The notes: generated by a model not told the origin, from the letters alone. Counted from the stretch's first letter, positions 1 to 64,000 are shown. The stretch: 64,000 nucleotides of DNA from Acidimicrobiia bacterium (GCA_041576165.1 JBFGLM010000004.1:32001-96000), one strand, 5' to 3'. Made by a program: numbers and translations.

Positions 1-1010
1 AGCCGCTGTCTTTGGCCAAGGAACTCGATCCGTCGCTGGATGGTGACGCCCGCTACCTCGACATCCAGAAAGTTGCGTTCGAAGTATGTGTCCGGATCAA
101 CCGGGCCACGCCCATCACGCCAACCTCGATCGCGACGGCTGCGCTCCTAGCCAACCCCGACCGGGCTCAGACCTCGACCGAGCTATCCGCAGCCATGGGA
201 GAGCTGATCGACGAGATCGCAGAGCGCAGACTTCCGACCACAGTTCCGCTGCGCCACCTGCGTACCGAAGCCGGTATCAAGGACGTCATGGCGGGCCTGG
301 CGGAACACGGTCTCGTCGAGATCATTGCGGACGGTCCCGAGACCGTCTACCGCATCCGCGAGGACGCCCACGTCGGTGCGGCCTTCTATCGCAATACGAT
401 CATCCATTTCTTCGTGAACGCAGCGATTGCGGAGTTGGCGCTCGTTGCTGCCCTCGAAGCTGAAGACGCCCCTCTGGATGCCTTCTGGACTGAGGTCTCC
501 AATCTCCGGGACCTGTTGAAATTCGAGTTCTTCTTCCCCGAGCGCGACGAGTTCCGGGAAGAGGTCCACCAGATCCTGAGCCGGATCGCAGACGACTGGC
601 CGGAGCGCGTCGAGGCTGGGCCGGACCCCACCAGGGAGCTCCTGCACCGCATCCGGCCCGTCCACGGACCATGGGTGCTCCGGTCGTTCTTCGAGTCATA
701 CGTTTTGATCGGGCAGACGCTGCAGCACGACGCAATCGAAGGTACTTCTGACGAAAAGGGGCTCATTGCCGCAGCCCTCGCTCGCGGGAAGCAACACCAG
801 GTGCAGCGCAAGATCAGAGCTCCGGAAGCGGTTTCTCAGTCACTCTTCAAAACGGCACTGCAGCTGGCCGACAATCGGGGACTTCTCGACGAGTCCGTCC
901 CGGGGATCGCCGTTCGCCGGGCCGAATTCGCAGCGGAGCTGGCCACCCGGCTCGACCGGCTCGACCTGTTGGCCCTGATCAGGGCAACGCGCGACGATCC
1001 ATCCGTATGA
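1..1010 (+). CDS. plsB: Glycerol-3-phosphate acyltransferase (PlsB-like), C-terminal part; 5' end outside window
   Basis: Frame open from window edge; RINRATPITPT, AFYRNTIIHFF and LRDLLKFEFFF resemble the actinobacterial PlsB C-terminal region. Confidence 0.8.
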   Translation, partial: PLSLAKELDPSLDGDARYLDIQKVAFEVCVRINRATPITPTSIATAALLANPDRAQTSTELSAAMGELIDEIAERRLPTTVPLRHLRTEAGIKDVMAGLAEHGLVEIIADGPETVYRIREDAHVGAAFYRNTIIHFFVNAAIAELALVAALEAEDAPLDAFWTEVSNLRDLLKFEFFFPERDEFREEVHQILSRIADDWPERVEAGPDPTRELLHRIRPVHGPWVLRSFFESYVLIGQTLQHDAIEGTSDEKGLIAAALARGKQHQVQRKIRAPEAVSQSLFKTALQLADNRGLLDESVPGIAVRRAEFAAELATRLDRLDLLALIRATRDDPSV

Positions 1011-1663
1011 GGAAGCTGTGGTCGCGCCCTCCGACGTTCGAGGACCGGGCGGCCGCCGGACGGGCGCTGGCCGAGGAGCTGGAGGATGCCGCCGGCCGTG
1101 ATCCGGTAGTGCTCGGCCTGCCCAGGGGCGGTGTTGCGGTTGCTGCCCCCGTGGCCGAGCAATTGGGCGCGCCTCTCGACGTCTTGGCCGTGGCCAAAGT
1201 GGGGGTTCCCGGCCATGAGGAGCTGGCCGCCGGGGCAGTCGGCGAGGGCGGCGTCGCGGTCGTGAACGAGGGCGTCGTGCAGCGCTACGGGATCAGCCCT
1301 GCGACGTTGGAGTCGGCGATCGCAGCCGCCCAGGCCAAGGTGGAGGCCCGGCTCGCGGAAATCCGGGCCGTGGTGCCCCGGATCGAAATAGAAGGCCGGA
1401 CAGTGATCATCATCGACGACGGCCTTGCCACCGGCGCGACCGCCCGTGCTGCGATCGAGGTGGCCCGGGCGGCGGGCTGCCCGCACATCGTCCTGGCCGT
1501 GCCCGTAGCCCCAGCCGAAGCGATCGAAGGCTTTACGAAGCTGGCCGACGAGGTTGTAACCGTGCTGACGCCGCTCGATTTTCAGGCCGTGGGCATGTGG
1601 TATCGCGACTTTTCGCAGACCACGACCGACGAAGTCATCGAGCTGCTGCGTGCAGCCAGATGA
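1007..1663 (+). CDS. Phosphoribosyltransferase family protein
   Basis: FEDRAAAG, VLGLPRGGV and PRPP-binding loop VIIIDDGLATGAT; ATGA overlap with upstream gene. Confidence 0.9.
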   Translation: MRKLWSRPPTFEDRAAAGRALAEELEDAAGRDPVVLGLPRGGVAVAAPVAEQLGAPLDVLAVAKVGVPGHEELAAGAVGEGGVAVVNEGVVQRYGISPATLESAIAAAQAKVEARLAEIRAVVPRIEIEGRTVIIIDDGLATGATARAAIEVARAAGCPHIVLAVPVAPAEAIEGFTKLADEVVTVLTPLDFQAVGMWYRDFSQTTTDEVIELLRAAR

Positions 1664-2646
1664 ATACTCCCCCCGAGGGGCCGCCGATCTCACCCGGCCG
1701 GCGCCGGGAGCTCCACTACTGGATGCGGCTGACCCGAACGCTGGATGACCAGATCATCACGCTATGGAAACAGGGTCGGGGCGTAGGTGGCACGTTCAAC
1801 CAACGTGGGCACGAAGCGATCAGCGTGGGGGCCGGATCGGCTTTGGGACCTGACGACGTTGTTGCGCCCATGCACCGAGATCTGGGGTGCTATCTGCTGC
1901 GGGGCATCACACCCGAGCGGATCATGGCCAGCCAGCTGGGCCGGGCCACATCTGTCAATGGTGGCCGGGACGCCAACCTGCACGGATGCGGTGACCTCGA
2001 CCTGAACATCATCGGATTCGTGAGCCATCTGCCGCAATCCCTGCCGGTGGCAGTCGGAGCCGCGATGTCGTTCACGTATCGCCGTGAACCGCGGGTGGCC
2101 ATGACGTTCGTCGGCGACGGATCGTCGAACACTGGTTTGTTCCACGAATCGCTCAACCTCGCCGCCGTGCACCAGGCGCCCTTTGTCCTCATTGTCGAGA
2201 ACAACCAGTACGCCTACTCCACACCGCTCGCACAGCAGATGGCCATCGACGACATTGTGGTACGAGCCGCGGCCCACGGTGTGCCGGCCGAGATCGTGGA
2301 CGGCAACGACGTCGAGGCAGTGCGCACAGTGGTCGAGATGGCGGTCGAACGCGCCAGAGAAGGCGGCGGCCCAACCATGATCGAATGCAAGACGATGCGA
2401 ATGCTGGGACACGCCATCCACGACGGGGCCGAATACGTGCCGACCGAGCTTCTCGCCGAGTGGTCGAAGCGCGATCCCATCCTGAGGTTCGAGCGGGTGC
2501 TGCTCGAGAATGGCGTCATGACCGAGGCCGATCTTACGGCCGTGGCCAATGAGTGCCGTCAACGGGTGGCAGCTGCTGTCGAGTTCGCCGAGTCCTCGGA
2601 CTGGCCCGACCCCGCCACAGTTCTGGACGGGGTGTTCGCGCCATGA
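1660..2646 (+). CDS. TPP-dependent 2-oxoacid dehydrogenase E1 alpha subunit
   Basis: TPP motif GDGSS...ENNQYA and RMLGHAIHD; ATG 1660 overlaps upstream TGA. Confidence 0.9.
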   Translation: MNTPPEGPPISPGRRRELHYWMRLTRTLDDQIITLWKQGRGVGGTFNQRGHEAISVGAGSALGPDDVVAPMHRDLGCYLLRGITPERIMASQLGRATSVNGGRDANLHGCGDLDLNIIGFVSHLPQSLPVAVGAAMSFTYRREPRVAMTFVGDGSSNTGLFHESLNLAAVHQAPFVLIVENNQYAYSTPLAQQMAIDDIVVRAAAHGVPAEIVDGNDVEAVRTVVEMAVERAREGGGPTMIECKTMRMLGHAIHDGAEYVPTELLAEWSKRDPILRFERVLLENGVMTEADLTAVANECRQRVAAAVEFAESSDWPDPATVLDGVFAP

Positions 2647-3671
2647 CCGATGGCAACTTTGGATTCAGCGATACCGCCCCGGCGGTGAGCGACGACACCA
2701 AGATGAGCTACATCGAGGCTATATCGACGGCGCTGGCCGAGGAGATGCGGCGCGACCCGGACGTGCTGGTGCTCGGGGAGGACGTGGGCGGCACATTCGG
2801 TGGAGCGTTCAAGGTGACCAAGGGGTTTGCTGAGGAATTCGGCGACCGCCGGGTGATGAACATGCCGATGACCGAACTCGGCTTCATCGGGGCCGCCAAC
2901 GGCATGGCGCTGATGGGCCTACGGCCGGTGGTCGAGGTCCAGTTCGCCGACTTCATCAGCACCGGTTTCGATTCCATCGTGCAGTTTGCTGCGACCACCT
3001 ATTACCGGTGGAAGGGATCGGTGCCGTGGGTCATCCGGGCTCCGGCGGACGGCGGCATCCGGTCGGGTCCATTTCACAGCCAGAACCCGGAAGCATGGTT
3101 CGTTCATACGCCCGGCCTGAAAGTTGTGGCGCCCGCCACCCCCGCCGACGCCAAAGGCCTGCTCGTCGCCGCGATCCGCGACGACAACCCGGTGATCTAC
3201 CTGGAATCGAAACCCCTATATCGATCACTGGTCGACCATGTGCCGGCCGGCGACCACACCGTCCCACTTGGCCGGGCACGGATTGCCCGGAGCGGGACCG
3301 ACGCCACCGTCGTCACCTACGGGGCCATGGTCCACCAGGTGATCGCGGCGGCGGACTCCCTGGCTGCCGATGGCGCCGAGATCGAGGTTATCGATCTCCG
3401 ATCGCTCAAGCCGCTCGACATCCCAACGGTGCTCGAGTCCATCCACAAGACTGGTCGGCTCCTCGTCACCCACGCCGCCAACCGGCTCGCAGGGATCGGC
3501 GCCGAGATCGCAGCCGTGGTGGCCGAGGACGCGTTCGAGGCCCTCGACGCGCCGATCGCGAGGATCGGCGGGCTGGACGTGCCGGTGCCGTTCTCCCCGC
3601 CGTTGGAGGACGCCTACCGGCCCGACGCCCGGCAACTCACGGCCGCGCTGCGCCAGCTCCTCGCGTTCTGA
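2643..3671 (+). CDS. 2-oxoacid dehydrogenase E1 beta subunit
   Basis: GEDVG, EVQFADF, GPFHSQ, EVIDLRSLKPLD motifs; ATGA coupling to alpha subunit. Confidence 0.9.
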   Translation: MTDGNFGFSDTAPAVSDDTKMSYIEAISTALAEEMRRDPDVLVLGEDVGGTFGGAFKVTKGFAEEFGDRRVMNMPMTELGFIGAANGMALMGLRPVVEVQFADFISTGFDSIVQFAATTYYRWKGSVPWVIRAPADGGIRSGPFHSQNPEAWFVHTPGLKVVAPATPADAKGLLVAAIRDDNPVIYLESKPLYRSLVDHVPAGDHTVPLGRARIARSGTDATVVTYGAMVHQVIAAADSLAADGAEIEVIDLRSLKPLDIPTVLESIHKTGRLLVTHAANRLAGIGAEIAAVVAEDAFEALDAPIARIGGLDVPVPFSPPLEDAYRPDARQLTAALRQLLAF

Positions 3672-3689
3672 ACCACTGGCCGCGCCGGC

Positions 3690-4898
3690 CTACTTCATGA
3701 TCTTCAGGTCGACCCAGACCAGCCGGTGATCCGAGCTAGGGAACGGGAAGACCCCGACCAACGCGAAGAGTGGATCATCCGACGTGGGCCAGAAAACCCC
3801 GGCATCCAGAACCGGAAGCCGACGCGACGGGAGCACGTAATGCACCCGCAGGTTGCCGGGCGCAGTGTCGGAGGAATCCGCAGTGTCCAGGGCCGGGTCG
3901 CCCACATGGTCGTTGTTGAGCCCGCCTTGCATCGCCCCCTGCTCCACTGGACCCGCGCTCTTCGGCATCGGGTCCGAGATGCGGGGATGATCCAGGAGCA
4001 GATTGGCCGCCTCGGCCGTGCTGTCACCGTCGAAAGGGTCGGCATTCTGGTCGCCCATGATCACGAACGGATGCCCGGGCACACCGCCAAACCGTCCGGA
4101 GTCGTCGTAGATGTATTGGGCGGCACCCGGGGTCACGTAGTCGGCCCAGAACCTGATCTCGTCATGGTTGCGAGTGCCATTGCGGTCCTCGGGGCCGTCA
4201 AACACCGGCGGGGTGGGATGGCTGACGAGCGCATGCACGATCTTGCCGCCGATACGGATCGGCACATCCCAGTGGCTCTTCGACGACAACCGAAATACGT
4301 CCAGTTCCATCGAGGTGTACCAGTCGGCGGTCGCCGGGCTGTCCGGGTCATCCGGCAGCAGGGCGCCAGGCATGTCCGCCCACAGGAAGTTCTGGAAGGT
4401 GCGCACCTTGTTCTGCAGGATTGGATACCTCGACAACAACAACATCCCAAACTGGCCCTCGAAGAATCCGAACCCGAAGGCGTCTCCGGGGCCGCTAGCC
4501 ACGCCGTCGTTGTCGAGGTCAAACCCGCTCGGTATCCCGGTATTGGACGGCGCCTGGAACACATGCCCCTAGTGAATCGGTTCGGCCCCATTCTGGCTGA
4601 CGCCGAGGTAGTTCTCCTGGAACAACACGGCGGCCGTTCCGTTGGGATCGAAATCGAACTCGTTGATCAGCAGCACATCCGGGCGGGTGCGCTGGATGAT
4701 CTCCGCCACCGCCCGAGCCTGAGCGTTGTTTGGGGTGAACAAATCGTTGATGAGGTCGCCTGCATTGAATCGGTTGAGCGAGGGGTTGAACGTGGCAAAC
4801 CGAACTTCAATCGACCGGGCCCTCGTGTCGGCTGCCGCAGGCAAGGTGAGCGCTGCGATCAGGGCGATTGTCAGCGGCAGGGTGGCCAAGCGTCGCAC
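3690..4898 (-). pseudogene. Secreted endonuclease/exonuclease/phosphatase (EEP) family gene with in-frame TAG at 4569-4571
   Basis: ORFs 4569..4898 (signal peptide, FATFN, PDVLLINEFD) and 3690..4562 (SHPTPP, GDQNAD, SDHRLVW) share one frame, separated by a single TAG. Confidence 0.75.
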
Positions 4899-4987
4899 AG
4901 GTACCCCCGAACTCTTGCGAACTGTCACAAAGCTACCGATGTGCGGGACTCCGTGCCGGATCGAAGAGAGCCCGGCCCGACCGTGTC

Positions 4988-5281
4988 TCAGGCTCGCCAG
5001 TCCAAGAAGGCCCCTCCGGCCGCGAGAGTTGCCAGCCAAACGGCGAATGCCAGCACGGGTATTCCGATCGTGATCCACGGTCGGGTGCGCCACCTTCGGA
5101 TCCCCAACAGCAGCAGCACGGCCCATACGATCAGCATTGCCGTGACCGCCCAGGGCGGGGCCACCAGCCCCGACACCAACATGAAGAAGCCGGCGACCAG
5201 GTGCAGGGCCAGGCCCACCAGCGCGTAGAGGACTTTGCGCGGGGTGAGCGGCGGGACCTCGGTAGAAACGGGATCGGTCAT
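4988..5281 (-). CDS. Small membrane protein (about 3 TM segments), unknown function
   Basis: Hydrophobic 97-aa ORF; TACAGT -10-like hexamer 8 nt upstream of ATG. Confidence 0.7.
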   Translation of the reverse strand: MTDPVSTEVPPLTPRKVLYALVGLALHLVAGFFMLVSGLVAPPWAVTAMLIVWAVLLLLGIRRWRTRPWITIGIPVLAFAVWLATLAAGGAFLDWRA

Positions 5282-5349
5282 GCGCGCCCACTGTAGAGGG
5301 CGTCAACCGCAGCGCGGACCAGGGCTGGTCAGACGGTACCCTGAACCGG

Positions 5350-6228
5350 ATGGAGTGCTTCACGATCGACCTCGACGGGCCGGTTTTCGGCGTCGATTAC
5401 GGCGGGAGGGGCCAGCCGGTGGTGCTCGTGCATGGGCTGGGAGGCTCGCACCACAACTGGAACGCCCTCGCACCGCACATTGCTCATCTCGGGCACGTAT
5501 ACGCCCTCGACCTCCGCGGATTCGGCCGCACTCCCCCGGCCGGCCGGGGAACGACGGTCGACGCCAACCAGCGGCTCGTCCACCAATTCATCGAGCATCT
5601 CGATGCCGGGCCCGCCATGCTGATTGGCAACTCGATGGGCGGGATGATCTCGATGATGCAGGCAGCCCGGGAGCCGTCGTCGGTTTCCCGCCTGGTTCTC
5701 ATCAGCCCGGCCGCTCCCGCCTGGGACCGGGCCCAGGTGAACGCGCGCTGGGCCATCCTCAGCGCCCTCTACCTCGTTCCCGGGGTAGGCCACGCGGCGA
5801 TGAAACGGTATGAGAGCTCCCGCACGCCGGAGCAACGGGTCCACGAGAGCTTCACACTGGTGGCGGCCGACGCCGGGGGGCTGGCGCCTCTCCGGGATGA
5901 CCACATCGCGATGGCTCGCGAGCGCCGGACTCAACCCTGGGCCATCCCGGCCGTACTCGATGCCTACCGCTCGATCGTGCGCTATTACCTGCCGCGCGCT
6001 CGGTACGACAACATCGTCTCCTCGGTGCAGGCACCGACCCTGCTGGTGCATGGCAAGGTTGACCGTGTCGTGCCGTTTGTCGGCAGCCGGCGCCTGGCGT
6101 CTTTGCGCCCCGACTGGACCTTCGCCCCCCTCAACGGCGTCGGCCACGTCGCTCAGATGGAGGTGCCGGATCTGCTCGCGCGGCTCATGGACGATTGGAT
6201 TGGGGGCGCCGCTGCACTGTCGGCCTGA
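5350..6228 (+). CDS. Alpha/beta-fold hydrolase
   Basis: HGLGG oxyanion motif, GNSMGG nucleophile, HGKVD and GH catalytic Asp/His. Confidence 0.9.
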   Translation: MECFTIDLDGPVFGVDYGGRGQPVVLVHGLGGSHHNWNALAPHIAHLGHVYALDLRGFGRTPPAGRGTTVDANQRLVHQFIEHLDAGPAMLIGNSMGGMISMMQAAREPSSVSRLVLISPAAPAWDRAQVNARWAILSALYLVPGVGHAAMKRYESSRTPEQRVHESFTLVAADAGGLAPLRDDHIAMARERRTQPWAIPAVLDAYRSIVRYYLPRARYDNIVSSVQAPTLLVHGKVDRVVPFVGSRRLASLRPDWTFAPLNGVGHVAQMEVPDLLARLMDDWIGGAAALSA

Positions 6229-7962
6229 TCAGCGGCGAGCCCGGACCCAGGTCAAGAACCGCTTGCGCGGCCAGGTATTGACGACCAGTGCCGTGGGCGC
6301 CCAGCCCCGCTGGGACTGCAAAACGCCGTAACCCATCCGTTTGAGCTCGCCGGTGTGGTGGCTGTCCGTGGAGATCGTCATGTGTACGCCCCGAGACGCA
6401 GCTTTGCGGATCACATCAGCCGACGCGTCGAGCCGGTCGAGCGCACCGTTGATTTCCAGGGCCACACCTGTGGTTGCCAGTCCCTCCAGCACGGCGTCGA
6501 CGTCAAGCTCGATGCCGGGCCGGCGCCCGATGTACCGCCCGGTCAGGTGACCCACCGCGTTGACGGACGGATCCGCAATGGCTTTGAGAATCCGGGCCGT
6601 CTGCTGATCGGGACTCAAGTCGAAATGAGAGTGCACCGACGCCACGCAGAAGTCGAACTCCCGCCGAAACTCCTCGTCGTAATCGAGGGAGCCGTCGGGC
6701 CCGATATTGAGCTCACAGCCAAAGAGCAACCTCATTCGCGGGTACTGCGATTGCAACGCGACGATCCGGTCGCGGTGAGCGAGCATCTCCTCGCGGGTCG
6801 ACCCGTTGATAGCGAGATCCTCGCCGTGATCCGTGATCGCCAGGTAGGCATACTTGCGGGCCGCTGCTGCTTCCACCATCTCTTCCAGACTCGATCGTCC
6901 GTCGCCCGAGCGATCGGTGTGATAGTGGAGGTCGCCCTTGATGTCACTCGGCTGGACCAGATGGGGCAACGCCCGCTGGGCGGCAGCTTCGATCTCCCCG
7001 CTTGCCTCGCGCAACGGCGGCGGGATGAACTGCAGACCTAGTTCCGCATAGATCTCGGTCTCTGACGTACGGGCGACCGGCTCGTCGGTCTCGGCGTCAA
7101 ACAGGCCGTATTCGTTGAGTAACCAGCCTCGATCCATCGCCCGCTGACGCAAGGCGATGTTGTGGGCCTTCGACCCGGTGAAGTAGAGGGTGGCAGCGCC
7201 GAACTCTTCGGGCGCTACGACTCGCACGTCGATCTGCAGGCTTTGCCGGGTCAGAATCGACGTCTTGGTGGTTCCGCTGCCGATCACCTCGGTTGCCGCG
7301 CTGTGGTTCGCAACGGCATCCATAACCGGCGCCGGGTCGGTTGATGCGACCGTGATGTCGATGTCGCCGATCGTCTCGGCATGGCGACGCAGACTGCCGC
7401 AAAACGCCGTATTCGTCACCCCTGCCAGCTTTGACAGCTCGGCGACGAGTTGTTCGGCGACGGGCATCGCCTCCGCAATCGGCGTGCGCCGGTCTTTGCC
7501 GTGGAGCCCAAGACGTTCGATCGCACGCCCGATCTTCTCCTCGGTCGTGGCACCCAGGCCCGGGAGTTCCCGCAGCGCCTCGTTCTCGATCGCCTGTTTG
7601 AGATCATCGAGATTCTCCACACGCAGTTCGCGCCGGATCAGCTTCAGAGTCTTGGGACCAAGCCCGGGAACCTTTGTGAGTTCAACGAAAGCCGGCGGGT
7701 AGGAGGCCCGTAGTGTCTCGAGCTTGTCGACCTTGCCGGTATCGACAAACTCACGGATCTTGGCTGCGGTCGACTTGCCCACACCCTTTATCTTGGTCAG
7801 GTCTGCCGCCGACAGTTCGGTGACGTCGCGGGTATCACCCTCCAGACCATGGAGCGCGTTCTCGTAGGCGCGGGCTTTGAACGACTGCGGGTTCTCTTCC
7901 TCCAGCACGGTCAGCTTGGCCAGCTCGGCCAGCATGGCCATGATGTCTCGGTTGGTGACCAT
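6229..7962 (-). CDS. polX: DNA polymerase X with PHP 3'-5' exonuclease domain
   Basis: HhH motifs, GSLRR, GDID catalytic motif, YFTGSKAHN; PHP motifs HYHT, TDH, STDSH. Confidence 0.95.
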
Positions 7963-8070
7963 CCCGCCAGGTTACGCCGCACGGCCACCGACTCGGCTCG
8001 CTCTCCCGGATCTCGCCGGAAGCCGGCTCCGGCGGTAGGTTGTTCCCACAAAACCCGACAGGATTGACTC

Positions 8071-9480
8071 ATGAGCATTGCCAGCGCCGGCTATTCGATC
8101 ACCATGCGCCTCTACCACCGCACCGATGACGAGACCGCGGTCGGTCGCATCACCACGACCATCGGCGAAGCCGGCGGCATCGTCAGCGCGTTCGACTTCG
8201 TCGACACCGAAGGAGACCGGACGACTATCGATGTCACCGCCAACGCCCGCGACGTCGATCACGCCGATGAGATCTCGGCTGCCGTGGACCATGTCGACGG
8301 CGTAACCGTTCACCATGTTTCGGACCGGACCTTCCTCATCCACCTTGGCGGCAAGCTCGAAGTCATACCCAAGGTCCAGCTCCGGACACGCGATCAGCTG
8401 TCGATGGCCTACACGCCCGGTGTGGCGCGGGTCAGCCGCGCTATCGCCGATCGGCCCGAAGACGCCCGCAACCTCACGATCAAAGGCAACACCGTGGCAA
8501 TCGTCACCGATGGCAGCGCGGTGCTCGGACTGGGCAACATTGGTCCTGCGGCGGCCATGCCGGTCATGGAGGGAAAGGCGGCGCTCTTCAAACGCTTCGC
8601 GGAAGTCGATGCTTGGCCGATTTGCCTGGCAACCCAGGACACCGACGAAATCGTACGCACCGTGGAACTGATCTCACCCGGCTTCGGCGGTGTCAATCTC
8701 GAGGACATCGCTGCGCCCCGGTGTTTCGACATCGAGGAGCGCCTCCGCGAGACGCTCGACATCCCCGTGTTCCATGACGATCAACACGGCACGGCGATCG
8801 TAGTGCTGGCGGCCCTCACCAATGCGCTGAAGCTGGTCGGGAAGCGCTTCGAGGACGTCACGGTGGCCCTGGCTGGTGCCGGCGCCGCCGGGGTGGCAGT
8901 CTCGAAACTCCTCATGGAAGAGAACATTGGCAACATCATTGCCGCCGATAGCCGCGGCATCATCCACAAAGGCCGTGACCTGGCTGACGCGTCCAAACAA
9001 TGGCTCGCCGAGAACACCAATCGGGATGGAAGATCTGGCGACCTGGTCGAGGCTTTGGACGGCGCGGATGTGTTCATCGGTGTCAGCGCCGCCGATCTTT
9101 TCCGGCCGGAGGAACTGCAGCGAATGGCCAAAAGCCCTGTTGTGTTTGCGCTGGCCAACCCCGATCCCGAAGTCGATCCGCGTGGTGCCCAGGAGTATGC
9201 CGCGGTGGTGGCGACCGGCCGGTCCGATTACCCCAACCAGATCAACAATGTGCTGGCGTTCCCCGGCGTGTTCCGGGGCGCGCTCGACGCCCGGGCGCCG
9301 AAGATCACCCAGGCGATGAACGTGGCGGCCGCTCGCGCCATCGCCGGGGTCGTTGCGGACGATCAAATGAGCCCGTCGTACATGATCCCGAGCATCTTCA
9401 ACCCGGAGGTCACGACGGAGGTTGCCAAGGCGGTGCGGGCCGCGGCTGCAGTCTCCGCCGACAGGACCTCACACCGATAG
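8071..9480 (+). CDS. NAD(P)-dependent malic enzyme with N-terminal ACT domain
   Basis: AYTPGVA, TDGSAVLGLG, NLEDI, HDDQHGTA, ATGRSDYPNQINN. Confidence 0.93.
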   Translation: MSIASAGYSITMRLYHRTDDETAVGRITTTIGEAGGIVSAFDFVDTEGDRTTIDVTANARDVDHADEISAAVDHVDGVTVHHVSDRTFLIHLGGKLEVIPKVQLRTRDQLSMAYTPGVARVSRAIADRPEDARNLTIKGNTVAIVTDGSAVLGLGNIGPAAAMPVMEGKAALFKRFAEVDAWPICLATQDTDEIVRTVELISPGFGGVNLEDIAAPRCFDIEERLRETLDIPVFHDDQHGTAIVVLAALTNALKLVGKRFEDVTVALAGAGAAGVAVSKLLMEENIGNIIAADSRGIIHKGRDLADASKQWLAENTNRDGRSGDLVEALDGADVFIGVSAADLFRPEELQRMAKSPVVFALANPDPEVDPRGAQEYAAVVATGRSDYPNQINNVLAFPGVFRGALDARAPKITQAMNVAAARAIAGVVADDQMSPSYMIPSIFNPEVTTEVAKAVRAAAAVSADRTSHR

Positions 9481-9492
9481 CACATCACCGCC

Positions 9493-10182
9493 TCACGGGG
9501 CCGCGGTCTCGTCCTCCTCGTCGTAGTCACGGGGCTCGTCGTAGTAGTCGAGGTGATCGAGCGGCATGACCAGCGACGTCAGGAAGTTCATGATGTGGGC
9601 CGTGATGCGTTTCATGAAGCGGTAGTAAAGAGCTCGGGCTACCGCGTCGGAGGCCGTGCCTTCTGATCGGTAGGCGGTACGGACGTGATCGTCGTACTCG
9701 TCGAGGAAGTCGTTTGCTTTGTTGATGAGCTTCTGGGCAGTCTCGGTGTCACCATCTTTGAACACGTCGGCGGCATCGGTCATCAGCTGAGCAACCGCGT
9801 CCCGATAGTGAGCCAGTTCGGCCTGATCGGGCGCGGTTTCGAAGTCCACCCCGTATTTGGCCAGGTCGTATATGTTCTTCGAATAGTCGCCGATCCGTTC
9901 CACGTCTTTGATGACGCTCATGAACGACAGCACCTGTGCAGTGTCGGTATGTGGAGCCACCGAGCTGTGGATGAGCAGGGCCTTGCGCACCTCCTGCTGC
10001 GCCGTGTTGATACCAGCGTCGGTGTCTTTCACGACCGCCTTGGTTTGTTTGGATTTGCCGCCCCCGAACACGGCCATCATGGCGGCGTCATAGACGATTC
10101 GGCTGTCGAGCAACATCTGATGGATGCGCTCTTCGACTTCCGACATGGTCGAAGGTGAACTGCGGAACCAACTCAGAACCAT
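9493..10182 (-). CDS. PhoU-domain protein (second copy, beside Na/Pi transporter)
   Basis: KDVERIGDYSKNI and RFMKRITAHIMN PhoU-repeat motifs. Confidence 0.8.
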   Translation of the reverse strand: MVLSWFRSSPSTMSEVEERIHQMLLDSRIVYDAAMMAVFGGGKSKQTKAVVKDTDAGINTAQQEVRKALLIHSSVAPHTDTAQVLSFMSVIKDVERIGDYSKNIYDLAKYGVDFETAPDQAELAHYRDAVAQLMTDAADVFKDGDTETAQKLINKANDFLDEYDDHVRTAYRSEGTASDAVARALYYRFMKRITAHIMNFLTSLVMPLDHLDYYDEPRDYDEEDETAAP

Positions 10183-10195
10183 CTGAACCTCCCTT

Positions 10196-11335
10196 CTACA
10201 GAATCAACACACCCAGCACCGGCACCAGGATGAATGCACATCCAACATACGCGACTGCGACGGTGCGCCGCCGCGTGGCAACGTTCGCCAGGTTTTCTGC
10301 CAGTTGCACCGGCACGTAACGGACCGCCGGGATCGTGAAGATCAGCAGGATCCCGGCGAGGTTGAACAACGTGTGGGTGAACGCGATCGTCAGCCCGTCG
10401 ACGGCCCCGGCACCAAGGGCGGCGAGCAATGCGGTGATCGTGGTACCGACGTTGGCGCCCAGCGTGATCGGATAGGCGTGGCGGACGACCAGAACACCGG
10501 ACGCAACCAGCGGTATGAGAATCGAGGTCGTGATTGACGATGACTGGACCGAGATCGTGACCAGCATTCCGACCACGATTCCCACCAGGCTGCTACGCGC
10601 CAGCGCGGCATTCAGCGACCGCTCGATCCGGGCCGCAACGAGTACTCGCATGTTCTTGGTGATGAGCGTGAGGGTCATCAGTATCAAGCCGATTCCGAGC
10701 GCCAGCAGGGCTACCGCAATTGCGCGCTCGTTGGTGAGAATGGCCTCCACCGGCCGTTCGATGACGCCTGCCAGCCATTTCACGGCCGCCTTGATGGGGC
10801 TGTCGAAGCTTCCGCCCAGCTCGGTCTGACCTGCAACCAGCTGTGAAATCCGGCTCGCCGTTGAGGACAAAAACCCGGTCATCAGTTCCAGCGGAAGCAA
10901 CACCAGAACCGCAATCACATTGAAGAAGTCATGCATGGTGGCGGCCGTGAACGCCCGGCGGAAGCCTTCCGTATCGCGAAGGTTTGCCAGAGAGACGAGA
11001 GTGTTGGTTACCGTCGTCCCGATGTTGGCGCCCATGATCATTGGGACCGCCGCCTCGACCGAGACCACGCCGGCTGCCACGAGCCCGACGATCGTCGATG
11101 TCGTCACCGATGACGACTGCACGAGAACGGTCGCAAGCACGCCCACGAACAACCCCGCTACCGGATTGGCGACATTCTCGAAGAGGGAATCGGTGAAGTC
11201 GCTCCCGAGGCCCTTGATGCCGGTTTCGAGCAGCTTGACGCCACCGAGGAACAGGTAGAGGAGTGCCACTACCACGATGGCCCGCAGCGGGGCCGGCATG
11301 TTGCGAGCGTGAGTTGATGAGGAGGGTTCCTGCAT
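10196..11335 (-). CDS. Na+/phosphate cotransporter (NptA/SLC34 family)
   Basis: Two QSSS repeats with GANIGTT/GANVGTT motifs, multiple TM segments. Confidence 0.92.
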   Translation of the reverse strand: MQEPSSSTHARNMPAPLRAIVVVALLYLFLGGVKLLETGIKGLGSDFTDSLFENVANPVAGLFVGVLATVLVQSSSVTTSTIVGLVAAGVVSVEAAVPMIMGANIGTTVTNTLVSLANLRDTEGFRRAFTAATMHDFFNVIAVLVLLPLELMTGFLSSTASRISQLVAGQTELGGSFDSPIKAAVKWLAGVIERPVEAILTNERAIAVALLALGIGLILMTLTLITKNMRVLVAARIERSLNAALARSSLVGIVVGMLVTISVQSSSITTSILIPLVASGVLVVRHAYPITLGANVGTTITALLAALGAGAVDGLTIAFTHTLFNLAGILLIFTIPAVRYVPVQLAENLANVATRRRTVAVAYVGCAFILVPVLGVLIL

Positions 11336-11392
11336 GGTCGCCGAGAGTATCAGCGCCTGTGCACTGCACCAACCGAGCCAAGCAACGCCGGG

Positions 11393-12610
11393 TCAGGCGC
11401 CGTTGCCACCCTGCGGCAGGAGGATCCGAAACGTCGATCCCTGGCCCAGCACGCTGTCGGCCTCGACGGCGCCTCCGTGCTGTTCCGCAACGTGCTTGAC
11501 GATTGCCAGGCCCAGTCCGGTGCCTCCGGTGGCTCGCGACCGGGCGGCATCCACCCTGTAGAAACGCTCGAAGATTCGTGGAAGATCCTGGTGGGGTATT
11601 CCGACGCCGTTGTCGGCAACTTCGATTACCGCGAGGTGGTCGCGCAGCTTGACTCGCAGGGTCACCCGGCCGCCGGCATGCGAATAGCGAGCAGCGTTGT
11701 CCAGCAGGTTTCGAATCGCCAGTGCGATGTCGGCCGAACTCCCCCTTACCGCAACGTGCTCGACGTCGATCACTAGCTTCACGTCCTCGGCGCTGAACCG
11801 GGCCGCCTCGTCGCTGGCCACGGCGCCGATATCAAGCAGCTCCATAGGCACCGTTTCCGTCTCGAGGCGCGACAGGTCCAAGAGGTCGGCGACGATCTGC
11901 GCCAACCTGGTCGCGTTGTCGTAGATGCGACGCGAGAAGTTGGCCACAGCCTCAGGATCGTCGTGGAGCGCAGTGAGCACTGTCTCAGCAGCCGCCTGGA
12001 TGGCTGCGACCGGCGTTTTCAGCTCATGGGAAGCGGCGGCTACGAAGTCGCGCCGGACGGAGTCAGCCTGCTGGCGCTGGGAGACGTCGGCAAGCTGAAG
12101 GACCACGGCTCGATCGAACGGCAGCGCGTGAGCAGTAGCCTCGACTGTGCGTGCGGGATAGTCGATGTCAAATTTGGCTGAGTGGCTCCGGCCATTCGCA
12201 GCCGTCTTGTCGACCGCCTCCCGCACAGCCGCCGGCGCCAGGCCATCCACGGATACCAGGCGCTCCCCGATCATCGACCGCGCAGCCGAGTTGGCAACGA
12301 CCAGCTGCCCGTCGCGAAATGCCAGGACACCTATCGACAGCGAAGAGAAGATGGCTGCTTGGAGATGGAGTTGGGCATCCAGCTCCGTCGTCTCGGACCT
12401 CAGCATCCGGGCTGCGCGGCGGCGGGCGCGATCCACAGATCGTACGGTCAGATTGAGACCAACCACGACGAACAAAATCACGACCAAGCCGGCAAGAGTC
12501 ACGGCCGGTGAGATGTCCGAGAAGACAATGCCGACCAACGCCAGCAGCAAACCGGCTGCGCCCAGCGCGGTCAGCGAAAAGCGTCGCTTGTTGCCTAGCT
12601 CACTGTCCAT
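11393..12610 (-). CDS. Sensor histidine kinase, SenX3/PhoR-like
   Basis: 2 TM, H-box SHELKTP, NLLDNA, DNGVGI, FERFYRVD, GTGLGL; start taken at ATG 12610. Confidence 0.9.
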   Translation of the reverse strand: MDSELGNKRRFSLTALGAAGLLLALVGIVFSDISPAVTLAGLVVILFVVVGLNLTVRSVDRARRRAARMLRSETTELDAQLHLQAAIFSSLSIGVLAFRDGQLVVANSAARSMIGERLVSVDGLAPAAVREAVDKTAANGRSHSAKFDIDYPARTVEATAHALPFDRAVVLQLADVSQRQQADSVRRDFVAAASHELKTPVAAIQAAAETVLTALHDDPEAVANFSRRIYDNATRLAQIVADLLDLSRLETETVPMELLDIGAVASDEAARFSAEDVKLVIDVEHVAVRGSSADIALAIRNLLDNAARYSHAGGRVTLRVKLRDHLAVIEVADNGVGIPHQDLPRIFERFYRVDAARSRATGGTGLGLAIVKHVAEQHGGAVEADSVLGQGSTFRILLPQGGNGA

Positions 12611-13313
12611 CGACGAACTTGTAGCCGAGACCCCGGATCGTGACAATACGTTCGGGGTGTGTCGGGTCGCGCTCAACCTTCATCCGCAAACGCCGGATGT
12701 GGACGTCGAGCGTTTTGGAATCCCCGAAGAAGGGGCTTCCCCAAACCTCATCAAGCAACAGCTCACGGGTTACCAGCCGCCCCCGCCGGCGCATGAGCGA
12801 CTCGAGCAGCTCGAATTCCTTGGGTCGCAGCTCGACGGCGTGGCCGGCGACGCGGACCTCATGCCGGCCTACGTCCATCGCAATCTCACCGCTGACTATG
12901 AGGTCATCTGAATCCGGTTCCTCGACTCCCCAGTCCTGCACCCTCCGCAGATTGGCCCGCACCCGGGACACGAGCTCGCGCATCGAGAAGGGCTTCGTCA
13001 CATAGTCGTCCGCTCCCAGCTCGAGGCCGGCGACCTTGTCCGCCTCGGTGTCCTTGGCGGTGACTATCACGATCGGCACAGAAGATTCGGCTCGAAGGCG
13101 GCGCAGTATGTCCAAACCCCCCACACCCGGCAGCATCAGGTCGAGAATGACCAGCTCCGGCACGTTCTCCCGCGCTCGGGCGAGAGCCTCGTGGCCGTCT
13201 GTGGCCAGGGTGACGGAGTACCCCTCACGCACGAGGTTGTATTTGATGGACTCTGCCAGCGTCTCCTCGTCCTCCACCAGGAGTATCGAGACGCTCGCCT
13301 CAGGTCGGTACAT
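12600..13313 (-). CDS. OmpR-family response regulator, RegX3/PhoP-like
   Basis: LLVED, LDLMLPG, GADDYVTKPF, KTLDVHIRRLR, TIRGLGYKF. Confidence 0.92.
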   Translation of the reverse strand: MYRPEASVSILLVEDEETLAESIKYNLVREGYSVTLATDGHEALARARENVPELVILDLMLPGVGGLDILRRLRAESSVPIVIVTAKDTEADKVAGLELGADDYVTKPFSMRELVSRVRANLRRVQDWGVEEPDSDDLIVSGEIAMDVGRHEVRVAGHAVELRPKEFELLESLMRRRGRLVTRELLLDEVWGSPFFGDSKTLDVHIRRLRMKVERDPTHPERIVTIRGLGYKFVDGQ

Positions 13314-13989
13314 CGACGTCGACCCAGCCCTCGGGAAACTCCCGGAACTCGCCGGTGAGCAAGAACGCCACCTGCTCAGCGATGTCGACCGCACGGTCGC
13401 CGACCCGCTCGAGAGCCCGACTGACCAGCATCATGCGCACCGCCCACTCGAGCAGCTCGGGATCAGGGCCGCAGCCGGCAACTTCCTTGTACATATTGCG
13501 ATTCAGCGCATCCACTGGTTCGTCCATCTCCGGCAACCGCAGCGCCAACGACAAATCGCGTTTGGTGAGCGATTCCATCGCGACCCGCAACATCGGCCCG
13601 ACCACACTCGCCATTTCGCGGATGTGCAAGAGGATCGTTTCGTGTGTCGGTAAACCGTTGGTCACCTCGACCAGGCGGGCGATGTTCGCCGCCTGATCAC
13701 CGATCCGTTCAATGGAGTGATTACAGCTGAGAATGAGCGACATGAGCCGCAGATCGCTGGCTACGGGTGTGTGCTGTGCCATCACCTCGTGCCAGCGGTT
13801 TTCGACCTCCAGGTACACCTCATCGATCTCCTGATCGCGCGCCCGGACCTCAGCAGCCCGATTGGCATCGCCGGCGGCAAGTGCGTCCACGGCATCTACT
13901 ATCTGGTGCTCGGCCTTCTCTGCCATATCGAGCAGGAGCACCTCGAGGTCGTTCATGGCCGCATGGAAGTTCGAGCGAACCTCTGTCAT
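13300..13989 (-). CDS. phoU: Phosphate signalling protein PhoU
   Basis: [32 protein letters not shown]; follows pstB. Confidence 0.93.
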
Positions 13990-14843
13990 CCGAACCGCCC
14001 CGTGATGTAATCCTCCGTGTCCTGTTCTTTGGGATTGGTGAACAGGTCTGGAGTGCGCCCAACCTCAACGATGTAGCCCGCCCGGTCTGCGTCCATGTTG
14101 AAGAACACCGTATAGTCGCTCGCTCGGGCCGCTTGCTGCATGTTGTGCGTGACGATGATGATGGTGTATCTGACCTTCAACTCCTGTATGAGTTCCTCGA
14201 TCCGAAGCGTCGCCACAGGATCGAGCGCGGAAGTGGGCTCGTCCATCAAGATGACGTCCGGCTTCACCGCGATCGTCCGGGCAATGCACAACCGCTGCTG
14301 CTGACCGCCCGACAACGAATATCCACTCTGGTCGAGCTTGTCCTTGACATCATCCCAGAGTGCTGCCTGGCGCAAAGACTGTTCTACCAACTCGTCCATG
14401 TCGCCCTTGTAGCCGTTGATCTTGGCACCCCAGGCCACGTTGTCGTAGATGCTCTTCGGGAACGGATTTGGCTTTTGGAAGACCATCCCGATTCGCCTTC
14501 GCACCTCAACCGGATCGACATTCTCCCGATAGATGTTCTGGCCGTGGTACAGCACCTGACCGTCCACCCGGGCTGACGGTATCAGATCGTTCATCCGGTT
14601 CAGCGCCCGCAGCACCGTGCTCTTGCCGCACCCGGACGGGCCGATCAAGGCGGTGATGTGTTGGTCATAGAAAGTGAGTGACACGTCTTTCACAGCCCGA
14701 AAGTCGCCGTAATAGACGCTCATGTCGTGCGCTTCGATAGCAGAAGTGACACTGGTGTCAGTCATTGGTCGTGTTGGTTGTCGTGTATCCATCTGTCCTG
14801 GCTCGTTCGAGATTTCGAGCTCCATGCCCTCGGTCATGATCAC
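13986..14843 (-). CDS. pstB: Phosphate ABC transporter ATPase
   Basis: [46 protein letters not shown]. Confidence 0.97.
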
Positions 14844-16207
14844 ATTCTCCGTGCAAACCGATTGCGGAGGATCACGGCCGCTGCATTCAGAGTAAGCAGG
14901 AGCACGAGCAATACGATGATGGCAGCCGCGGCGATGTTCCTGAACTCATCCTGGGGCCGGCTCGTCCACTGAAAGATCTGGATGGGCAAAACAGTGAACT
15001 TGGAGAATGGCCCGGACGGATCTGCGGTGATAAACGTTGAAGCACCCACGACGACCAACGGGGCAGTCTCGCCCAAGGCCCGTGCCATGGCGAGAATGGT
15101 GCCGGTCAGAATCCCCGGCATGGCGTTCGGGAGAACGTGGCTCTTGGTGGTTTGCCACTTGGTGGCCCCGAGGGCCAGGCTCGCCTGACGGAGGGAACGG
15201 GGTACAGCCCTGATCGCCTCCTGCGCATTGATGATGATGATCGGCAGTATCAGTAGGCCGAGCGTCAACCCCGCTGACACGACCGTGCGGCCGTTGGCGG
15301 TGGAGTCGGCGCCTCCCGACAGGAAGGCCCCGCTCGTTAGAAACTGCAGGGTCCGGACGAAGATGGCGAGGCCCAGCATGCCGTAGATGATCGAAGGCAC
15401 CCCGGCGAGGTTGTTGATGTTGGTCTGGATCAAGCGGTTGAGCCGGTTGTCAGCGGCGTACTCCTCGAGATAGATCGCAGCGCCCACACCTACGGGAAAA
15501 GAGAAGAGCAAGGTGATCGCGACCACCCACATCGATCCGAACAGCGCCGTCCGCACGCCGGCGAGGGTCGGATCCGGCGATTGCGGATTGGTGACGAAAT
15601 CCCACGAGAGCCACGACCGGAATTCGAGAGTGGCGCCCGGAAACTGCTCCCCCGCTTGCCGCTCGACGTCGATCCGGTCGAACCAAGAGTCGAACAACGA
15701 CCAGGTCCCGAGGACGGTGGGCTGTATCACGCGGTCCACGACAATCCCCTGCACATCGTCCCTTCTGCGCGCGGGCAGGTCGCATCCGGGTGCCGGATCA
15801 GCAGATGCACACAACTCGGCATAGACCGCTGCATCCTCATAGACGAGGCCGTCCTCAAAGAAACGCTGCTCCCGTTCGAGGCGCCGGCCAACGTTCTGCG
15901 AAATCTCCGTGTTCAAGATCTGAATCAGCTGGCCCTTGTTGAGTGACGCCAGATCGGTATCGGGCGGCAGGCCAATCCGCTCGACGGCCTCAGCTGGGCT
16001 GACCACGTTCTCGACGGCCGTCAGACCGAAAGCGCTGTTGATGATGGTGATGAGCAGCGTCAGCAAGGCCAGCACCGCGACCATCAGGGCAGAGACGAAT
16101 CCCAGCTTCCACAACGCCGCACGCCGGTTGCGCCACCCCACATGGCGCTCGGCTTCGGGTCCCTTGGGGTAGGCCGCTTGCGGCAATGTCCGCATCGTGT
16201 CGCTCAC
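14840..16207 (-). CDS. pstA: Phosphate ABC transporter permease with large extracytoplasmic loop
   Basis: [30 protein letters not shown]. Confidence 0.95.
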
Positions 16208-17169
16208 TCGTACACCTCACGGAATCGAGCGACGAACCGCCGGCTCAGCACATTGAGACCCAGCGTGAGAACAAACAGCGTGAGTCCGATGGCGAAGATG
16301 CTGTTGTAGTCGATGGAGTTGTAGCTGAGATCTCCTCCGCTGATTCGCACTATGTGTCCAGTCATCGTCTCGGCCGACTCGAACGGGTTCAGGATGTAGC
16401 CAAAGATCGAGTCCTCGCCGAACCTGAAGTTCTTCGGACCGGCCCCGGCCGCGATTGCGACCACCATGGTCTCGCCGACCGCGCGCGAGATCGCAACGAC
16501 GAATGCGGCTGTGATGCCCGACAGAGCAGCGGGAAGCACGATACGCAACGACGTCTCGAGCTTGGTCGCCCCGAGCCCGTATGCGGCTTCGCGTAGTGAA
16601 ACCGGCACCGCATGCAGCGCGTCTTCCGACATGGAGCTGACGAGCGGAATGATGAGGATGCCCACGACAATTCCGGCAGATGCCGTGTTGAAGATCTTCA
16701 CCACGCCGTCACCGAGCAACACCCGGAGTAGTGGCGTCATGAACGTGAGGGCGAAATATCCGTACACGACGGTCGGGATGCCGGCCAGAACCTCGAGCAC
16801 CGGCTTGACCGAGGCGCGTACTCGCGGGGACGCGTACTCGCTCAGGTAGATGGCGGAAGCCAATCCCACCGGTAGTGCGACCACCATGGCGATGGCGGAG
16901 GTCATGAGCGTCGCCAGGATCAGCGGCCAGATCCCGAACTCGAGGATGGCCGGCTGCCAAACCGTTCCGGTGAGAAAGTCACCAAGTGCCGCTTCCTCCG
17001 ATTGGAAGAAGAGCAACGCCTCCTTTCCGAGCTCGAACACAATCCCGATTGTCGTGAGTATCGAGATCAGCGCCGCGCCGAGAAGGGCGACGCGAACCAG
17101 GACCTCCCACGGCCGGCGACGCCGGGCAAGCTGTGGAGCCGCCGCGACAGTATCTATCTGGCTGGTGAT
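16204..17169 (-). CDS. pstC: Phosphate ABC transporter permease; probable non-canonical ATC start
   Basis: LEVLAGIPTVVYG, SRAVGETM; frame open to ATC 17169, 5 nt after AGGAGG, and this extension carries the first TM helix. Confidence 0.92.
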   Translation of the reverse strand: MTSQIDTVAAAPQLARRRRPWEVLVRVALLGAALISILTTIGIVFELGKEALLFFQSEEAALGDFLTGTVWQPAILEFGIWPLILATLMTSAIAMVVALPVGLASAIYLSEYASPRVRASVKPVLEVLAGIPTVVYGYFALTFMTPLLRVLLGDGVVKIFNTASAGIVVGILIIPLVSSMSEDALHAVPVSLREAAYGLGATKLETSLRIVLPAALSGITAAFVVAISRAVGETMVVAIAAGAGPKNFRFGEDSIFGYILNPFESAETMTGHIVRISGGDLSYNSIDYNSIFAIGLTLFVLTLGLNVLSRRFVARFREVYE

Positions 17170-17231
17170 GAATGCCTCCTAGCCACTCGTTGAAATCCGC
17201 GGTAGATGCAAGGATCGACCGACGGCGGGAA

Positions 17232-17265
17232 CCGGCACGCTCCGCCCCCGGGAGGAGCGTGCCGG
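17232..17265 (-). terminator. Intercistronic hairpin between pstS and pstC (mRNA stabiliser or partial terminator)
   Basis: 12-bp perfect stem CCGGCACGCTCC/GGAGCGTGCCGG, 10-nt loop. Confidence 0.65.
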
Positions 17266-17347
17266 CTTTGCTCGGGCCGCGAGGCGCGGACTCCGAGCAA
17301 CTCGGATGGGGCGGTCGACCACAACGTGCCCTAACCCGAGCCTGTCC

Positions 17348-18442
17348 TCAGCTCACTGCGGCGGCGAGTTCGTTGGCGGCGCTTTGGAGGACCTTCGCCG
17401 GGGCCGGGAAGTAGCCGACCTCGACGATCTCCTCGTTGACATGCTGAAGTACGAAACTCAAGAACTCGCCGACTTGCGGCTTCTCCTCGATGATCGACGC
17501 CGTCGAGTACATGAACAGCGGACGGGCCAGCGGATAAGCACCAGCGTTCACCGTGTCGGCGCTGGGCTCGACACCCTCGATGTTGACGACGCCCAGCTGG
17601 TCGCTGTTCTCTGCGAAGTAGGCGTATCCGAAGAAGCCCACGGCACACGACGTCGACGGATTATCGGGATTGCAGCCGTCACCGGTGATGCCCTGCACGA
17701 GGACGTTGTCGTCCTCGGATAGCTGGGTGTTGTCGGCGGCCAGGATCGGTGCCTCATCCTCATCGAAGACTTCCTCGACGAAGTAGTCGAAGGTGCCGGA
17801 GTCGGTGCCGGGAATGAACCGTTGAATCGGATTGGGCGGGAACTCGGCTCGAACGTCCTGCCAGGTCTCAGCTGTCGAGAAGACAACCGCCAGCTCGTCA
17901 AATGTGAGGTCGGTGGCAAACGTGTTGGACGGGGATATGGTGACCGCCAGTGCATCCGTGCCAATTCGAAACTCGATTGGCTCACGGCCGATAGCCTGGC
18001 ATTGCTCGACTTCGCTCGACTTGATCGGGCGCGAGGCATTGGAGACATCCGACTCGCCGGCAACGCAAAAGCGCTCGAAGCCGGCGCCAGAGCCGATCGA
18101 GTCAATGGTGATCGTCCCAGCGTATCCCTCGTCCTCGAATCGGTCGACCATGACCTCGGCTAGAGGGAATACGGTTGAAGAGCCTGCGGTCACGATGTCG
18201 CCCGCAACTGCGAGCGGGTCTACCGGAGCGAGGCCCGCGACCCCTTCGGCCTCCATGTCAGGCGCTGCGGTCGTTGCGTCGGTCGCCGGCGCTGCCGTCG
18301 TCTCTGAGCCAGCCTCCGGCGCGGTGGTCGTGACCACGAGCTCCGCTCCATCCGATCCGCTGTCTCCGCCCCCGCCACATCCAGCTGCGACCAATGCGAC
18401 GGCCATGACTAGCCCGATCGCGCGCCAACGTCCATTCGTCAT
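17348..18442 (-). CDS. pstS: Phosphate ABC transporter substrate-binding lipoprotein
   Basis: Lipobox VAAGC, AGSSTVFP, GSGAGF, DSGTFDYF, YPLARPLF; SD-like AGGGAG upstream of ATG 18442. Confidence 0.95.
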   Translation of the reverse strand: MTNGRWRAIGLVMAVALVAAGCGGGGDSGSDGAELVVTTTAPEAGSETTAAPATDATTAAPDMEAEGVAGLAPVDPLAVAGDIVTAGSSTVFPLAEVMVDRFEDEGYAGTITIDSIGSGAGFERFCVAGESDVSNASRPIKSSEVEQCQAIGREPIEFRIGTDALAVTISPSNTFATDLTFDELAVVFSTAETWQDVRAEFPPNPIQRFIPGTDSGTFDYFVEEVFDEDEAPILAADNTQLSEDDNVLVQGITGDGCNPDNPSTSCAVGFFGYAYFAENSDQLGVVNIEGVEPSADTVNAGAYPLARPLFMYSTASIIEEKPQVGEFLSFVLQHVNEEIVEVGYFPAPAKVLQSAANELAAAVS

Positions 18443-18494
18443 CCGCACTTCTCCCTGTCCTAGATGTTGGGTCCGATCAACCCGAACGTGCGTG

Positions 18495-18549
18495 ACAGTA
18501 CGGGACCCGGTTAACCCCAAGCCTGACTGCCGGTTAACGGAGGGTGAAC
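18495..18549 (-). promoter_or_regulatory. pstS promoter with PHO-box-like repeats and -10 TACTGT
   Basis: Minus strand GTTCACC (18549-18543), GTTAACC (18538-18532, +11 nt), GTTAACC (18515-18509), TACTGT (18500-18495). Confidence 0.7.
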
Positions 18550-18577
18550 CTTGTCGCCGGCGCAAAACGCCGGGAGT

Positions 18578-20878
18578 TCAGCCTTGGGGCACCCGGGCTG
18601 CAGCCGCCAGCAGGGAGGCCACAGTGTCGAAGTCTGCGCCGGCCGGCAGGAACACGTGGAATGTGTCGACCACCCGCCCGCCTTGCGTGTCGATCTTTGC
18701 AAACCGAACATCGATTTCGAGTTCGTGCATGACGCTCGACACGTCGTGTAACAAGCCGACGCGGTCGGCGCCGCGCAGCTCGACCCGATGTGTGCCGTGG
18801 TCGGCCCCGACAATGATCCGTGCTCGGGGCGCCACCGTCCCGTCCACCAGAGCTCGATAGTGCTGGTGTTTGGTCGCCAGGCGTTCCTCCAGCGGCAGCG
18901 AACCGGCCAAGACTGCGCGGAGGTTGGCCAGGACGGTCGGCCACCGCTCGCCGTCGATCGCCCCTTCGTTCAGCGAATCGACCACGTTGAATCGGTCCAC
19001 CACCACCCCGTCGGTCCTAGTCTCCAAGCGCGCCTCCAGAATGGAGATGTTCGACAGGGCTAAGACGCCAGACACCATGGCAAGCAGACCGGCTCGGTCG
19101 GCCGTGACGAGGACGAGATCGGACCACTCCTCGGTGTCCACTACGTCGATCCGGATGTCGTTTCCGGCCGGGGGCGGAGTCAACAGGAGGAGGTGTCGAC
19201 GCACCTCGCTGGCCGGCGTGCGCAGGGCGTACGCCTCCGACATGGCATCGAGGTGGTCCCGAATATGGTCGGCCGGGATCTCGTCAGAAAGCCGCTCAGT
19301 GACCTCGGTGATGCGGGCTGTTCGCAGCGGGCGAGGGCCGGCCGGAGCCGCGGTAATCGTCTCCATCGCCCGTACGAAGAGAGTGCGGATCAGTGATGCC
19401 CGCCACGACGTCCACACTTCGGGACCGGTGGCCCGAGCGTCGGCCACGGTCAAGAGATACAGCATCCGCAGCACATCGGCGTCCGCGATGAGGCTCGCCA
19501 CGCCCGCGCTCACGTCCGGATCGTCGAGATCGTGCCGGGTGGCCACCTGCGGCAGCAGCAGATGATGACGCACGAGTGTCCTGACGACGTCAACCGTCAC
19601 CGCGTCAAACCCGGCCCGTGCCCCAAACTGCCCGAAGAGTTCAGCCCCGGCCTCGGAGTGATCGCCCCCGGTCCCTTTCCCGATGTCGTGGAAGAGCGCG
19701 CCCAGCACAACCTCGTCGAGACTCCCCAACTCTTCAGCTATCTCCCTGACCCACGGCTCCTCCGACGCCGGTCCGGCCAACTGCAGGACCTCGGCAGCGG
19801 CCCTCCACAGGTGATCGTCGACCGGATGGAGATGGAACGGATCGAGCTGGGCCTGGGAAACGACGTGTCCCCACTCGGGCAGGGCGGCGTCGAGGAACCC
19901 GGCCGCCGTCAGCTGGTCAAACATCCGGCGGCCGGCCGGACCGCTGCCGGCCAGGCGCACGAATGCGTCGCGAGCTGCGTCGTCCCACAAACCGCCGCCG
20001 AAACGTGCAATGCTCCCGGCCTCATCGTCGTTGAGAGCCGGCCCGTCCGGATCTCGTTCGACTGCCGCAGCCGCAAGCTGCCAGGGGTGGATGCTGGTCG
20101 AGCCACGCTGGCTGAGACGAGACCTGACGCTGTGGAAGAGCCGCCCACCGACACTCCGAGCTTCGGCAGCTTGGGCAGGCACGTTGAGTGAGGCGGTCAC
20201 GCTGTTGTCCACTATGCGCGCCGCCCCGTAGATCTCGCCGAGAAAGGCTTTCGTGTCCATGCCAGCCGCGGACGCGGCTGGGGTTCGGAGGGAGAAGTCG
20301 AGAACGTCTTGCCGCCGGCCTGCTGCGCCATGTAGCGCCTGGCGCGCCGCGAGCAAACGGCTCTCGACCTCCTGCAGCCCATCCGCTGCGCTGGCAAGCT
20401 CCTCGTCGAAGGTGCCGAGCCAGCGCAGCATGTGGATCGAGCGCAAGCCGCCCCGGCCGGACTTGAGGTTGAGAGCCTGGGCGTGATACGGCTCGCGGGT
20501 CCGCCGTTCCAACTCCTCCGCTACGAGCGCCTCCCGCAGCCGCGCCGGCCGAGTGACGCGATCGATCCCGGCGCGCAGGGCTTCGAATACCTCCTCGTCA
20601 CCCCCGATCAGCCGGGCGTCGCGCAGGGAGCACAGCGTATCGGTGCGTTCGGCCGCCGCCTGCATGGCCTCGGACGGGGTACGAACCGCATGTCCCACCG
20701 CCAACCCGGCGTCCCACAAAGCTCGGAAGACGGGCGGAGCGTCGTTGACCCGGCGCGCAACCACCAGCATCAAGTCGATGTCGGAATACAGGCACAGCTG
20801 CTCGCGCCCGTATCCACCCACCGCAACCGCCGCCATGCCGTCCACCGCCATCGTGAATTCGATGACGGCCGCGTCCAT
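18578..20878 (-). CDS. glnD: PII uridylyl/adenylyltransferase GlnD (NTase, HD, 2 ACT domains); start uncertain
   Basis: AVGGYGR...SDIDL, LKSGRGGLR, FHDIGKG, DRAGLL and DRVGLL ACT motifs; amtB-glnK-glnD order. Confidence 0.9.
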   Translation of the reverse strand: MDAAVIEFTMAVDGMAAVAVGGYGREQLCLYSDIDLMLVVARRVNDAPPVFRALWDAGLAVGHAVRTPSEAMQAAAERTDTLCSLRDARLIGGDEEVFEALRAGIDRVTRPARLREALVAEELERRTREPYHAQALNLKSGRGGLRSIHMLRWLGTFDEELASAADGLQEVESRLLAARQALHGAAGRRQDVLDFSLRTPAASAAGMDTKAFLGEIYGAARIVDNSVTASLNVPAQAAEARSVGGRLFHSVRSRLSQRGSTSIHPWQLAAAAVERDPDGPALNDDEAGSIARFGGGLWDDAARDAFVRLAGSGPAGRRMFDQLTAAGFLDAALPEWGHVVSQAQLDPFHLHPVDDHLWRAAAEVLQLAGPASEEPWVREIAEELGSLDEVVLGALFHDIGKGTGGDHSEAGAELFGQFGARAGFDAVTVDVVRTLVRHHLLLPQVATRHDLDDPDVSAGVASLIADADVLRMLYLLTVADARATGPEVWTSWRASLIRTLFVRAMETITAAPAGPRPLRTARITEVTERLSDEIPADHIRDHLDAMSEAYALRTPASEVRRHLLLLTPPPAGNDIRIDVVDTEEWSDLVLVTADRAGLLAMVSGVLALSNISILEARLETRTDGVVVDRFNVVDSLNEGAIDGERWPTVLANLRAVLAGSLPLEERLATKHQHYRALVDGTVAPRARIIVGADHGTHRVELRGADRVGLLHDVSSVMHELEIDVRFAKIDTQGGRVVDTFHVFLPAGADFDTVASLLAAAARVPQG

Positions 20879-20943
20879 GGCAGCTGAGAGGAGGCGCCAC
20901 GAACCCTCCAGCGGGATTTGCCCCTTGTGGATGGAGTTCCTCA

Positions 20944-20988
20944 GCCGGAGATACGGCGCCAGCGGTCCGCTGGCGCCGTTCCTCCGGC
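20944..20988 (-). terminator. Long hairpin between glnK and glnD
   Basis: 13-bp perfect inverted repeat (20953-20979) extended by GCCGGAG/CTCCGGC after a 2x2 internal loop. Confidence 0.6.
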
Positions 20989-20999
20989 CAGACGGCCGT

Positions 21000-22561
<1,562 letters not shown>

Positions 22562-22603
22562 GCGTTTCTCCTCCCTTCCACCCCATCAGGCTGGCCGGGT
22601 TGT

Positions 22604-22641
22604 GTTACGGGCCGATTACTGACGGGTGAAAGCCGCGTTGC
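22604..22641 (-). promoter_or_regulatory. GlnR-box-like array upstream of amtB
   Basis: Minus strand GCAAC-n6-TTCAC-n6-GTAAT-n6-GTAAC, exact 11-nt period. Confidence 0.6.
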
Positions 22642-22709
22642 GACGCCGCGCCGAGCCCATTGACGCACGGGCCTGCCGTGGCCCCATCACCCAGCCCGCA
22701 GCGAGTGCG

Positions 22710-24788
22710 TCACAAGTCGGGCAGAACGATTCGGTGCGTCACCGTGATGTCGCGGGTCGCCCCCTCCGCTGCGACCCGCACCGGCAAGTTGACGCGGACC
22801 TGTTCGATCAGGCAGATGGCCTGGGTATCGGCGTCGCAGTAGACGATCGACAGATCCCCCGTGATGGCCGCCGCCCCCGAGGAGAAGTCGGCCGTGAACT
22901 GCAGCGGAAACGCCGGATTGACTTGCACGCCCAAACCCGCCGGATCGAACGTCACTGACGGGCTGTCGGCCGACCACTCGAAGCGGGACGGTGCGTCGGG
23001 ATTGACCTTGTAACCGTCGGGGATCTCCACCTGCAGCGTCAACGTCCCGCGACCGGCCGCAACAACCGCCGGCTCCAAGTCCAGGATGGTCCCGCGATAG
23101 GTGTCCTGATCGGCGTCTGGGAGGAATTCTTCGATTCCGCGGAATACGATCGTGGCCGCTTCGCCGGTGGCCGTGTCGACGGTCCGGATCGAATGGTTGT
23201 TGGTGTCCGCGACATAGAGGACACCATCCGCCAGGTCGATCCCGCCCGGTTCGTAGAACAGAGGATCGGGCCCGTCCCGCCAACCAGCATCCGCGCCGGC
23301 GAAGGTGGCCACTGTTCCGTTCTGGGCATCGATCTTCTTGAGTTTGGAGTTGTAGGTGTCCGCTACCCACACCACAGCCCCATCGGCCACCACCCCGAGC
23401 GGATGTTGCAGCAGCGCCTCGGTGCCGACGCCATCCTGGTCGCCGAATTCGAACAGACCCTGGTCGGTACCAGCCAGCGTGTGTACACCCTCGGAACCGG
23501 CGATGTCGGCCCATCTCACAGAGCTGCTCTCGGAATCGGCGAAATAGAGTCTGCCGCCGCCGTCCAGGGACAACGACGATGGCTGTGCGAGGGTCGAGGT
23601 CGCCAGGGTCGAGTTCTCGGTACCCTCGGCGCCAGAGCCCACGTAGGGGGCAATCGAATCAGTCGTGAGGTCGAACTCCCAGATCTGATGTGTGCCTGCC
23701 ATCGCCACGAACAACGAGTCGCCGTTCAGCTCCAGGTCCCAGGGCGAGTGCAGGCCAGTGGCTGCAGCGTCACCACCTGTTGGAGGGTAGGTGCCCTGTT
23801 GGCCGGTCCCGGCCGCCGTGGTTACCTCCCCGGACACCAGATCGATCGCCCGGATCGAGTGATTGCCGGTGTCGGCTACGTACAGGACGTCGCCGGTGGG
23901 GCCAACCGCCATCCCTTGCGGCTCGTCGAAGGCGGCGGCGCCGGCGGGACCATCGGCATAATCCTCGGCTCCACTGCCGTATACGGCTTGGACGTCGCCG
24001 CTCAAGGTCGCCCGCACGATCCGGTGGTGGTTGGTGTCGGCGATGAAGAGGCGGTCCCCGTCCACCGTGACCTTGCCTGGGAAAGAAAGGACGGTCTCCG
24101 GCAGCCCCTCGCTTTCCAAGCGCAGGTCGAGCGGTGTCCGGTCGAGGACACCCTCGTCTTCAAATTCGGCTACCAGGCTGGCGATGACCGGCTCGACCAC
24201 CTCATAGACGTTCTCGCCCGCGTGGTAGCCACTGACGTTGCCGGCCGGGTCGATCACGAACACTGTCGGCCATGCCCGGGCGCCATACGATTCCCACACC
24301 GCGAAGTCGCCGTCGTTGACCACCGGATGCTCGAGGCCGTAGCGCAATACCACCTGGCGGATGTTCTCGGTGTTGCGCTCCGTGTCGAATTTGGCCGAGT
24401 GCACCCCGATCACCACCAGCTCGTTGGGGTATTCCTGTTCGAGCCGCTCGAGATCCGGGATGATATGGATGCAGTTGATGCACCCATAGGTCCAGAAGTC
24501 CAGCATGACCACCTTGCCTCGCAGCTCCGCCAGCGCCAGCGGGCGGTCCGTGTTCAGCCAGTCGAGCCCATCGGGAAACTCGGGCGCGGCCAGCGTGCCT
24601 GCGTAGGAAACGTGCTCCGGCGCTTCTGGTGCGGTGGAGCGGGCCGGCAGCGAGGTAGAAGGAGTCGCCGGAGTCGAAGTCGCGATGGACGGCGGAGGAT
24701 CGGAGGACAAATCGGGCTGCTGGACCGATGTGGTGCAGGCGGCCGCCACCATTGCCATCCCGATTACCGGTGCGACCCAAGAACGCAT
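22710..24788 (-). CDS. Lipoprotein with thioredoxin (CINC), NHL-repeat propeller and DsbD-like C-terminal domain (NHLRC2/SOQ1-like)
   Basis: Lipobox VAAAC, DFWTYGCINC, GVHSAKF, repeated ADTxNH NHL motifs, YCDADTQAIC. Confidence 0.88.
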   Translation of the reverse strand: MRSWVAPVIGMAMVAAACTTSVQQPDLSSDPPPSIATSTPATPSTSLPARSTAPEAPEHVSYAGTLAAPEFPDGLDWLNTDRPLALAELRGKVVMLDFWTYGCINCIHIIPDLERLEQEYPNELVVIGVHSAKFDTERNTENIRQVVLRYGLEHPVVNDGDFAVWESYGARAWPTVFVIDPAGNVSGYHAGENVYEVVEPVIASLVAEFEDEGVLDRTPLDLRLESEGLPETVLSFPGKVTVDGDRLFIADTNHHRIVRATLSGDVQAVYGSGAEDYADGPAGAAAFDEPQGMAVGPTGDVLYVADTGNHSIRAIDLVSGEVTTAAGTGQQGTYPPTGGDAAATGLHSPWDLELNGDSLFVAMAGTHQIWEFDLTTDSIAPYVGSGAEGTENSTLATSTLAQPSSLSLDGGGRLYFADSESSSVRWADIAGSEGVHTLAGTDQGLFEFGDQDGVGTEALLQHPLGVVADGAVVWVADTYNSKLKKIDAQNGTVATFAGADAGWRDGPDPLFYEPGGIDLADGVLYVADTNNHSIRTVDTATGEAATIVFRGIEEFLPDADQDTYRGTILDLEPAVVAAGRGTLTLQVEIPDGYKVNPDAPSRFEWSADSPSVTFDPAGLGVQVNPAFPLQFTADFSSGAAAITGDLSIVYCDADTQAICLIEQVRVNLPVRVAAEGATRDITVTHRIVLPDL

Positions 24789-24882
24789 GTTCCCAGCTTG
24801 GCATGATTGAGTGGGGAGCGATACGGGCCGGCTATTACGAATGAATGAACGAATAGTGGCGTCGGCTGACCCTGAGGTCGAC

Positions 24883-25509
24883 CTACTTCTTGGCGGACGC
24901 GTAGTAGGGATCGGTGCCGGATGCATGATCCGTCACGTCGATCACCTCGGTCACCTCAGGCACAGCAGACATCAGGATGCGTTCGATGCCTTGTTTGAGC
25001 GTTACCGCAGCCATCCCGCAGCCCTGGCACCCTCCCATCAGCTCCAGGTACACGGAGCTACCGTCCACACTGATCAGCCGGGCGGCCCCTCCGTGGGAGG
25101 CGATGGCCGGGTTCACCTGTTGATCAAGTACCTGTGCGACCCGATCCGCCAGCGGTCCGGTCAGCTCACCGGGCACGTCGGCCACCGACACCGCCGGTGA
25201 AGGGCTGTTCGGGTTGTTCATTGCGAGTCCCGGCTGGGACGGGTCACTGGACATGGCAAGTGTGGCGCCCCTGAGATTCTCGATGTCCTTGCCCGCCAGG
25301 ATCACCGTGAGGTCGCCGTGTTTCTCCACGACGTCGTCCGGGCCCTTGTCGTCGATCGGTCCAAATGCGAGGTCATACGAGAATTGTGGTCCGCGCACGC
25401 CGGTTATCTCGACCATGAGACCGAGTTCCTCGCCGTCCGGCTCGGCGTCTCGGATCTCGATGATCTTCTCGAGCGCGTCGGGTGTGACAGAAATGACCGT
25501 CTCGGACAT
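24883..25509 (-). CDS. Fe-S cluster carrier, NfuA/NifU-C family
   Basis: Degenerate IscA-like N-domain, then INPAIASHGG-type motif and GGCQGC. Confidence 0.88.
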   Translation of the reverse strand: MSETVISVTPDALEKIIEIRDAEPDGEELGLMVEITGVRGPQFSYDLAFGPIDDKGPDDVVEKHGDLTVILAGKDIENLRGATLAMSSDPSQPGLAMNNPNSPSPAVSVADVPGELTGPLADRVAQVLDQQVNPAIASHGGAARLISVDGSSVYLELMGGCQGCGMAAVTLKQGIERILMSAVPEVTEVIDVTDHASGTDPYYASAKK

Positions 25510-25583
25510 GGGTTTCTCCGATTGCTGCACGTGTACATGGTACCCGTGCTTCAACAGGATCCAGCATGCGCGAACATAAAAGG

Positions 25584-26801
25584 GTGCGTCGTATTGTTCT
25601 CGTGCTTCCGAGTTCGTCGTATCGGACGACCGATTTCGTTCATGCGGCTGCCGATTTGGGCGTGGAACTTGCAGTGGCAACCGAGGGACACCAGGCCTTC
25701 GCGGATCAGGATCCGGACCACTTCATCGAGATCGACTTGCGGAGTCCCCGCCGGGCGGCGGCCCAAATCGTCGCATGGGCCGAAACTCGCGACGTCAATG
25801 CCGTGCTGGCGGTTGACGACCTGGGGGTGGTGACCGCCTCGCTGGCGGCGCGCGACCTGGGGTTGATGCACAACGAGCCCGGGGCGGTGGCGGCCACCCG
25901 CAACAAAGCCATGATGCGTCGGGCGCTGAAAGACATCGTTCGCCAGCCCTCGTTCACGATGCTGGAACCGGGCGAACCGGCGGCCGACGCCATCCGTCAC
26001 GTCGGCGCTCCCGCTGTGATCAAGCCGCTGTCGCTGTCGGCCAGCCGCGGGGTGATCAAGGTCGATCATCCAGAGCAGGGTGATCGCACCGCCGAGCAGG
26101 TCCGGCGCGTGCTGGCCGGCACCGGAGGGAACCCGAACGAATCACTGCTGGTCGAGCGATTCATCAGCGGTCCGGAGGTCGCCATCGATGGATTGCTCGT
26201 GGCCGGCGAGTGGCACACGTTGGGCGTTTTCGACAAGCCGGAGCCGCTCGATGGGCCGTACTTCGCCGAGACGCTTTTCACGACTCCCAGCCGGCACCAT
26301 CCGGAGGTGGTGGCCGAGATCGAACGCACGGCCCGGGCGGCCGCGCGGGGCCTCGGGCTCGAGGAAGGAGCAGTCCACGCCGAGGTGCGGGTACACGGCT
26401 CTCATGTGGTCTTCCTGGAACTCGCCGCCCGCTCGATTGGCGGTCTGTGCAGCCGGGCGCTGCGCTTTGGCCTGCTGGATGCGTCGCTCGAGTCCATGCT
26501 GTTGCGCCACGCCCTCGGGCACAAGCCGCGCAGCGTGCGCCGCAAACAGGGAGCGAGCGGGGTTGCGATGATCCCGGTCCCCCGGTCGGGTCGTTTCGCA
26601 GGGTTCGGTGGGGCGGAGGCGGCCAGACGGGTAGAACACGTGACCGCCGTGGAGACGACGACCGCTCCGGGCAGCCGAGTGCGGAGCCTGCCTTTCGATG
26701 GAACCTACCTGGGCTTCGTCTTTGCGCAGGCCGACGATCCAGCCACCGTGCAGCGAGCTTTGACCGAGGCCGTGTCCATGCTGAAGGTCACCGTGAACTG
26801 A
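25584..26801 (+). CDS. ATP-grasp domain protein (amino-acid ligase-like)
   Basis: NKAMMR, VIKPLSLSASRGV, LVERFISGPE, VHAE, ELAAR; start GTG 25584 or ATG 25566. Confidence 0.85.
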   Translation: MRRIVLVLPSSSYRTTDFVHAAADLGVELAVATEGHQAFADQDPDHFIEIDLRSPRRAAAQIVAWAETRDVNAVLAVDDLGVVTASLAARDLGLMHNEPGAVAATRNKAMMRRALKDIVRQPSFTMLEPGEPAADAIRHVGAPAVIKPLSLSASRGVIKVDHPEQGDRTAEQVRRVLAGTGGNPNESLLVERFISGPEVAIDGLLVAGEWHTLGVFDKPEPLDGPYFAETLFTTPSRHHPEVVAEIERTARAAARGLGLEEGAVHAEVRVHGSHVVFLELAARSIGGLCSRALRFGLLDASLESMLLRHALGHKPRSVRRKQGASGVAMIPVPRSGRFAGFGGAEAARRVEHVTAVETTTAPGSRVRSLPFDGTYLGFVFAQADDPATVQRALTEAVSMLKVTVN

Positions 26802-26943
26802 TCGGCGGCCGGCCTCTCGACGTGCATGGGAACGCAGCGGCGACCGGTCGCCGGAAAGAAAACTCCGGATGGGCCCCCTCAGTCGTACAGCAGCGCCAAT
26901 TGGGTGCCGATATTCTTCCCGCCCCTATGCAGCGACGGGCAGC

Positions 26944-28437
<1,494 letters not shown>

Positions 28438-28451
28438 TCCGGTGCCCAGAG

Positions 28452-29546
28452 CTACAGCGCCAGGACTCCTTGGACTTCCTGCATGCGAAGCACCCGCCGT
28501 CGCGTGATCTCGCTGGTGCCGTCCAGTAAGGCTTCGGTCTCCACCAGCACCCGGCCCAGTGGAAACGTCGTAACCCGGGGGTCAGGTGTCGGCTCGCCGC
28601 CCGGGGTCGTCGTGTTCCACGCCATCATCACGTCATCGGCTCCACCCATTAGCGCCGAAACGGCTCCCAGCGCGAGCCTCCCCGCGATCATCCGGTCATG
28701 GTAGGTAGGCCGTCCACCGCGGACCACGTGCCCGAGCACAGTTGCCCGCACCTGGACATCAGCATGGTCCTCCAGCCGGGACTCCACTTCTTCGGCCAAT
28801 CGAGTCGCCGACATCGGCACCCCCTCGGCTTTGATAATCAACACGCGCCGCTTGTCGCGCTCCGCTGTGAAGCTCTCGCGGATGATCTTCTCGACTCCGG
28901 CTACCAGCTCTTCTTCGGACTTGCTCACTTCGGGCAGTAGAACCGCGTCTGCGGCCGTGGCGACCGACGACACCATCGCCAGATAACCCGACTGGCGCCC
29001 CATCACTTCGACGATGAACGCGCGGCGATGGGATCTGGCGGTATCAGAGATCCGGTCGCACGCCTCGATGATGGTGTTGACCGCTGTGTCGACCCCGATC
29101 GAGTCTGAGGTGCAACCGATGTCATTGTCGATCGAGGCCGGTACTCCGACGACGGGCACAGCCGCGCACTCCCCGGCCAGCAGGTGTGCGCCGGCCAGCG
29201 TTCCATTGCCCCCGATGACGATCAATGCTCCGATCCCGATGCCTTGTAGCTGGCCGCAGGCCGCTTCCCGGTGCGCCTGTTCGAAAAAGCGGTCGCATCG
29301 AGTCGTTCCGAGCACGGTGCCACCCAGGCCCGTGATCAAGTCGATGTCGGCGACGGGAGCCAGAGTGCCCGAGCTGAGCACCGGCCTGGTGAGTGGACGG
29401 AAACTGCCATCGATGGCGCCGTCGAAGCCTCGCTCTATACCGATGACGCGCACTCCCCGGGCGGCTGCGACCTTCACGACAGCGAAGATCGCGGCGTTCA
29501 TGCCGGGCGCGTCGCCGCCCGAGGTCAGGACACCTATGGTCTTCAT
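28452..29546 (-). CDS. pfkA: 6-phosphofructokinase
   Basis: TSGGDAPGMN, IGGNG, SIDND, VEVMGR, LGHVVRGG. Confidence 0.93.
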   Translation of the reverse strand: MKTIGVLTSGGDAPGMNAAIFAVVKVAAARGVRVIGIERGFDGAIDGSFRPLTRPVLSSGTLAPVADIDLITGLGGTVLGTTRCDRFFEQAHREAACGQLQGIGIGALIVIGGNGTLAGAHLLAGECAAVPVVGVPASIDNDIGCTSDSIGVDTAVNTIIEACDRISDTARSHRRAFIVEVMGRQSGYLAMVSSVATAADAVLLPEVSKSEEELVAGVEKIIRESFTAERDKRRVLIIKAEGVPMSATRLAEEVESRLEDHADVQVRATVLGHVVRGGRPTYHDRMIAGRLALGAVSALMGGADDVMMAWNTTTPGGEPTPDPRVTTFPLGRVLVETEALLDGTSEITRRRVLRMQEVQGVLAL

Positions 29547-29623
29547 TGCGGGTCGAGTGTACTGAGCCGGGTGGCTGCCGCCTGCGGTACGATCGAGGTG
29601 AGCACCCCGAGGGACGGACCGCC

Positions 29624-30976
29624 GTGCGAACAAAACTGGCCGCCGCGACCGCTGCTCTCCTGGTGCTGGCCGCCTGCAGCAGCCGGAGTTCCACGCCTGA
29701 GTCCACCCTCCCGGCACTCAGTTTGGCGGAAGCCACCACGACAACTGAGCCGGCCACAACTGTCTCCCCGGGAGCGGACGCGCCTCCCGACACCGCCGCG
29801 GCGGAAACTGTGCCCCCGACCACCGCGCCACCGGCAGCCATCCCCGATCTGCCCGGCAGCCTGGTGATAATCAGCAAAACCGGTGATCTGCTCGTCGCCG
29901 ACAAGGGTCGCCTGTCCGTTGCGGTACCCGCTCCGGACAATGGCATCATCACTCAGCCAACATGGGGTCCCGACGCCGGCCTCCTCGCCTATTCGCTGCT
30001 CGACCAATCCGGCCCCTGGCTGGTCATCACCGACGGCGCCGGCGACGAACTCGAACGGATCTCGACACCGTTCGTGCCGTTCTACCTGTACTGGAGCCCG
30101 GACGGCGCCCTGGTTGGAGCGCTCGGGGCGGGCCCTAGCGGCGCAGTGGAGTTCGGCGTCGGCGATGTGGGTTCCGGCACCTTCACCAGCCTGTCGGCAG
30201 GCCGGGCCTTCTTCTTCGATTGGTCCCCGGTGAACCCCGAGATCGTGTCTCATGCCGCGCCGGAGCGCCTCGCCACGGTGACGGTCGACGGTACCGAAAC
30301 GCCTCTTCCCACCGCGCCCGGATCGTTTCAGGCCCCGGAGTGGACGCCCGACGGGCGTTCGGTGATCCTGGCGATCAGCGTGGCGCCGGACGGGGCCAAC
30401 GCCCGAGGGGGGTGGCTGTTCGGGATCTCGGCCGGAGCGCAGACCGGCGACCAAGAGGTGGTGCTCATCGACCTCGAGACCGAACGGGTCACCACTCTCG
30501 TGACCTACGGCACCCAGATCGCATTCGATCTCAGCCCGGACGGGCGCAAACTCGCGTACACAGTGGCACTGGCATCGGGCAGTGCGTTTGTGGGCCCACT
30601 CGATGTGCTCGACCTCGAATCGGGTGAGACGGAGCGAATCACCGGCGAGCCGGTGCTGGGATTCGAGTGGAGTCCTGCTGGCAACGCACTGCTCTACTTA
30701 TCGGCCACCCCGGACAACCGGCTGCATTGGAGCGTGACGTCCGGCGGTGAGCAGACCACATATTCACCCCAACCTCCCACCGAGATGTTTTTCCTCCAGT
30801 ATCTCCCGTTCTGGAGCCAGTACGCCCGCAGCATGACCTTGTGGGCGCCGGACGGCTCGGCCTTCGTCTATCCACTGTTGACCCCGGAAGGCGAACAGGA
30901 AATCTGGGTTCAGCCGCTGGACGCCGACGAGCCGGTCTTCATTTCGACCGGTATCTTTGCCGGATGGTCGCATTGA
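29624..30976 (+). CDS. Lipoprotein with TolB/PD40-like beta-propeller repeats
   Basis: Lipobox LAAC, T/P/A-rich linker, repeated WSPDG-type motifs. Confidence 0.8.
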   Translation: MRTKLAAATAALLVLAACSSRSSTPESTLPALSLAEATTTTEPATTVSPGADAPPDTAAAETVPPTTAPPAAIPDLPGSLVIISKTGDLLVADKGRLSVAVPAPDNGIITQPTWGPDAGLLAYSLLDQSGPWLVITDGAGDELERISTPFVPFYLYWSPDGALVGALGAGPSGAVEFGVGDVGSGTFTSLSAGRAFFFDWSPVNPEIVSHAAPERLATVTVDGTETPLPTAPGSFQAPEWTPDGRSVILAISVAPDGANARGGWLFGISAGAQTGDQEVVLIDLETERVTTLVTYGTQIAFDLSPDGRKLAYTVALASGSAFVGPLDVLDLESGETERITGEPVLGFEWSPAGNALLYLSATPDNRLHWSVTSGGEQTTYSPQPPTEMFFLQYLPFWSQYARSMTLWAPDGSAFVYPLLTPEGEQEIWVQPLDADEPVFISTGIFAGWSH

Positions 30977-31019
30977 ACGGCGCGGTGCGCCGGACCCGGT
31001 GCTGGTACGTTCGGGGAAC

Positions 31020-32969
31020 ATGAGCCGCACACTCACCGCGGAAGATCTCTGGAGCATCCCCCGCGTCGGGGCACCCCAGATCGATCGCAGTGGAACCGTG
31101 CTCGTCGTTCCCGTGACGACCTACGACGCGGACGGCAATGCCCTGACCCGCCTCTGGCGGCTGGTTGGCGGCGACGCCGTGCCTCTCACGGGGACCGCGG
31201 AATCGGCCGCCCAACCGGCGATCAGTCCCGATGGGACCCACGTCGCGTTCGTGCGCAAGGTCGACGACATCCGCCAGATCCATGTCATGCGTGTGGATGG
31301 GGGCGAGCCGGAGCAAGTCTCCGACATGCCACTGGGCGCGTTCGGGCCGAAGTGGTTTCCGGACGGGGATGAACTCGTTTGCCTCAGCCACGTGTACCGG
31401 GATGCCTCGACGCTCGAGGAGGTCAAAGCTCGAAAAGCCGAACTCGAGGAGCGGCCGTATGACGTGCACGTGTCGGAGAAGCGGTTTTTCCGTTATTGGG
31501 ATGATTGGCTCACTGCCGGCCAGGTACCTCACCTCTGGAAGATCGACCTCGACACCCGGCACGCAACGGATTTGACCCCGGACTCGAGAGTTCACTGGGA
31601 TTTCGAGAGCACCGGTGCCCCGGCCGAGCACTTCGACATCTCCCCGGATGGCAACGAAGTGGCCTACAGCGCATTCCGCTCGGACGACGACGATGTCAAC
31701 CCAACCTATGCGGTTCGAACGGTTCCGGCCGCCGGCGGTGCTGTCCGGATCGTATCCGGTGACGGACCGGGGAACGCTGTCCGGCCCCGCTACACGCTTG
31801 ACGGCACCGGACTGGTCTACGGGCGCCAGCTACGAGATGACTTCTACGCAGACCGGCGGCGCCTGACTCTTCTGGATCGAGCATCTGGAGAGGAGCGAGC
31901 TCTGCTTCCAGCGTGGGACCGATCTCCGGATGCCTGGGCCGTCGGTGCCGACGCCGCCATTTTCTTCGTGGCGGAGGATGCCGGCCAGACCAAGTTGTTC
32001 CGGCTCGATCGGGACGCTGTAGCTGCCGTCGAACTCACCAAAACGGGTTCGGCTTCGGCGGTCGCAGTCGGGGGCGACCGGGTCGTGTTCGGCCATGAGT
32101 CATTCCGAGCCCCACCTGAGATCTTCGAAGTGGTGAATGGCGCGCCGATCCGCCTCAGCCATTTCACTGCTTCGGCGCTCGAGGGGATCGACTTGGGCCA
32201 GGTCGACTCGAAGGTCTTTTCAGGTGCAGCGGGGGCAGACGTCCAAATGTACGTCATGACGCCGCCCAACTTCGTGCCCGGCCCGAAACGGCCTCTCGTC
32301 CACCTGATCCACGGCGGGCCTCACGGCCTCTTCGGGGACGGCTGGCACTGGCGCTGGAATCCCCAAGTCATCGCCGCCGCCGGCTACGTCGTCGCAATGG
32401 TCAATTTCCACGGATCGACGTCGTGGGGTCAGGCATTCGCCGAGTCGATACTCGGTGGCTGGGGCGACAAACCTCTGGCCGATATCGAGGCTGCCACCGA
32501 CCTGCTCATCTCCGAGGGCCTCATCGACCAGGAGCGGATGGCCGTGACCGGCGGATCGTACGGCGGTTACTTGGTCGCCTGGATCACATCGCAGACCAGC
32601 CGCTACCGCTGTGCGATCGCTCACGCCGCCGTGACGAATCTCGGCGGGATGAACGCCAGCGACTACGCCTTCCATCGCGCAACCGCCTTTGGCGCCGAAT
32701 ACTGGGCCGACCCTGAGCGGGTCGATCGGTGGAGCCCGTCCACCCATGCCGTTGGGTACGAGACCCCGACACTGGTCATCCATGGCGAACGCGACTATCG
32801 GGTGCCCGTCACGCAAGGGTTGGAGCTCTACGCCGCACTCAAGTCGAAAGGCGTGGACGCCCGGCTGGTGCACTACCCGGGCGAACACCATTGGATCCTC
32901 GGCCGCCACAGCTCGGTGCACTGGTATAGCGAGTTCCTCGATTGGCTGGCCCGGCACTTGTGGCCATGA
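31020..32969 (+). CDS. S9 family peptidase
   Basis: Propeller repeats, IHGGPH, GGSYGG, HGERDYRV, EHHWI. Confidence 0.93.
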   Translation: MSRTLTAEDLWSIPRVGAPQIDRSGTVLVVPVTTYDADGNALTRLWRLVGGDAVPLTGTAESAAQPAISPDGTHVAFVRKVDDIRQIHVMRVDGGEPEQVSDMPLGAFGPKWFPDGDELVCLSHVYRDASTLEEVKARKAELEERPYDVHVSEKRFFRYWDDWLTAGQVPHLWKIDLDTRHATDLTPDSRVHWDFESTGAPAEHFDISPDGNEVAYSAFRSDDDDVNPTYAVRTVPAAGGAVRIVSGDGPGNAVRPRYTLDGTGLVYGRQLRDDFYADRRRLTLLDRASGEERALLPAWDRSPDAWAVGADAAIFFVAEDAGQTKLFRLDRDAVAAVELTKTGSASAVAVGGDRVVFGHESFRAPPEIFEVVNGAPIRLSHFTASALEGIDLGQVDSKVFSGAAGADVQMYVMTPPNFVPGPKRPLVHLIHGGPHGLFGDGWHWRWNPQVIAAAGYVVAMVNFHGSTSWGQAFAESILGGWGDKPLADIEAATDLLISEGLIDQERMAVTGGSYGGYLVAWITSQTSRYRCAIAHAAVTNLGGMNASDYAFHRATAFGAEYWADPERVDRWSPSTHAVGYETPTLVIHGERDYRVPVTQGLELYAALKSKGVDARLVHYPGEHHWILGRHSSVHWYSEFLDWLARHLWP

Positions 32970-33076
32970 ATGTCGGCTCTCGCCGAACAGATCCCTGCCA
33001 CGCGCGGATCGTGCTGATCTACCCGAAGCACATCACCCTCCGCGCTCGAGATCTCCGAGTTTTCCACAGTTCTCCC

Positions 33077-33106
33077 CGTCTTACGCGCGATTTCGCGCGT
33101 AAGACG
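33077..33106. repeat. 14-bp perfect inverted repeat with 2-nt centre
   Basis: CGTCTTACGCGCGA-TT-TCGCGCGTAAGACG, 19 nt upstream of the thiamine diphosphokinase ATG. Confidence 0.8.
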
Positions 33107-33125
33107 ATTTTGTAGTTCTTGGCAA

Positions 33126-33758
33126 ATGCTGGTAAGCATCTTTGCCGGCGGCGACCAGATTCCTCCCGACGTTGTCCGCCGGCTCCCGGCGGCCGACCTC
33201 TGCATTGCGGCAGACTCCGGAGCACGCCACGCCCGAGAGGCGGGAGTCCGGGTGGACCACCTCGTGGGCGACTTCGACTCGATCGACCCCGAGACGGCGA
33301 CCTGGGCCGAGGAACGCGGCGCGATCTTGCACCGCCACCCCGCCGACAAGGACATGACCGACCTCGAACTCGCCCTGACGTTGGCCACCGAAGCGGGCGC
33401 CACCGAGTTGCTGGTGGTCGGCGGACACGGGGGGCGGCTCGATCATCTGGCTGCCAATCTGGCGTTGATCGCATCAGCCCGGTGGCCGAACCCATTGACC
33501 TGGATGGCGGGACCCGACCGGGTTGAGGTGGTCCGCGGTCGGCGTTCTATCGCGGCAACACCGGGAGCCGTGGTGAGCGTGCTCGCCGCAGAGCCGGCGA
33601 CCGGAGTGACGATGACCGGGGTACGCTGGAAGCTCACACACGAATCCCTTGCGCCGGGTAGCACCCGCGGTGTCAGCAACATCGTGCGCGAGTCACCGTT
33701 CCACGTCGACGTCGAGACCGGAACGCTATTGGTGATCATCCCCGGTCAGGACAGTTGA
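33126..33758 (+). CDS. thiN: Thiamine diphosphokinase
   Basis: IAADSGA, VGDFDS, DKDMTDLELAL, GGRLDH, RGVSN. Confidence 0.92.
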   Translation: MLVSIFAGGDQIPPDVVRRLPAADLCIAADSGARHAREAGVRVDHLVGDFDSIDPETATWAEERGAILHRHPADKDMTDLELALTLATEAGATELLVVGGHGGRLDHLAANLALIASARWPNPLTWMAGPDRVEVVRGRRSIAATPGAVVSVLAAEPATGVTMTGVRWKLTHESLAPGSTRGVSNIVRESPFHVDVETGTLLVIIPGQDS

Positions 33759-34015
33759 GTCGCAATGAAGGAGGCGTAGGCGTGTGCCCAGCCTTCCTCA
33801 CCGTCGTCTGCGAGCGACCTCGCCGCCGCCACCAAGAGATAGATCAACTCTGATCGGGTGAGCTCTGCCTCGCCCATCGCGACGATCCGCGGCTGCAGGT
33901 ACTCGGCGTACCACATCGGCCATTCCGGATCGGCGCCGTTGGAAGCGATGAACGCTTCGTGGTGCGCGCGACCCGTTTCCTCCAGGAGCTCAGCCAGAGC
34001 AACCACGTCCATCAT
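33746..34015 (-). CDS. Small helical protein of unknown function
   Basis: 89-aa ORF coupled by ATGA to upstream gene; AHHEAF...DPEWPMWYAEYL motif. Confidence 0.7.
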   Translation of the reverse strand: MMDVVALAELLEETGRAHHEAFIASNGADPEWPMWYAEYLQPRIVAMGEAELTRSELIYLLVAAARSLADDGEEGWAHAYASFIATQLS

Positions 34016-34443
34016 GTCTCCGCCGGGCTCGACCTGGGGGCGTTGGGATCAGGCGTCACGTGTACAAACCACCAGGCAATGAGGCATAGCGCCGCAAACA
34101 GCAGCGCGAAAGCGGCCACCGCCGGCTCAAAGACGATCGCTGTCAACGCCTGAAAGACCGTGTAGAAGAACAGCAGTCCGACAACCAGCAGACGCCGGGA
34201 ACGGCGGTACTCGCGCAACGCCGCACCGGCGGCCACGCTGAGGCTCAGCGCGGCGATGAGGGCCGTCAATGGCAGTAGCAGCGTCAGCCGGATCCGCTGG
34301 CCCTCTTCGGTCACACCCAAGAAACGAGCTGCTTCCGCCAGCCTGGACTCGTCGGCGAGTGTCGTGACGTTGCCGGCAAAGTCGCCCAGCTCGAGCAGGC
34401 CGAGCAGGGCGAAGAACACGAGAGCTGCGATCCGAAATCTCAT
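34012..34443 (-). CDS. Membrane protein, unknown function
   Basis: About 4 hydrophobic segments; fills gap in minus-strand run. Confidence 0.65.
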   Translation of the reverse strand: MRFRIAALVFFALLGLLELGDFAGNVTTLADESRLAEAARFLGVTEEGQRIRLTLLLPLTALIAALSLSVAAGAALREYRRSRRLLVVGLLFFYTVFQALTAIVFEPAVAAFALLFAALCLIAWWFVHVTPDPNAPRSSPAET

Positions 34444-34520
34444 ACTGCCCCGGGATTCTGCATCCTAGAGGTCGCAGATCGGTGCATTACGCCACCAGCA
34501 TTCGCCCGCCAAATCTCCGG

Positions 34521-35498
34521 TCAGCGGTAGACATCAGGGTTCGCCACATACGGCATCGACTCTCGGTTGAGAGCCGCAATCAGGTTGCCGGCTGCCACCT
34601 CGGCCATATGCACCCTGGTGCGGACCGACGCGCTACCGATGTGCGGCACGATGTAACAGTTGGGGAGCGCAACCAGAGGATGGTCGGCCGGTATCGGCTC
34701 GGGGTCGGTTACATCCAGGCCGGCGGCGGCTATCACCCCCTCCGCCAGAGCTTCGGTGAGAGCCGGGGTGTTCACGATGGGGCCGCGGGCTGCGTTTACC
34801 AGGGTTGCGGTCGGTTTCATTTGCTTCAGGGCGGCGCCATCGATGAGACCTTGCGTCTCCGGCGTCAGGGCGCACAACACCATGACGTGGTCTGATTCCG
34901 CCAGAAGATCACCGAGGTCCCGATACTCGGCACCAAGCGCTTCCTCCGCCCGCGGATCGGGCGTCCGCTGCGTATATAGAATTCGCATCCCGAAACCGGC
35001 CGCGCGACGGGCAAAGGCCCGGCCGATCCGGCCCAACCCAATGATGCCGACCGTCGAGCCGTGCAAGTCGTGACCTAACAGCAGCTCCGGTTCCCATTGC
35101 GTCCATGCGCCAGACCGGACGTAGTCGCGCGCCTCACCCATCCGCCGGGCAGCCGCGATCAGGAGGCCGAACGCTAGATCAGCGGTTGTCTCGGTCAGGA
35201 CTCCCGGGGTATGCCCCACCGGAATTCGGCGGGCCGTGCAGGCCGCAAGGTCGACGTTGTCGACGCCGACGGCCATTTGGCTGATGGCGATGAGGCTGGG
35301 GGCGGCATCTAGTAGTTCCTCGTCGACCGCGTCTGTGAGCATGCAGTAGAGACCGGTGGCGTCCGCAATCCGGCCCAGCAGCTCGCGCCGCTCGATCGCC
35401 CGGTTCTCGCGCCACACCCACACGTCGCCCACCTGGCGCAGCCACTCAAGGACTTGTCCAGGCGGGGTGCGCGTGACAACGATCCGATGCCGGCTCAA
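34521..35498 (-). CDS. D-2-hydroxyacid dehydrogenase (glyoxylate reductase-like)
   Basis: AVGVDNVD, GLGRIG, NAARG, LDVTDPEP, PHIGS. Confidence 0.92.
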   Translation of the reverse strand: MSRHRIVVTRTPPGQVLEWLRQVGDVWVWRENRAIERRELLGRIADATGLYCMLTDAVDEELLDAAPSLIAISQMAVGVDNVDLAACTARRIPVGHTPGVLTETTADLAFGLLIAAARRMGEARDYVRSGAWTQWEPELLLGHDLHGSTVGIIGLGRIGRAFARRAAGFGMRILYTQRTPDPRAEEALGAEYRDLGDLLAESDHVMVLCALTPETQGLIDGAALKQMKPTATLVNAARGPIVNTPALTEALAEGVIAAAGLDVTDPEPIPADHPLVALPNCYIVPHIGSASVRTRVHMAEVAAGNLIAALNRESMPYVANPDVYR

Positions 35499-35582
35499 CG
35501 CATGACCGTCCTATCCCCCGAGGCGGCCCAGCTGGGACGCTCGCCTCTACGATCACCCAGTCGCGGCCGCGGAGCGGTACGC

Positions 35583-36791
35583 CTACGAGCGGGGAACGTC
35601 TGTCCACGGTACATCCTTGTCGACTCGGGGCTCACCGGGCAAACCAAGCACCCGCTCACCCAGAATGTTGCGCATGATCTCCGACGTCCCGCCTTCGATC
35701 GAGTTCGCCCTCGAACGAAGGAAGTTCATTTGCGGATCCCTCCGTCCCAACTGGCTCTCGTCGGGCCGGCTGAACGCGTACGTGGCGGGGAAGAGCATCC
35801 CGTCTCCGCCGAGGAGGTCCACACAGAACTCGTAGATCTCCTTGTTGAGCTCAGCCCACGCCAGTTTGCTGGTGGAACCCTCGGGACCGGGCGTGCCCCG
35901 CTGGGCCATCGCCGCCGCCCGCCGATTCGTCAAACGGGCGGCCTCGGCTGCCGTCCACAGCCGGATCAGCTGGTCGCGCTTGGCCGGCTCGTCATGTTGC
36001 AGCGATTGCCACACCTTCACGGCTTCGCCGATGGCACCACCACCGCGGGGGGTGGGCGAGCTGCCGATGGACACTCGTTCGTTCATCAGGGTGGTGATGG
36101 CCACCCGCCATCCGTCACCCCGATTCCCAAGGATGTTGGCATCCGGCACCCGCGCATCGGTGAAATACACCTCGCTGAACTCTGCCTCTCCGGTCAGCTG
36201 CCGGAGTGGGCGCACCTCCACAGCATCCTGAGTCATATCGATGATGAAATAGGACAGCCCCCGGTGCTTGGGCAGGGCTGGATCGGTACGGGCCAGCAAC
36301 ATTCCCCACTTGGCGGTGTGAGCCAGCGTCGTCCACACCTTTTGCCCGTTCACCACCCACTCGTCGCCGTCTTCAACGGCCCGGGTCGCAAGCCCCGCCA
36401 CGTCTGAACCGGCGCCGGGCTCGGAGAACAGCTGACACCAGATCTCCTCCCCGGTGAACAGCGGGCGCAGGTATCTGCCGGTTTGCTCGGACGTCCCGTG
36501 CGCGAGCACGGTGGGGGCGCCCATTCCGTAGCCGATGATGTTCCGGCTGATGTTGGAGAAGTTGGCCCCGGCCCCACGCAATCGGTCGAGCACGGTCCGC
36601 ATGTGGCCGCGACCGATCCCGAGACCCCCACGCCCTTCAGGGAAATGCACCCACGCCAGACCCGCGTCGTACTGGGCGCTCCAGAACGCTGTGTCGTCGG
36701 TGGTTGCCGGTGGGTACTCCTCCAGCAGCCGCGTGATCGTTGCGTCCACCTTGGCGGCGTCCCTCGACGCCCGCTCTGCCGATGATGTCAT
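35583..36791 (-). CDS. Acyl-CoA dehydrogenase family protein
   Basis: WCQLFSEPGAGSD, NGQKVWT, IEGGTSEIMRN. Confidence 0.93.
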   Translation of the reverse strand: MTSSAERASRDAAKVDATITRLLEEYPPATTDDTAFWSAQYDAGLAWVHFPEGRGGLGIGRGHMRTVLDRLRGAGANFSNISRNIIGYGMGAPTVLAHGTSEQTGRYLRPLFTGEEIWCQLFSEPGAGSDVAGLATRAVEDGDEWVVNGQKVWTTLAHTAKWGMLLARTDPALPKHRGLSYFIIDMTQDAVEVRPLRQLTGEAEFSEVYFTDARVPDANILGNRGDGWRVAITTLMNERVSIGSSPTPRGGGAIGEAVKVWQSLQHDEPAKRDQLIRLWTAAEAARLTNRRAAAMAQRGTPGPEGSTSKLAWAELNKEIYEFCVDLLGGDGMLFPATYAFSRPDESQLGRRDPQMNFLRSRANSIEGGTSEIMRNILGERVLGLPGEPRVDKDVPWTDVPRS

Positions 36792-36793
36792 CG

Positions 36794-37699
36794 TTATTCA
36801 GCCAGCAACTTGGCCAATAGGGTCATTTCTTCGGTGCTGCTCGTCGGAACAACGAAGTCCTCGACGTCCCGAATCTCGTCCAGGTGCTCCTGCACCTCTT
36901 CGGCGCTCGGGACCACCCCCGGCCCTGCGAACCAGCCCTGGTTTACGCCGACGAAGATGCGGCCGTACCGGCCGCCTCCCACCGTCCATATTTCGTGGCT
37001 GTGGGTGCAGGCGGGCGAGGCCAGGTAGGCAACCAGCGGTGCCACCTGGTCGGGGTCCACTTGGTCAATCAGTGGCCCCAGCAGGTCAGCAGTCATACGC
37101 GTGCGCGCCACGGGTGCGATGGCGTTCGAAAGGATGTTGTACTTGACGCCCTCGATGGCCACCACATTCATCAACCCAACCAGACCCATCTTGGCGGCTC
37201 CGTAGTTCGCCTGGCCGAAATTGCCGAAGAGCCCCGATGCCGACGAGGTGAACACGAACCGGCCGTAACCGTTCTCTTTCATCACCTCGAAGGCCGGGCG
37301 ACTGACGTGAAATGCTCCGTGGAGGTGGACATCGACGACGGCACGGAAGTCTTCGGCCTCCAGCTTGGCGAAACTCTTGTCTCGCAAGATGCCGGCGTTG
37401 TTGATGACTGCGTCGACGGTGCCGAAGGCATCGAGCGCCGTCTGGATGATTGCGACTCCGCCCTCGGGAGTCGCCACCGAGTCGTAGCTCGCCACGGCTT
37501 CCCCGCCGCCCGCCACGATCTCCGCCACCGTGGCGTCGGCCATGGTCGCCCCGCCCCCGGAACCATCGACCATGCCTCCGAGATCGTTCACGACGACCCG
37601 GGCGCCCCGCCGGGCGATTTCGAGCGCGTACGACTTTCCCAGCCCACCGCCGGCACCCGTCACGACCACCACCTGCTGGTCAAAGACAATATCTGACAT
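36794..37699 (-). CDS. Short-chain dehydrogenase (3-hydroxyacyl-CoA dehydrogenase-like)
   Basis: [28 protein letters not shown]. Confidence 0.92.
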
Positions 37700-37863
37700 C
37701 TCGGGCACCCTCACTTCCCTCGGTTTTCGCGAAATCTTGGTCCGGCACCGCGACTCCATCAATTCGACCGCGTCACGTGCCGATCAATTGTCATGACTGC
37801 CAGCGTGCCAGGCGCTTGCTGATGACTCCGGCGACGATTCCGTGGCTTCCTAATCTGGGGTGC

Positions 37864-40800
37864 ATGACAGATCACCCGAGCCGACTTTCTGGCGCCGATC
37901 CCGAGTGGTATCGGGACGCAACGATATACGAGACGCATGTCCGCGCGTTCAAGGATTCCAACGGTGACGGAATCGGCGACTTCCCTGGACTGACTTCCAA
38001 ACTCGACTACATACAGCAGCTCGGAGTCACTGCGATCTGGTTGTTGCCGTTCTACCCATCGCCCCTTCGCGACGATGGCTACGACATTGCTGACTACAAG
38101 GACGTACATCCAAGCTACGGCACCCTGGCAGACTTCCAGACCTTCCTGGACGAGGCCCACCGGCGGGACATGCGAGTCATCACCGAGTTGGTCATCAACC
38201 ACACCTCCGACCAGCACCCATGGTTCCAGCGCGCCCGGAGAGCCGCCGCTGGCACGACAGAACGCGATTTCTACGTGTGGAGTGACACGAGCGACCAATA
38301 CAACGATGTTCGCATCATCTTCCAGGACACGGAAACCTCTAACTGGGCGTGGGATCCGATGGCGGGCGCCTACTACTGGCATCGCTTCTTCTCTCACCAG
38401 CCCGATTTGAACTACGAGAACCCGGCGGTATTGGAGGCGGTGCTCGACGCGCTCGCCTTTTGGCTCGACATGGGCGTGGACGGCCTTCGGCTCGATGCGA
38501 TCCCCTACCTGTATGAACGGGAAGGCACCAACGGAGAAAACCTGCCGGAGACCCACCAAGCGCTGAAGCTCATCCGCGGGTACGTGGATGCGCATTACGA
38601 AGACCGCATGTTGATCGCCGAGGCCAACCAGTGGCCCGAGGATGCCGTTGAGTACTTCGGCGAGGGCGACGAATGCCACATGGCGTTCCACTTCCCGTTG
38701 ATGCCTCGCTTGTACTTGGCACTCCACACCGGTGATCGCCTTCCGATCGTGGACATCCTGGAACAGACGCCTCCCATCCCAGAGTCCGCCCAGTGGGCCA
38801 CGTTCTTGCGCAATCACGACGAGCTGACGCTGGAGATGGTCACCGCAGAAGAGCGGGAGCTGCTTTGGCATGCGTACGCCCCGGACCGTCGCGCCCGCCT
38901 GAACCTCGGCATTCGGCGGCGGCTGGCGCCGCTGCTCGGCAACGATCGCCGCCGGCTCGAACTGATGTATGGATTGTTGCTCTCTCTCGGCGGCACGCCC
39001 GTGCTCTATTACGGCGACGAGCTGGGCATGGGCGACAACATCTTCCTGGCGGACCGCGACGGCGTCCGCACGCCCATGCATTGGAGTAGCGACCGCAACG
39101 CGGGCTTCTCGGCGGCCAACCCGCAGTCGCTCTATTTGCCGGTGATCATCGACCCCGAATACCACTACGAAACAGTCAACGTCGAAGCGCAACACGCCAA
39201 CCCCAACTCACTGTTGTGGTGGGTGCGAAAGATGCTGATGCTGCGACGGCACCACACTGTCTTCGGCCGGGGCGACTTCCGGTTGCTCCACCCGTTCAAC
39301 CCTCACGTCCTGGCATTCCTGCGCAGCCACGAAGAGCAGTGCATCCTGGTCGTTGCCAATCTGTCGAACCAGGCTCAGTACGTCGAGCTGGATCTTCACG
39401 AGTTCGTCGGGACCAACCCCGTCGAGCTCACGGGAGGCACCCAGTTCCCCGCCATCGGCGAGCTGCCCTACCTGCTCACTCTGGGGCCCCATGCCTTCTT
39501 CTGGTTCGAGCTGAGCCGGGAAACCTCCCCGGCGCCCAACGGTCCAATCCACTTGTCCGAGCGCTTCGACTCATTGGTTGATGCCGACCATCCGCTGCTC
39601 CACGAAATCGACAGCTACCTCACCGAACAACCCTGGCTGCGCGACCTCGGGCCCGGCCACCTGATGTTGCGAGATGCCGTTCCGATTGGTGACCTGGATC
39701 AAACCCCGCGCTGGTGGGTCGGATTGTTTGATCGCACCGACGGCCGGGGAAGCGAGGTGAGCACATTCGCTCTCCCGATCGGGATCGGCAGCCAGAAGGA
39801 TGCGGATGTTGCGGCCGGATGCAAGATCGCCGACATCCAGTGGTTCGATCAATCGGGGATCGTGTTTGATGCCACCGCCGATGCTCGATTCCAAACGGAT
39901 CTCCTCAGGGACCTCAGCGAGCATCGCAAGCTGGTGAGCCAGCGGGGCGAACTGGAGTTGGTCGTCGTGTCCGAACGCGGGACTGAGGAGCCCCCCCAGA
40001 TCTCGGCGCATGCTCCCGGGCTGATATCCCGCCGGCGGGGCACTGCCATCATCGGGCTGGATGACGCTCAAGTGCTGCGTCTGTTCAGCGCGTTGGAGCC
40101 GGGCACGAGTCCCGGAGTTGAGCTGCGCCGGTACCTGACCGAGCGGGCTGCTTTCACCGTCGTCACGCCCGTAGGCGGTTGGATCAGTTACAACTCGGAC
40201 GAGGAGTTCACGGTCGGGGTGTTCGAGTCCCGCGGGCACGCGCTGACCACCGCGCTGGAGCTGTTCGGAAGCCTGGCAACCGCCTATTTGAGTGGAGAAT
40301 CCAAGGAGCTGGAGCATTCCGAGCAGATGGCCCGCGTACTGGCGGAGACAGTCGCGGCGGTTCACCTCGCATTGGCAGGACCCACCGAGGATCCCTCGCT
40401 CGTGCCCGAACCGCTCACGACTCTGGGACAACGTGGTCTCTACCAGACGCTCCGATCGTCGATCTCAGAGGGGCTGGCCGCCATTTCGCGCCGCCCTATT
40501 CCGACTGCCGACGCTGCCGGGGTGCGTGACATCGTGGATCGTCGGGCCGAGCTGCTGTCCGAACTGGAACCACTGCTGCATCACCACATCCGGACGGTAC
40601 AGACGCGCGTCCACGGGGAGATGCGCCTCGACGTGTTCTCGTGGACCGGCGAGATGTTTCGCATCCACGATTTCTCGGGTGACCGCACCATGCGGCCCGC
40701 CCAGCGCCGGCTGAAACGCAGCCCGCTTCGAGACGTGGCCCAGCTTCTCCGCTCAATTGAATATGCCGGTCTGTGGGCGGAGATCGAACTGGCCGACTCG

Positions 40801-41049
40801 GACCGGCTCGTCACGTCCGGCTTCCACTGGTCGGATGCTATGAAAGAAGCCCTACTGGCCACCTACCTCAAGGCGATGGCCGGATCCGCGGTGCTTCCGG
40901 ACAGTGACGACGACACGGCGCTGCTTCTGAGAGTGTTCCAGCTGGCTCGGGCCGTGCATGAGCTGCGGTGGGAGATTGAGCACCGACCTACCTGGATTCA
41001 GGTGCCCCGCCGCGGTCTCGGACATCTCATGGGCTGGCCTCTCGACTGA
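37864..41049 (+). CDS. treS: Trehalose synthase fused to a degenerate maltokinase-like domain
   Basis: GH13 motifs [28 protein letters not shown]; C-terminal kinase-like region with [10 protein letters not shown]. Confidence 0.93.
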
Positions 41050-41204
41050 CCATCGCCTCGGTCAGCCCCCACCTCAGCCAGGCGGCCAGCTACATGCGCT
41101 CGGTCTGACGACCAGTCAACCTCATCCACCATCGGAGCCAGAACCCGTGGATCACGCGCTCCCGAGATCCGACCGGCCGGCGCCAGCCGCTCCGCGGCCC
41201 CCGA

Positions 41205-42572
41205 TCACGCGCCGAGTGCATCGAGACAGGTCCGGGCCCACCTGAACACGTCTGACCTGCGGACGGTCCGGGCCAGCGCTCGCATTCGCCGGGCGGCCTC
41301 CTCAGGGGGCATCGTGACGGCCCGAAAGAGAGTCTCGGCAACTGCGTCGACGTCATGCGGATTGACGATCAGCGCAGACCGCAGCTGTTCGGCCGCGCCG
41401 GCGAACTCGCTCAGCACGAGCACCCCCGCATTGTGAACCCGGGTTGCGACATACTCTTTGGCCACGAGGTTCATGCCATCCCGCAGTGGCGTCACCAGCA
41501 TCACGTCGGCCGCCAAGTAACAAGCCACGAGCTCTTCGAGCGGCAGGCTGCGATAGAGATAGTGAACCGGAGAGTGACCTGGCCGGGCGTGCGCGCCGTT
41601 GATGCGGCCCACCTCCCGCTCGATCGTCTCGCGCAGCGTCTGGTATGCCGGCACGGCCTCCCGGCTGGGCACAGCGACTTGAAGGAACTCGTATCGAACG
41701 TCCTGATCCCGAGTTCGCTCCAGCAATGTGTCGATCGCTTTCAACCGCACGTCTATGCCCTTCGTATAGTCGAGACGATCGACCCCCAGGATCACTCGGT
41801 CGGGATCACCCATGTCCTTGCGCAGCTCACGGGCTGCCTCTTGCACGTCGGGGGAACTGGCCAGCTGGCGGAACTCGCCGACATCGATCCCGATCGGCGC
41901 CCGCTGCACGCGGACGGTGTGGCCGGCCACCGACAGGACCCCGCGTCCTAGCGAGGTTGCGTCTCCGTACCGGCGGGCAGCCCGGATGAAATTCTCGGCA
42001 CTGCGCCGGGTCTGGAACGAGACGACGTCGGCTCCGAGCAGGCCGGAAATGATCTCCCGCCGCCAGGGCAGCCGGGCAAACAACTCAATGGGCGGGAAGG
42101 GGATGTGCAGGTAGAAGCCGATCATGGCCTCGGGGCGCTCGCTCCTGATCATGGCCGGGACCAGTTGCAGCTGATAGTCCTGAACCCAGGCGATGGCGCT
42201 CGGCTCCAGTGTCTTGACCACGCGGCGGGCGTAGCGCTCATTCACCGAGGCATACGCCCTCCACCAATGACGCCGGAACGCCGGAGCTACGACCGCATCG
42301 TGATACAGCGGCCAGAGAGTGCCGTTGCAGAACCCGTAGTAGAAGTCATCGACTTCGGATTCCGACAGCGGCACCGGGATCTGGCTGATCCCTCCATGGG
42401 CGAACGGGTCGATTGGTTCGTCCCAGGTTCCCGCCCAGCCAACCCAGGCACCGCGGCGCTCCTGCAGGATCGGGACCAGCGCCCGCACGAGTCCACCCGG
42501 GCTGGTCTCCCATTCGTCTCCCACCCTCCGCACCGGCAACCTGTTGGCGGCAACGACGATCTGTTTACTCAC
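41205..42572 (-). CDS. otsA: Trehalose-6-phosphate synthase (GT20)
   Basis: NRLP, GGLV, WPLYH, HIPFP, VDRLDYTKG, RDGMNLVAKEY. Confidence 0.88.
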   Translation of the reverse strand: MSKQIVVAANRLPVRRVGDEWETSPGGLVRALVPILQERRGAWVGWAGTWDEPIDPFAHGGISQIPVPLSESEVDDFYYGFCNGTLWPLYHDAVVAPAFRRHWWRAYASVNERYARRVVKTLEPSAIAWVQDYQLQLVPAMIRSERPEAMIGFYLHIPFPPIELFARLPWRREIISGLLGADVVSFQTRRSAENFIRAARRYGDATSLGRGVLSVAGHTVRVQRAPIGIDVGEFRQLASSPDVQEAARELRKDMGDPDRVILGVDRLDYTKGIDVRLKAIDTLLERTRDQDVRYEFLQVAVPSREAVPAYQTLRETIEREVGRINGAHARPGHSPVHYLYRSLPLEELVACYLAADVMLVTPLRDGMNLVAKEYVATRVHNAGVLVLSEFAGAAEQLRSALIVNPHDVDAVAETLFRAVTMPPEEAARRMRALARTVRRSDVFRWARTCLDALGA

Positions 42573-42583
42573 GACGTGCCACC

Positions 42584-44191
42584 TTACCCATGATCACGGT
42601 GGCGAATCACCACACCCTCGGATCCGCCCACGGTCATGCGGCCGGCGACGGGCTGCGGCCCGGCTGGTCCGGTGCGAGCGATGACCGTCCCTTCGTCCAC
42701 CTCGACCTCGCGCGATTCGACCGCGAAGTTGAGGAGAACCGTGATCGGGGCCGCATCCGGCGCCGATCTCCGATATGCGAACACGCCCGACGGCGCCTGG
42801 AGCGGCGAGAAGTCGCCGAGGGTGAGGGATGGTTCCCGGCGACGCAAGTGCAGCAGGTGGCGGTACAGGTTGAGCAGCGAACTCGGATCGGCGCTGGCCG
42901 CGGCCACATTGTGTCGCCGGTCGGGATCGACAACCGGGAGCCACGGCTCAGCGGCCGAGAACCCGGCGTGCGTGCGGGTCGACCATTGCATCGGCGTGCG
43001 GCACCCATCGCGGCCCAGCCCGGGAACCCGTACTCCCCACGGGTCCCGCTGCTGATCGGTGGGAATGTGCGCCTCCAGCATCCCGAGTTCGTCCCCGTAG
43101 TAAATGGTCGGTGTGCCGCGCAGCGTCAGCAGCAACATGGCGGCAATCCGGCAGGCCTGGGCGCCGAACCGGTGAACCATACGCGGCTCGTCATGATTGC
43201 CGAGGACGTAGTTGGGCCAGGCACCTTCGGGCAGGCTCGCTTCGAGATCATCCACCAGCTGGCGGAACTCTGACGCCTCCCACGGGGCATACAGCATCGA
43301 GAAGTTGAAGAGCATGTGAAGTTCGTCGCACTGCGCTCCGTAATAAGAACTCCAGGTGGGCCAGTGATACTCGTGGATCTCCCCGATGAGGACTCGGTCG
43401 CCTTCGTAGCCGTCCGCCAGGTCACGGAGCCCCGCAAAAACCTCGTGGAGGTCGGGATGTCCCCGGGAGTGACGATGCTCCATCAGGTCGAGCTCGCCGC
43501 GTGATTTCGTCGGGACACCTGGCTTGCGAGTCCGCGGGGGATTGTCCCGAAGTTCTGGATCCTTCATCACATAGTGGGCTGCGTCGATGCGGAAGCCGTC
43601 GACGCCGCGATCGAGCCAGAATCGCAGCGTATCGTGCATCGCCTCGACCACGTCCTGGTTGCGCCAGTTGAGGTCGGGTTGCTCGGGTAGGAATGAGTGG
43701 AGGTAGTACTGGCCGGTCCGGTCGTCCCACTCCCAGGCCGGCCCACCGAAGTCGGCGAGCCAATTGTTGGGCGGCCCACCGTCCGGGCTGGCATCGCGCC
43801 ACGTGTACCAATCGCGCTTGGGATTGCCCCGAGAGGAACGCGACTCGAGGAACCAGGGGTGGGCTGACGACGTGTGGTTCGGCACCCAGTCGATGATCAC
43901 CTTCAAACCCAGCTCGTGCGCCCGGTCCCGCAGGCGATCAAAGGCGCTGAGGTCCCCAAAGAGCGGATCAACGTCTGTGTAGTCGGTGACGTCGTATCCG
44001 AAGTCCGCCATCGGCGAGGGGTAGAACGGCGAGAGCCACACCGCCGTTGCCCCCAGGTCGGCCACGTAGTCCAGACGGCTGGTGATCCCCGCCAGGTCGC
44101 CCACACCGTCTCCGTCCGAGTCCAGAAAACTGCGTGGGTAGATCTGGTAGATGACCGCGGTTCGCCACCACGGTGCCGGAGGACGCGCCAC
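42584..44191 (-). CDS. GH13 alpha-glucosidase
   Basis: YQIYPRSF, VPNHTS, GFRIDAA, IGE, LGNHD, RDGCRTPM. Confidence 0.92.
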   Translation of the reverse strand: MARPPAPWWRTAVIYQIYPRSFLDSDGDGVGDLAGITSRLDYVADLGATAVWLSPFYPSPMADFGYDVTDYTDVDPLFGDLSAFDRLRDRAHELGLKVIIDWVPNHTSSAHPWFLESRSSRGNPKRDWYTWRDASPDGGPPNNWLADFGGPAWEWDDRTGQYYLHSFLPEQPDLNWRNQDVVEAMHDTLRFWLDRGVDGFRIDAAHYVMKDPELRDNPPRTRKPGVPTKSRGELDLMEHRHSRGHPDLHEVFAGLRDLADGYEGDRVLIGEIHEYHWPTWSSYYGAQCDELHMLFNFSMLYAPWEASEFRQLVDDLEASLPEGAWPNYVLGNHDEPRMVHRFGAQACRIAAMLLLTLRGTPTIYYGDELGMLEAHIPTDQQRDPWGVRVPGLGRDGCRTPMQWSTRTHAGFSAAEPWLPVVDPDRRHNVAAASADPSSLLNLYRHLLHLRRREPSLTLGDFSPLQAPSGVFAYRRSAPDAAPITVLLNFAVESREVEVDEGTVIARTGPAGPQPVAGRMTVGGSEGVVIRHRDHG

Positions 44192-44194
44192 GAC

Positions 44195-46048
44195 TCAGGC
44201 GGCGTACATCGCTTCTATCTGGGACGCGTATTTCTCCAGCACGACCCGCCGCTTCAGCTTGAGGGACGGTGTCAGCTCACCCGACTCGGGTGTCCAATCG
44301 TCACCGACCACGATCCACTTCTTCGCTTGCTCCACCCGGGCTACCTGCGCATTCGCCTCTTCTACCACCCGATCGATCTCGGCCTTGACTTCCCCCGACG
44401 CAGCAAAGGTCGCCAGGTCCGTGAAAGTCATGCCGTTGCGCTCGGTCCACTGGGGCGCCATCTCGGCATCAAGCGCAATAATCAGCGTGAGGTAGTTGCG
44501 GCCGTCTCCGACGACACACGCCTGGGAAATCAGCGGGTGTTGCTTCACGAGATTCTCCAGCCCGGCCGGCGCAATGTTCTTGCCGGCGGCAGTGACGATG
44601 ATTTCTTTCTTGCGCCCGATGATGGTGACGTAGCCGTCCTCATCCATCTTGCCGAGGTCGCCGGTCATGAGCCAACCGTCCTCTGTGTAGCTCTCGGCGG
44701 TCGCCTCCGGGTTCTTGTAGTACCCGGCGGTGACCAGCCCACCCCGCATCATGATCTCGTCGTCCTCGGCGATGGCGACCTCTACGCCGGGCATCCCCCG
44801 TCCGACCGAGCCGATCTTGTTGGCGCCAGGGACGTTGGTGATCCCCGGTCCAGACGATTCCGTCATGCCGTAGAGCTCGTACACCGGCAATCCGAGCGCC
44901 TGGAAGAACATCAGCAATTCAGGTGCCACCGGGGCAGCGGCCGAGATGGCGATCGTGAGATCGTCCATGCCGAGACCGGAGCGAATCTTGCTGAATACGA
45001 GCCGGTCGAACAGTGCGTTCTTGATCTTTGCTCCCAGCCCGACTGAGCGGCCGGCGTGTTCGGCCTTCACGACATCGACCGCATTGTCGATGGCTCCGAG
45101 CGCCAGTTTGCGACGGCGCTCGTTGGGCTCGGCTTCGAGGCGCGCCATGAGGCCGGCCTGGAATTTCTCCCACACCCTGGGTACGGCGAAGAACACTTGC
45201 GGCCTGGCCTCCTGAACCGCCTCGGCCACCATCGAAAGGTCCGGCACGTAGTGGACCGAGCCGGCCGTCCACAGACCCATGTAGTGGGATGCCATGCGCT
45301 CACCAATATGAGCTAGCGGCAGGTAGGAGACGAACCGGGGGTGTTCGGGGAGATCCACCGAACGGGCGGTGCATTCCGTCGTCCACACGACGTTGCGGTG
45401 GCTGATCATGACGCCTTTGGGGGTTCCGGTCGTGCCCGAGGTGTAGATGAGCGTGGCAAGGTCGTCGGTTGTGACTGCCCCAGATGAGCGGTTGACGGAG
45501 TCCGGGTTGTCGGCCAGGTGCTGCTTTCCACGGGCCACGAAGTCGGCCCATGACAGGACCCAGTCCACTGTCTCGTAGTTCTCGGCACCCTCCATCAGCA
45601 CTACGTACTGCAGGGCGGGCAGGTCGGGCTTGGCGGCCTCCCAGCGCTTCATGTATTCGAGGTTCTCGAGGATGGCGACCTTGGCTTCGCAGTGGCCGGC
45701 GATGTAGGCGATCTGGGGCGTCGCCAGTGTGCTGTACAGCGTCACCGGCGTCGCTCCGGCAAATACCGTCCCGATGTCGGCTAGCACGTGCTCAGGGCGG
45801 TTTCCGGCCTGGATGCCGACGAAATCGCTCTGGCCCACTCCCAGGCTGAGCAGCCCAGCCGCAATATCGGAAACCGTGTCGCGGTATTCCGTCCAGTTCA
45901 TGCTCTGCCGGCTCCCGCCTTCTTTCCAGTAGACCGCCGCCTGCGCAGCAAAACGGTCGGCGTTGCGATTGAGCACGTCGACGAGGGTCATACCCTCAAC
46001 TGCGGCGTCGATCGCCTTGCGCTCTTCCAGCACTTGTTCGGTGCGCAT
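44195..46048 (-). CDS. Long-chain fatty acid-CoA ligase
   Basis: YTSGTTGTPKG, LPLAHI, YGMTE, TGDLG, ELTPSLKLKR. Confidence 0.93.
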   Translation of the reverse strand: MRTEQVLEERKAIDAAVEGMTLVDVLNRNADRFAAQAAVYWKEGGSRQSMNWTEYRDTVSDIAAGLLSLGVGQSDFVGIQAGNRPEHVLADIGTVFAGATPVTLYSTLATPQIAYIAGHCEAKVAILENLEYMKRWEAAKPDLPALQYVVLMEGAENYETVDWVLSWADFVARGKQHLADNPDSVNRSSGAVTTDDLATLIYTSGTTGTPKGVMISHRNVVWTTECTARSVDLPEHPRFVSYLPLAHIGERMASHYMGLWTAGSVHYVPDLSMVAEAVQEARPQVFFAVPRVWEKFQAGLMARLEAEPNERRRKLALGAIDNAVDVVKAEHAGRSVGLGAKIKNALFDRLVFSKIRSGLGMDDLTIAISAAAPVAPELLMFFQALGLPVYELYGMTESSGPGITNVPGANKIGSVGRGMPGVEVAIAEDDEIMMRGGLVTAGYYKNPEATAESYTEDGWLMTGDLGKMDEDGYVTIIGRKKEIIVTAAGKNIAPAGLENLVKQHPLISQACVVGDGRNYLTLIIALDAEMAPQWTERNGMTFTDLATFAASGEVKAEIDRVVEEANAQVARVEQAKKWIVVGDDWTPESGELTPSLKLKRRVVLEKYASQIEAMYAA

Positions 46049-46060
46049 GATTCTCCTCGT

Positions 46061-47200
46061 TCAGCCAATCGCGCCTGTTGCTCGCAGATTACTTATGTCC
46101 TCGTCTTTCCAGCCCAGCTCGGATAGAACCTGGGTCGTGTCCCGCCCCGGCCGGGGCGGTGGGCCCGGCGTGGCCGGCCGTGTACGGCTGAAACGGGGGG
46201 CGGGAGCCGGCTGCACGATGCCTTCCATTTCCATGAACGTCCCGTGCGCCACATTGTGGGGATGCCGGTGCGCCTCTGCCATCGACAGAACCGGGGCGAA
46301 ACACACATCGCTGCCCTCCAACAGCGCAACCCAATGATCGCGGGTCTCAGCGGCAAATGCTTCTTCCAACCGCTGTTTCAGCTGGGGCCAGGCCGCTTTG
46401 TCGTTCTGATCCGGCAGCTCGGACGGGTCCCACCCCAGCTTGGCGAGGAGCTCGGCGTAGAACTGGGGCTCGATCGAACCGATCGAGATGTATCGACCGT
46501 CCGCCGTTTCATACACGTCGTAGTAGTGCGCCCCAGTATCCAGGAAGTTCGACGCACGCGTGTCCGACCAGGCCCCCATGGCCCGCAGCGCATAGATCAT
46601 CGTGGTGAGAATGGCCGAGCCGTCGATCATGGCGGCGTCGATGACCTGGCCCTGCCCCGAGCGCTGTGCTTCGAAAAGTCCGCACACGATGCCGAAGGCC
46701 AGCAACATCCCTCCGCCCCCGAAATCCCCCAGGAGGTTCAGAGGCGGTACTGGCTTCTCCCCGGACCGCCCGATCGGGTAGAGCGCACCGGCCAGCGAGA
46801 TGTAGTTGATGTCGTGGCCGGCCGCTTCGGCCAGCGGTCCGTCCTGGCCCCATCCTGTCATCCGACCATAGACCAGGCGCGGGTTGTGCTCGAGGCACGT
46901 GTCGGGACCAAGCCCCAACCGCTCCATCACCCCCGGGCGAAAACCCTCGATCAGGCCATCGGCAGACTCCAGAAGCTGGAGTGCGATGGCCCGCCCTTCG
47001 GGGTGCTTGAGGTCGATGGCGATGGAGCGACGGCTGCGAGCCGCCACATCCTTCGACTGCCGAGCCGGGTTTGATGCGACCTGCGCGGCCCGGTCGACCC
47101 GGATGACGTCGGCCCCCATGTCGCCCAGCATCATGGCCGTGAATGGACCCGGCCCGATCCCGGCGAATTCGATGATGCGTGCGCCGCTCAGCGGACCCAA
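46061..47200 (-). CDS. CaiB/BaiF family protein (alpha-methylacyl-CoA racemase-like)
   Basis: AGIGPGPF, EGFRPGVMERLG, GHDINY, NLLGDFGGG. Confidence 0.92.
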   Translation of the reverse strand: MGPLSGARIIEFAGIGPGPFTAMMLGDMGADVIRVDRAAQVASNPARQSKDVAARSRRSIAIDLKHPEGRAIALQLLESADGLIEGFRPGVMERLGLGPDTCLEHNPRLVYGRMTGWGQDGPLAEAAGHDINYISLAGALYPIGRSGEKPVPPLNLLGDFGGGGMLLAFGIVCGLFEAQRSGQGQVIDAAMIDGSAILTTMIYALRAMGAWSDTRASNFLDTGAHYYDVYETADGRYISIGSIEPQFYAELLAKLGWDPSELPDQNDKAAWPQLKQRLEEAFAAETRDHWVALLEGSDVCFAPVLSMAEAHRHPHNVAHGTFMEMEGIVQPAPAPRFSRTRPATPGPPPRPGRDTTQVLSELGWKDEDISNLRATGAIG

Positions 47201-47271
47201 CAGATCGCTCCTCGCCAGAGTGGGCCGGACCGTACCAGGCCTCGCCTTCCTCCCCCGTCAGGGGGGTGCGG

Positions 47272-48147
47272 TCAGCGCTCGATCGGCATCCGCACGAGGT
47301 TGCCCCACTCGGTCCACGATCCGTCGTAGTTGCGCACGTTCTCGTAGCCCAGCAGGTGGATGAGTACGAACCAAGTGTGACTCGAGCGCTCCCCGATGCG
47401 ACAGTAGACCACCACCTCGTCGTCGGCGCTGAGCCCGACCTCCCCTTCGTATATCGCCCGCAGCTCGTCTACAGACTTGAATGTGCCGTCGTCATTCGCA
47501 GCCCGTTTCCACGGCACGTTGGCGGCGCCGGCGATATGTCCACCTCGCAAGGCTCCTTCTTGCGGGTAGTCGGGCATGTGGAGTTTCTCGCCGGAGAACT
47601 CTTCGGGCGACCGCACATCGATGAGCGGGAGACGGGCCGTCGAGTGTGCCAGGACCTCGTCCCGGAAGGCCCGGATCGGAGCGTCGTTGCGTGGTACGAC
47701 CGGGTAATCGCCGTTGCTGCGGCCCGGCGCGTCGGTCACGATGGGTCGGCCTTCAGCCAGCCACTTGGCGCGACCCCCGTTCAGCAACCGCAGATCGTCA
47801 TGGCCGAACAACGAGAACACCCAGAGCGCATATGCGGCCCACCAGTTGAAGTTGTCACCATAGAAGATGATGGTGTCGTCCCGGCCAATGCCCTTGGCTT
47901 GCATCAACGAGGCGAATGTCTCGGCATCGCGGTAATCGCGTATCAGCGGGTCGTTCAGTTCCGTATGCCAATCGACCTTGACCGCCCCGGGGATATGGCC
48001 GGTTTCATACAACAGGACGTCTTCGTCTGATTCGACCACGACCATCCCGGGCTCATCGAGGTGGTCGGCCAGCCAATCGGTGGTAACAAGCCGTTCGGGA
48101 TGGGCATACTGCTTGAGTTCGGGCGATGGGTCGAGTGGAACAGACAT
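47272..48147 (-). CDS. sseA: Tandem rhodanese sulfurtransferase
   Basis: [27 protein letters not shown]. Confidence 0.9.
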
Positions 48148-48328
48148 ATGGCCTCCCATGTGTGGCTAGCGGCGCTTGCGCCGGCGGTCAGACGGTTCAC
48201 TTTCGGTCTCCTTTGGGGCCCGGTCGTTGATCGCGTCCTGCGCCGTGCCCAGGGTCCTGGGGCGGGGCGCCCGTCCGGTGCCGGGCTATTTACACTACAA
48301 CCATAGGTTTTAGAGAAGGACGTCGTGA

Positions 48329-48751
48329 ATGTCAATGCCGAACCGCCTCAGTCACATCGTCGAACTCTTCGCAGGCGCCCCGCCGGAGCTGCGGTTGCAG
48401 GCGTTGTTCGACTACTCCAAGCGGGTGCCGCCTGTCCCCGATGACCTTGACACCTCCGAGATGGAAACGGTGCCGGAATGCCAAACGCCCTTCGCGCTGT
48501 GGACTCGGCTGGACGACGAAGGGCTGGTTCGACTGGTCTTCGCCGTCCCCGAAGAGGCCCCGACAGTTCGAGGCTACGCCGGCATCCTCTATGAAGGTCT
48601 CGACGGCGAGACTCCCACCGCCATTCTCGAAGTTCCGCCGGACTTCTACACGCAACTCGGGTTGCGGGATGTCGTTTCGCCCCTGCGTTTGCGCGGGATG
48701 GGTGCGATCGTTACCCGTCTCCGCCATCAGGTGGAGCAACTGGCCGCCTGA
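48329..48751 (+). CDS. sufE: SufE family sulfur acceptor
   Basis: VPECQT, EAPTVRG, VSPLRLRG. Confidence 0.88.
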   Translation: MSMPNRLSHIVELFAGAPPELRLQALFDYSKRVPPVPDDLDTSEMETVPECQTPFALWTRLDDEGLVRLVFAVPEEAPTVRGYAGILYEGLDGETPTAILEVPPDFYTQLGLRDVVSPLRLRGMGAIVTRLRHQVEQLAA

Positions 48752-48809
48752 AGCGCGGGGATCTGGGCAATACCCAGAACGGCACGGCGGCTGTGGTGAG
48801 ATCAGTGAG

Positions 48810-49679
48810 ATGACGACGATCGGAATGTTCGACTCGGGAGTTGGCGGGCTGAGCGTGCTCGCCCATCTCGTCGACCTGACTCCCGGGGCCACGCACATCT
48901 ACCTCGCCGATCAGGCGTTTGCGCCGTACGGCGAGCGGTCGCTGCCGGAGGTGCGGGAACGGGCGCTGGCGGCGGCCGCTGCGTTGCTGGCAGCAGGCGC
49001 GGAGGAAATCGTGGTGGCCTGCAACACCGCATCCGCGGCAGCCCTCGAGGCGATCAGGGTGGCGTATCCCGACGTGCCCGTGGTCGGAATGGAACCAGCC
49101 GTCAAGCCCGCGGTCGCATTGTCGCGAACCGGCACTGTTGCGGTGCTCGCCACTGAGGCCACGTTCCAGGGCGAGCTCTACGCATCCTTGGTTGCCAACT
49201 ACGGAACCGATGCCACCATCATCCAGCTGGTCGGCACGGGTCTGGCCGCCACGGTGGAAGCCGGACGGCTCGCCGGCCCGCAGGTGAGGCGTCTGCTGCG
49301 GCCGCACATCGAGCGCGCCCGTGCCGCCGGTGCCGACGTGCTGGTTCTCGGCTGCACGCACTACCCGTTCATCCGCGACGTCATCGGGGTGCTGGCCGGT
49401 CCCGGCATGGCTGTCGTTGATCCCGCACCGGCGGTGGCCCGCCAAGCGGCGGCCCGGGCACCGGGAGGACCGGCCTTCGAACCCACCAAACCCACCCACG
49501 AAGCCGGAACAGTCACCAATCCGCCCCGCCCTCCGGCCGCACCGAGCGGCGAGAACTCAGCGATCCGTTTTCTGACTACAGGTGATCCTCATCGTTTCGC
49601 TCATCAGATCGCGGCACTCGTTGGCCTCGCGGCCGAGGTGGAGCAGCTGTACATCACCGACCCTGCTGTTCGAGAATGA
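48810..49679 (+). CDS. murI: Glutamate racemase
   Basis: FDSGVGGLSV, PYGER, ACNTAS, LGCTHYP. Confidence 0.95.
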   Translation: MTTIGMFDSGVGGLSVLAHLVDLTPGATHIYLADQAFAPYGERSLPEVRERALAAAAALLAAGAEEIVVACNTASAAALEAIRVAYPDVPVVGMEPAVKPAVALSRTGTVAVLATEATFQGELYASLVANYGTDATIIQLVGTGLAATVEAGRLAGPQVRRLLRPHIERARAAGADVLVLGCTHYPFIRDVIGVLAGPGMAVVDPAPAVARQAAARAPGGPAFEPTKPTHEAGTVTNPPRPPAAPSGENSAIRFLTTGDPHRFAHQIAALVGLAAEVEQLYITDPAVRE

Positions 49680-49962
49680 AGTCGACCACTCGCTGTATCT
49701 GGTCCTCGCTCAGCGTCGTGCCGAACGACGGCATGCGACCCTGCCCGCGCGTCACCGCCTGGATGAAGTAGGACTCCGGCTGGTCGACGGAAGCGGCGTC
49801 ACTACCGCCGAGCTGGGGACCGATGCCGCCTTCGAGCGAACCGCCGTGGCAGCGGGCGCATACCGCGGCGTATATCGCATCACCCGGCGCGTCTGCCGCC
49901 ACCGGCTCGCCACACGCGCCGGCCAACAGGGCCATGGCCAGACAAATGATCAGGTTGCGCAC
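49654..49962 (-). CDS. Small lipoprotein cytochrome c
   Basis: Lipobox-like LAGAC, CARCH heme motif, distal MPSF. Confidence 0.88.
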   Translation of the reverse strand: MRNLIICLAMALLAGACGEPVAADAPGDAIYAAVCARCHGGSLEGGIGPQLGGSDAASVDQPESYFIQAVTRGQGRMPSFGTTLSEDQIQRVVDFILEQQGR

Positions 49963-50021
49963 CGGGCGAGGTTAGGGACACCGCATTCATGCGGGCGCGG
50001 CCAGGCTCCTGTCGCGCCAGC

Positions 50022-50489
50022 TCACGAAGAATGAGTGGCCCCGAATGCGTCCGGCCCGACGGGTTGGTGCGCCACCACGGGAGCCAGCACGATGTTCGTC
50101 ACGGTATCGGCCACGGCCCAGATCCGTTGCAGGACTTCGTCCAGATGTCGGAGTGAGTCCGCCGAGAGCTTCAACCACATGTGCTCCGAGCCGGTCACCC
50201 GATGGGCCTCGCGCACCTGGGGCAGGCTGCTCACCATCTGCTCCAGAGCATCGGGAGCCAAATCACGCTTCGGCGTTGCTCGCACCATCGCCACGATCGG
50301 AAGCCCAACGGCCTCGAGAGACACATCGGCCCGGTACCCGGCGATGATGCCGTCGGTCTGCATCCGCCGCATCCGTTCGGCCACCGCCGGCGCGGTAAGT
50401 CCGACGAGACCGCCCAGCTCGCGGTAGCTGGCCCGTCCGTTGCGTTGCAGCTCGGTGAGGAGCATCCAGCCGATGTCGTCGAGTTTCAT
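50022..50489 (-). CDS. Lrp/AsnC family transcriptional regulator
   Basis: LQRNGRASYRELG...AVAERMRRM...GIIAGY HTH; HRVTG in RAM domain. Confidence 0.93.
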   Translation of the reverse strand: MKLDDIGWMLLTELQRNGRASYRELGGLVGLTAPAVAERMRRMQTDGIIAGYRADVSLEAVGLPIVAMVRATPKRDLAPDALEQMVSSLPQVREAHRVTGSEHMWLKLSADSLRHLDEVLQRIWAVADTVTNIVLAPVVAHQPVGPDAFGATHSS

Positions 50490-50680
50490 GCTGTCCTCTC
50501 AGAACTTTGGAACCGCAAGCCCGGCGCGGATCTGCATCGCCGTATTCATGATTTCAAAAGTCAAATACCGTGCTTGTTTATGTTAATCATGATTCAACAC
50601 CACTATAGATTTGTAATCAAGGTGAATGTGGGTATAGACGATATAAAGGTGATGATAGTGTGACGTAGAAAGGAGCAGAC

Positions 50681-50860
50681 ATGCATTTGACGCCACAATT
50701 CGAACAGTCCTACCGGAACCTCGTACAGACCTGGATGCGCCATCAGTCGGTGCGCCACTCGAGCGATGTGCAGTCTCTTGCCGCTGCTCGATTTGACCTC
50801 GACCGGGCGCGCCGGGACATGGCTGCCGCCCGCCGGAGCCTCCACCAGCGCGCTGCCTGA
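50681..50860 (+). CDS. 59-aa small protein not in the ORF track
   Basis: AAAGGAG SD before ATG 50681; MHLTPQFEQSYRNLVQTWMRHQSVRHSSDVQSLAAARFDLDRARRDMAAARRSLHQRAA; hairpin directly after stop. Confidence 0.75.
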   Translation: MHLTPQFEQSYRNLVQTWMRHQSVRHSSDVQSLAAARFDLDRARRDMAAARRSLHQRAA

Positions 50861-50864
50861 CAAA

Positions 50865-50903
50865 CCGGGGGTTGCGCCACCCGTCGTCGGGCGCGACCCC
50901 CGG
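50865..50903 (+). terminator. Hairpin ending the small-protein transcript
   Basis: CCGGGGGTTGCGCC/GGCGCGACCCCCGG 14-bp stem with one G-U pair. Confidence 0.65.
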
Positions 50904-50942
50904 GACCTTCCTGGGACCTGATCCGACGGTACGCTCCGCCCG

Positions 50943-52472
50943 GTGCGCGTGGCAGTCCTCGATCTAGGTTCCAACTCCTTCCGACTTCTGGTGGCCGACG
51001 TCGAGAAGGGCGGATCGATACGCCCGGTTCTGCGCGAGCGCGAACTCCCGCATCTCGGGGCGCAGCTTGCCCGATCACAGCTGGTCCCCGAGCCAGCCAT
51101 CACGGCGGCAGTTGGCGCGACCAAACGTCTGCATGACCTCGCTGTTCGAACGGGGGCCGACCGCACGATCGCAGTTGCAACCGCCGCCATCCGGGCCGCT
51201 GAGAACCGTGACGCAATCCTCGCCCGGCTCGGCGAGGCGGCCGGAACGACAGTCCGCCTACTCGAAGGTGAAGAGGAGGCACGTCTTGGATTCATCGGGG
51301 TGGCAGCCAGCGTCGCCGTCATGGAGGAGCCTCACGTCACTATGGATCTTGGCGGCGGCAGTCTGGAGTTCGCAGTCGGCTCCGGCCAGACCGTCGTATG
51401 GTCGGCCTCGGTGCCGGTCGGGGTAACCCGTCTTCATGCCGCTCACGTGGCGCACGACCCGATCAGGTCGGATGAGGTAGCGGCAATTGCCGATGAAGTC
51501 ATGACCACCATCGAAGGTTCGGTCGCCGAGATCGGGCGGCGTGACCCGAAAACCGCGGTCGCGATCGGCGGGCCGATCCGAGCGCTGACCCGCGTGATCG
51601 CGGCCCGCACACTCGGCTGGAGGCCGGGGATTCTGAATCAGTTCTACGTGACCGCGGACGAGATCCAGTCCACCATGGAGCAGATGATGGCACTCCAACG
51701 CAGCGAGCGGCTGGCCATTCCCGGCGTGAAGGAGTCCCGGGTGGATGAGATCACCACCACAGCGGTCATCTGGAACGCGATCTTTGAGCGCCTCGGGCTG
51801 GAGCGGGTGTGGGTCTCCTATTGGGGGTTACGCGAAGGCGCGATCATCGATGAGTACGGAGCACATGCCTTCCCGGCGGGCCTCGACCTGCGGGCCGAGT
51901 CGGTCGCCCGCATGGCCCAGCGCTTTGTGAAGGACATGGTCCATTCGGATCATGTCGCGCACCTCGCCGGGAGCCTGTTCGCCCAATCCCGCCGCCTCCA
52001 CGGACTGGCCGAGCGTGACCGCCGGCTGCTGCTGCATGCCGCCCGCCTCCACACGATCGGGATGAGCGTCGCCTTCAATGGTTATGCCCGTCACGGCGCC
52101 TATCTGGTCGAGCATTCCGAGCTGCGTGGGTTCTCACCCAACGAAATCGCCATCCTCGCGAGCCTGGTGCGCTTCCACCGCCGGGGGATCGCCGCCATGG
52201 AGTACGAGCCCTACCGGCACCTGACCAAAGCGTCCCGCACCCGGGTCGACGGCCTTGTAGCGTTACTGCACGCCGCCGACGTCCTCGACCGTTCGCTCGA
52301 CCAGTCGGTGCACGAGGTGGAGCTACGTCATGAGCCGGGCGTCATCCGTCTCCAGCTGATCGGCCCCGACCCCCACATCCGGAGCGACTGGGCAGCGAGC
52401 GCCCGGCGCGCCGTCAGCCATGCCTTCGAGACCGAGCTTGTCTTCGATCAGACCCAGCTCGTCGACGCTTGA
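50943..52472 (+). CDS. ppx: Exopolyphosphatase Ppx/GppA with C-terminal HD-like domain
   Basis: DLGSNSFR, ATAAIR, EEEARL, DLGGGSLE, GLREG. Confidence 0.92.
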   Translation: MRVAVLDLGSNSFRLLVADVEKGGSIRPVLRERELPHLGAQLARSQLVPEPAITAAVGATKRLHDLAVRTGADRTIAVATAAIRAAENRDAILARLGEAAGTTVRLLEGEEEARLGFIGVAASVAVMEEPHVTMDLGGGSLEFAVGSGQTVVWSASVPVGVTRLHAAHVAHDPIRSDEVAAIADEVMTTIEGSVAEIGRRDPKTAVAIGGPIRALTRVIAARTLGWRPGILNQFYVTADEIQSTMEQMMALQRSERLAIPGVKESRVDEITTTAVIWNAIFERLGLERVWVSYWGLREGAIIDEYGAHAFPAGLDLRAESVARMAQRFVKDMVHSDHVAHLAGSLFAQSRRLHGLAERDRRLLLHAARLHTIGMSVAFNGYARHGAYLVEHSELRGFSPNEIAILASLVRFHRRGIAAMEYEPYRHLTKASRTRVDGLVALLHAADVLDRSLDQSVHEVELRHEPGVIRLQLIGPDPHIRSDWAASARRAVSHAFETELVFDQTQLVDA

Positions 52473-52498
52473 ACCGACACGCTGCCGGGCCCGGGCGC

Positions 52499-53479
52499 TT
52501 ACGAGAGCGCCGGCATTACTTCAGACGCGAATCGCCGCAGACCATCAGTGGAAAAGGCCACCTCACCGAAATAGACGATGGCATAGCCGAGCCCGGCGTC
52601 GGACCAGGGCCGTAACCGGTCGATGAGCTGGCCGGGGGTTCCCGCCATCGGGCGGAACGTCCTCTCCACCATATCGACGCGATCTGGCTCGAGCCACTCA
52701 GCATGCCGGTCGCGCATCCAGCGGATGCGCTCCTCGACGTCGGCATCCGTGTCTTCGCATATCACGTCGAAATTGGCCGAGCGGACGATCCGGTCGAAGT
52801 TGGATCCCACTTCGCGGCAATGGCCGGCCAGCACTGCCGATTTGCGGCGGAATTCGTCCACCGTGCCTCCAAAGTTGGTGTAATCGGCGTAGCGGGCGGC
52901 GATTCGTAACGTCAGCTTTTCTCCGCCGCCGGCGATCCAGAGCGGGATGTGCGGATCCTGGCGCGGCTTGGGCTGGCTGATTGCGCCGTTCAGCTGGTAG
53001 TAGCGGCCCTGATAGCTCGCCTCGTCCTCCGTCCACATGGCCCGCATGATCTCAACGCCCTCCTCGAGCATGCCGATGCGGACCGAAGCTTTGGGGAACT
53101 CGTAGCCGTAACCCAGGTACTCGTGTTCATACCAACCGGCACCGATTCCCATCTCGAGCCGGCCGCCGGAGATCACGTCGATCGTCGCCGCCACCTTGGC
53201 GAGGTACGCCGGGGGACGGTACGAGTTGCAGGTGCACATCTGGCCGAGTCGAACGGTATCGGTGGCAGCCGCCAGCGCCGCCATCAGCGACCACGCCTCG
53301 TAGGTGACCTCCTGACTGGGCTCGGGCACCGTGTGGAAATGGTCGTAGACCCAGACCGACTCATAACCCGCTGCCTCGGCGGCACCGGCCACCCCCAGCA
53401 GCACCGGCCAGTGCTCATCGACCGGGAGGCCGGCCAGGTCCATTCTCCAGCCTTGCGGGACAAAGACTCCGAATCTCAT
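52499..53479 (-). CDS. LLM-class (probably F420-dependent) oxidoreductase
   Basis: WVYDHF, RLGQMCTCNSYRPP, SGGRLEMGIGAGW, IAGGGEK. Confidence 0.9.
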   Translation of the reverse strand: MRFGVFVPQGWRMDLAGLPVDEHWPVLLGVAGAAEAAGYESVWVYDHFHTVPEPSQEVTYEAWSLMAALAAATDTVRLGQMCTCNSYRPPAYLAKVAATIDVISGGRLEMGIGAGWYEHEYLGYGYEFPKASVRIGMLEEGVEIMRAMWTEDEASYQGRYYQLNGAISQPKPRQDPHIPLWIAGGGEKLTLRIAARYADYTNFGGTVDEFRRKSAVLAGHCREVGSNFDRIVRSANFDVICEDTDADVEERIRWMRDRHAEWLEPDRVDMVERTFRPMAGTPGQLIDRLRPWSDAGLGYAIVYFGEVAFSTDGLRRFASEVMPALS

Positions 53480-53533
53480 GGACCGGCACCATAGACGGCT
53501 CCTGCCACCACCCGGCTCCCGGGCCGGGCGCCA

Positions 53534-54460
53534 TCAGACCTCGGACGCGGGCAGAGCCACTCTGGCCCGGCGTTCCGCAAGTGACGAAACGGCCACCACT
53601 AACGCCGCCGATACGATGATGAGCACGATCGGAATGCCAACATCTCCGTGCGGCCGGCCGAGCACGGTTGCTCCGAGGCCCGCTTCGTCTCCCAAACCGT
53701 TCGGCCACGGCCATAGAATCCGAATCGATCCCAGCATCAGGCCGATCAGGGCGGCGGTCACCATGTCGTGGTGGCGTTGGAGGACCCGGTCGAGGAATTG
53801 CGAGAAGATCGCAAGGGAGACGACTGCCCCAAGGCCGAACACCGCCAACACGACGGCGTCGCGATCGTTCACGGCTCCGATGACCGGCTGGTACATGCCG
53901 ATCGACAGCAGGAGGAAGGAGCCACTGACTCCCGGCAGAATGAACGCGCAGATCGCCAGGGCCCCCGAGACGAAATACACCGGGAGCGCCGGATCGGAGG
54001 CCAGCGACGACTGGAATCCGAACACGAAGAACGCCACGACTCCCACCCCCCCGGCGACAACCGCATGCGTCGACTCGGGCGATCGAAGGATCCTCCAGGC
54101 CACGACGATGGTGCCCATGATGAGACCCAAGAACACGGCTGCCATTCGGATCGGTTGGTCGTGAAGCAGCCGTTCGATCACCCTGGCCAGCGTCAAAATC
54201 GCGGCGGCCGCCCCCGCGATCAGCGGCAGGAGAAACAGCCAGTCAACTGCGCGTAATCCTTCGAAGCCCCGCCGGATGTCGCCCTTGAGGAAAGCGGCCA
54301 GCGCTTTCGACCCTGTACTGATCGTGCCGACCAAACGCTGATAGATGCCGGTCACCAGGGCGACGGTGCCGCCCGATACGCCCGGCACCACGTCGGCCGA
54401 TCCCATCAGGAATCCCCGGACGGCCACTCCCGCTGCGTCTTTGAGCCGGTTGGCGAGCAT
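53534..54460 (-). CDS. DUF368 membrane protein (undecaprenyl-phosphate recycling family)
   Basis: MGSADVVPGVSGGT and ILPGVSGS repeats; GGAGG SD before ATG 54460. Confidence 0.88.
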   Translation of the reverse strand: MLANRLKDAAGVAVRGFLMGSADVVPGVSGGTVALVTGIYQRLVGTISTGSKALAAFLKGDIRRGFEGLRAVDWLFLLPLIAGAAAAILTLARVIERLLHDQPIRMAAVFLGLIMGTIVVAWRILRSPESTHAVVAGGVGVVAFFVFGFQSSLASDPALPVYFVSGALAICAFILPGVSGSFLLLSIGMYQPVIGAVNDRDAVVLAVFGLGAVVSLAIFSQFLDRVLQRHHDMVTAALIGLMLGSIRILWPWPNGLGDEAGLGATVLGRPHGDVGIPIVLIIVSAALVVAVSSLAERRARVALPASEV

Positions 54461-54567
54461 CAACACCTCCGCGGGTCGCGATGGCCGCTGCAACCAGAGC
54501 AGAGCGTGGTCATGATGGACCTCTGGGGCCATCCTTTCGCGCCCTGAGTGAAACTTGCTGAGCGTGC

Positions 54568-54596
54568 TTGACCCAATTTTGGAATGCAGTTAGCCT
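54568..54596 (+). promoter_or_regulatory. Housekeeping sigma promoter
   Basis: TTGACC-N17-TAGCCT. Confidence 0.7.
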
Positions 54597-54603
54597 TTGG
54601 ACT

Positions 54604-54763
54604 GTATCGGATCCTTCTTGGTTCCGGTACACCCCCCCAAACCAGCAAGGGGACGCGGGAACGGAAACCCTGGCGCCGTTGCCGGCTAACGCCCCCTTCG
54701 CGCTCTTCCATGAAGAGCAACGAGGCTCCGGTTCGACCCCCTTACCGGAGCCTCGTGGTTTTT
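54604..54763 (+). ncRNA. Candidate structured small RNA (~160 nt)
   Basis: Own promoter, four successive hairpins, single-stranded C7 tract, intrinsic terminator, no credible ORF. Confidence 0.65.
54720..54763 (+). terminator. Intrinsic terminator
   Basis: 13-bp perfect stem ACGAGGCTCCGGT/ACCGGAGCCTCGT followed by GGTTTTT. Confidence 0.8.
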
Positions 54764-54861
54764 AGCCCCATCCCAGGCCGTGCGTGGCGGTTCGCATCGT
54801 CATGATCTCGGCGGAGTGGTGGGGTCATCGCGCCGTCCCCGCGGTGGCGTCCGTGGCCGGC

Positions 54862-55095
54862 TCATAATGAGCCGGCCCGGACCGTGACCCGCTCCCCTCC
54901 GCCGCCCAAGGCGATCTGCGGGTTGTCGCCCCAGCGTGGACGTCCGAACAGGATGGCATGGGCCACTTCGATGGCCGGAATGTCATAGCTGCCCTCGGCG
55001 ACCCGGCGCGCCAGATGCGCCACCCGTCGTTCGCGCCAGGTCGTCGGGGCCTTTTCGCTATCCGGCTGCTCGTCTGCTCTCATCCGTTTCACCAC
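54862..55095 (-). CDS. FlgM-like anti-sigma28 small protein
   Basis: RERRVAHLARRVAEGSYDIPAIEVAHAIL resembles the FlgM C-terminal sigma-binding motif; start GTG 55095 or ATG 55083. Confidence 0.65.
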   Translation of the reverse strand: MVKRMRADEQPDSEKAPTTWRERRVAHLARRVAEGSYDIPAIEVAHAILFGRPRWGDNPQIALGGGGERVTVRAGSL

Positions 55096-55104
55096 TCTGG
55101 GTGG

Positions 55105-55132
55105 TTATCGACGGGTCAGCGGTCTAATTTGA
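55105..55132 (-). promoter_or_regulatory. Sigma28 (FliA/WhiG)-type promoter
   Basis: Minus strand TCAA-N16-GTCGATAA directly upstream of the FlgM-like ORF. Confidence 0.6.
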
Positions 55133-55165
55133 GCACGTATTACCACCGAACGTGGCTAATGCGCT

Positions 55166-56236
55166 TCATACCGAGAATCTGACGAGCACCGCGTCGCCGG
55201 GTCGCACGCGGTAGTCCTTCCCCTCGACCCTGATATGGCCCAGTTTCTTGGCGGCGTCCCAACCACCATCTGCAATGACGGTGTCAATCTGTGCCACTTC
55301 TGCCCGGATGAAACCCCGCTGCAGGTCGGAATGGACCTTGCCCGCGGCCTCCGGAGCAGTGGCGCCGGCCTCCACTGTCCAGGCATGCGCTTCCTTCGGT
55401 CCGAGCGTGTAGAACGTGATCAAACCCAGCGCCGCGTGGGTTGCCTGCACGATCCGCATGCGGGCTCCCTCTCCCAGACCGAACTCGGCAAACAACTCCT
55501 GGCGGTCGGCCGGGGCGAGTTCCGCCGCCTCCGCCTCCAGCCGGGCCGACAGCGCCACCACAGTGTCCCCCGCCGGGACGACCCGTTCGACGGCCTCGAG
55601 CAGCGATGCCGGGTCGTCGCCCTCATCGAAGTTGACCACCCACACGGCCGGTTTCAGGGTGAGCGGCGCGAGGTCGCGAAAGGCCTGGCGCTCCTGGTCG
55701 GACCACGAGTGTGCACGCAGGAGACTGCCTTCTTCGAGCAGCGCAGTCGCCCGCCCGACGGCGGCCGCGGCTGGTTTCTTGGACGGATCCGCCGTGGCTT
55801 CCTTGGCGATCCGCTCGCGGCGTCTTTCGAACACCTCGAAGTCGGCCAGCGTCAGCTCCACCAGAAGCTCTTCGGCCTGCGCCACCGGGTCGACCCCACC
55901 GACCTCGGGGGGAACCGATTCGTCGTGGAAGGCACGGAGAACCATCGCCAGCGCGTCCATCTCCCGCAGGCGTCCGATGAACTGCGTGCCAAGCCCCTCC
56001 CCCGCCTTGGCCACGGCTGGCAAGTCGAGGACTTCCAGGGTTGTGAAGACAGTCTTGGCCGAACCCTCAACCCGGGCTGCAGCCAGCAACATCTCATCCA
56101 CGACCTCGGCCACGCCGACGTTGGGCTCCGTCGTGGAGTACGGGTGAGGTGCGGTGGGTGCCAGCAAGCCGGTCAGCGCGTTGAAGAGGCTGGTCTTTCC
56201 GGTATTGGGGAACCCGACGATACCTATCCGTGCCAC
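55166..56236 (-). CDS. YchF/Obg-family ATPase (divergent) with TGS/DUF933 C-terminus
   Basis: GFPNTGKT, TTEPN, LITFYT, EAAGKVHSDLQRGFIRAEV, EGKDY. Confidence 0.88.
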   Translation of the reverse strand: MARIGIVGFPNTGKTSLFNALTGLLAPTAPHPYSTTEPNVGVAEVVDEMLLAAARVEGSAKTVFTTLEVLDLPAVAKAGEGLGTQFIGRLREMDALAMVLRAFHDESVPPEVGGVDPVAQAEELLVELTLADFEVFERRRERIAKEATADPSKKPAAAAVGRATALLEEGSLLRAHSWSDQERQAFRDLAPLTLKPAVWVVNFDEGDDPASLLEAVERVVPAGDTVVALSARLEAEAAELAPADRQELFAEFGLGEGARMRIVQATHAALGLITFYTLGPKEAHAWTVEAGATAPEAAGKVHSDLQRGFIRAEVAQIDTVIADGGWDAAKKLGHIRVEGKDYRVRPGDAVLVRFSV

Positions 56237-56319
56237 GGCCGCAGGAGCATAGCTTTTCGCGGCGGGCGGATTCGGGGCTGGGTGCTGCCCGTCGCTGCCG
56301 CAGTCGCTACTGTCGAGGT

Positions 56320-57327
56320 ATGCGGGTGGCGGTCATCGGGTCGGGCTCGTGGGGCACCGCAGTGGCGGCCCTGGCAGCTCATAACAGCGACGTGGTGCTG
56401 TGGGCGCGCCGCCCTGAGCTGGCTACTGCAATCGCCGCCACCCAGGAGAATCCGGACTACCTGGCCGGCATCCGGTTGCCCCCACTCGAGACGACCGCCG
56501 ATCTTGAGGCTGCGATCGCGGGAGCCGACGTGGTCGTGATGGGGGTTCCGTCCCACGGCTACCGAGCCGTGCTACAGGAGGCCGAGCCCGCGTTCAGACC
56601 CACCACACCGATCATCAGCCTCACCAAGGGGATCGAGCAGAACTCTCATTTGCGCATGACCCAGGTCACGACGGACGTGCTGGAGCTTCACGATCCGACG
56701 AGGATCGGAGTTCTGTCTGGGCCAAACCTGGCCCGGGAAGTGGCACTTGGTCAGCCTGCCGCCACCGTGATCGCCATGCCCGATATGGCGCTCGCCCGGG
56801 AGATGCAGCAGGTCTTCATGACCCCCACGTTCCGCGTGTACACCAACCCGGATGTGGTTGGTGCCGAGATGGCAGGAGCGCTCAAAAACGTCATGGCGAT
56901 CGCCGCCGGAATCGTCCGCGGGCTCGAATTCGGGATGAACACGCTCGCCGCATTGGTCACGCGCGCGTTGGCGGAATTGACCAGGCTCGGGATCGCGATG
57001 GGTGGCCAACCACTTACGTTTGGCGGGCTCGCCGGCATCGGCGACCTCATGGCCACCTGCTCCAGCGCCGAGAGCCGCAACAACCGGGTGGGCTACGAAC
57101 TCGGTCGGGGGCGGCCGCTCGAGGACGTCGTGTCTGAAATGCAGATGGTCGCCGAAGGTGTGAAGACCACCGCCGCGGTTCTGGCTCTGGCCGCCGAGCA
57201 CGAGATCGAGATGCCCATCGCCGAAGCGGTGGGTCGCGTGTTGCACGAAGGCGAGGATCCGCGAGACGCGATCGCCCGGCTCATGACTCGCGAAGCCAAG
57301 CCCGAGGGACACGGCATCGTCATCTGA
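56320..57327 (+). CDS. gpsA: NAD(P)H-dependent glycerol-3-phosphate dehydrogenase
   Basis: GSGSWGTA, TKGIE, SGPNLA, GALKNV, GDLMATCSS, SRN. Confidence 0.96.
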   Translation: MRVAVIGSGSWGTAVAALAAHNSDVVLWARRPELATAIAATQENPDYLAGIRLPPLETTADLEAAIAGADVVVMGVPSHGYRAVLQEAEPAFRPTTPIISLTKGIEQNSHLRMTQVTTDVLELHDPTRIGVLSGPNLAREVALGQPAATVIAMPDMALAREMQQVFMTPTFRVYTNPDVVGAEMAGALKNVMAIAAGIVRGLEFGMNTLAALVTRALAELTRLGIAMGGQPLTFGGLAGIGDLMATCSSAESRNNRVGYELGRGRPLEDVVSEMQMVAEGVKTTAAVLALAAEHEIEMPIAEAVGRVLHEGEDPRDAIARLMTREAKPEGHGIVI

Positions 57328-57392
57328 GGCCCAGCAGCAATCTCGCCTGTTGCGAACGCCAGCCTGGCGGGGGATCCGTCTATGGTCGCGGC

Positions 57393-58082
57393 ATGGCGCC
57401 GCGCACCGACTGGAACCCGCTGCTTCGAGCCGAGCTGGAGGAGCCTTACTGGCAGGAGTTGATGAATTTCGTGGCGCAGGAGCGGGCCCGTGGACCGGTC
57501 TATCCGCCGCCCGACGAGGTGTTCGCCGCACTGCATTTGACTGCGTACGGCTCGGTGAAGGTCCTGATCCTGGGCCAGGACCCGTACCACGGTCCGAACC
57601 AGGCTCACGGTCTGTGCTTCTCCGTCCGACCCGGAGTACCGAAGCCTCCCTCGCTCGAGAACATTCACCGCGAACTCAATACCGATCTCGGTTGCCAGAT
57701 CCCAACCCACGGTTCTCTAGAAGCCTGGGCGCGCCGGGGAGTGCTGCTGCTCAATGCCACGCTGACCGTGCGGGCCCGTCAAGCCGCCAGCCACCAGAAC
57801 AAGGGCTGGGAGACCTTTACCGACCGGGTCATTCGGGTCGTCAACGAAAAACCGGAACGCGTCGTTTTCATCCTTTGGGGATCGTCAGCTCGCAGGAAGA
57901 AGGCGTTGGTCAACCGATCCCGTCATACGGTGATCGAGTCGGCCCATCCCTCGCCGCTTTCAGCCCACCGGGGCTTCTTCGGCAGCCGGCCGTTCTCCCG
58001 CGCCAATCGCGCCTTACAAGACGGGGGACGTGACCCCATCGACTGGTGCATTCCTGAGCAAACGTCACTCAGCGGCGGTTAG
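57393..58082 (+). CDS. ung: Uracil-DNA glycosylase, family 1
   Basis: GQDPYH, AHGLCFSV, GVLLLN, HPSPLS. Confidence 0.97.
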   Translation: MAPRTDWNPLLRAELEEPYWQELMNFVAQERARGPVYPPPDEVFAALHLTAYGSVKVLILGQDPYHGPNQAHGLCFSVRPGVPKPPSLENIHRELNTDLGCQIPTHGSLEAWARRGVLLLNATLTVRARQAASHQNKGWETFTDRVIRVVNEKPERVVFILWGSSARRKKALVNRSRHTVIESAHPSPLSAHRGFFGSRPFSRANRALQDGGRDPIDWCIPEQTSLSGG

Positions 58083-58121
58083 TTGGAACCGCGTTCCGAC
58101 AGCATTCGGCGACCCGTATAG

Positions 58122-58421
58122 TTGAGATGGATGGCTGGACAGCCCCGCACGCGATCGACTCACAATCGATCGTCACGAACTGTTGAACGTCAGGCAAGCG
58201 TTCCCACCGCCACTTCTCTGTTCGTCTTCCACGTCATCGACGCAGTGATGCTGATGGCCTCCCTCTTCGTCACCCTGGCTTCGATCCTGTATGTGGCCGG
58301 CGCCATCGGGCGGGGATGGTCAGGGAGAGCCGGTGGCGGTGGTGGGCTGGTAGCCGCGCTGCTGCTGTCTCTGGCCGGTAGGTGGCTGATGTCCGAGTAT
58401 CAGGTGAAACGGGGACGGTGA
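58122..58421 (+). CDS. Small membrane protein; start uncertain
   Basis: Two hydrophobic segments; fills the intergenic gap. Confidence 0.4.
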   Translation: MRWMAGQPRTRSTHNRSSRTVERQASVPTATSLFVFHVIDAVMLMASLFVTLASILYVAGAIGRGWSGRAGGGGGLVAALLLSLAGRWLMSEYQVKRGR

Positions 58422-58580
58422 CACCCTCGGTGACGTCGGGCTCCCGACCGAGAGCCGGGGCACACGATTTACGGTTGCATTGGGTTCGGGTACCGTTTAC
58501 GTTTACGAGGGGAAATTGTCGTAAATGAGTCATTTCAGACCAAGCCCAATTGCCGTGTGCGCCTTAGGTTCGGCCGGCTA

Positions 58581-60284
58581 ATGCCGAATCTGTACAACTC
58601 CGAACTCCAGTACCACTTCGCGCGCATGGACCTGACCGACGCGACGGCCGTGTTGGAGCACGATTACACCGATCCGGGCGGCCCTGCTTCCTACGACGAC
58701 GCCCTCGAAATGTACGAGTCGGCGTTGGGACTCGTAGGCGACATCGCCGGAAACTTCATTCAGCCCAGAGCGGCTGCCGTCGATCGTAAGGGAGCGACTC
58801 TCGCCGATGGCGTCGTGACCTATCCGCCGGAGTCCATCGAGTCCTATCGGCGGCTGTCCGACGCAGGGTTCGCCGGCGTGATCCTCCCCCGCCGCTTTGG
58901 CGGCCTCAACTTCCCCGCCTCGGTCTACGTGATGATGATCGAGATGGTATCCCAGGCGGACGCATCTCTGATGACGCTGTTCGGGTATCAGGACATCGGA
59001 GAAGCAATCGCCCAGCTCGCACCTGAGGAAGTGGCGGCGACGTATCTCCCCGGGTATGCATCTGGAGAGGACATCGCGGCCATGGTGATGACCGAACCCG
59101 GCGCCGGGTCCGACCTTGCCAGTATCGGCTTGAAGGCCTGCCAGGATGACGAGGGACGGTGGCGTCTCAGGGGCGTCAAGCAGTTCATCTCGAACGGCAA
59201 TGGCGACCTGCTCCTCGTGCTGGCACGGTCGGAAGATGACGTCGAGGGCGTCCTCGGCCTGAGCCTCTTCGCATGCCCGGGAGGTGAGCACGTACGGGTG
59301 ATGCGAATAGAAGAAAAGATGGGACTGCACGGCTCCCCGACCTGCGAACTCTATTTCGACGACGCCCCGGCAGTCCTGATCGGGAAGCGCCGCCAAGGCC
59401 TGATCCACGTGCTAGCGATGCTGAACCATGCACGGTTCAGCGTGGCCGCGCAGGCGCTGGGCATCGCCCAAGCGGCGTATGAGGACGCGCTTGCCTGGGC
59501 TCAGCAGCGCCGCCAGTTCGGCAAGACCATCATCGACATTCCGCCGGTCGCCAACATGCTCCTGGATATGGCCGCCACGCTGCAGGGGTGCCGCTCGATG
59601 TTGTACGCCGGCACCCAATGGCTCGACCTTCGCAACAAGCTGGAAGAGAAGATCGAACGGATGGAGGCGGCGCAACACACGCCGTCCTCCGAGCTACGGG
59701 CACGATTCAGGTACGCCGTCAACGTGGTGAATCTGCTGTCACCGGCCGTGAAATACCACATCAGCGAGGCGGCCAACCGTCTGTGCTACGACGCCCAACA
59801 GGTGCACGGCGGCATGGGCTACATGCGTAAGGTCTCGGCCGAGCGCTACGTGCGGGACGTCCGCGTGACGACCATCTACGAAGGCACGTCGCAGGTACTG
59901 ATCGGATCGGCGCTCGAACATGTGCTCGCCGACACACTCAATGAAGAATTCGCGCGCCTGTCCGACCTCGAAGTCCCCGAGGAGCTCGCCGACCTCGTGA
60001 AGGACGCCGAACGGATCCGCTCGAACTTCGACGCTGCGGCGGCCGAGCTGCGGGCGCGGGGCGATGAGACATACCGGCGGGCCGCGGGCAAGGATCTGGT
60101 CGACATGTACCTCAGTGTCTACCAAGCGTATCTGCTCCTGACCGAGGCAATCGACTCGCCCCACAAGGTTCAGGTTGCCCGTCGGTTGGTACGGGACAGC
60201 GTGGCAGAATCCGCTGCTCGCCTCGGCCGGATCGAAGCCGGGGTCTATGAGGATGTCGCTACCGCCCGTGACGTTTTGATTTGA
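58581..60284 (+). CDS. Acyl-CoA dehydrogenase, long form with extra N- and C-terminal domains
   Basis: MTEPGAGSDL, GVKQFISNG, KMGLHGSPTC, QVHGGMGY, IYEGTSQ. Confidence 0.9.
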   Translation: MPNLYNSELQYHFARMDLTDATAVLEHDYTDPGGPASYDDALEMYESALGLVGDIAGNFIQPRAAAVDRKGATLADGVVTYPPESIESYRRLSDAGFAGVILPRRFGGLNFPASVYVMMIEMVSQADASLMTLFGYQDIGEAIAQLAPEEVAATYLPGYASGEDIAAMVMTEPGAGSDLASIGLKACQDDEGRWRLRGVKQFISNGNGDLLLVLARSEDDVEGVLGLSLFACPGGEHVRVMRIEEKMGLHGSPTCELYFDDAPAVLIGKRRQGLIHVLAMLNHARFSVAAQALGIAQAAYEDALAWAQQRRQFGKTIIDIPPVANMLLDMAATLQGCRSMLYAGTQWLDLRNKLEEKIERMEAAQHTPSSELRARFRYAVNVVNLLSPAVKYHISEAANRLCYDAQQVHGGMGYMRKVSAERYVRDVRVTTIYEGTSQVLIGSALEHVLADTLNEEFARLSDLEVPEELADLVKDAERIRSNFDAAAAELRARGDETYRRAAGKDLVDMYLSVYQAYLLLTEAIDSPHKVQVARRLVRDSVAESAARLGRIEAGVYEDVATARDVLI

Positions 60285-60305
60285 CCGTTTCTACCGGAGA
60301 ACCTG

Positions 60306-60332
60306 TGTAACACCTCGGGCCCGGTTCTCGTC
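60306..60332 (+). promoter_or_regulatory. Probable autoregulatory ECF promoter
   Basis: TGTAAC-N17-CGTC upstream of the ECF sigma gene. Confidence 0.6.
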
Positions 60333-60367
60333 TCTTCTATGACGAGAATCGGAGGCACAGGAGACGT

Positions 60368-60841
60368 GTGGCAAGCCGTTTCAACATCGAATCGTTCTAT
60401 CGCGATCACGGTGACGCAGTGTTCGCGTTCCTCGTGGCACTCACCCGCAACCGGTCTACCGCGGAGGATTTGATGCAGGACACCTTCGTCAAAGCGACCC
60501 GCACGCTGGCCGGGTTTCGAGGCGGAAGTCCCCGTGCCTGGCTGTTCGCGATAGCCCGGTCGGTCTTCATCGACCAGGTGAGACGAACCCGCGAAACAGC
60601 AGCGCTGGACGTGGATGCCGAAGCGGGGCTCGAATCTGATCTGTCGGAACGCGACGCCATCAACCGGGCGCTGGAAGCGTTGTCGGAGCGGCAACGCAGC
60701 GCGCTGCTGCTCTCAGATCACTTGGGCATGTCCGCCCCCGAGGTTGCCGAAGTGCTGGCGATCTCGCCGGGAGCAGCCCGAGTTCTCATACACCGGGCGC
60801 GCCTCGCCTTCCGCACTGCATATGAACAGGATGACCGATGA
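60368..60841 (+). CDS. ECF RNA polymerase sigma factor
   Basis: AEDLMQDTF, WLFAIAR region 2; EVAEVLAIS...IHRAR region 4. Confidence 0.92.
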   Translation: MASRFNIESFYRDHGDAVFAFLVALTRNRSTAEDLMQDTFVKATRTLAGFRGGSPRAWLFAIARSVFIDQVRRTRETAALDVDAEAGLESDLSERDAINRALEALSERQRSALLLSDHLGMSAPEVAEVLAISPGAARVLIHRARLAFRTAYEQDDR

Positions 60842-61962
60842 CACACCGCGACATACAAGACCTACTGGAGGACTTCGTGGACGAGCGGCTCGATCGCCCG
60901 ACTCGCAAGTCCGTATCCGATCACCTCGCATACTGCGATGAGTGCCGCGCCGTTCTCGACGGCGTGGCGCCGGTCGATCTCGGCCCCCTCGCGGACGGGG
61001 TGTGGGATGAACGCGCCATGCGTCGGGCGGTGCGGCGATCGATTCTGCGCACGGCGTTGAATACGGCAGGTCTGCTGCTGGTCGCGTGGCTGGTCGTGAC
61101 GACTGTCTCGGCGCTGGTGGCTCAGCCACTGCTAGTCAACCGGAATGGCCGAGCCACTGCCGCTACCGTGGCAACTGCCGACCTGGCGGTGCTGTTCAAT
61201 CCCGGTACGGCAGTCGACGACTACGAGTATGACTCGGGGCTCCTGTCCCGGCGCTCGTCCGCTCACGTGGTGATGCCGGTGGGCGCCGACCTCGTTGACG
61301 TCGGCTCGCTCGTAACTCGGATCACCCTGACGGGCTTTGGGGCGGACGACGGAGGCCCGGTCCTGCCGTTCCTGGGGCATCAGCAAGGGGGCGGGGCGGG
61401 GCTGGATGAGCACCTCCAAGCTATTGGCGACAACACAGTGGCCACCGTGGAGCTGTTCTTCGACGACCCGCTCGACATCGAGGCAGCACAGCGGCTGGCA
61501 GACGGCCCGCACGATGTGCGTGTGGTGTGGGCCGGCTTCGCGGTCGACAGCCCCGGCGCCGCCCCGCTGCAGAACGCGACCGGACCGGCTGGATTGGGTT
61601 ATGGCACTTGTGGCGCGAGCCTGATCGATCCCGACTCGCTCGGTTCGGGAGGCGGCGGCGGGAGCAGCTCCGTATTCGATCTGCCGCCATCTTTCGAGGG
61701 GGCACGCACCGAAACCCTCCGGGCGCTGGACAACCTCGTCGAGCATGGTGAGCTGATCGACGGCTTGTTCGATTCGGGCCTCACCGATGACGTTTTCGCC
61801 GCAGCGGCCGGCGAGATCGCCGAGCACGGTCGGGTGGCGTCACTTGTCGTCACCGGACCGGCACCCGACCTCAGAGAGTTCATTGCATCGGCCGGGCCCG
61901 ATTTCGGCGCCGTTCGGCAGGTCGAGTTCACCAACTGGTTCACACCCCTTTGTGGGAGATAG
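60838..61962 (+). CDS. Zinc-binding membrane anti-sigma factor
   Basis: HLAYCDEC (HxxxCxxC), one TM, large extracytoplasmic domain; ATGA-coupled to sigma gene. Confidence 0.85.
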   Translation: MTHRDIQDLLEDFVDERLDRPTRKSVSDHLAYCDECRAVLDGVAPVDLGPLADGVWDERAMRRAVRRSILRTALNTAGLLLVAWLVVTTVSALVAQPLLVNRNGRATAATVATADLAVLFNPGTAVDDYEYDSGLLSRRSSAHVVMPVGADLVDVGSLVTRITLTGFGADDGGPVLPFLGHQQGGGAGLDEHLQAIGDNTVATVELFFDDPLDIEAAQRLADGPHDVRVVWAGFAVDSPGAAPLQNATGPAGLGYGTCGASLIDPDSLGSGGGGGSSSVFDLPPSFEGARTETLRALDNLVEHGELIDGLFDSGLTDDVFAAAAGEIAEHGRVASLVVTGPAPDLREFIASAGPDFGAVRQVEFTNWFTPLCGR

Positions 61963-61969
61963 GCAAGTC

Positions 61970-62674
61970 ATGGATACGTTCACATCAATCACCCGCACCC
62001 GCCGGCTCATCTGGACCGGAATCATCATCGGTCTGGTGCTGGCAACCCTGTTCACGGTGCTGCGCATCGTGAACGCCGAGCAAGTCGATCTCACCGAAGT
62101 GCTTGGGTCGGTGGCACTCGGCGTGGCCGCGGCGTTGCCTGCGGGATTCGCCTGGCTGTCTCTCGACCGCCGGCCGGGCCTGCTTCCCATTGCCGCGATT
62201 GCGGCGCTGATCCTCGGCGTCGCCAGCGTCGTGCTGTTCGCCCCCTGGCTGATTGCCGCCGTGATCTGGCTGGTGGCGGCTCGGGGCCGGCCACGGGACA
62301 CGCGCAGTGGGTGGCGGCCGGCCGCGCACCGGGCCGGACTGGTCATTCTGGCGGTGGCGGCCTTTGCCGTGCTATTCGTGCACACCGACCCTTCGTGCAC
62401 CGAGACGCTGCGCGATGGAACCGTCAACGCAGTCGACGCTGGGTCGCACGGCTTCGGGACCGGCTGGTCGTTCAACCTCACCACCTCGGGGAGCGCCACC
62501 TCCGGCGCGGGGCCGGAGGTGGCGTCCACCTTCTGCACGTCCGACCGGATCGTGGTCGGCGAGGCGCTGGCCTCCCTGGCTCTGAGCGCCGGCGCTCTGG
62601 GGCTGGCCGGGCGGTGGCCGGCGAATACCACCCGAACCGTCCCGCCGCACTCGGATACCAGAATGGCAGTGTGA
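61970..62674 (+). CDS. Multi-pass membrane protein
   Basis: Several TM segments; loop with two Cys; in ECF operon. Confidence 0.7.
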   Translation: MDTFTSITRTRRLIWTGIIIGLVLATLFTVLRIVNAEQVDLTEVLGSVALGVAAALPAGFAWLSLDRRPGLLPIAAIAALILGVASVVLFAPWLIAAVIWLVAARGRPRDTRSGWRPAAHRAGLVILAVAAFAVLFVHTDPSCTETLRDGTVNAVDAGSHGFGTGWSFNLTTSGSATSGAGPEVASTFCTSDRIVVGEALASLALSAGALGLAGRWPANTTRTVPPHSDTRMAV

Positions 62675-63192
62675 AGCGCTCGCTGGCCGTTGCGGTGTTA
62701 TGTGCCGCTCTCCTCGCTGGATATGGGGCTTGGGTTGCCAGTGGGCAATCCAACCCCCAGCCGGTGGGCGACGCCATCGTCGTCCATGCCGGCGGCCGGG
62801 GGGAGCGGCTCGACCACGCGCTCAATCTCATGCGAGCGGGTTCAGCCCCAACGCTTGTCATCATGCGTGGCAGCGCTCCTACCTGGCCTCAGGCCAACGA
62901 TTTGTGTGGACGCCGGGAACCGTTCGAAGTCCTCTGCCCGCCTCCCGATCCGGACACCACGATCGGCGAGGCCTTGGCGTTGCGGGACCTCGTGAACGCA
63001 CGCAACTGGACATCCATCGTCGCCGTGACGTCCGACTACCACCTCCGGCGGGTGATGTACCTCGACGCAAAATGCACGAGCGCCACCGTCGCGGGCTCGG
63101 CTGCTCCCTCCGAACTAGCACCGCCGGTGTATGCGGCCCGGGTGGCGAAGGAGATGGTGGCGATGCTGCAGGCCGTGATCGTGTCATGTTGA
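62671..63192 (+). CDS. YdcF/ElyC (DUF218) family protein
   Basis: DAIVVHAG, TTIGEA, VTSDYHLRR; GTGA coupling. Confidence 0.8.
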   Translation: MKRSLAVAVLCAALLAGYGAWVASGQSNPQPVGDAIVVHAGGRGERLDHALNLMRAGSAPTLVIMRGSAPTWPQANDLCGRREPFEVLCPPPDPDTTIGEALALRDLVNARNWTSIVAVTSDYHLRRVMYLDAKCTSATVAGSAAPSELAPPVYAARVAKEMVAMLQAVIVSC

Positions 63193-63221
63193 CCGCTGAC
63201 CGCCCGCCGGGCCGCTGTCGC

Positions 63222-64000
63222 TCAGCCCGTGGCCCCGGCCATCACTACTGAGTCCCCGGTGGTCGGATCACGATCGAGCACGATCAGATCTTCCATCCGT
63301 TGACACATCTCCGCCACGTGGCTGACCACCACCACCAAGCGGTTAGTGCCGTCGGCCACCAGCTGCTCGATGCCGTCCATGGCGAGGTCGAGATGCTCCG
63401 GATCGAGCGACCCGAAGCCTTCGTCCAGGAAGAAGGCGTCGAGCCTCCCGCCTGTGCGGCTCACCATCTCCGCCAGCCCCAGGGCCAGCCCGAGTGACGC
63501 CAAGAATGTCTCGCCGCCCGACAAGCTGTCCGCTTTGCGCACCGAGTCGGCCGAGGTGAGGTCAACGACCTCGAACGACCCGTCGTCGGTGAACCGGTAA
63601 CGTCCCGAGGACAGCCGCTGAAAGTGGTCCGATCCGAGCTCAGCCAGCCCAGCCCGTTCTTCGTCGAGCAGGTAACGGATGAAGCGGGCGTCGGTGAGAT
63701 CGCCGGCAATCCGCCGGAAGCGCTCCACGTCATCCACTGCCCGTTGGCGCGCGTCGAGGAGGTCCTCCGAGTCGGCCACGAGCTTCTCATCAGCTTGGAT
63801 CGCCTCGGCCAGCATGCCGACCGCTGTCTCGGCCTCGGCTTTGGCCGCGTCGAACGTTGTCTTGACTCCGAGCTCTGCGAAGACCTCCTTGAGCTCACGG
63901 TCGGCTTCGGCGGTGGTCGCATTGGCGCGTTCGACGTCTGCCGCCAACCGGATTGTCTCAGCAGCCCATCCCTCCCTGACTTCTCGTAACGCGGCTTCGA
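63222..64000 (-). CDS. sbcC: SbcC/SMC-family ATPase, C-terminal part; 5' end outside window
   Basis: Coiled coil, LSGGETFLASL signature, FLDEGFGSLD Walker B/D-loop, VVSH. Confidence 0.88.
   Translation of the reverse strand, partial: EAALREVREGWAAETIRLAADVERANATTAEADRELKEVFAELGVKTTFDAAKAEAETAVGMLAEAIQADEKLVADSEDLLDARQRAVDDVERFRRIAGDLTDARFIRYLLDEERAGLAELGSDHFQRLSSGRYRFTDDGSFEVVDLTSADSVRKADSLSGGETFLASLGLALGLAEMVSRTGGRLDAFFLDEGFGSLDPEHLDLAMDGIEQLVADGTNRLVVVVSHVAEMCQRMEDLIVLDRDPTTGDSVVMAGATG

Follow-up and report, generated by a model that had tools for sequence, protein, structure and literature searches.

Hairpin loops rich in C that pair with G-rich sites in mRNAs are a principle shared by several bacterial regulatory RNAs, among them RsaE/RoxS, CcsR and RepG. 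sX13 of Xanthomonas has also been described as a C-rich-loop regulatory RNA. Ms1 and 6S are abundant structured small RNAs of Actinobacteria that bind RNA polymerase. The closest described system is 6C (RF01066), known as B11 or ncRv13660c in mycobacteria and as scr3558 in Streptomyces. 6C is described as having two hairpins with at least six C's in each loop and as usually lying 200-300 nt from chromosome-partitioning or pilus-assembly genes (PMC1950547), and in mycobacteria its C-rich loops are reported to base-pair, with no chaperone involved, to G-rich ribosome-binding sites such as those of panD and dnaB (PMC6486639).

Here we describe an RNA gene in a 64,000-nt stretch of Acidimicrobiia DNA, called the window below. 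Acidimicrobiia are abundant, mostly uncultured Actinomycetota, and in open-access papers and bioRxiv preprints we found no description of a small RNA of these bacteria, nor of 6C in them. A sequence-only reading of the window had proposed a stand-alone structured RNA gene on the plus strand whose layout fits neither 6C nor Ms1. Covariance models, covariation and promoter-like hexamers at a fixed position bear out the RNA gene, and the Rfam models of 6C and Ms1 agree that it belongs to neither family. Rfam 15, run in gathering mode over the whole 64 kb, returned no match. What is new is the RNA family; the principle, C-rich-loop pairing, is a known one.

Like 6C, the RNA described here is a small RNA of Actinomycetota, and both have long GC-rich hairpins, C-rich loops and a run of U's after the last hairpin. 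The two layouts differ, in that 6C consists of two conserved hairpins over 75 model positions whereas the present RNA has four hairpins (P1 to P4) in about 160 nt, the most conserved loop here being CCCUGGC rather than a C run. Unlike 6C, the present RNA also has a C-rich single-stranded linker. Two loops with at least six C's each occur in 1 of 45 full-length members of the family, and in the window the P4 loop has five C's and the P2 loop three. The genes that accompany the present RNA (ychF, a DUF368 gene and a small ORF) are absent within 1.5 kb of each of six true 6C loci. The record titles of the carriers name Acidimicrobiia or Actinomycetota, as would be expected from the range of 6C in Actinobacteria.

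Model scores point to a faint resemblance. The best permissive Rfam match between 54400 and 54950 was to 6C (23.1 bits, E 0.85, cut-off 47), and it aligned P4 alone, to the first 6C hairpin; the best RF01066 match elsewhere in the genome reached 19.3 bits. Conversely, the top match of R2, a covariance model of the present RNA, overlapped the 6C RNA in six of six true 6C loci (14.1-23.5 bits), with the last U-tailed, C-loop hairpin of 6C aligned to P4. We rejected membership in 6C on the sub-cut-off score, the single member with two C-run loops and the different neighbours. The mismatch in layout seen by the sequence-only reading holds as far as membership goes, while the likeness, visible in weak reciprocal model scores of 14-23.5 bits, had been underrated. 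The RNA may be a very distant relative of 6C or a convergent design.

The distributions of the two RNAs were compared with the same pipeline. A search for canonical 6C in 61 relatives of the window's genome was negative, a result that is not proof of absence because the control, Corynebacterium glutamicum, fell below the cut-off and the pipeline can miss true 6C. Across the phylum, 6C exceeded its cut-off in 6 of 151 genomes, none of them Acidimicrobiia, and 6C and the present RNA occurred together in no genome searched. As for other known RNAs, Ms1 and 6S were absent from the ten weak Rfam matches at E up to 10 between 54400 and 54950; the present RNA differs from both in having four separate hairpins and no long central-bubble duplex, and falls below the Rfam threshold. 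It has no sequence or structural relation and no Rfam match to sX13, RsaE/RoxS, CcsR or RepG, which belong to other phyla. Rfam searches in E-value mode of 20 related loci, together with two loci that share a P4-like hairpin (L053 and L075, below), gave sub-threshold hairpin matches and an unrelated glycine riboswitch.

Locus layout and transcription

The TTGACC-N17-TAGCCT arrangement, the four hairpins, the C-rich tracts and the U-tailed last hairpin that had been read from the sequence were all recovered in place (Table 1). The observation that no gene on the same strand follows the RNA was likewise correct, both of the next downstream genes being on the minus strand.

Table 1. Features of the RNA locus, numbered from the first letter of the window.
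Feature	Position	Strand	Basis
-35-like hexamer TTGACC	54568-54573	+	read from sequence
-10-like hexamer TAGCCT, TAnnnT type, 17-nt spacer after TTGACC	54591-54596	+	read from sequence
Whole RNA, covariance-model match, about 160 nt	54602-54764	+	models R1 and R2
P1, 5' hairpin, loop UUCUU in the window	54604-54630	+	fold
C-rich unpaired linker, ACCCCCCCAAACCA	54631-54644	+	sequence, fold
P2, long bulged hairpin	54645-54701	+	fold
P2 apical loop, AAACCCUGGCG	54665-54675	+	fold
P3, short hairpin GCUCUUC-CAU-GAAGAGC	54702-54718	+	fold
P4, GC-rich hairpin of 12-13 bp, loop UCGACCCCCUU	54720-54756	+	fold
U5 tail, with UGG between P4 and the U's	54759-54763	+	read from sequence
ORF overlapping the RNA, first	54568-54765	+	
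ORF overlapping the RNA, second	54584-54805	+	
DUF368 (VCA0040-like) gene, divergent neighbour	53534-54532	-	Pfam PF04018, E 1.3e-68
77-aa ORF, convergent syntenic neighbour outside the RNA	54862-55095	-	FlgM-like, below threshold
ychF, syntenic neighbour	55166-56236	-	Pfam YchF-GTPase_C and MMR_HSR1

TAGCCT has three of the six letters of TATAAT, and a simple consensus scanner called no promoter and no terminator within 53500-56000. It missed the terminator because the 11-nt loop and a U run beginning 3 nt past the stem break its rules, and with the scanner silent the evidence for both elements comes from comparison of family members. In 39 of 45 members the model match begins 1-12 nt after the end of a TAnnnT hexamer, and by a scripted rule TTGnnn stands 17-18 nt upstream of the -10-like hexamer in 28 of the 45. 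Inspection by eye added three more, in which TTGACA, an 18-nt spacer and TAGGAT lie slightly upstream, the model match having shortened P1. At the other end, 26 of the 45 carry a U-rich tail (four or more U's within 8 nt past P4) and 19 carry fewer U's. We infer that the RNA is transcribed from its own promoter and terminated at P4, with the first transcribed nucleotide likely near 54603-54604, and that P4 likely serves both as terminator and as pairing site.

The minimum-free-energy fold of 54604-54765 on the plus strand consists of exactly four hairpins at -78.9 kcal/mol (z -6.28 against 200 dinucleotide shuffles, none of them as stable), and the opposite strand gives z -3.85. The window's own fold also pairs AAACC of the linker with the 3' tail, a helix absent from the family consensus. 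When 18 homologues were each folded singly, all 18 formed the same four hairpins.

The same stretch of plus strand holds the two overlapping ORFs of Table 1, and frames without stops are found there in 45 of 45 homologues, which is uninformative since frames are often open in short C-rich sequence. GC content by codon position is 0.57/0.64/0.64 in one ORF and 0.59/0.56/0.59 in the other, compared with about 0.7/0.47/0.79 in real genes, so the third-position signature of coding sequence is missing; neither ORF has a Pfam match, close relatives differ by 1-2 nt in loop length, and stem changes are compensatory. That the locus encodes a small protein from either frame is thus extremely unlikely.

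Two marine metatranscriptomes from two studies each contain one contig on the RNA, 90-95% alike to the window. One contig of 151 nt covers 54627-54762; the other, of 278 nt, covers 54662-54762 and runs on for 178 unlike letters past P4. Neither metatranscriptome covers the flanks of the RNA, which is uninformative in contigs that come from relatives 90-95% alike. Metatranscriptome contigs carry no strand, ends or level, these derive from relatives of this organism, and DNA can occur in RNA libraries; we take the two contigs as a weak hint of transcription.

Covariation and distribution of the family

RNAalifold applied to a plain MAFFT alignment of 46 sequences recovered P4 alone, because the variable P1 and P2 sequences were misaligned, and we therefore built a covariance model with a hand-made structure. 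This model, R1, was made from 18 sequences of one clade that excludes the window, its structure written by hand from single folds. On the window R1 scored 67.0 bits (E 9e-15) on the plus strand, over the interval in Table 1, and 26.5 bits on the minus strand, where the score arises from the palindromic P4; R2 gave 106 bits.

Alignment A5 comprises 45 full-length model matches fitted to the model, and most of its rows were gathered with a pattern that fixes the P4 core. Standard base pairs fill 94.2% of A5 cells, compared with 78.4% when partners were shuffled and 42-47% when they were slid, and the covariation score was 0.407, where shuffles gave 0.145 and slid partners 0.05-0.09. On every measure the observed value exceeded that of each shuffle. 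Changes on both sides occur in 34 of the 44 base pairs among the 45 members: in 11 of 11 pairs of P1, in 13 of 13 of P2 and in 6 of 7 of P3, where 99.4% of cells pair. Covariation in P4 is seen at the four outer pairs (for instance G-C in 28 members and A-U in 17), and the eight core pairs are invariant in A5 but were fixed by the search pattern in most rows. The check for homologues and covariation proposed with the original reading has yielded a family within one order.

Two checks lean less on the model than A5 does. The MAFFT-only alignment A3 of 18 members had 93% of cells paired against 42-51% with slid partners, and showed double changes in 10 pairs where shuffles gave 3.1; and in L085, which only the model had picked up, the P4 core has changed in a compensatory manner. 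G-U pairs are common in A5, and the plus strand is therefore the RNA strand. Two A5 rows, L004 and L005, come from genomes flagged as unpublished (G032 and G043), and their RNA sequences are identical to the named public records L073 and L067. These genomes also underlie the counts for family f5 and two rows each of A1, A2, A4 and A5; no conclusion depends on them. On these alignments the family is well supported by covariation and ready for curation.

GC-rich DNA generally folds well, and even the minus strand has a z of -3.85, as would be seen if the structure were a product of chance or a palindrome of the DNA with no function as RNA. Against this stand covariation across at least seven families and strand-specific scores; moreover P4 is unique in the genome, where one other short palindrome matches its core pattern. 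We regard this explanation as hardly credible and hold that the locus very probably encodes a real, independently transcribed structured RNA. A P3-like hairpin elsewhere in the genome (C1) lies within a coding region and was set aside as chance.

The RNA is single-copy in its genome. BLASTN found matches in 14 of 61 related genomes, in five families of the same order, one of them of 22 nt and probably due to chance. In the first alignment of these the last hairpin and CCCTGGC were invariant and P3 was conserved; weaker matches revealed a short version reduced to a P2-like hairpin and P4. A scan for the P4 pattern in one genome per species (185,579 species) returned 65 stretches, 62 of them in metagenome-assembled genomes whose record titles read Acidimicrobiia, Acidimicrobiaceae, Actinomycetota, Actinomycetes or just 'bacterium'. 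Judged by title, every carrier among these records is a metagenome-assembled genome. A pattern match in Streptomyces was rejected, as it looks like coding sequence and scored 14.1 bits with R1. After removal of identical copies 69 loci remained, of which 67 belong to the family; the P4-like hairpin is all that L053 and L075 (Micrococcales genome) have in common with it.

Hairpins almost identical in sequence to P4 in other Actinomycetota lie at L053:380-540 (+), in L075 (-) and at L100:1580-1625 (+), L053 and L100 being unclassified. L053 and L075 have a different upstream layout that includes another C-rich-loop hairpin, with no Rfam match, and possibly represent a further C-rich small RNA family.

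Of 151 genomes of the order, 49 had an R2 match, as did 37 of the 110 with completeness of 90% or more and contamination of 5% or less. The RNA is near-universal in four families, f7 (17 of 18 genomes), f12 (16 of 18), f6 (6 of 7) and f5 (2 of 2, both unpublished). Matches were sparser in f4 (5 of 19), f3 (1 of 2) and f8 (1 of 7), and there was none in f2 (0 of 19), f9 (0 of 8), f10 (0 of 18), f11 (0 of 14) or the sampled genomes of the window's own family, f1 (0 of 18). A fuller search of f1 found the RNA in the window's genome and 2 of 28 others, in three of seven genera. At the level of the class, 12 of 151 genomes matched, all from the same order and none from another; at the level of the phylum there was one marginal match of 30.9 bits, and otherwise the window's genome only. 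Judged by these searches, the family does not extend beyond a single order of Acidimicrobiia.

Several genomes of one family carry two copies. Separately, L044 and L049 are full-length copies on different contigs of a single metagenome-assembled genome, each beside a FlgM-like ORF, and reflect either a duplication or a mixed bin. P3 is absent from short forms and, in two members (L034 and L065), tandemly duplicated. In L077, L050, L052 and L056 an insertion of 30-55 nt stands in place of the P2 apical loop, and CCCUGGC is absent or found elsewhere.

Genomic neighbourhood and paralogues

Neighbours were counted by tblastn at 67 non-redundant loci, most with 500 nt per side only; orientations assigned from GC3 alone conflicted with tblastn in places and were dropped. 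ychF adjoins the RNA at 35 of the 67 loci, in three orientations, and such turning of the gene relative to neighbours that it retains favours a transcription unit of its own. It lies upstream on the same strand at 16 and downstream on the same strand at 2, and ychF and/or the FlgM-like ORF lies downstream and convergent at 29. The 77-aa ORF, whose match to Pfam PF04316 (FlgM, anti-sigma-28) scores 23.8 bits against a cut-off of 25, was found downstream on the opposite strand at 18 loci in several families. None of the three neighbours is within reach at 20 loci, 12 of which are short forms. In G003, a genome without the RNA, the DUF368 gene directly follows ychF, and the RNA, alone or together with the small ORF, is therefore a dispensable insert at that position. 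A filter-free model search of five ychF loci from genomes without the RNA gave at best 11.4 bits.

This arrangement bears on the idea that the element acts in cis, serving ychF or the small ORF as a 3' UTR or bidirectional terminator, or a downstream gene as a leader or attenuator. A palindromic P4 between convergent genes (29 of 67 loci), an RNA just downstream of ychF on the same strand (16 loci) or upstream of it (2), the placement of one family's short paralogue directly upstream of an IF-2B-family gene, and the metatranscriptome contig that continues past P4 are all in keeping with such a role. A terminator, however, has no need of P1 to P3, which covary on one strand only, and the promoter hexamers are kept at a fixed distance from P1. 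No neighbour or orientation is constant across loci, and at L015 the downstream glycine riboswitch has its own start, 75 nt away. We therefore consider action in cis improbable for the family as a whole and favour a stand-alone RNA.

Family f12 carries a syntenic copy between the DUF368 gene and the small ORF, with a changed P4 loop. Its genomes also have a second, shorter copy (L087-L091) made up of P2 and P4, with its own TATAAT and without P1, linker or P3, which is flanked by an MscS-type channel gene on one side and, 35-60 nt downstream, by an IF-2B-family gene; in one example the copy spans L090:1501-1647 and the IF-2B-family gene 1691-2539. This short paralogue may have arisen from the small RNA and act as a cis leader.

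Further sequence elements recur around the RNA. The glycine riboswitch mentioned above (RF00504, 66.8 bits; L015:613-700, +) lies about 75 nt downstream on the same strand, in one clade. TGTGGATAA, which reads as the E. coli DnaA-box consensus on the opposite strand, stands about 75 nt upstream of the RNA start, between ychF and the RNA promoter, at 7 of 7 loci of one clade (L015, L021, L023, L024, L032, L054 and L079), and may be a regulator site. Another conserved word, GAGTATGGC(A), occurs 60-110 nt upstream of the -35 of the RNA in several families (L011-L013, L019, L020, L066, L005, L028 and L059); its reverse complement resembles an extended -10 of the divergent gene. ychF itself is seemingly leaderless in L006-L008, where TACAGT precedes the ATG by 8 nt and nothing between the two resembles an SD.

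Target search and candidate partners

The unpaired parts of the family are 56-60% C and 1-9% G, and three conserved C-rich unpaired regions stand out: the linker, the P2 loop and the P4 loop. The linker, commonly CCCCAACCCCA, is 60% C and 6% G and contains CCCC in 38 of 45 members; the window's own has seven C's. CCCUGGC lies within the P2 apical loop in 37 of 45 members. All 45 have CCCC in the P4 loop, in part because the search pattern required it, and the fuller CCCCCUU, imposed by the pattern in most rows, is yet kept in 12 of 16 matches made by the model alone. The P1 loop has CCCC in 20 of 45 members, where the window instead has UUCUU.

With 6C as a guide, we propose that a housekeeping-type promoter of its own (TTGACC, 17 nt, TAGCCT) would drive a stand-alone RNA of about 160 nt that ends at the P4 hairpin and U tail. 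P1 to P4 would display the C-rich stretches, namely the linker, CCCUGGC of the P2 loop, CCCCCUU of the P4 loop and, in many relatives, the P1 loop, and these stretches would bind G-rich parts of mRNAs, many of them SD-like, by pairing in trans and so lower translation or stability, a mode of action demonstrated for actinobacterial 6C. By this analogy the RNA is probably a stand-alone small RNA that works like 6C while forming a separate family. The step on which the mechanism turns, pairing between C-rich and G-rich segments, is one to which we give about an even chance.

The sequence-only reading had suggested SD sequences as possible targets, and here prediction did not discriminate: in duplex energies over 4414 start regions the real C-rich segments equalled their reversed controls (P4 loop mean -10.93 vs -10.69). 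The complement of the CCCUGGC loop of P2 was not enriched near starts (33 genes vs 31 expected). AAGGGGG occurs in 17 start regions where 5.1 are expected, an excess that is no evidence of targeting because start-codon choice based on SD favours SD-like words and confounds the count. The start regions of ychF, the DUF368 gene and the small ORF held no conserved complement to the loops.

The P4 stem and the P2 loop are conserved beyond the needs of seed pairing, and a protein or ribosome partner therefore fits them as well. The RNA could, for instance, be a sponge for or a cofactor of a KH-type C-binding protein, or act in the context of YchF and the ribosome. In accord with a main partner other than mRNAs, CCCUGGC (37 of 45) and the P4 stem are near-invariant across families whose YchF proteins are 43-65% identical, adjacency to ychF outlasts three changes of orientation, and the scans of start regions found no mRNA target signal. 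Weighing against it, common neighbours are explicable by inheritance alone, and the RNA is missing from many genomes in which ychF is kept (0 of 19, 0 of 18 and 0 of 14 in three families). Since the RNA is missing where ychF is kept, and ychF abuts the DUF368 gene in G003, an obligatory partnership with YchF is unlikely. Overall, a real small RNA whose main partner is a protein or the ribosome is a minority possibility, which we think unlikely.

A more specific and still less likely proposal is a fixed partner in translation. YchF is a ribosome-associated ATPase, and the P4 loop CCCCCUU presumably resembles the 3' end of 16S rRNA. The RNA would then be an anti-SD mimic, or a ribosome- or YchF-associated RNA, that alters the ratio of SD-led to leaderless translation, and in one lineage a shortened copy may have become the cis leader of an IF-2B-family gene. 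This proposal is made because the P4 loop is invariant and ychF is kept through three rearrangements, and we hold it as doubtful.

We thus return to a stand-alone small RNA, probably working like 6C, as the best explanation. Such an RNA would extend 6C-style, chaperone-independent riboregulation to a deep branch that seemingly lacks 6C. Its family-by-family distribution, together with the two copies found in one family, offers natural contrasts for finding its targets, and the RNA would be of more interest still if its partner proved to be other than an mRNA.
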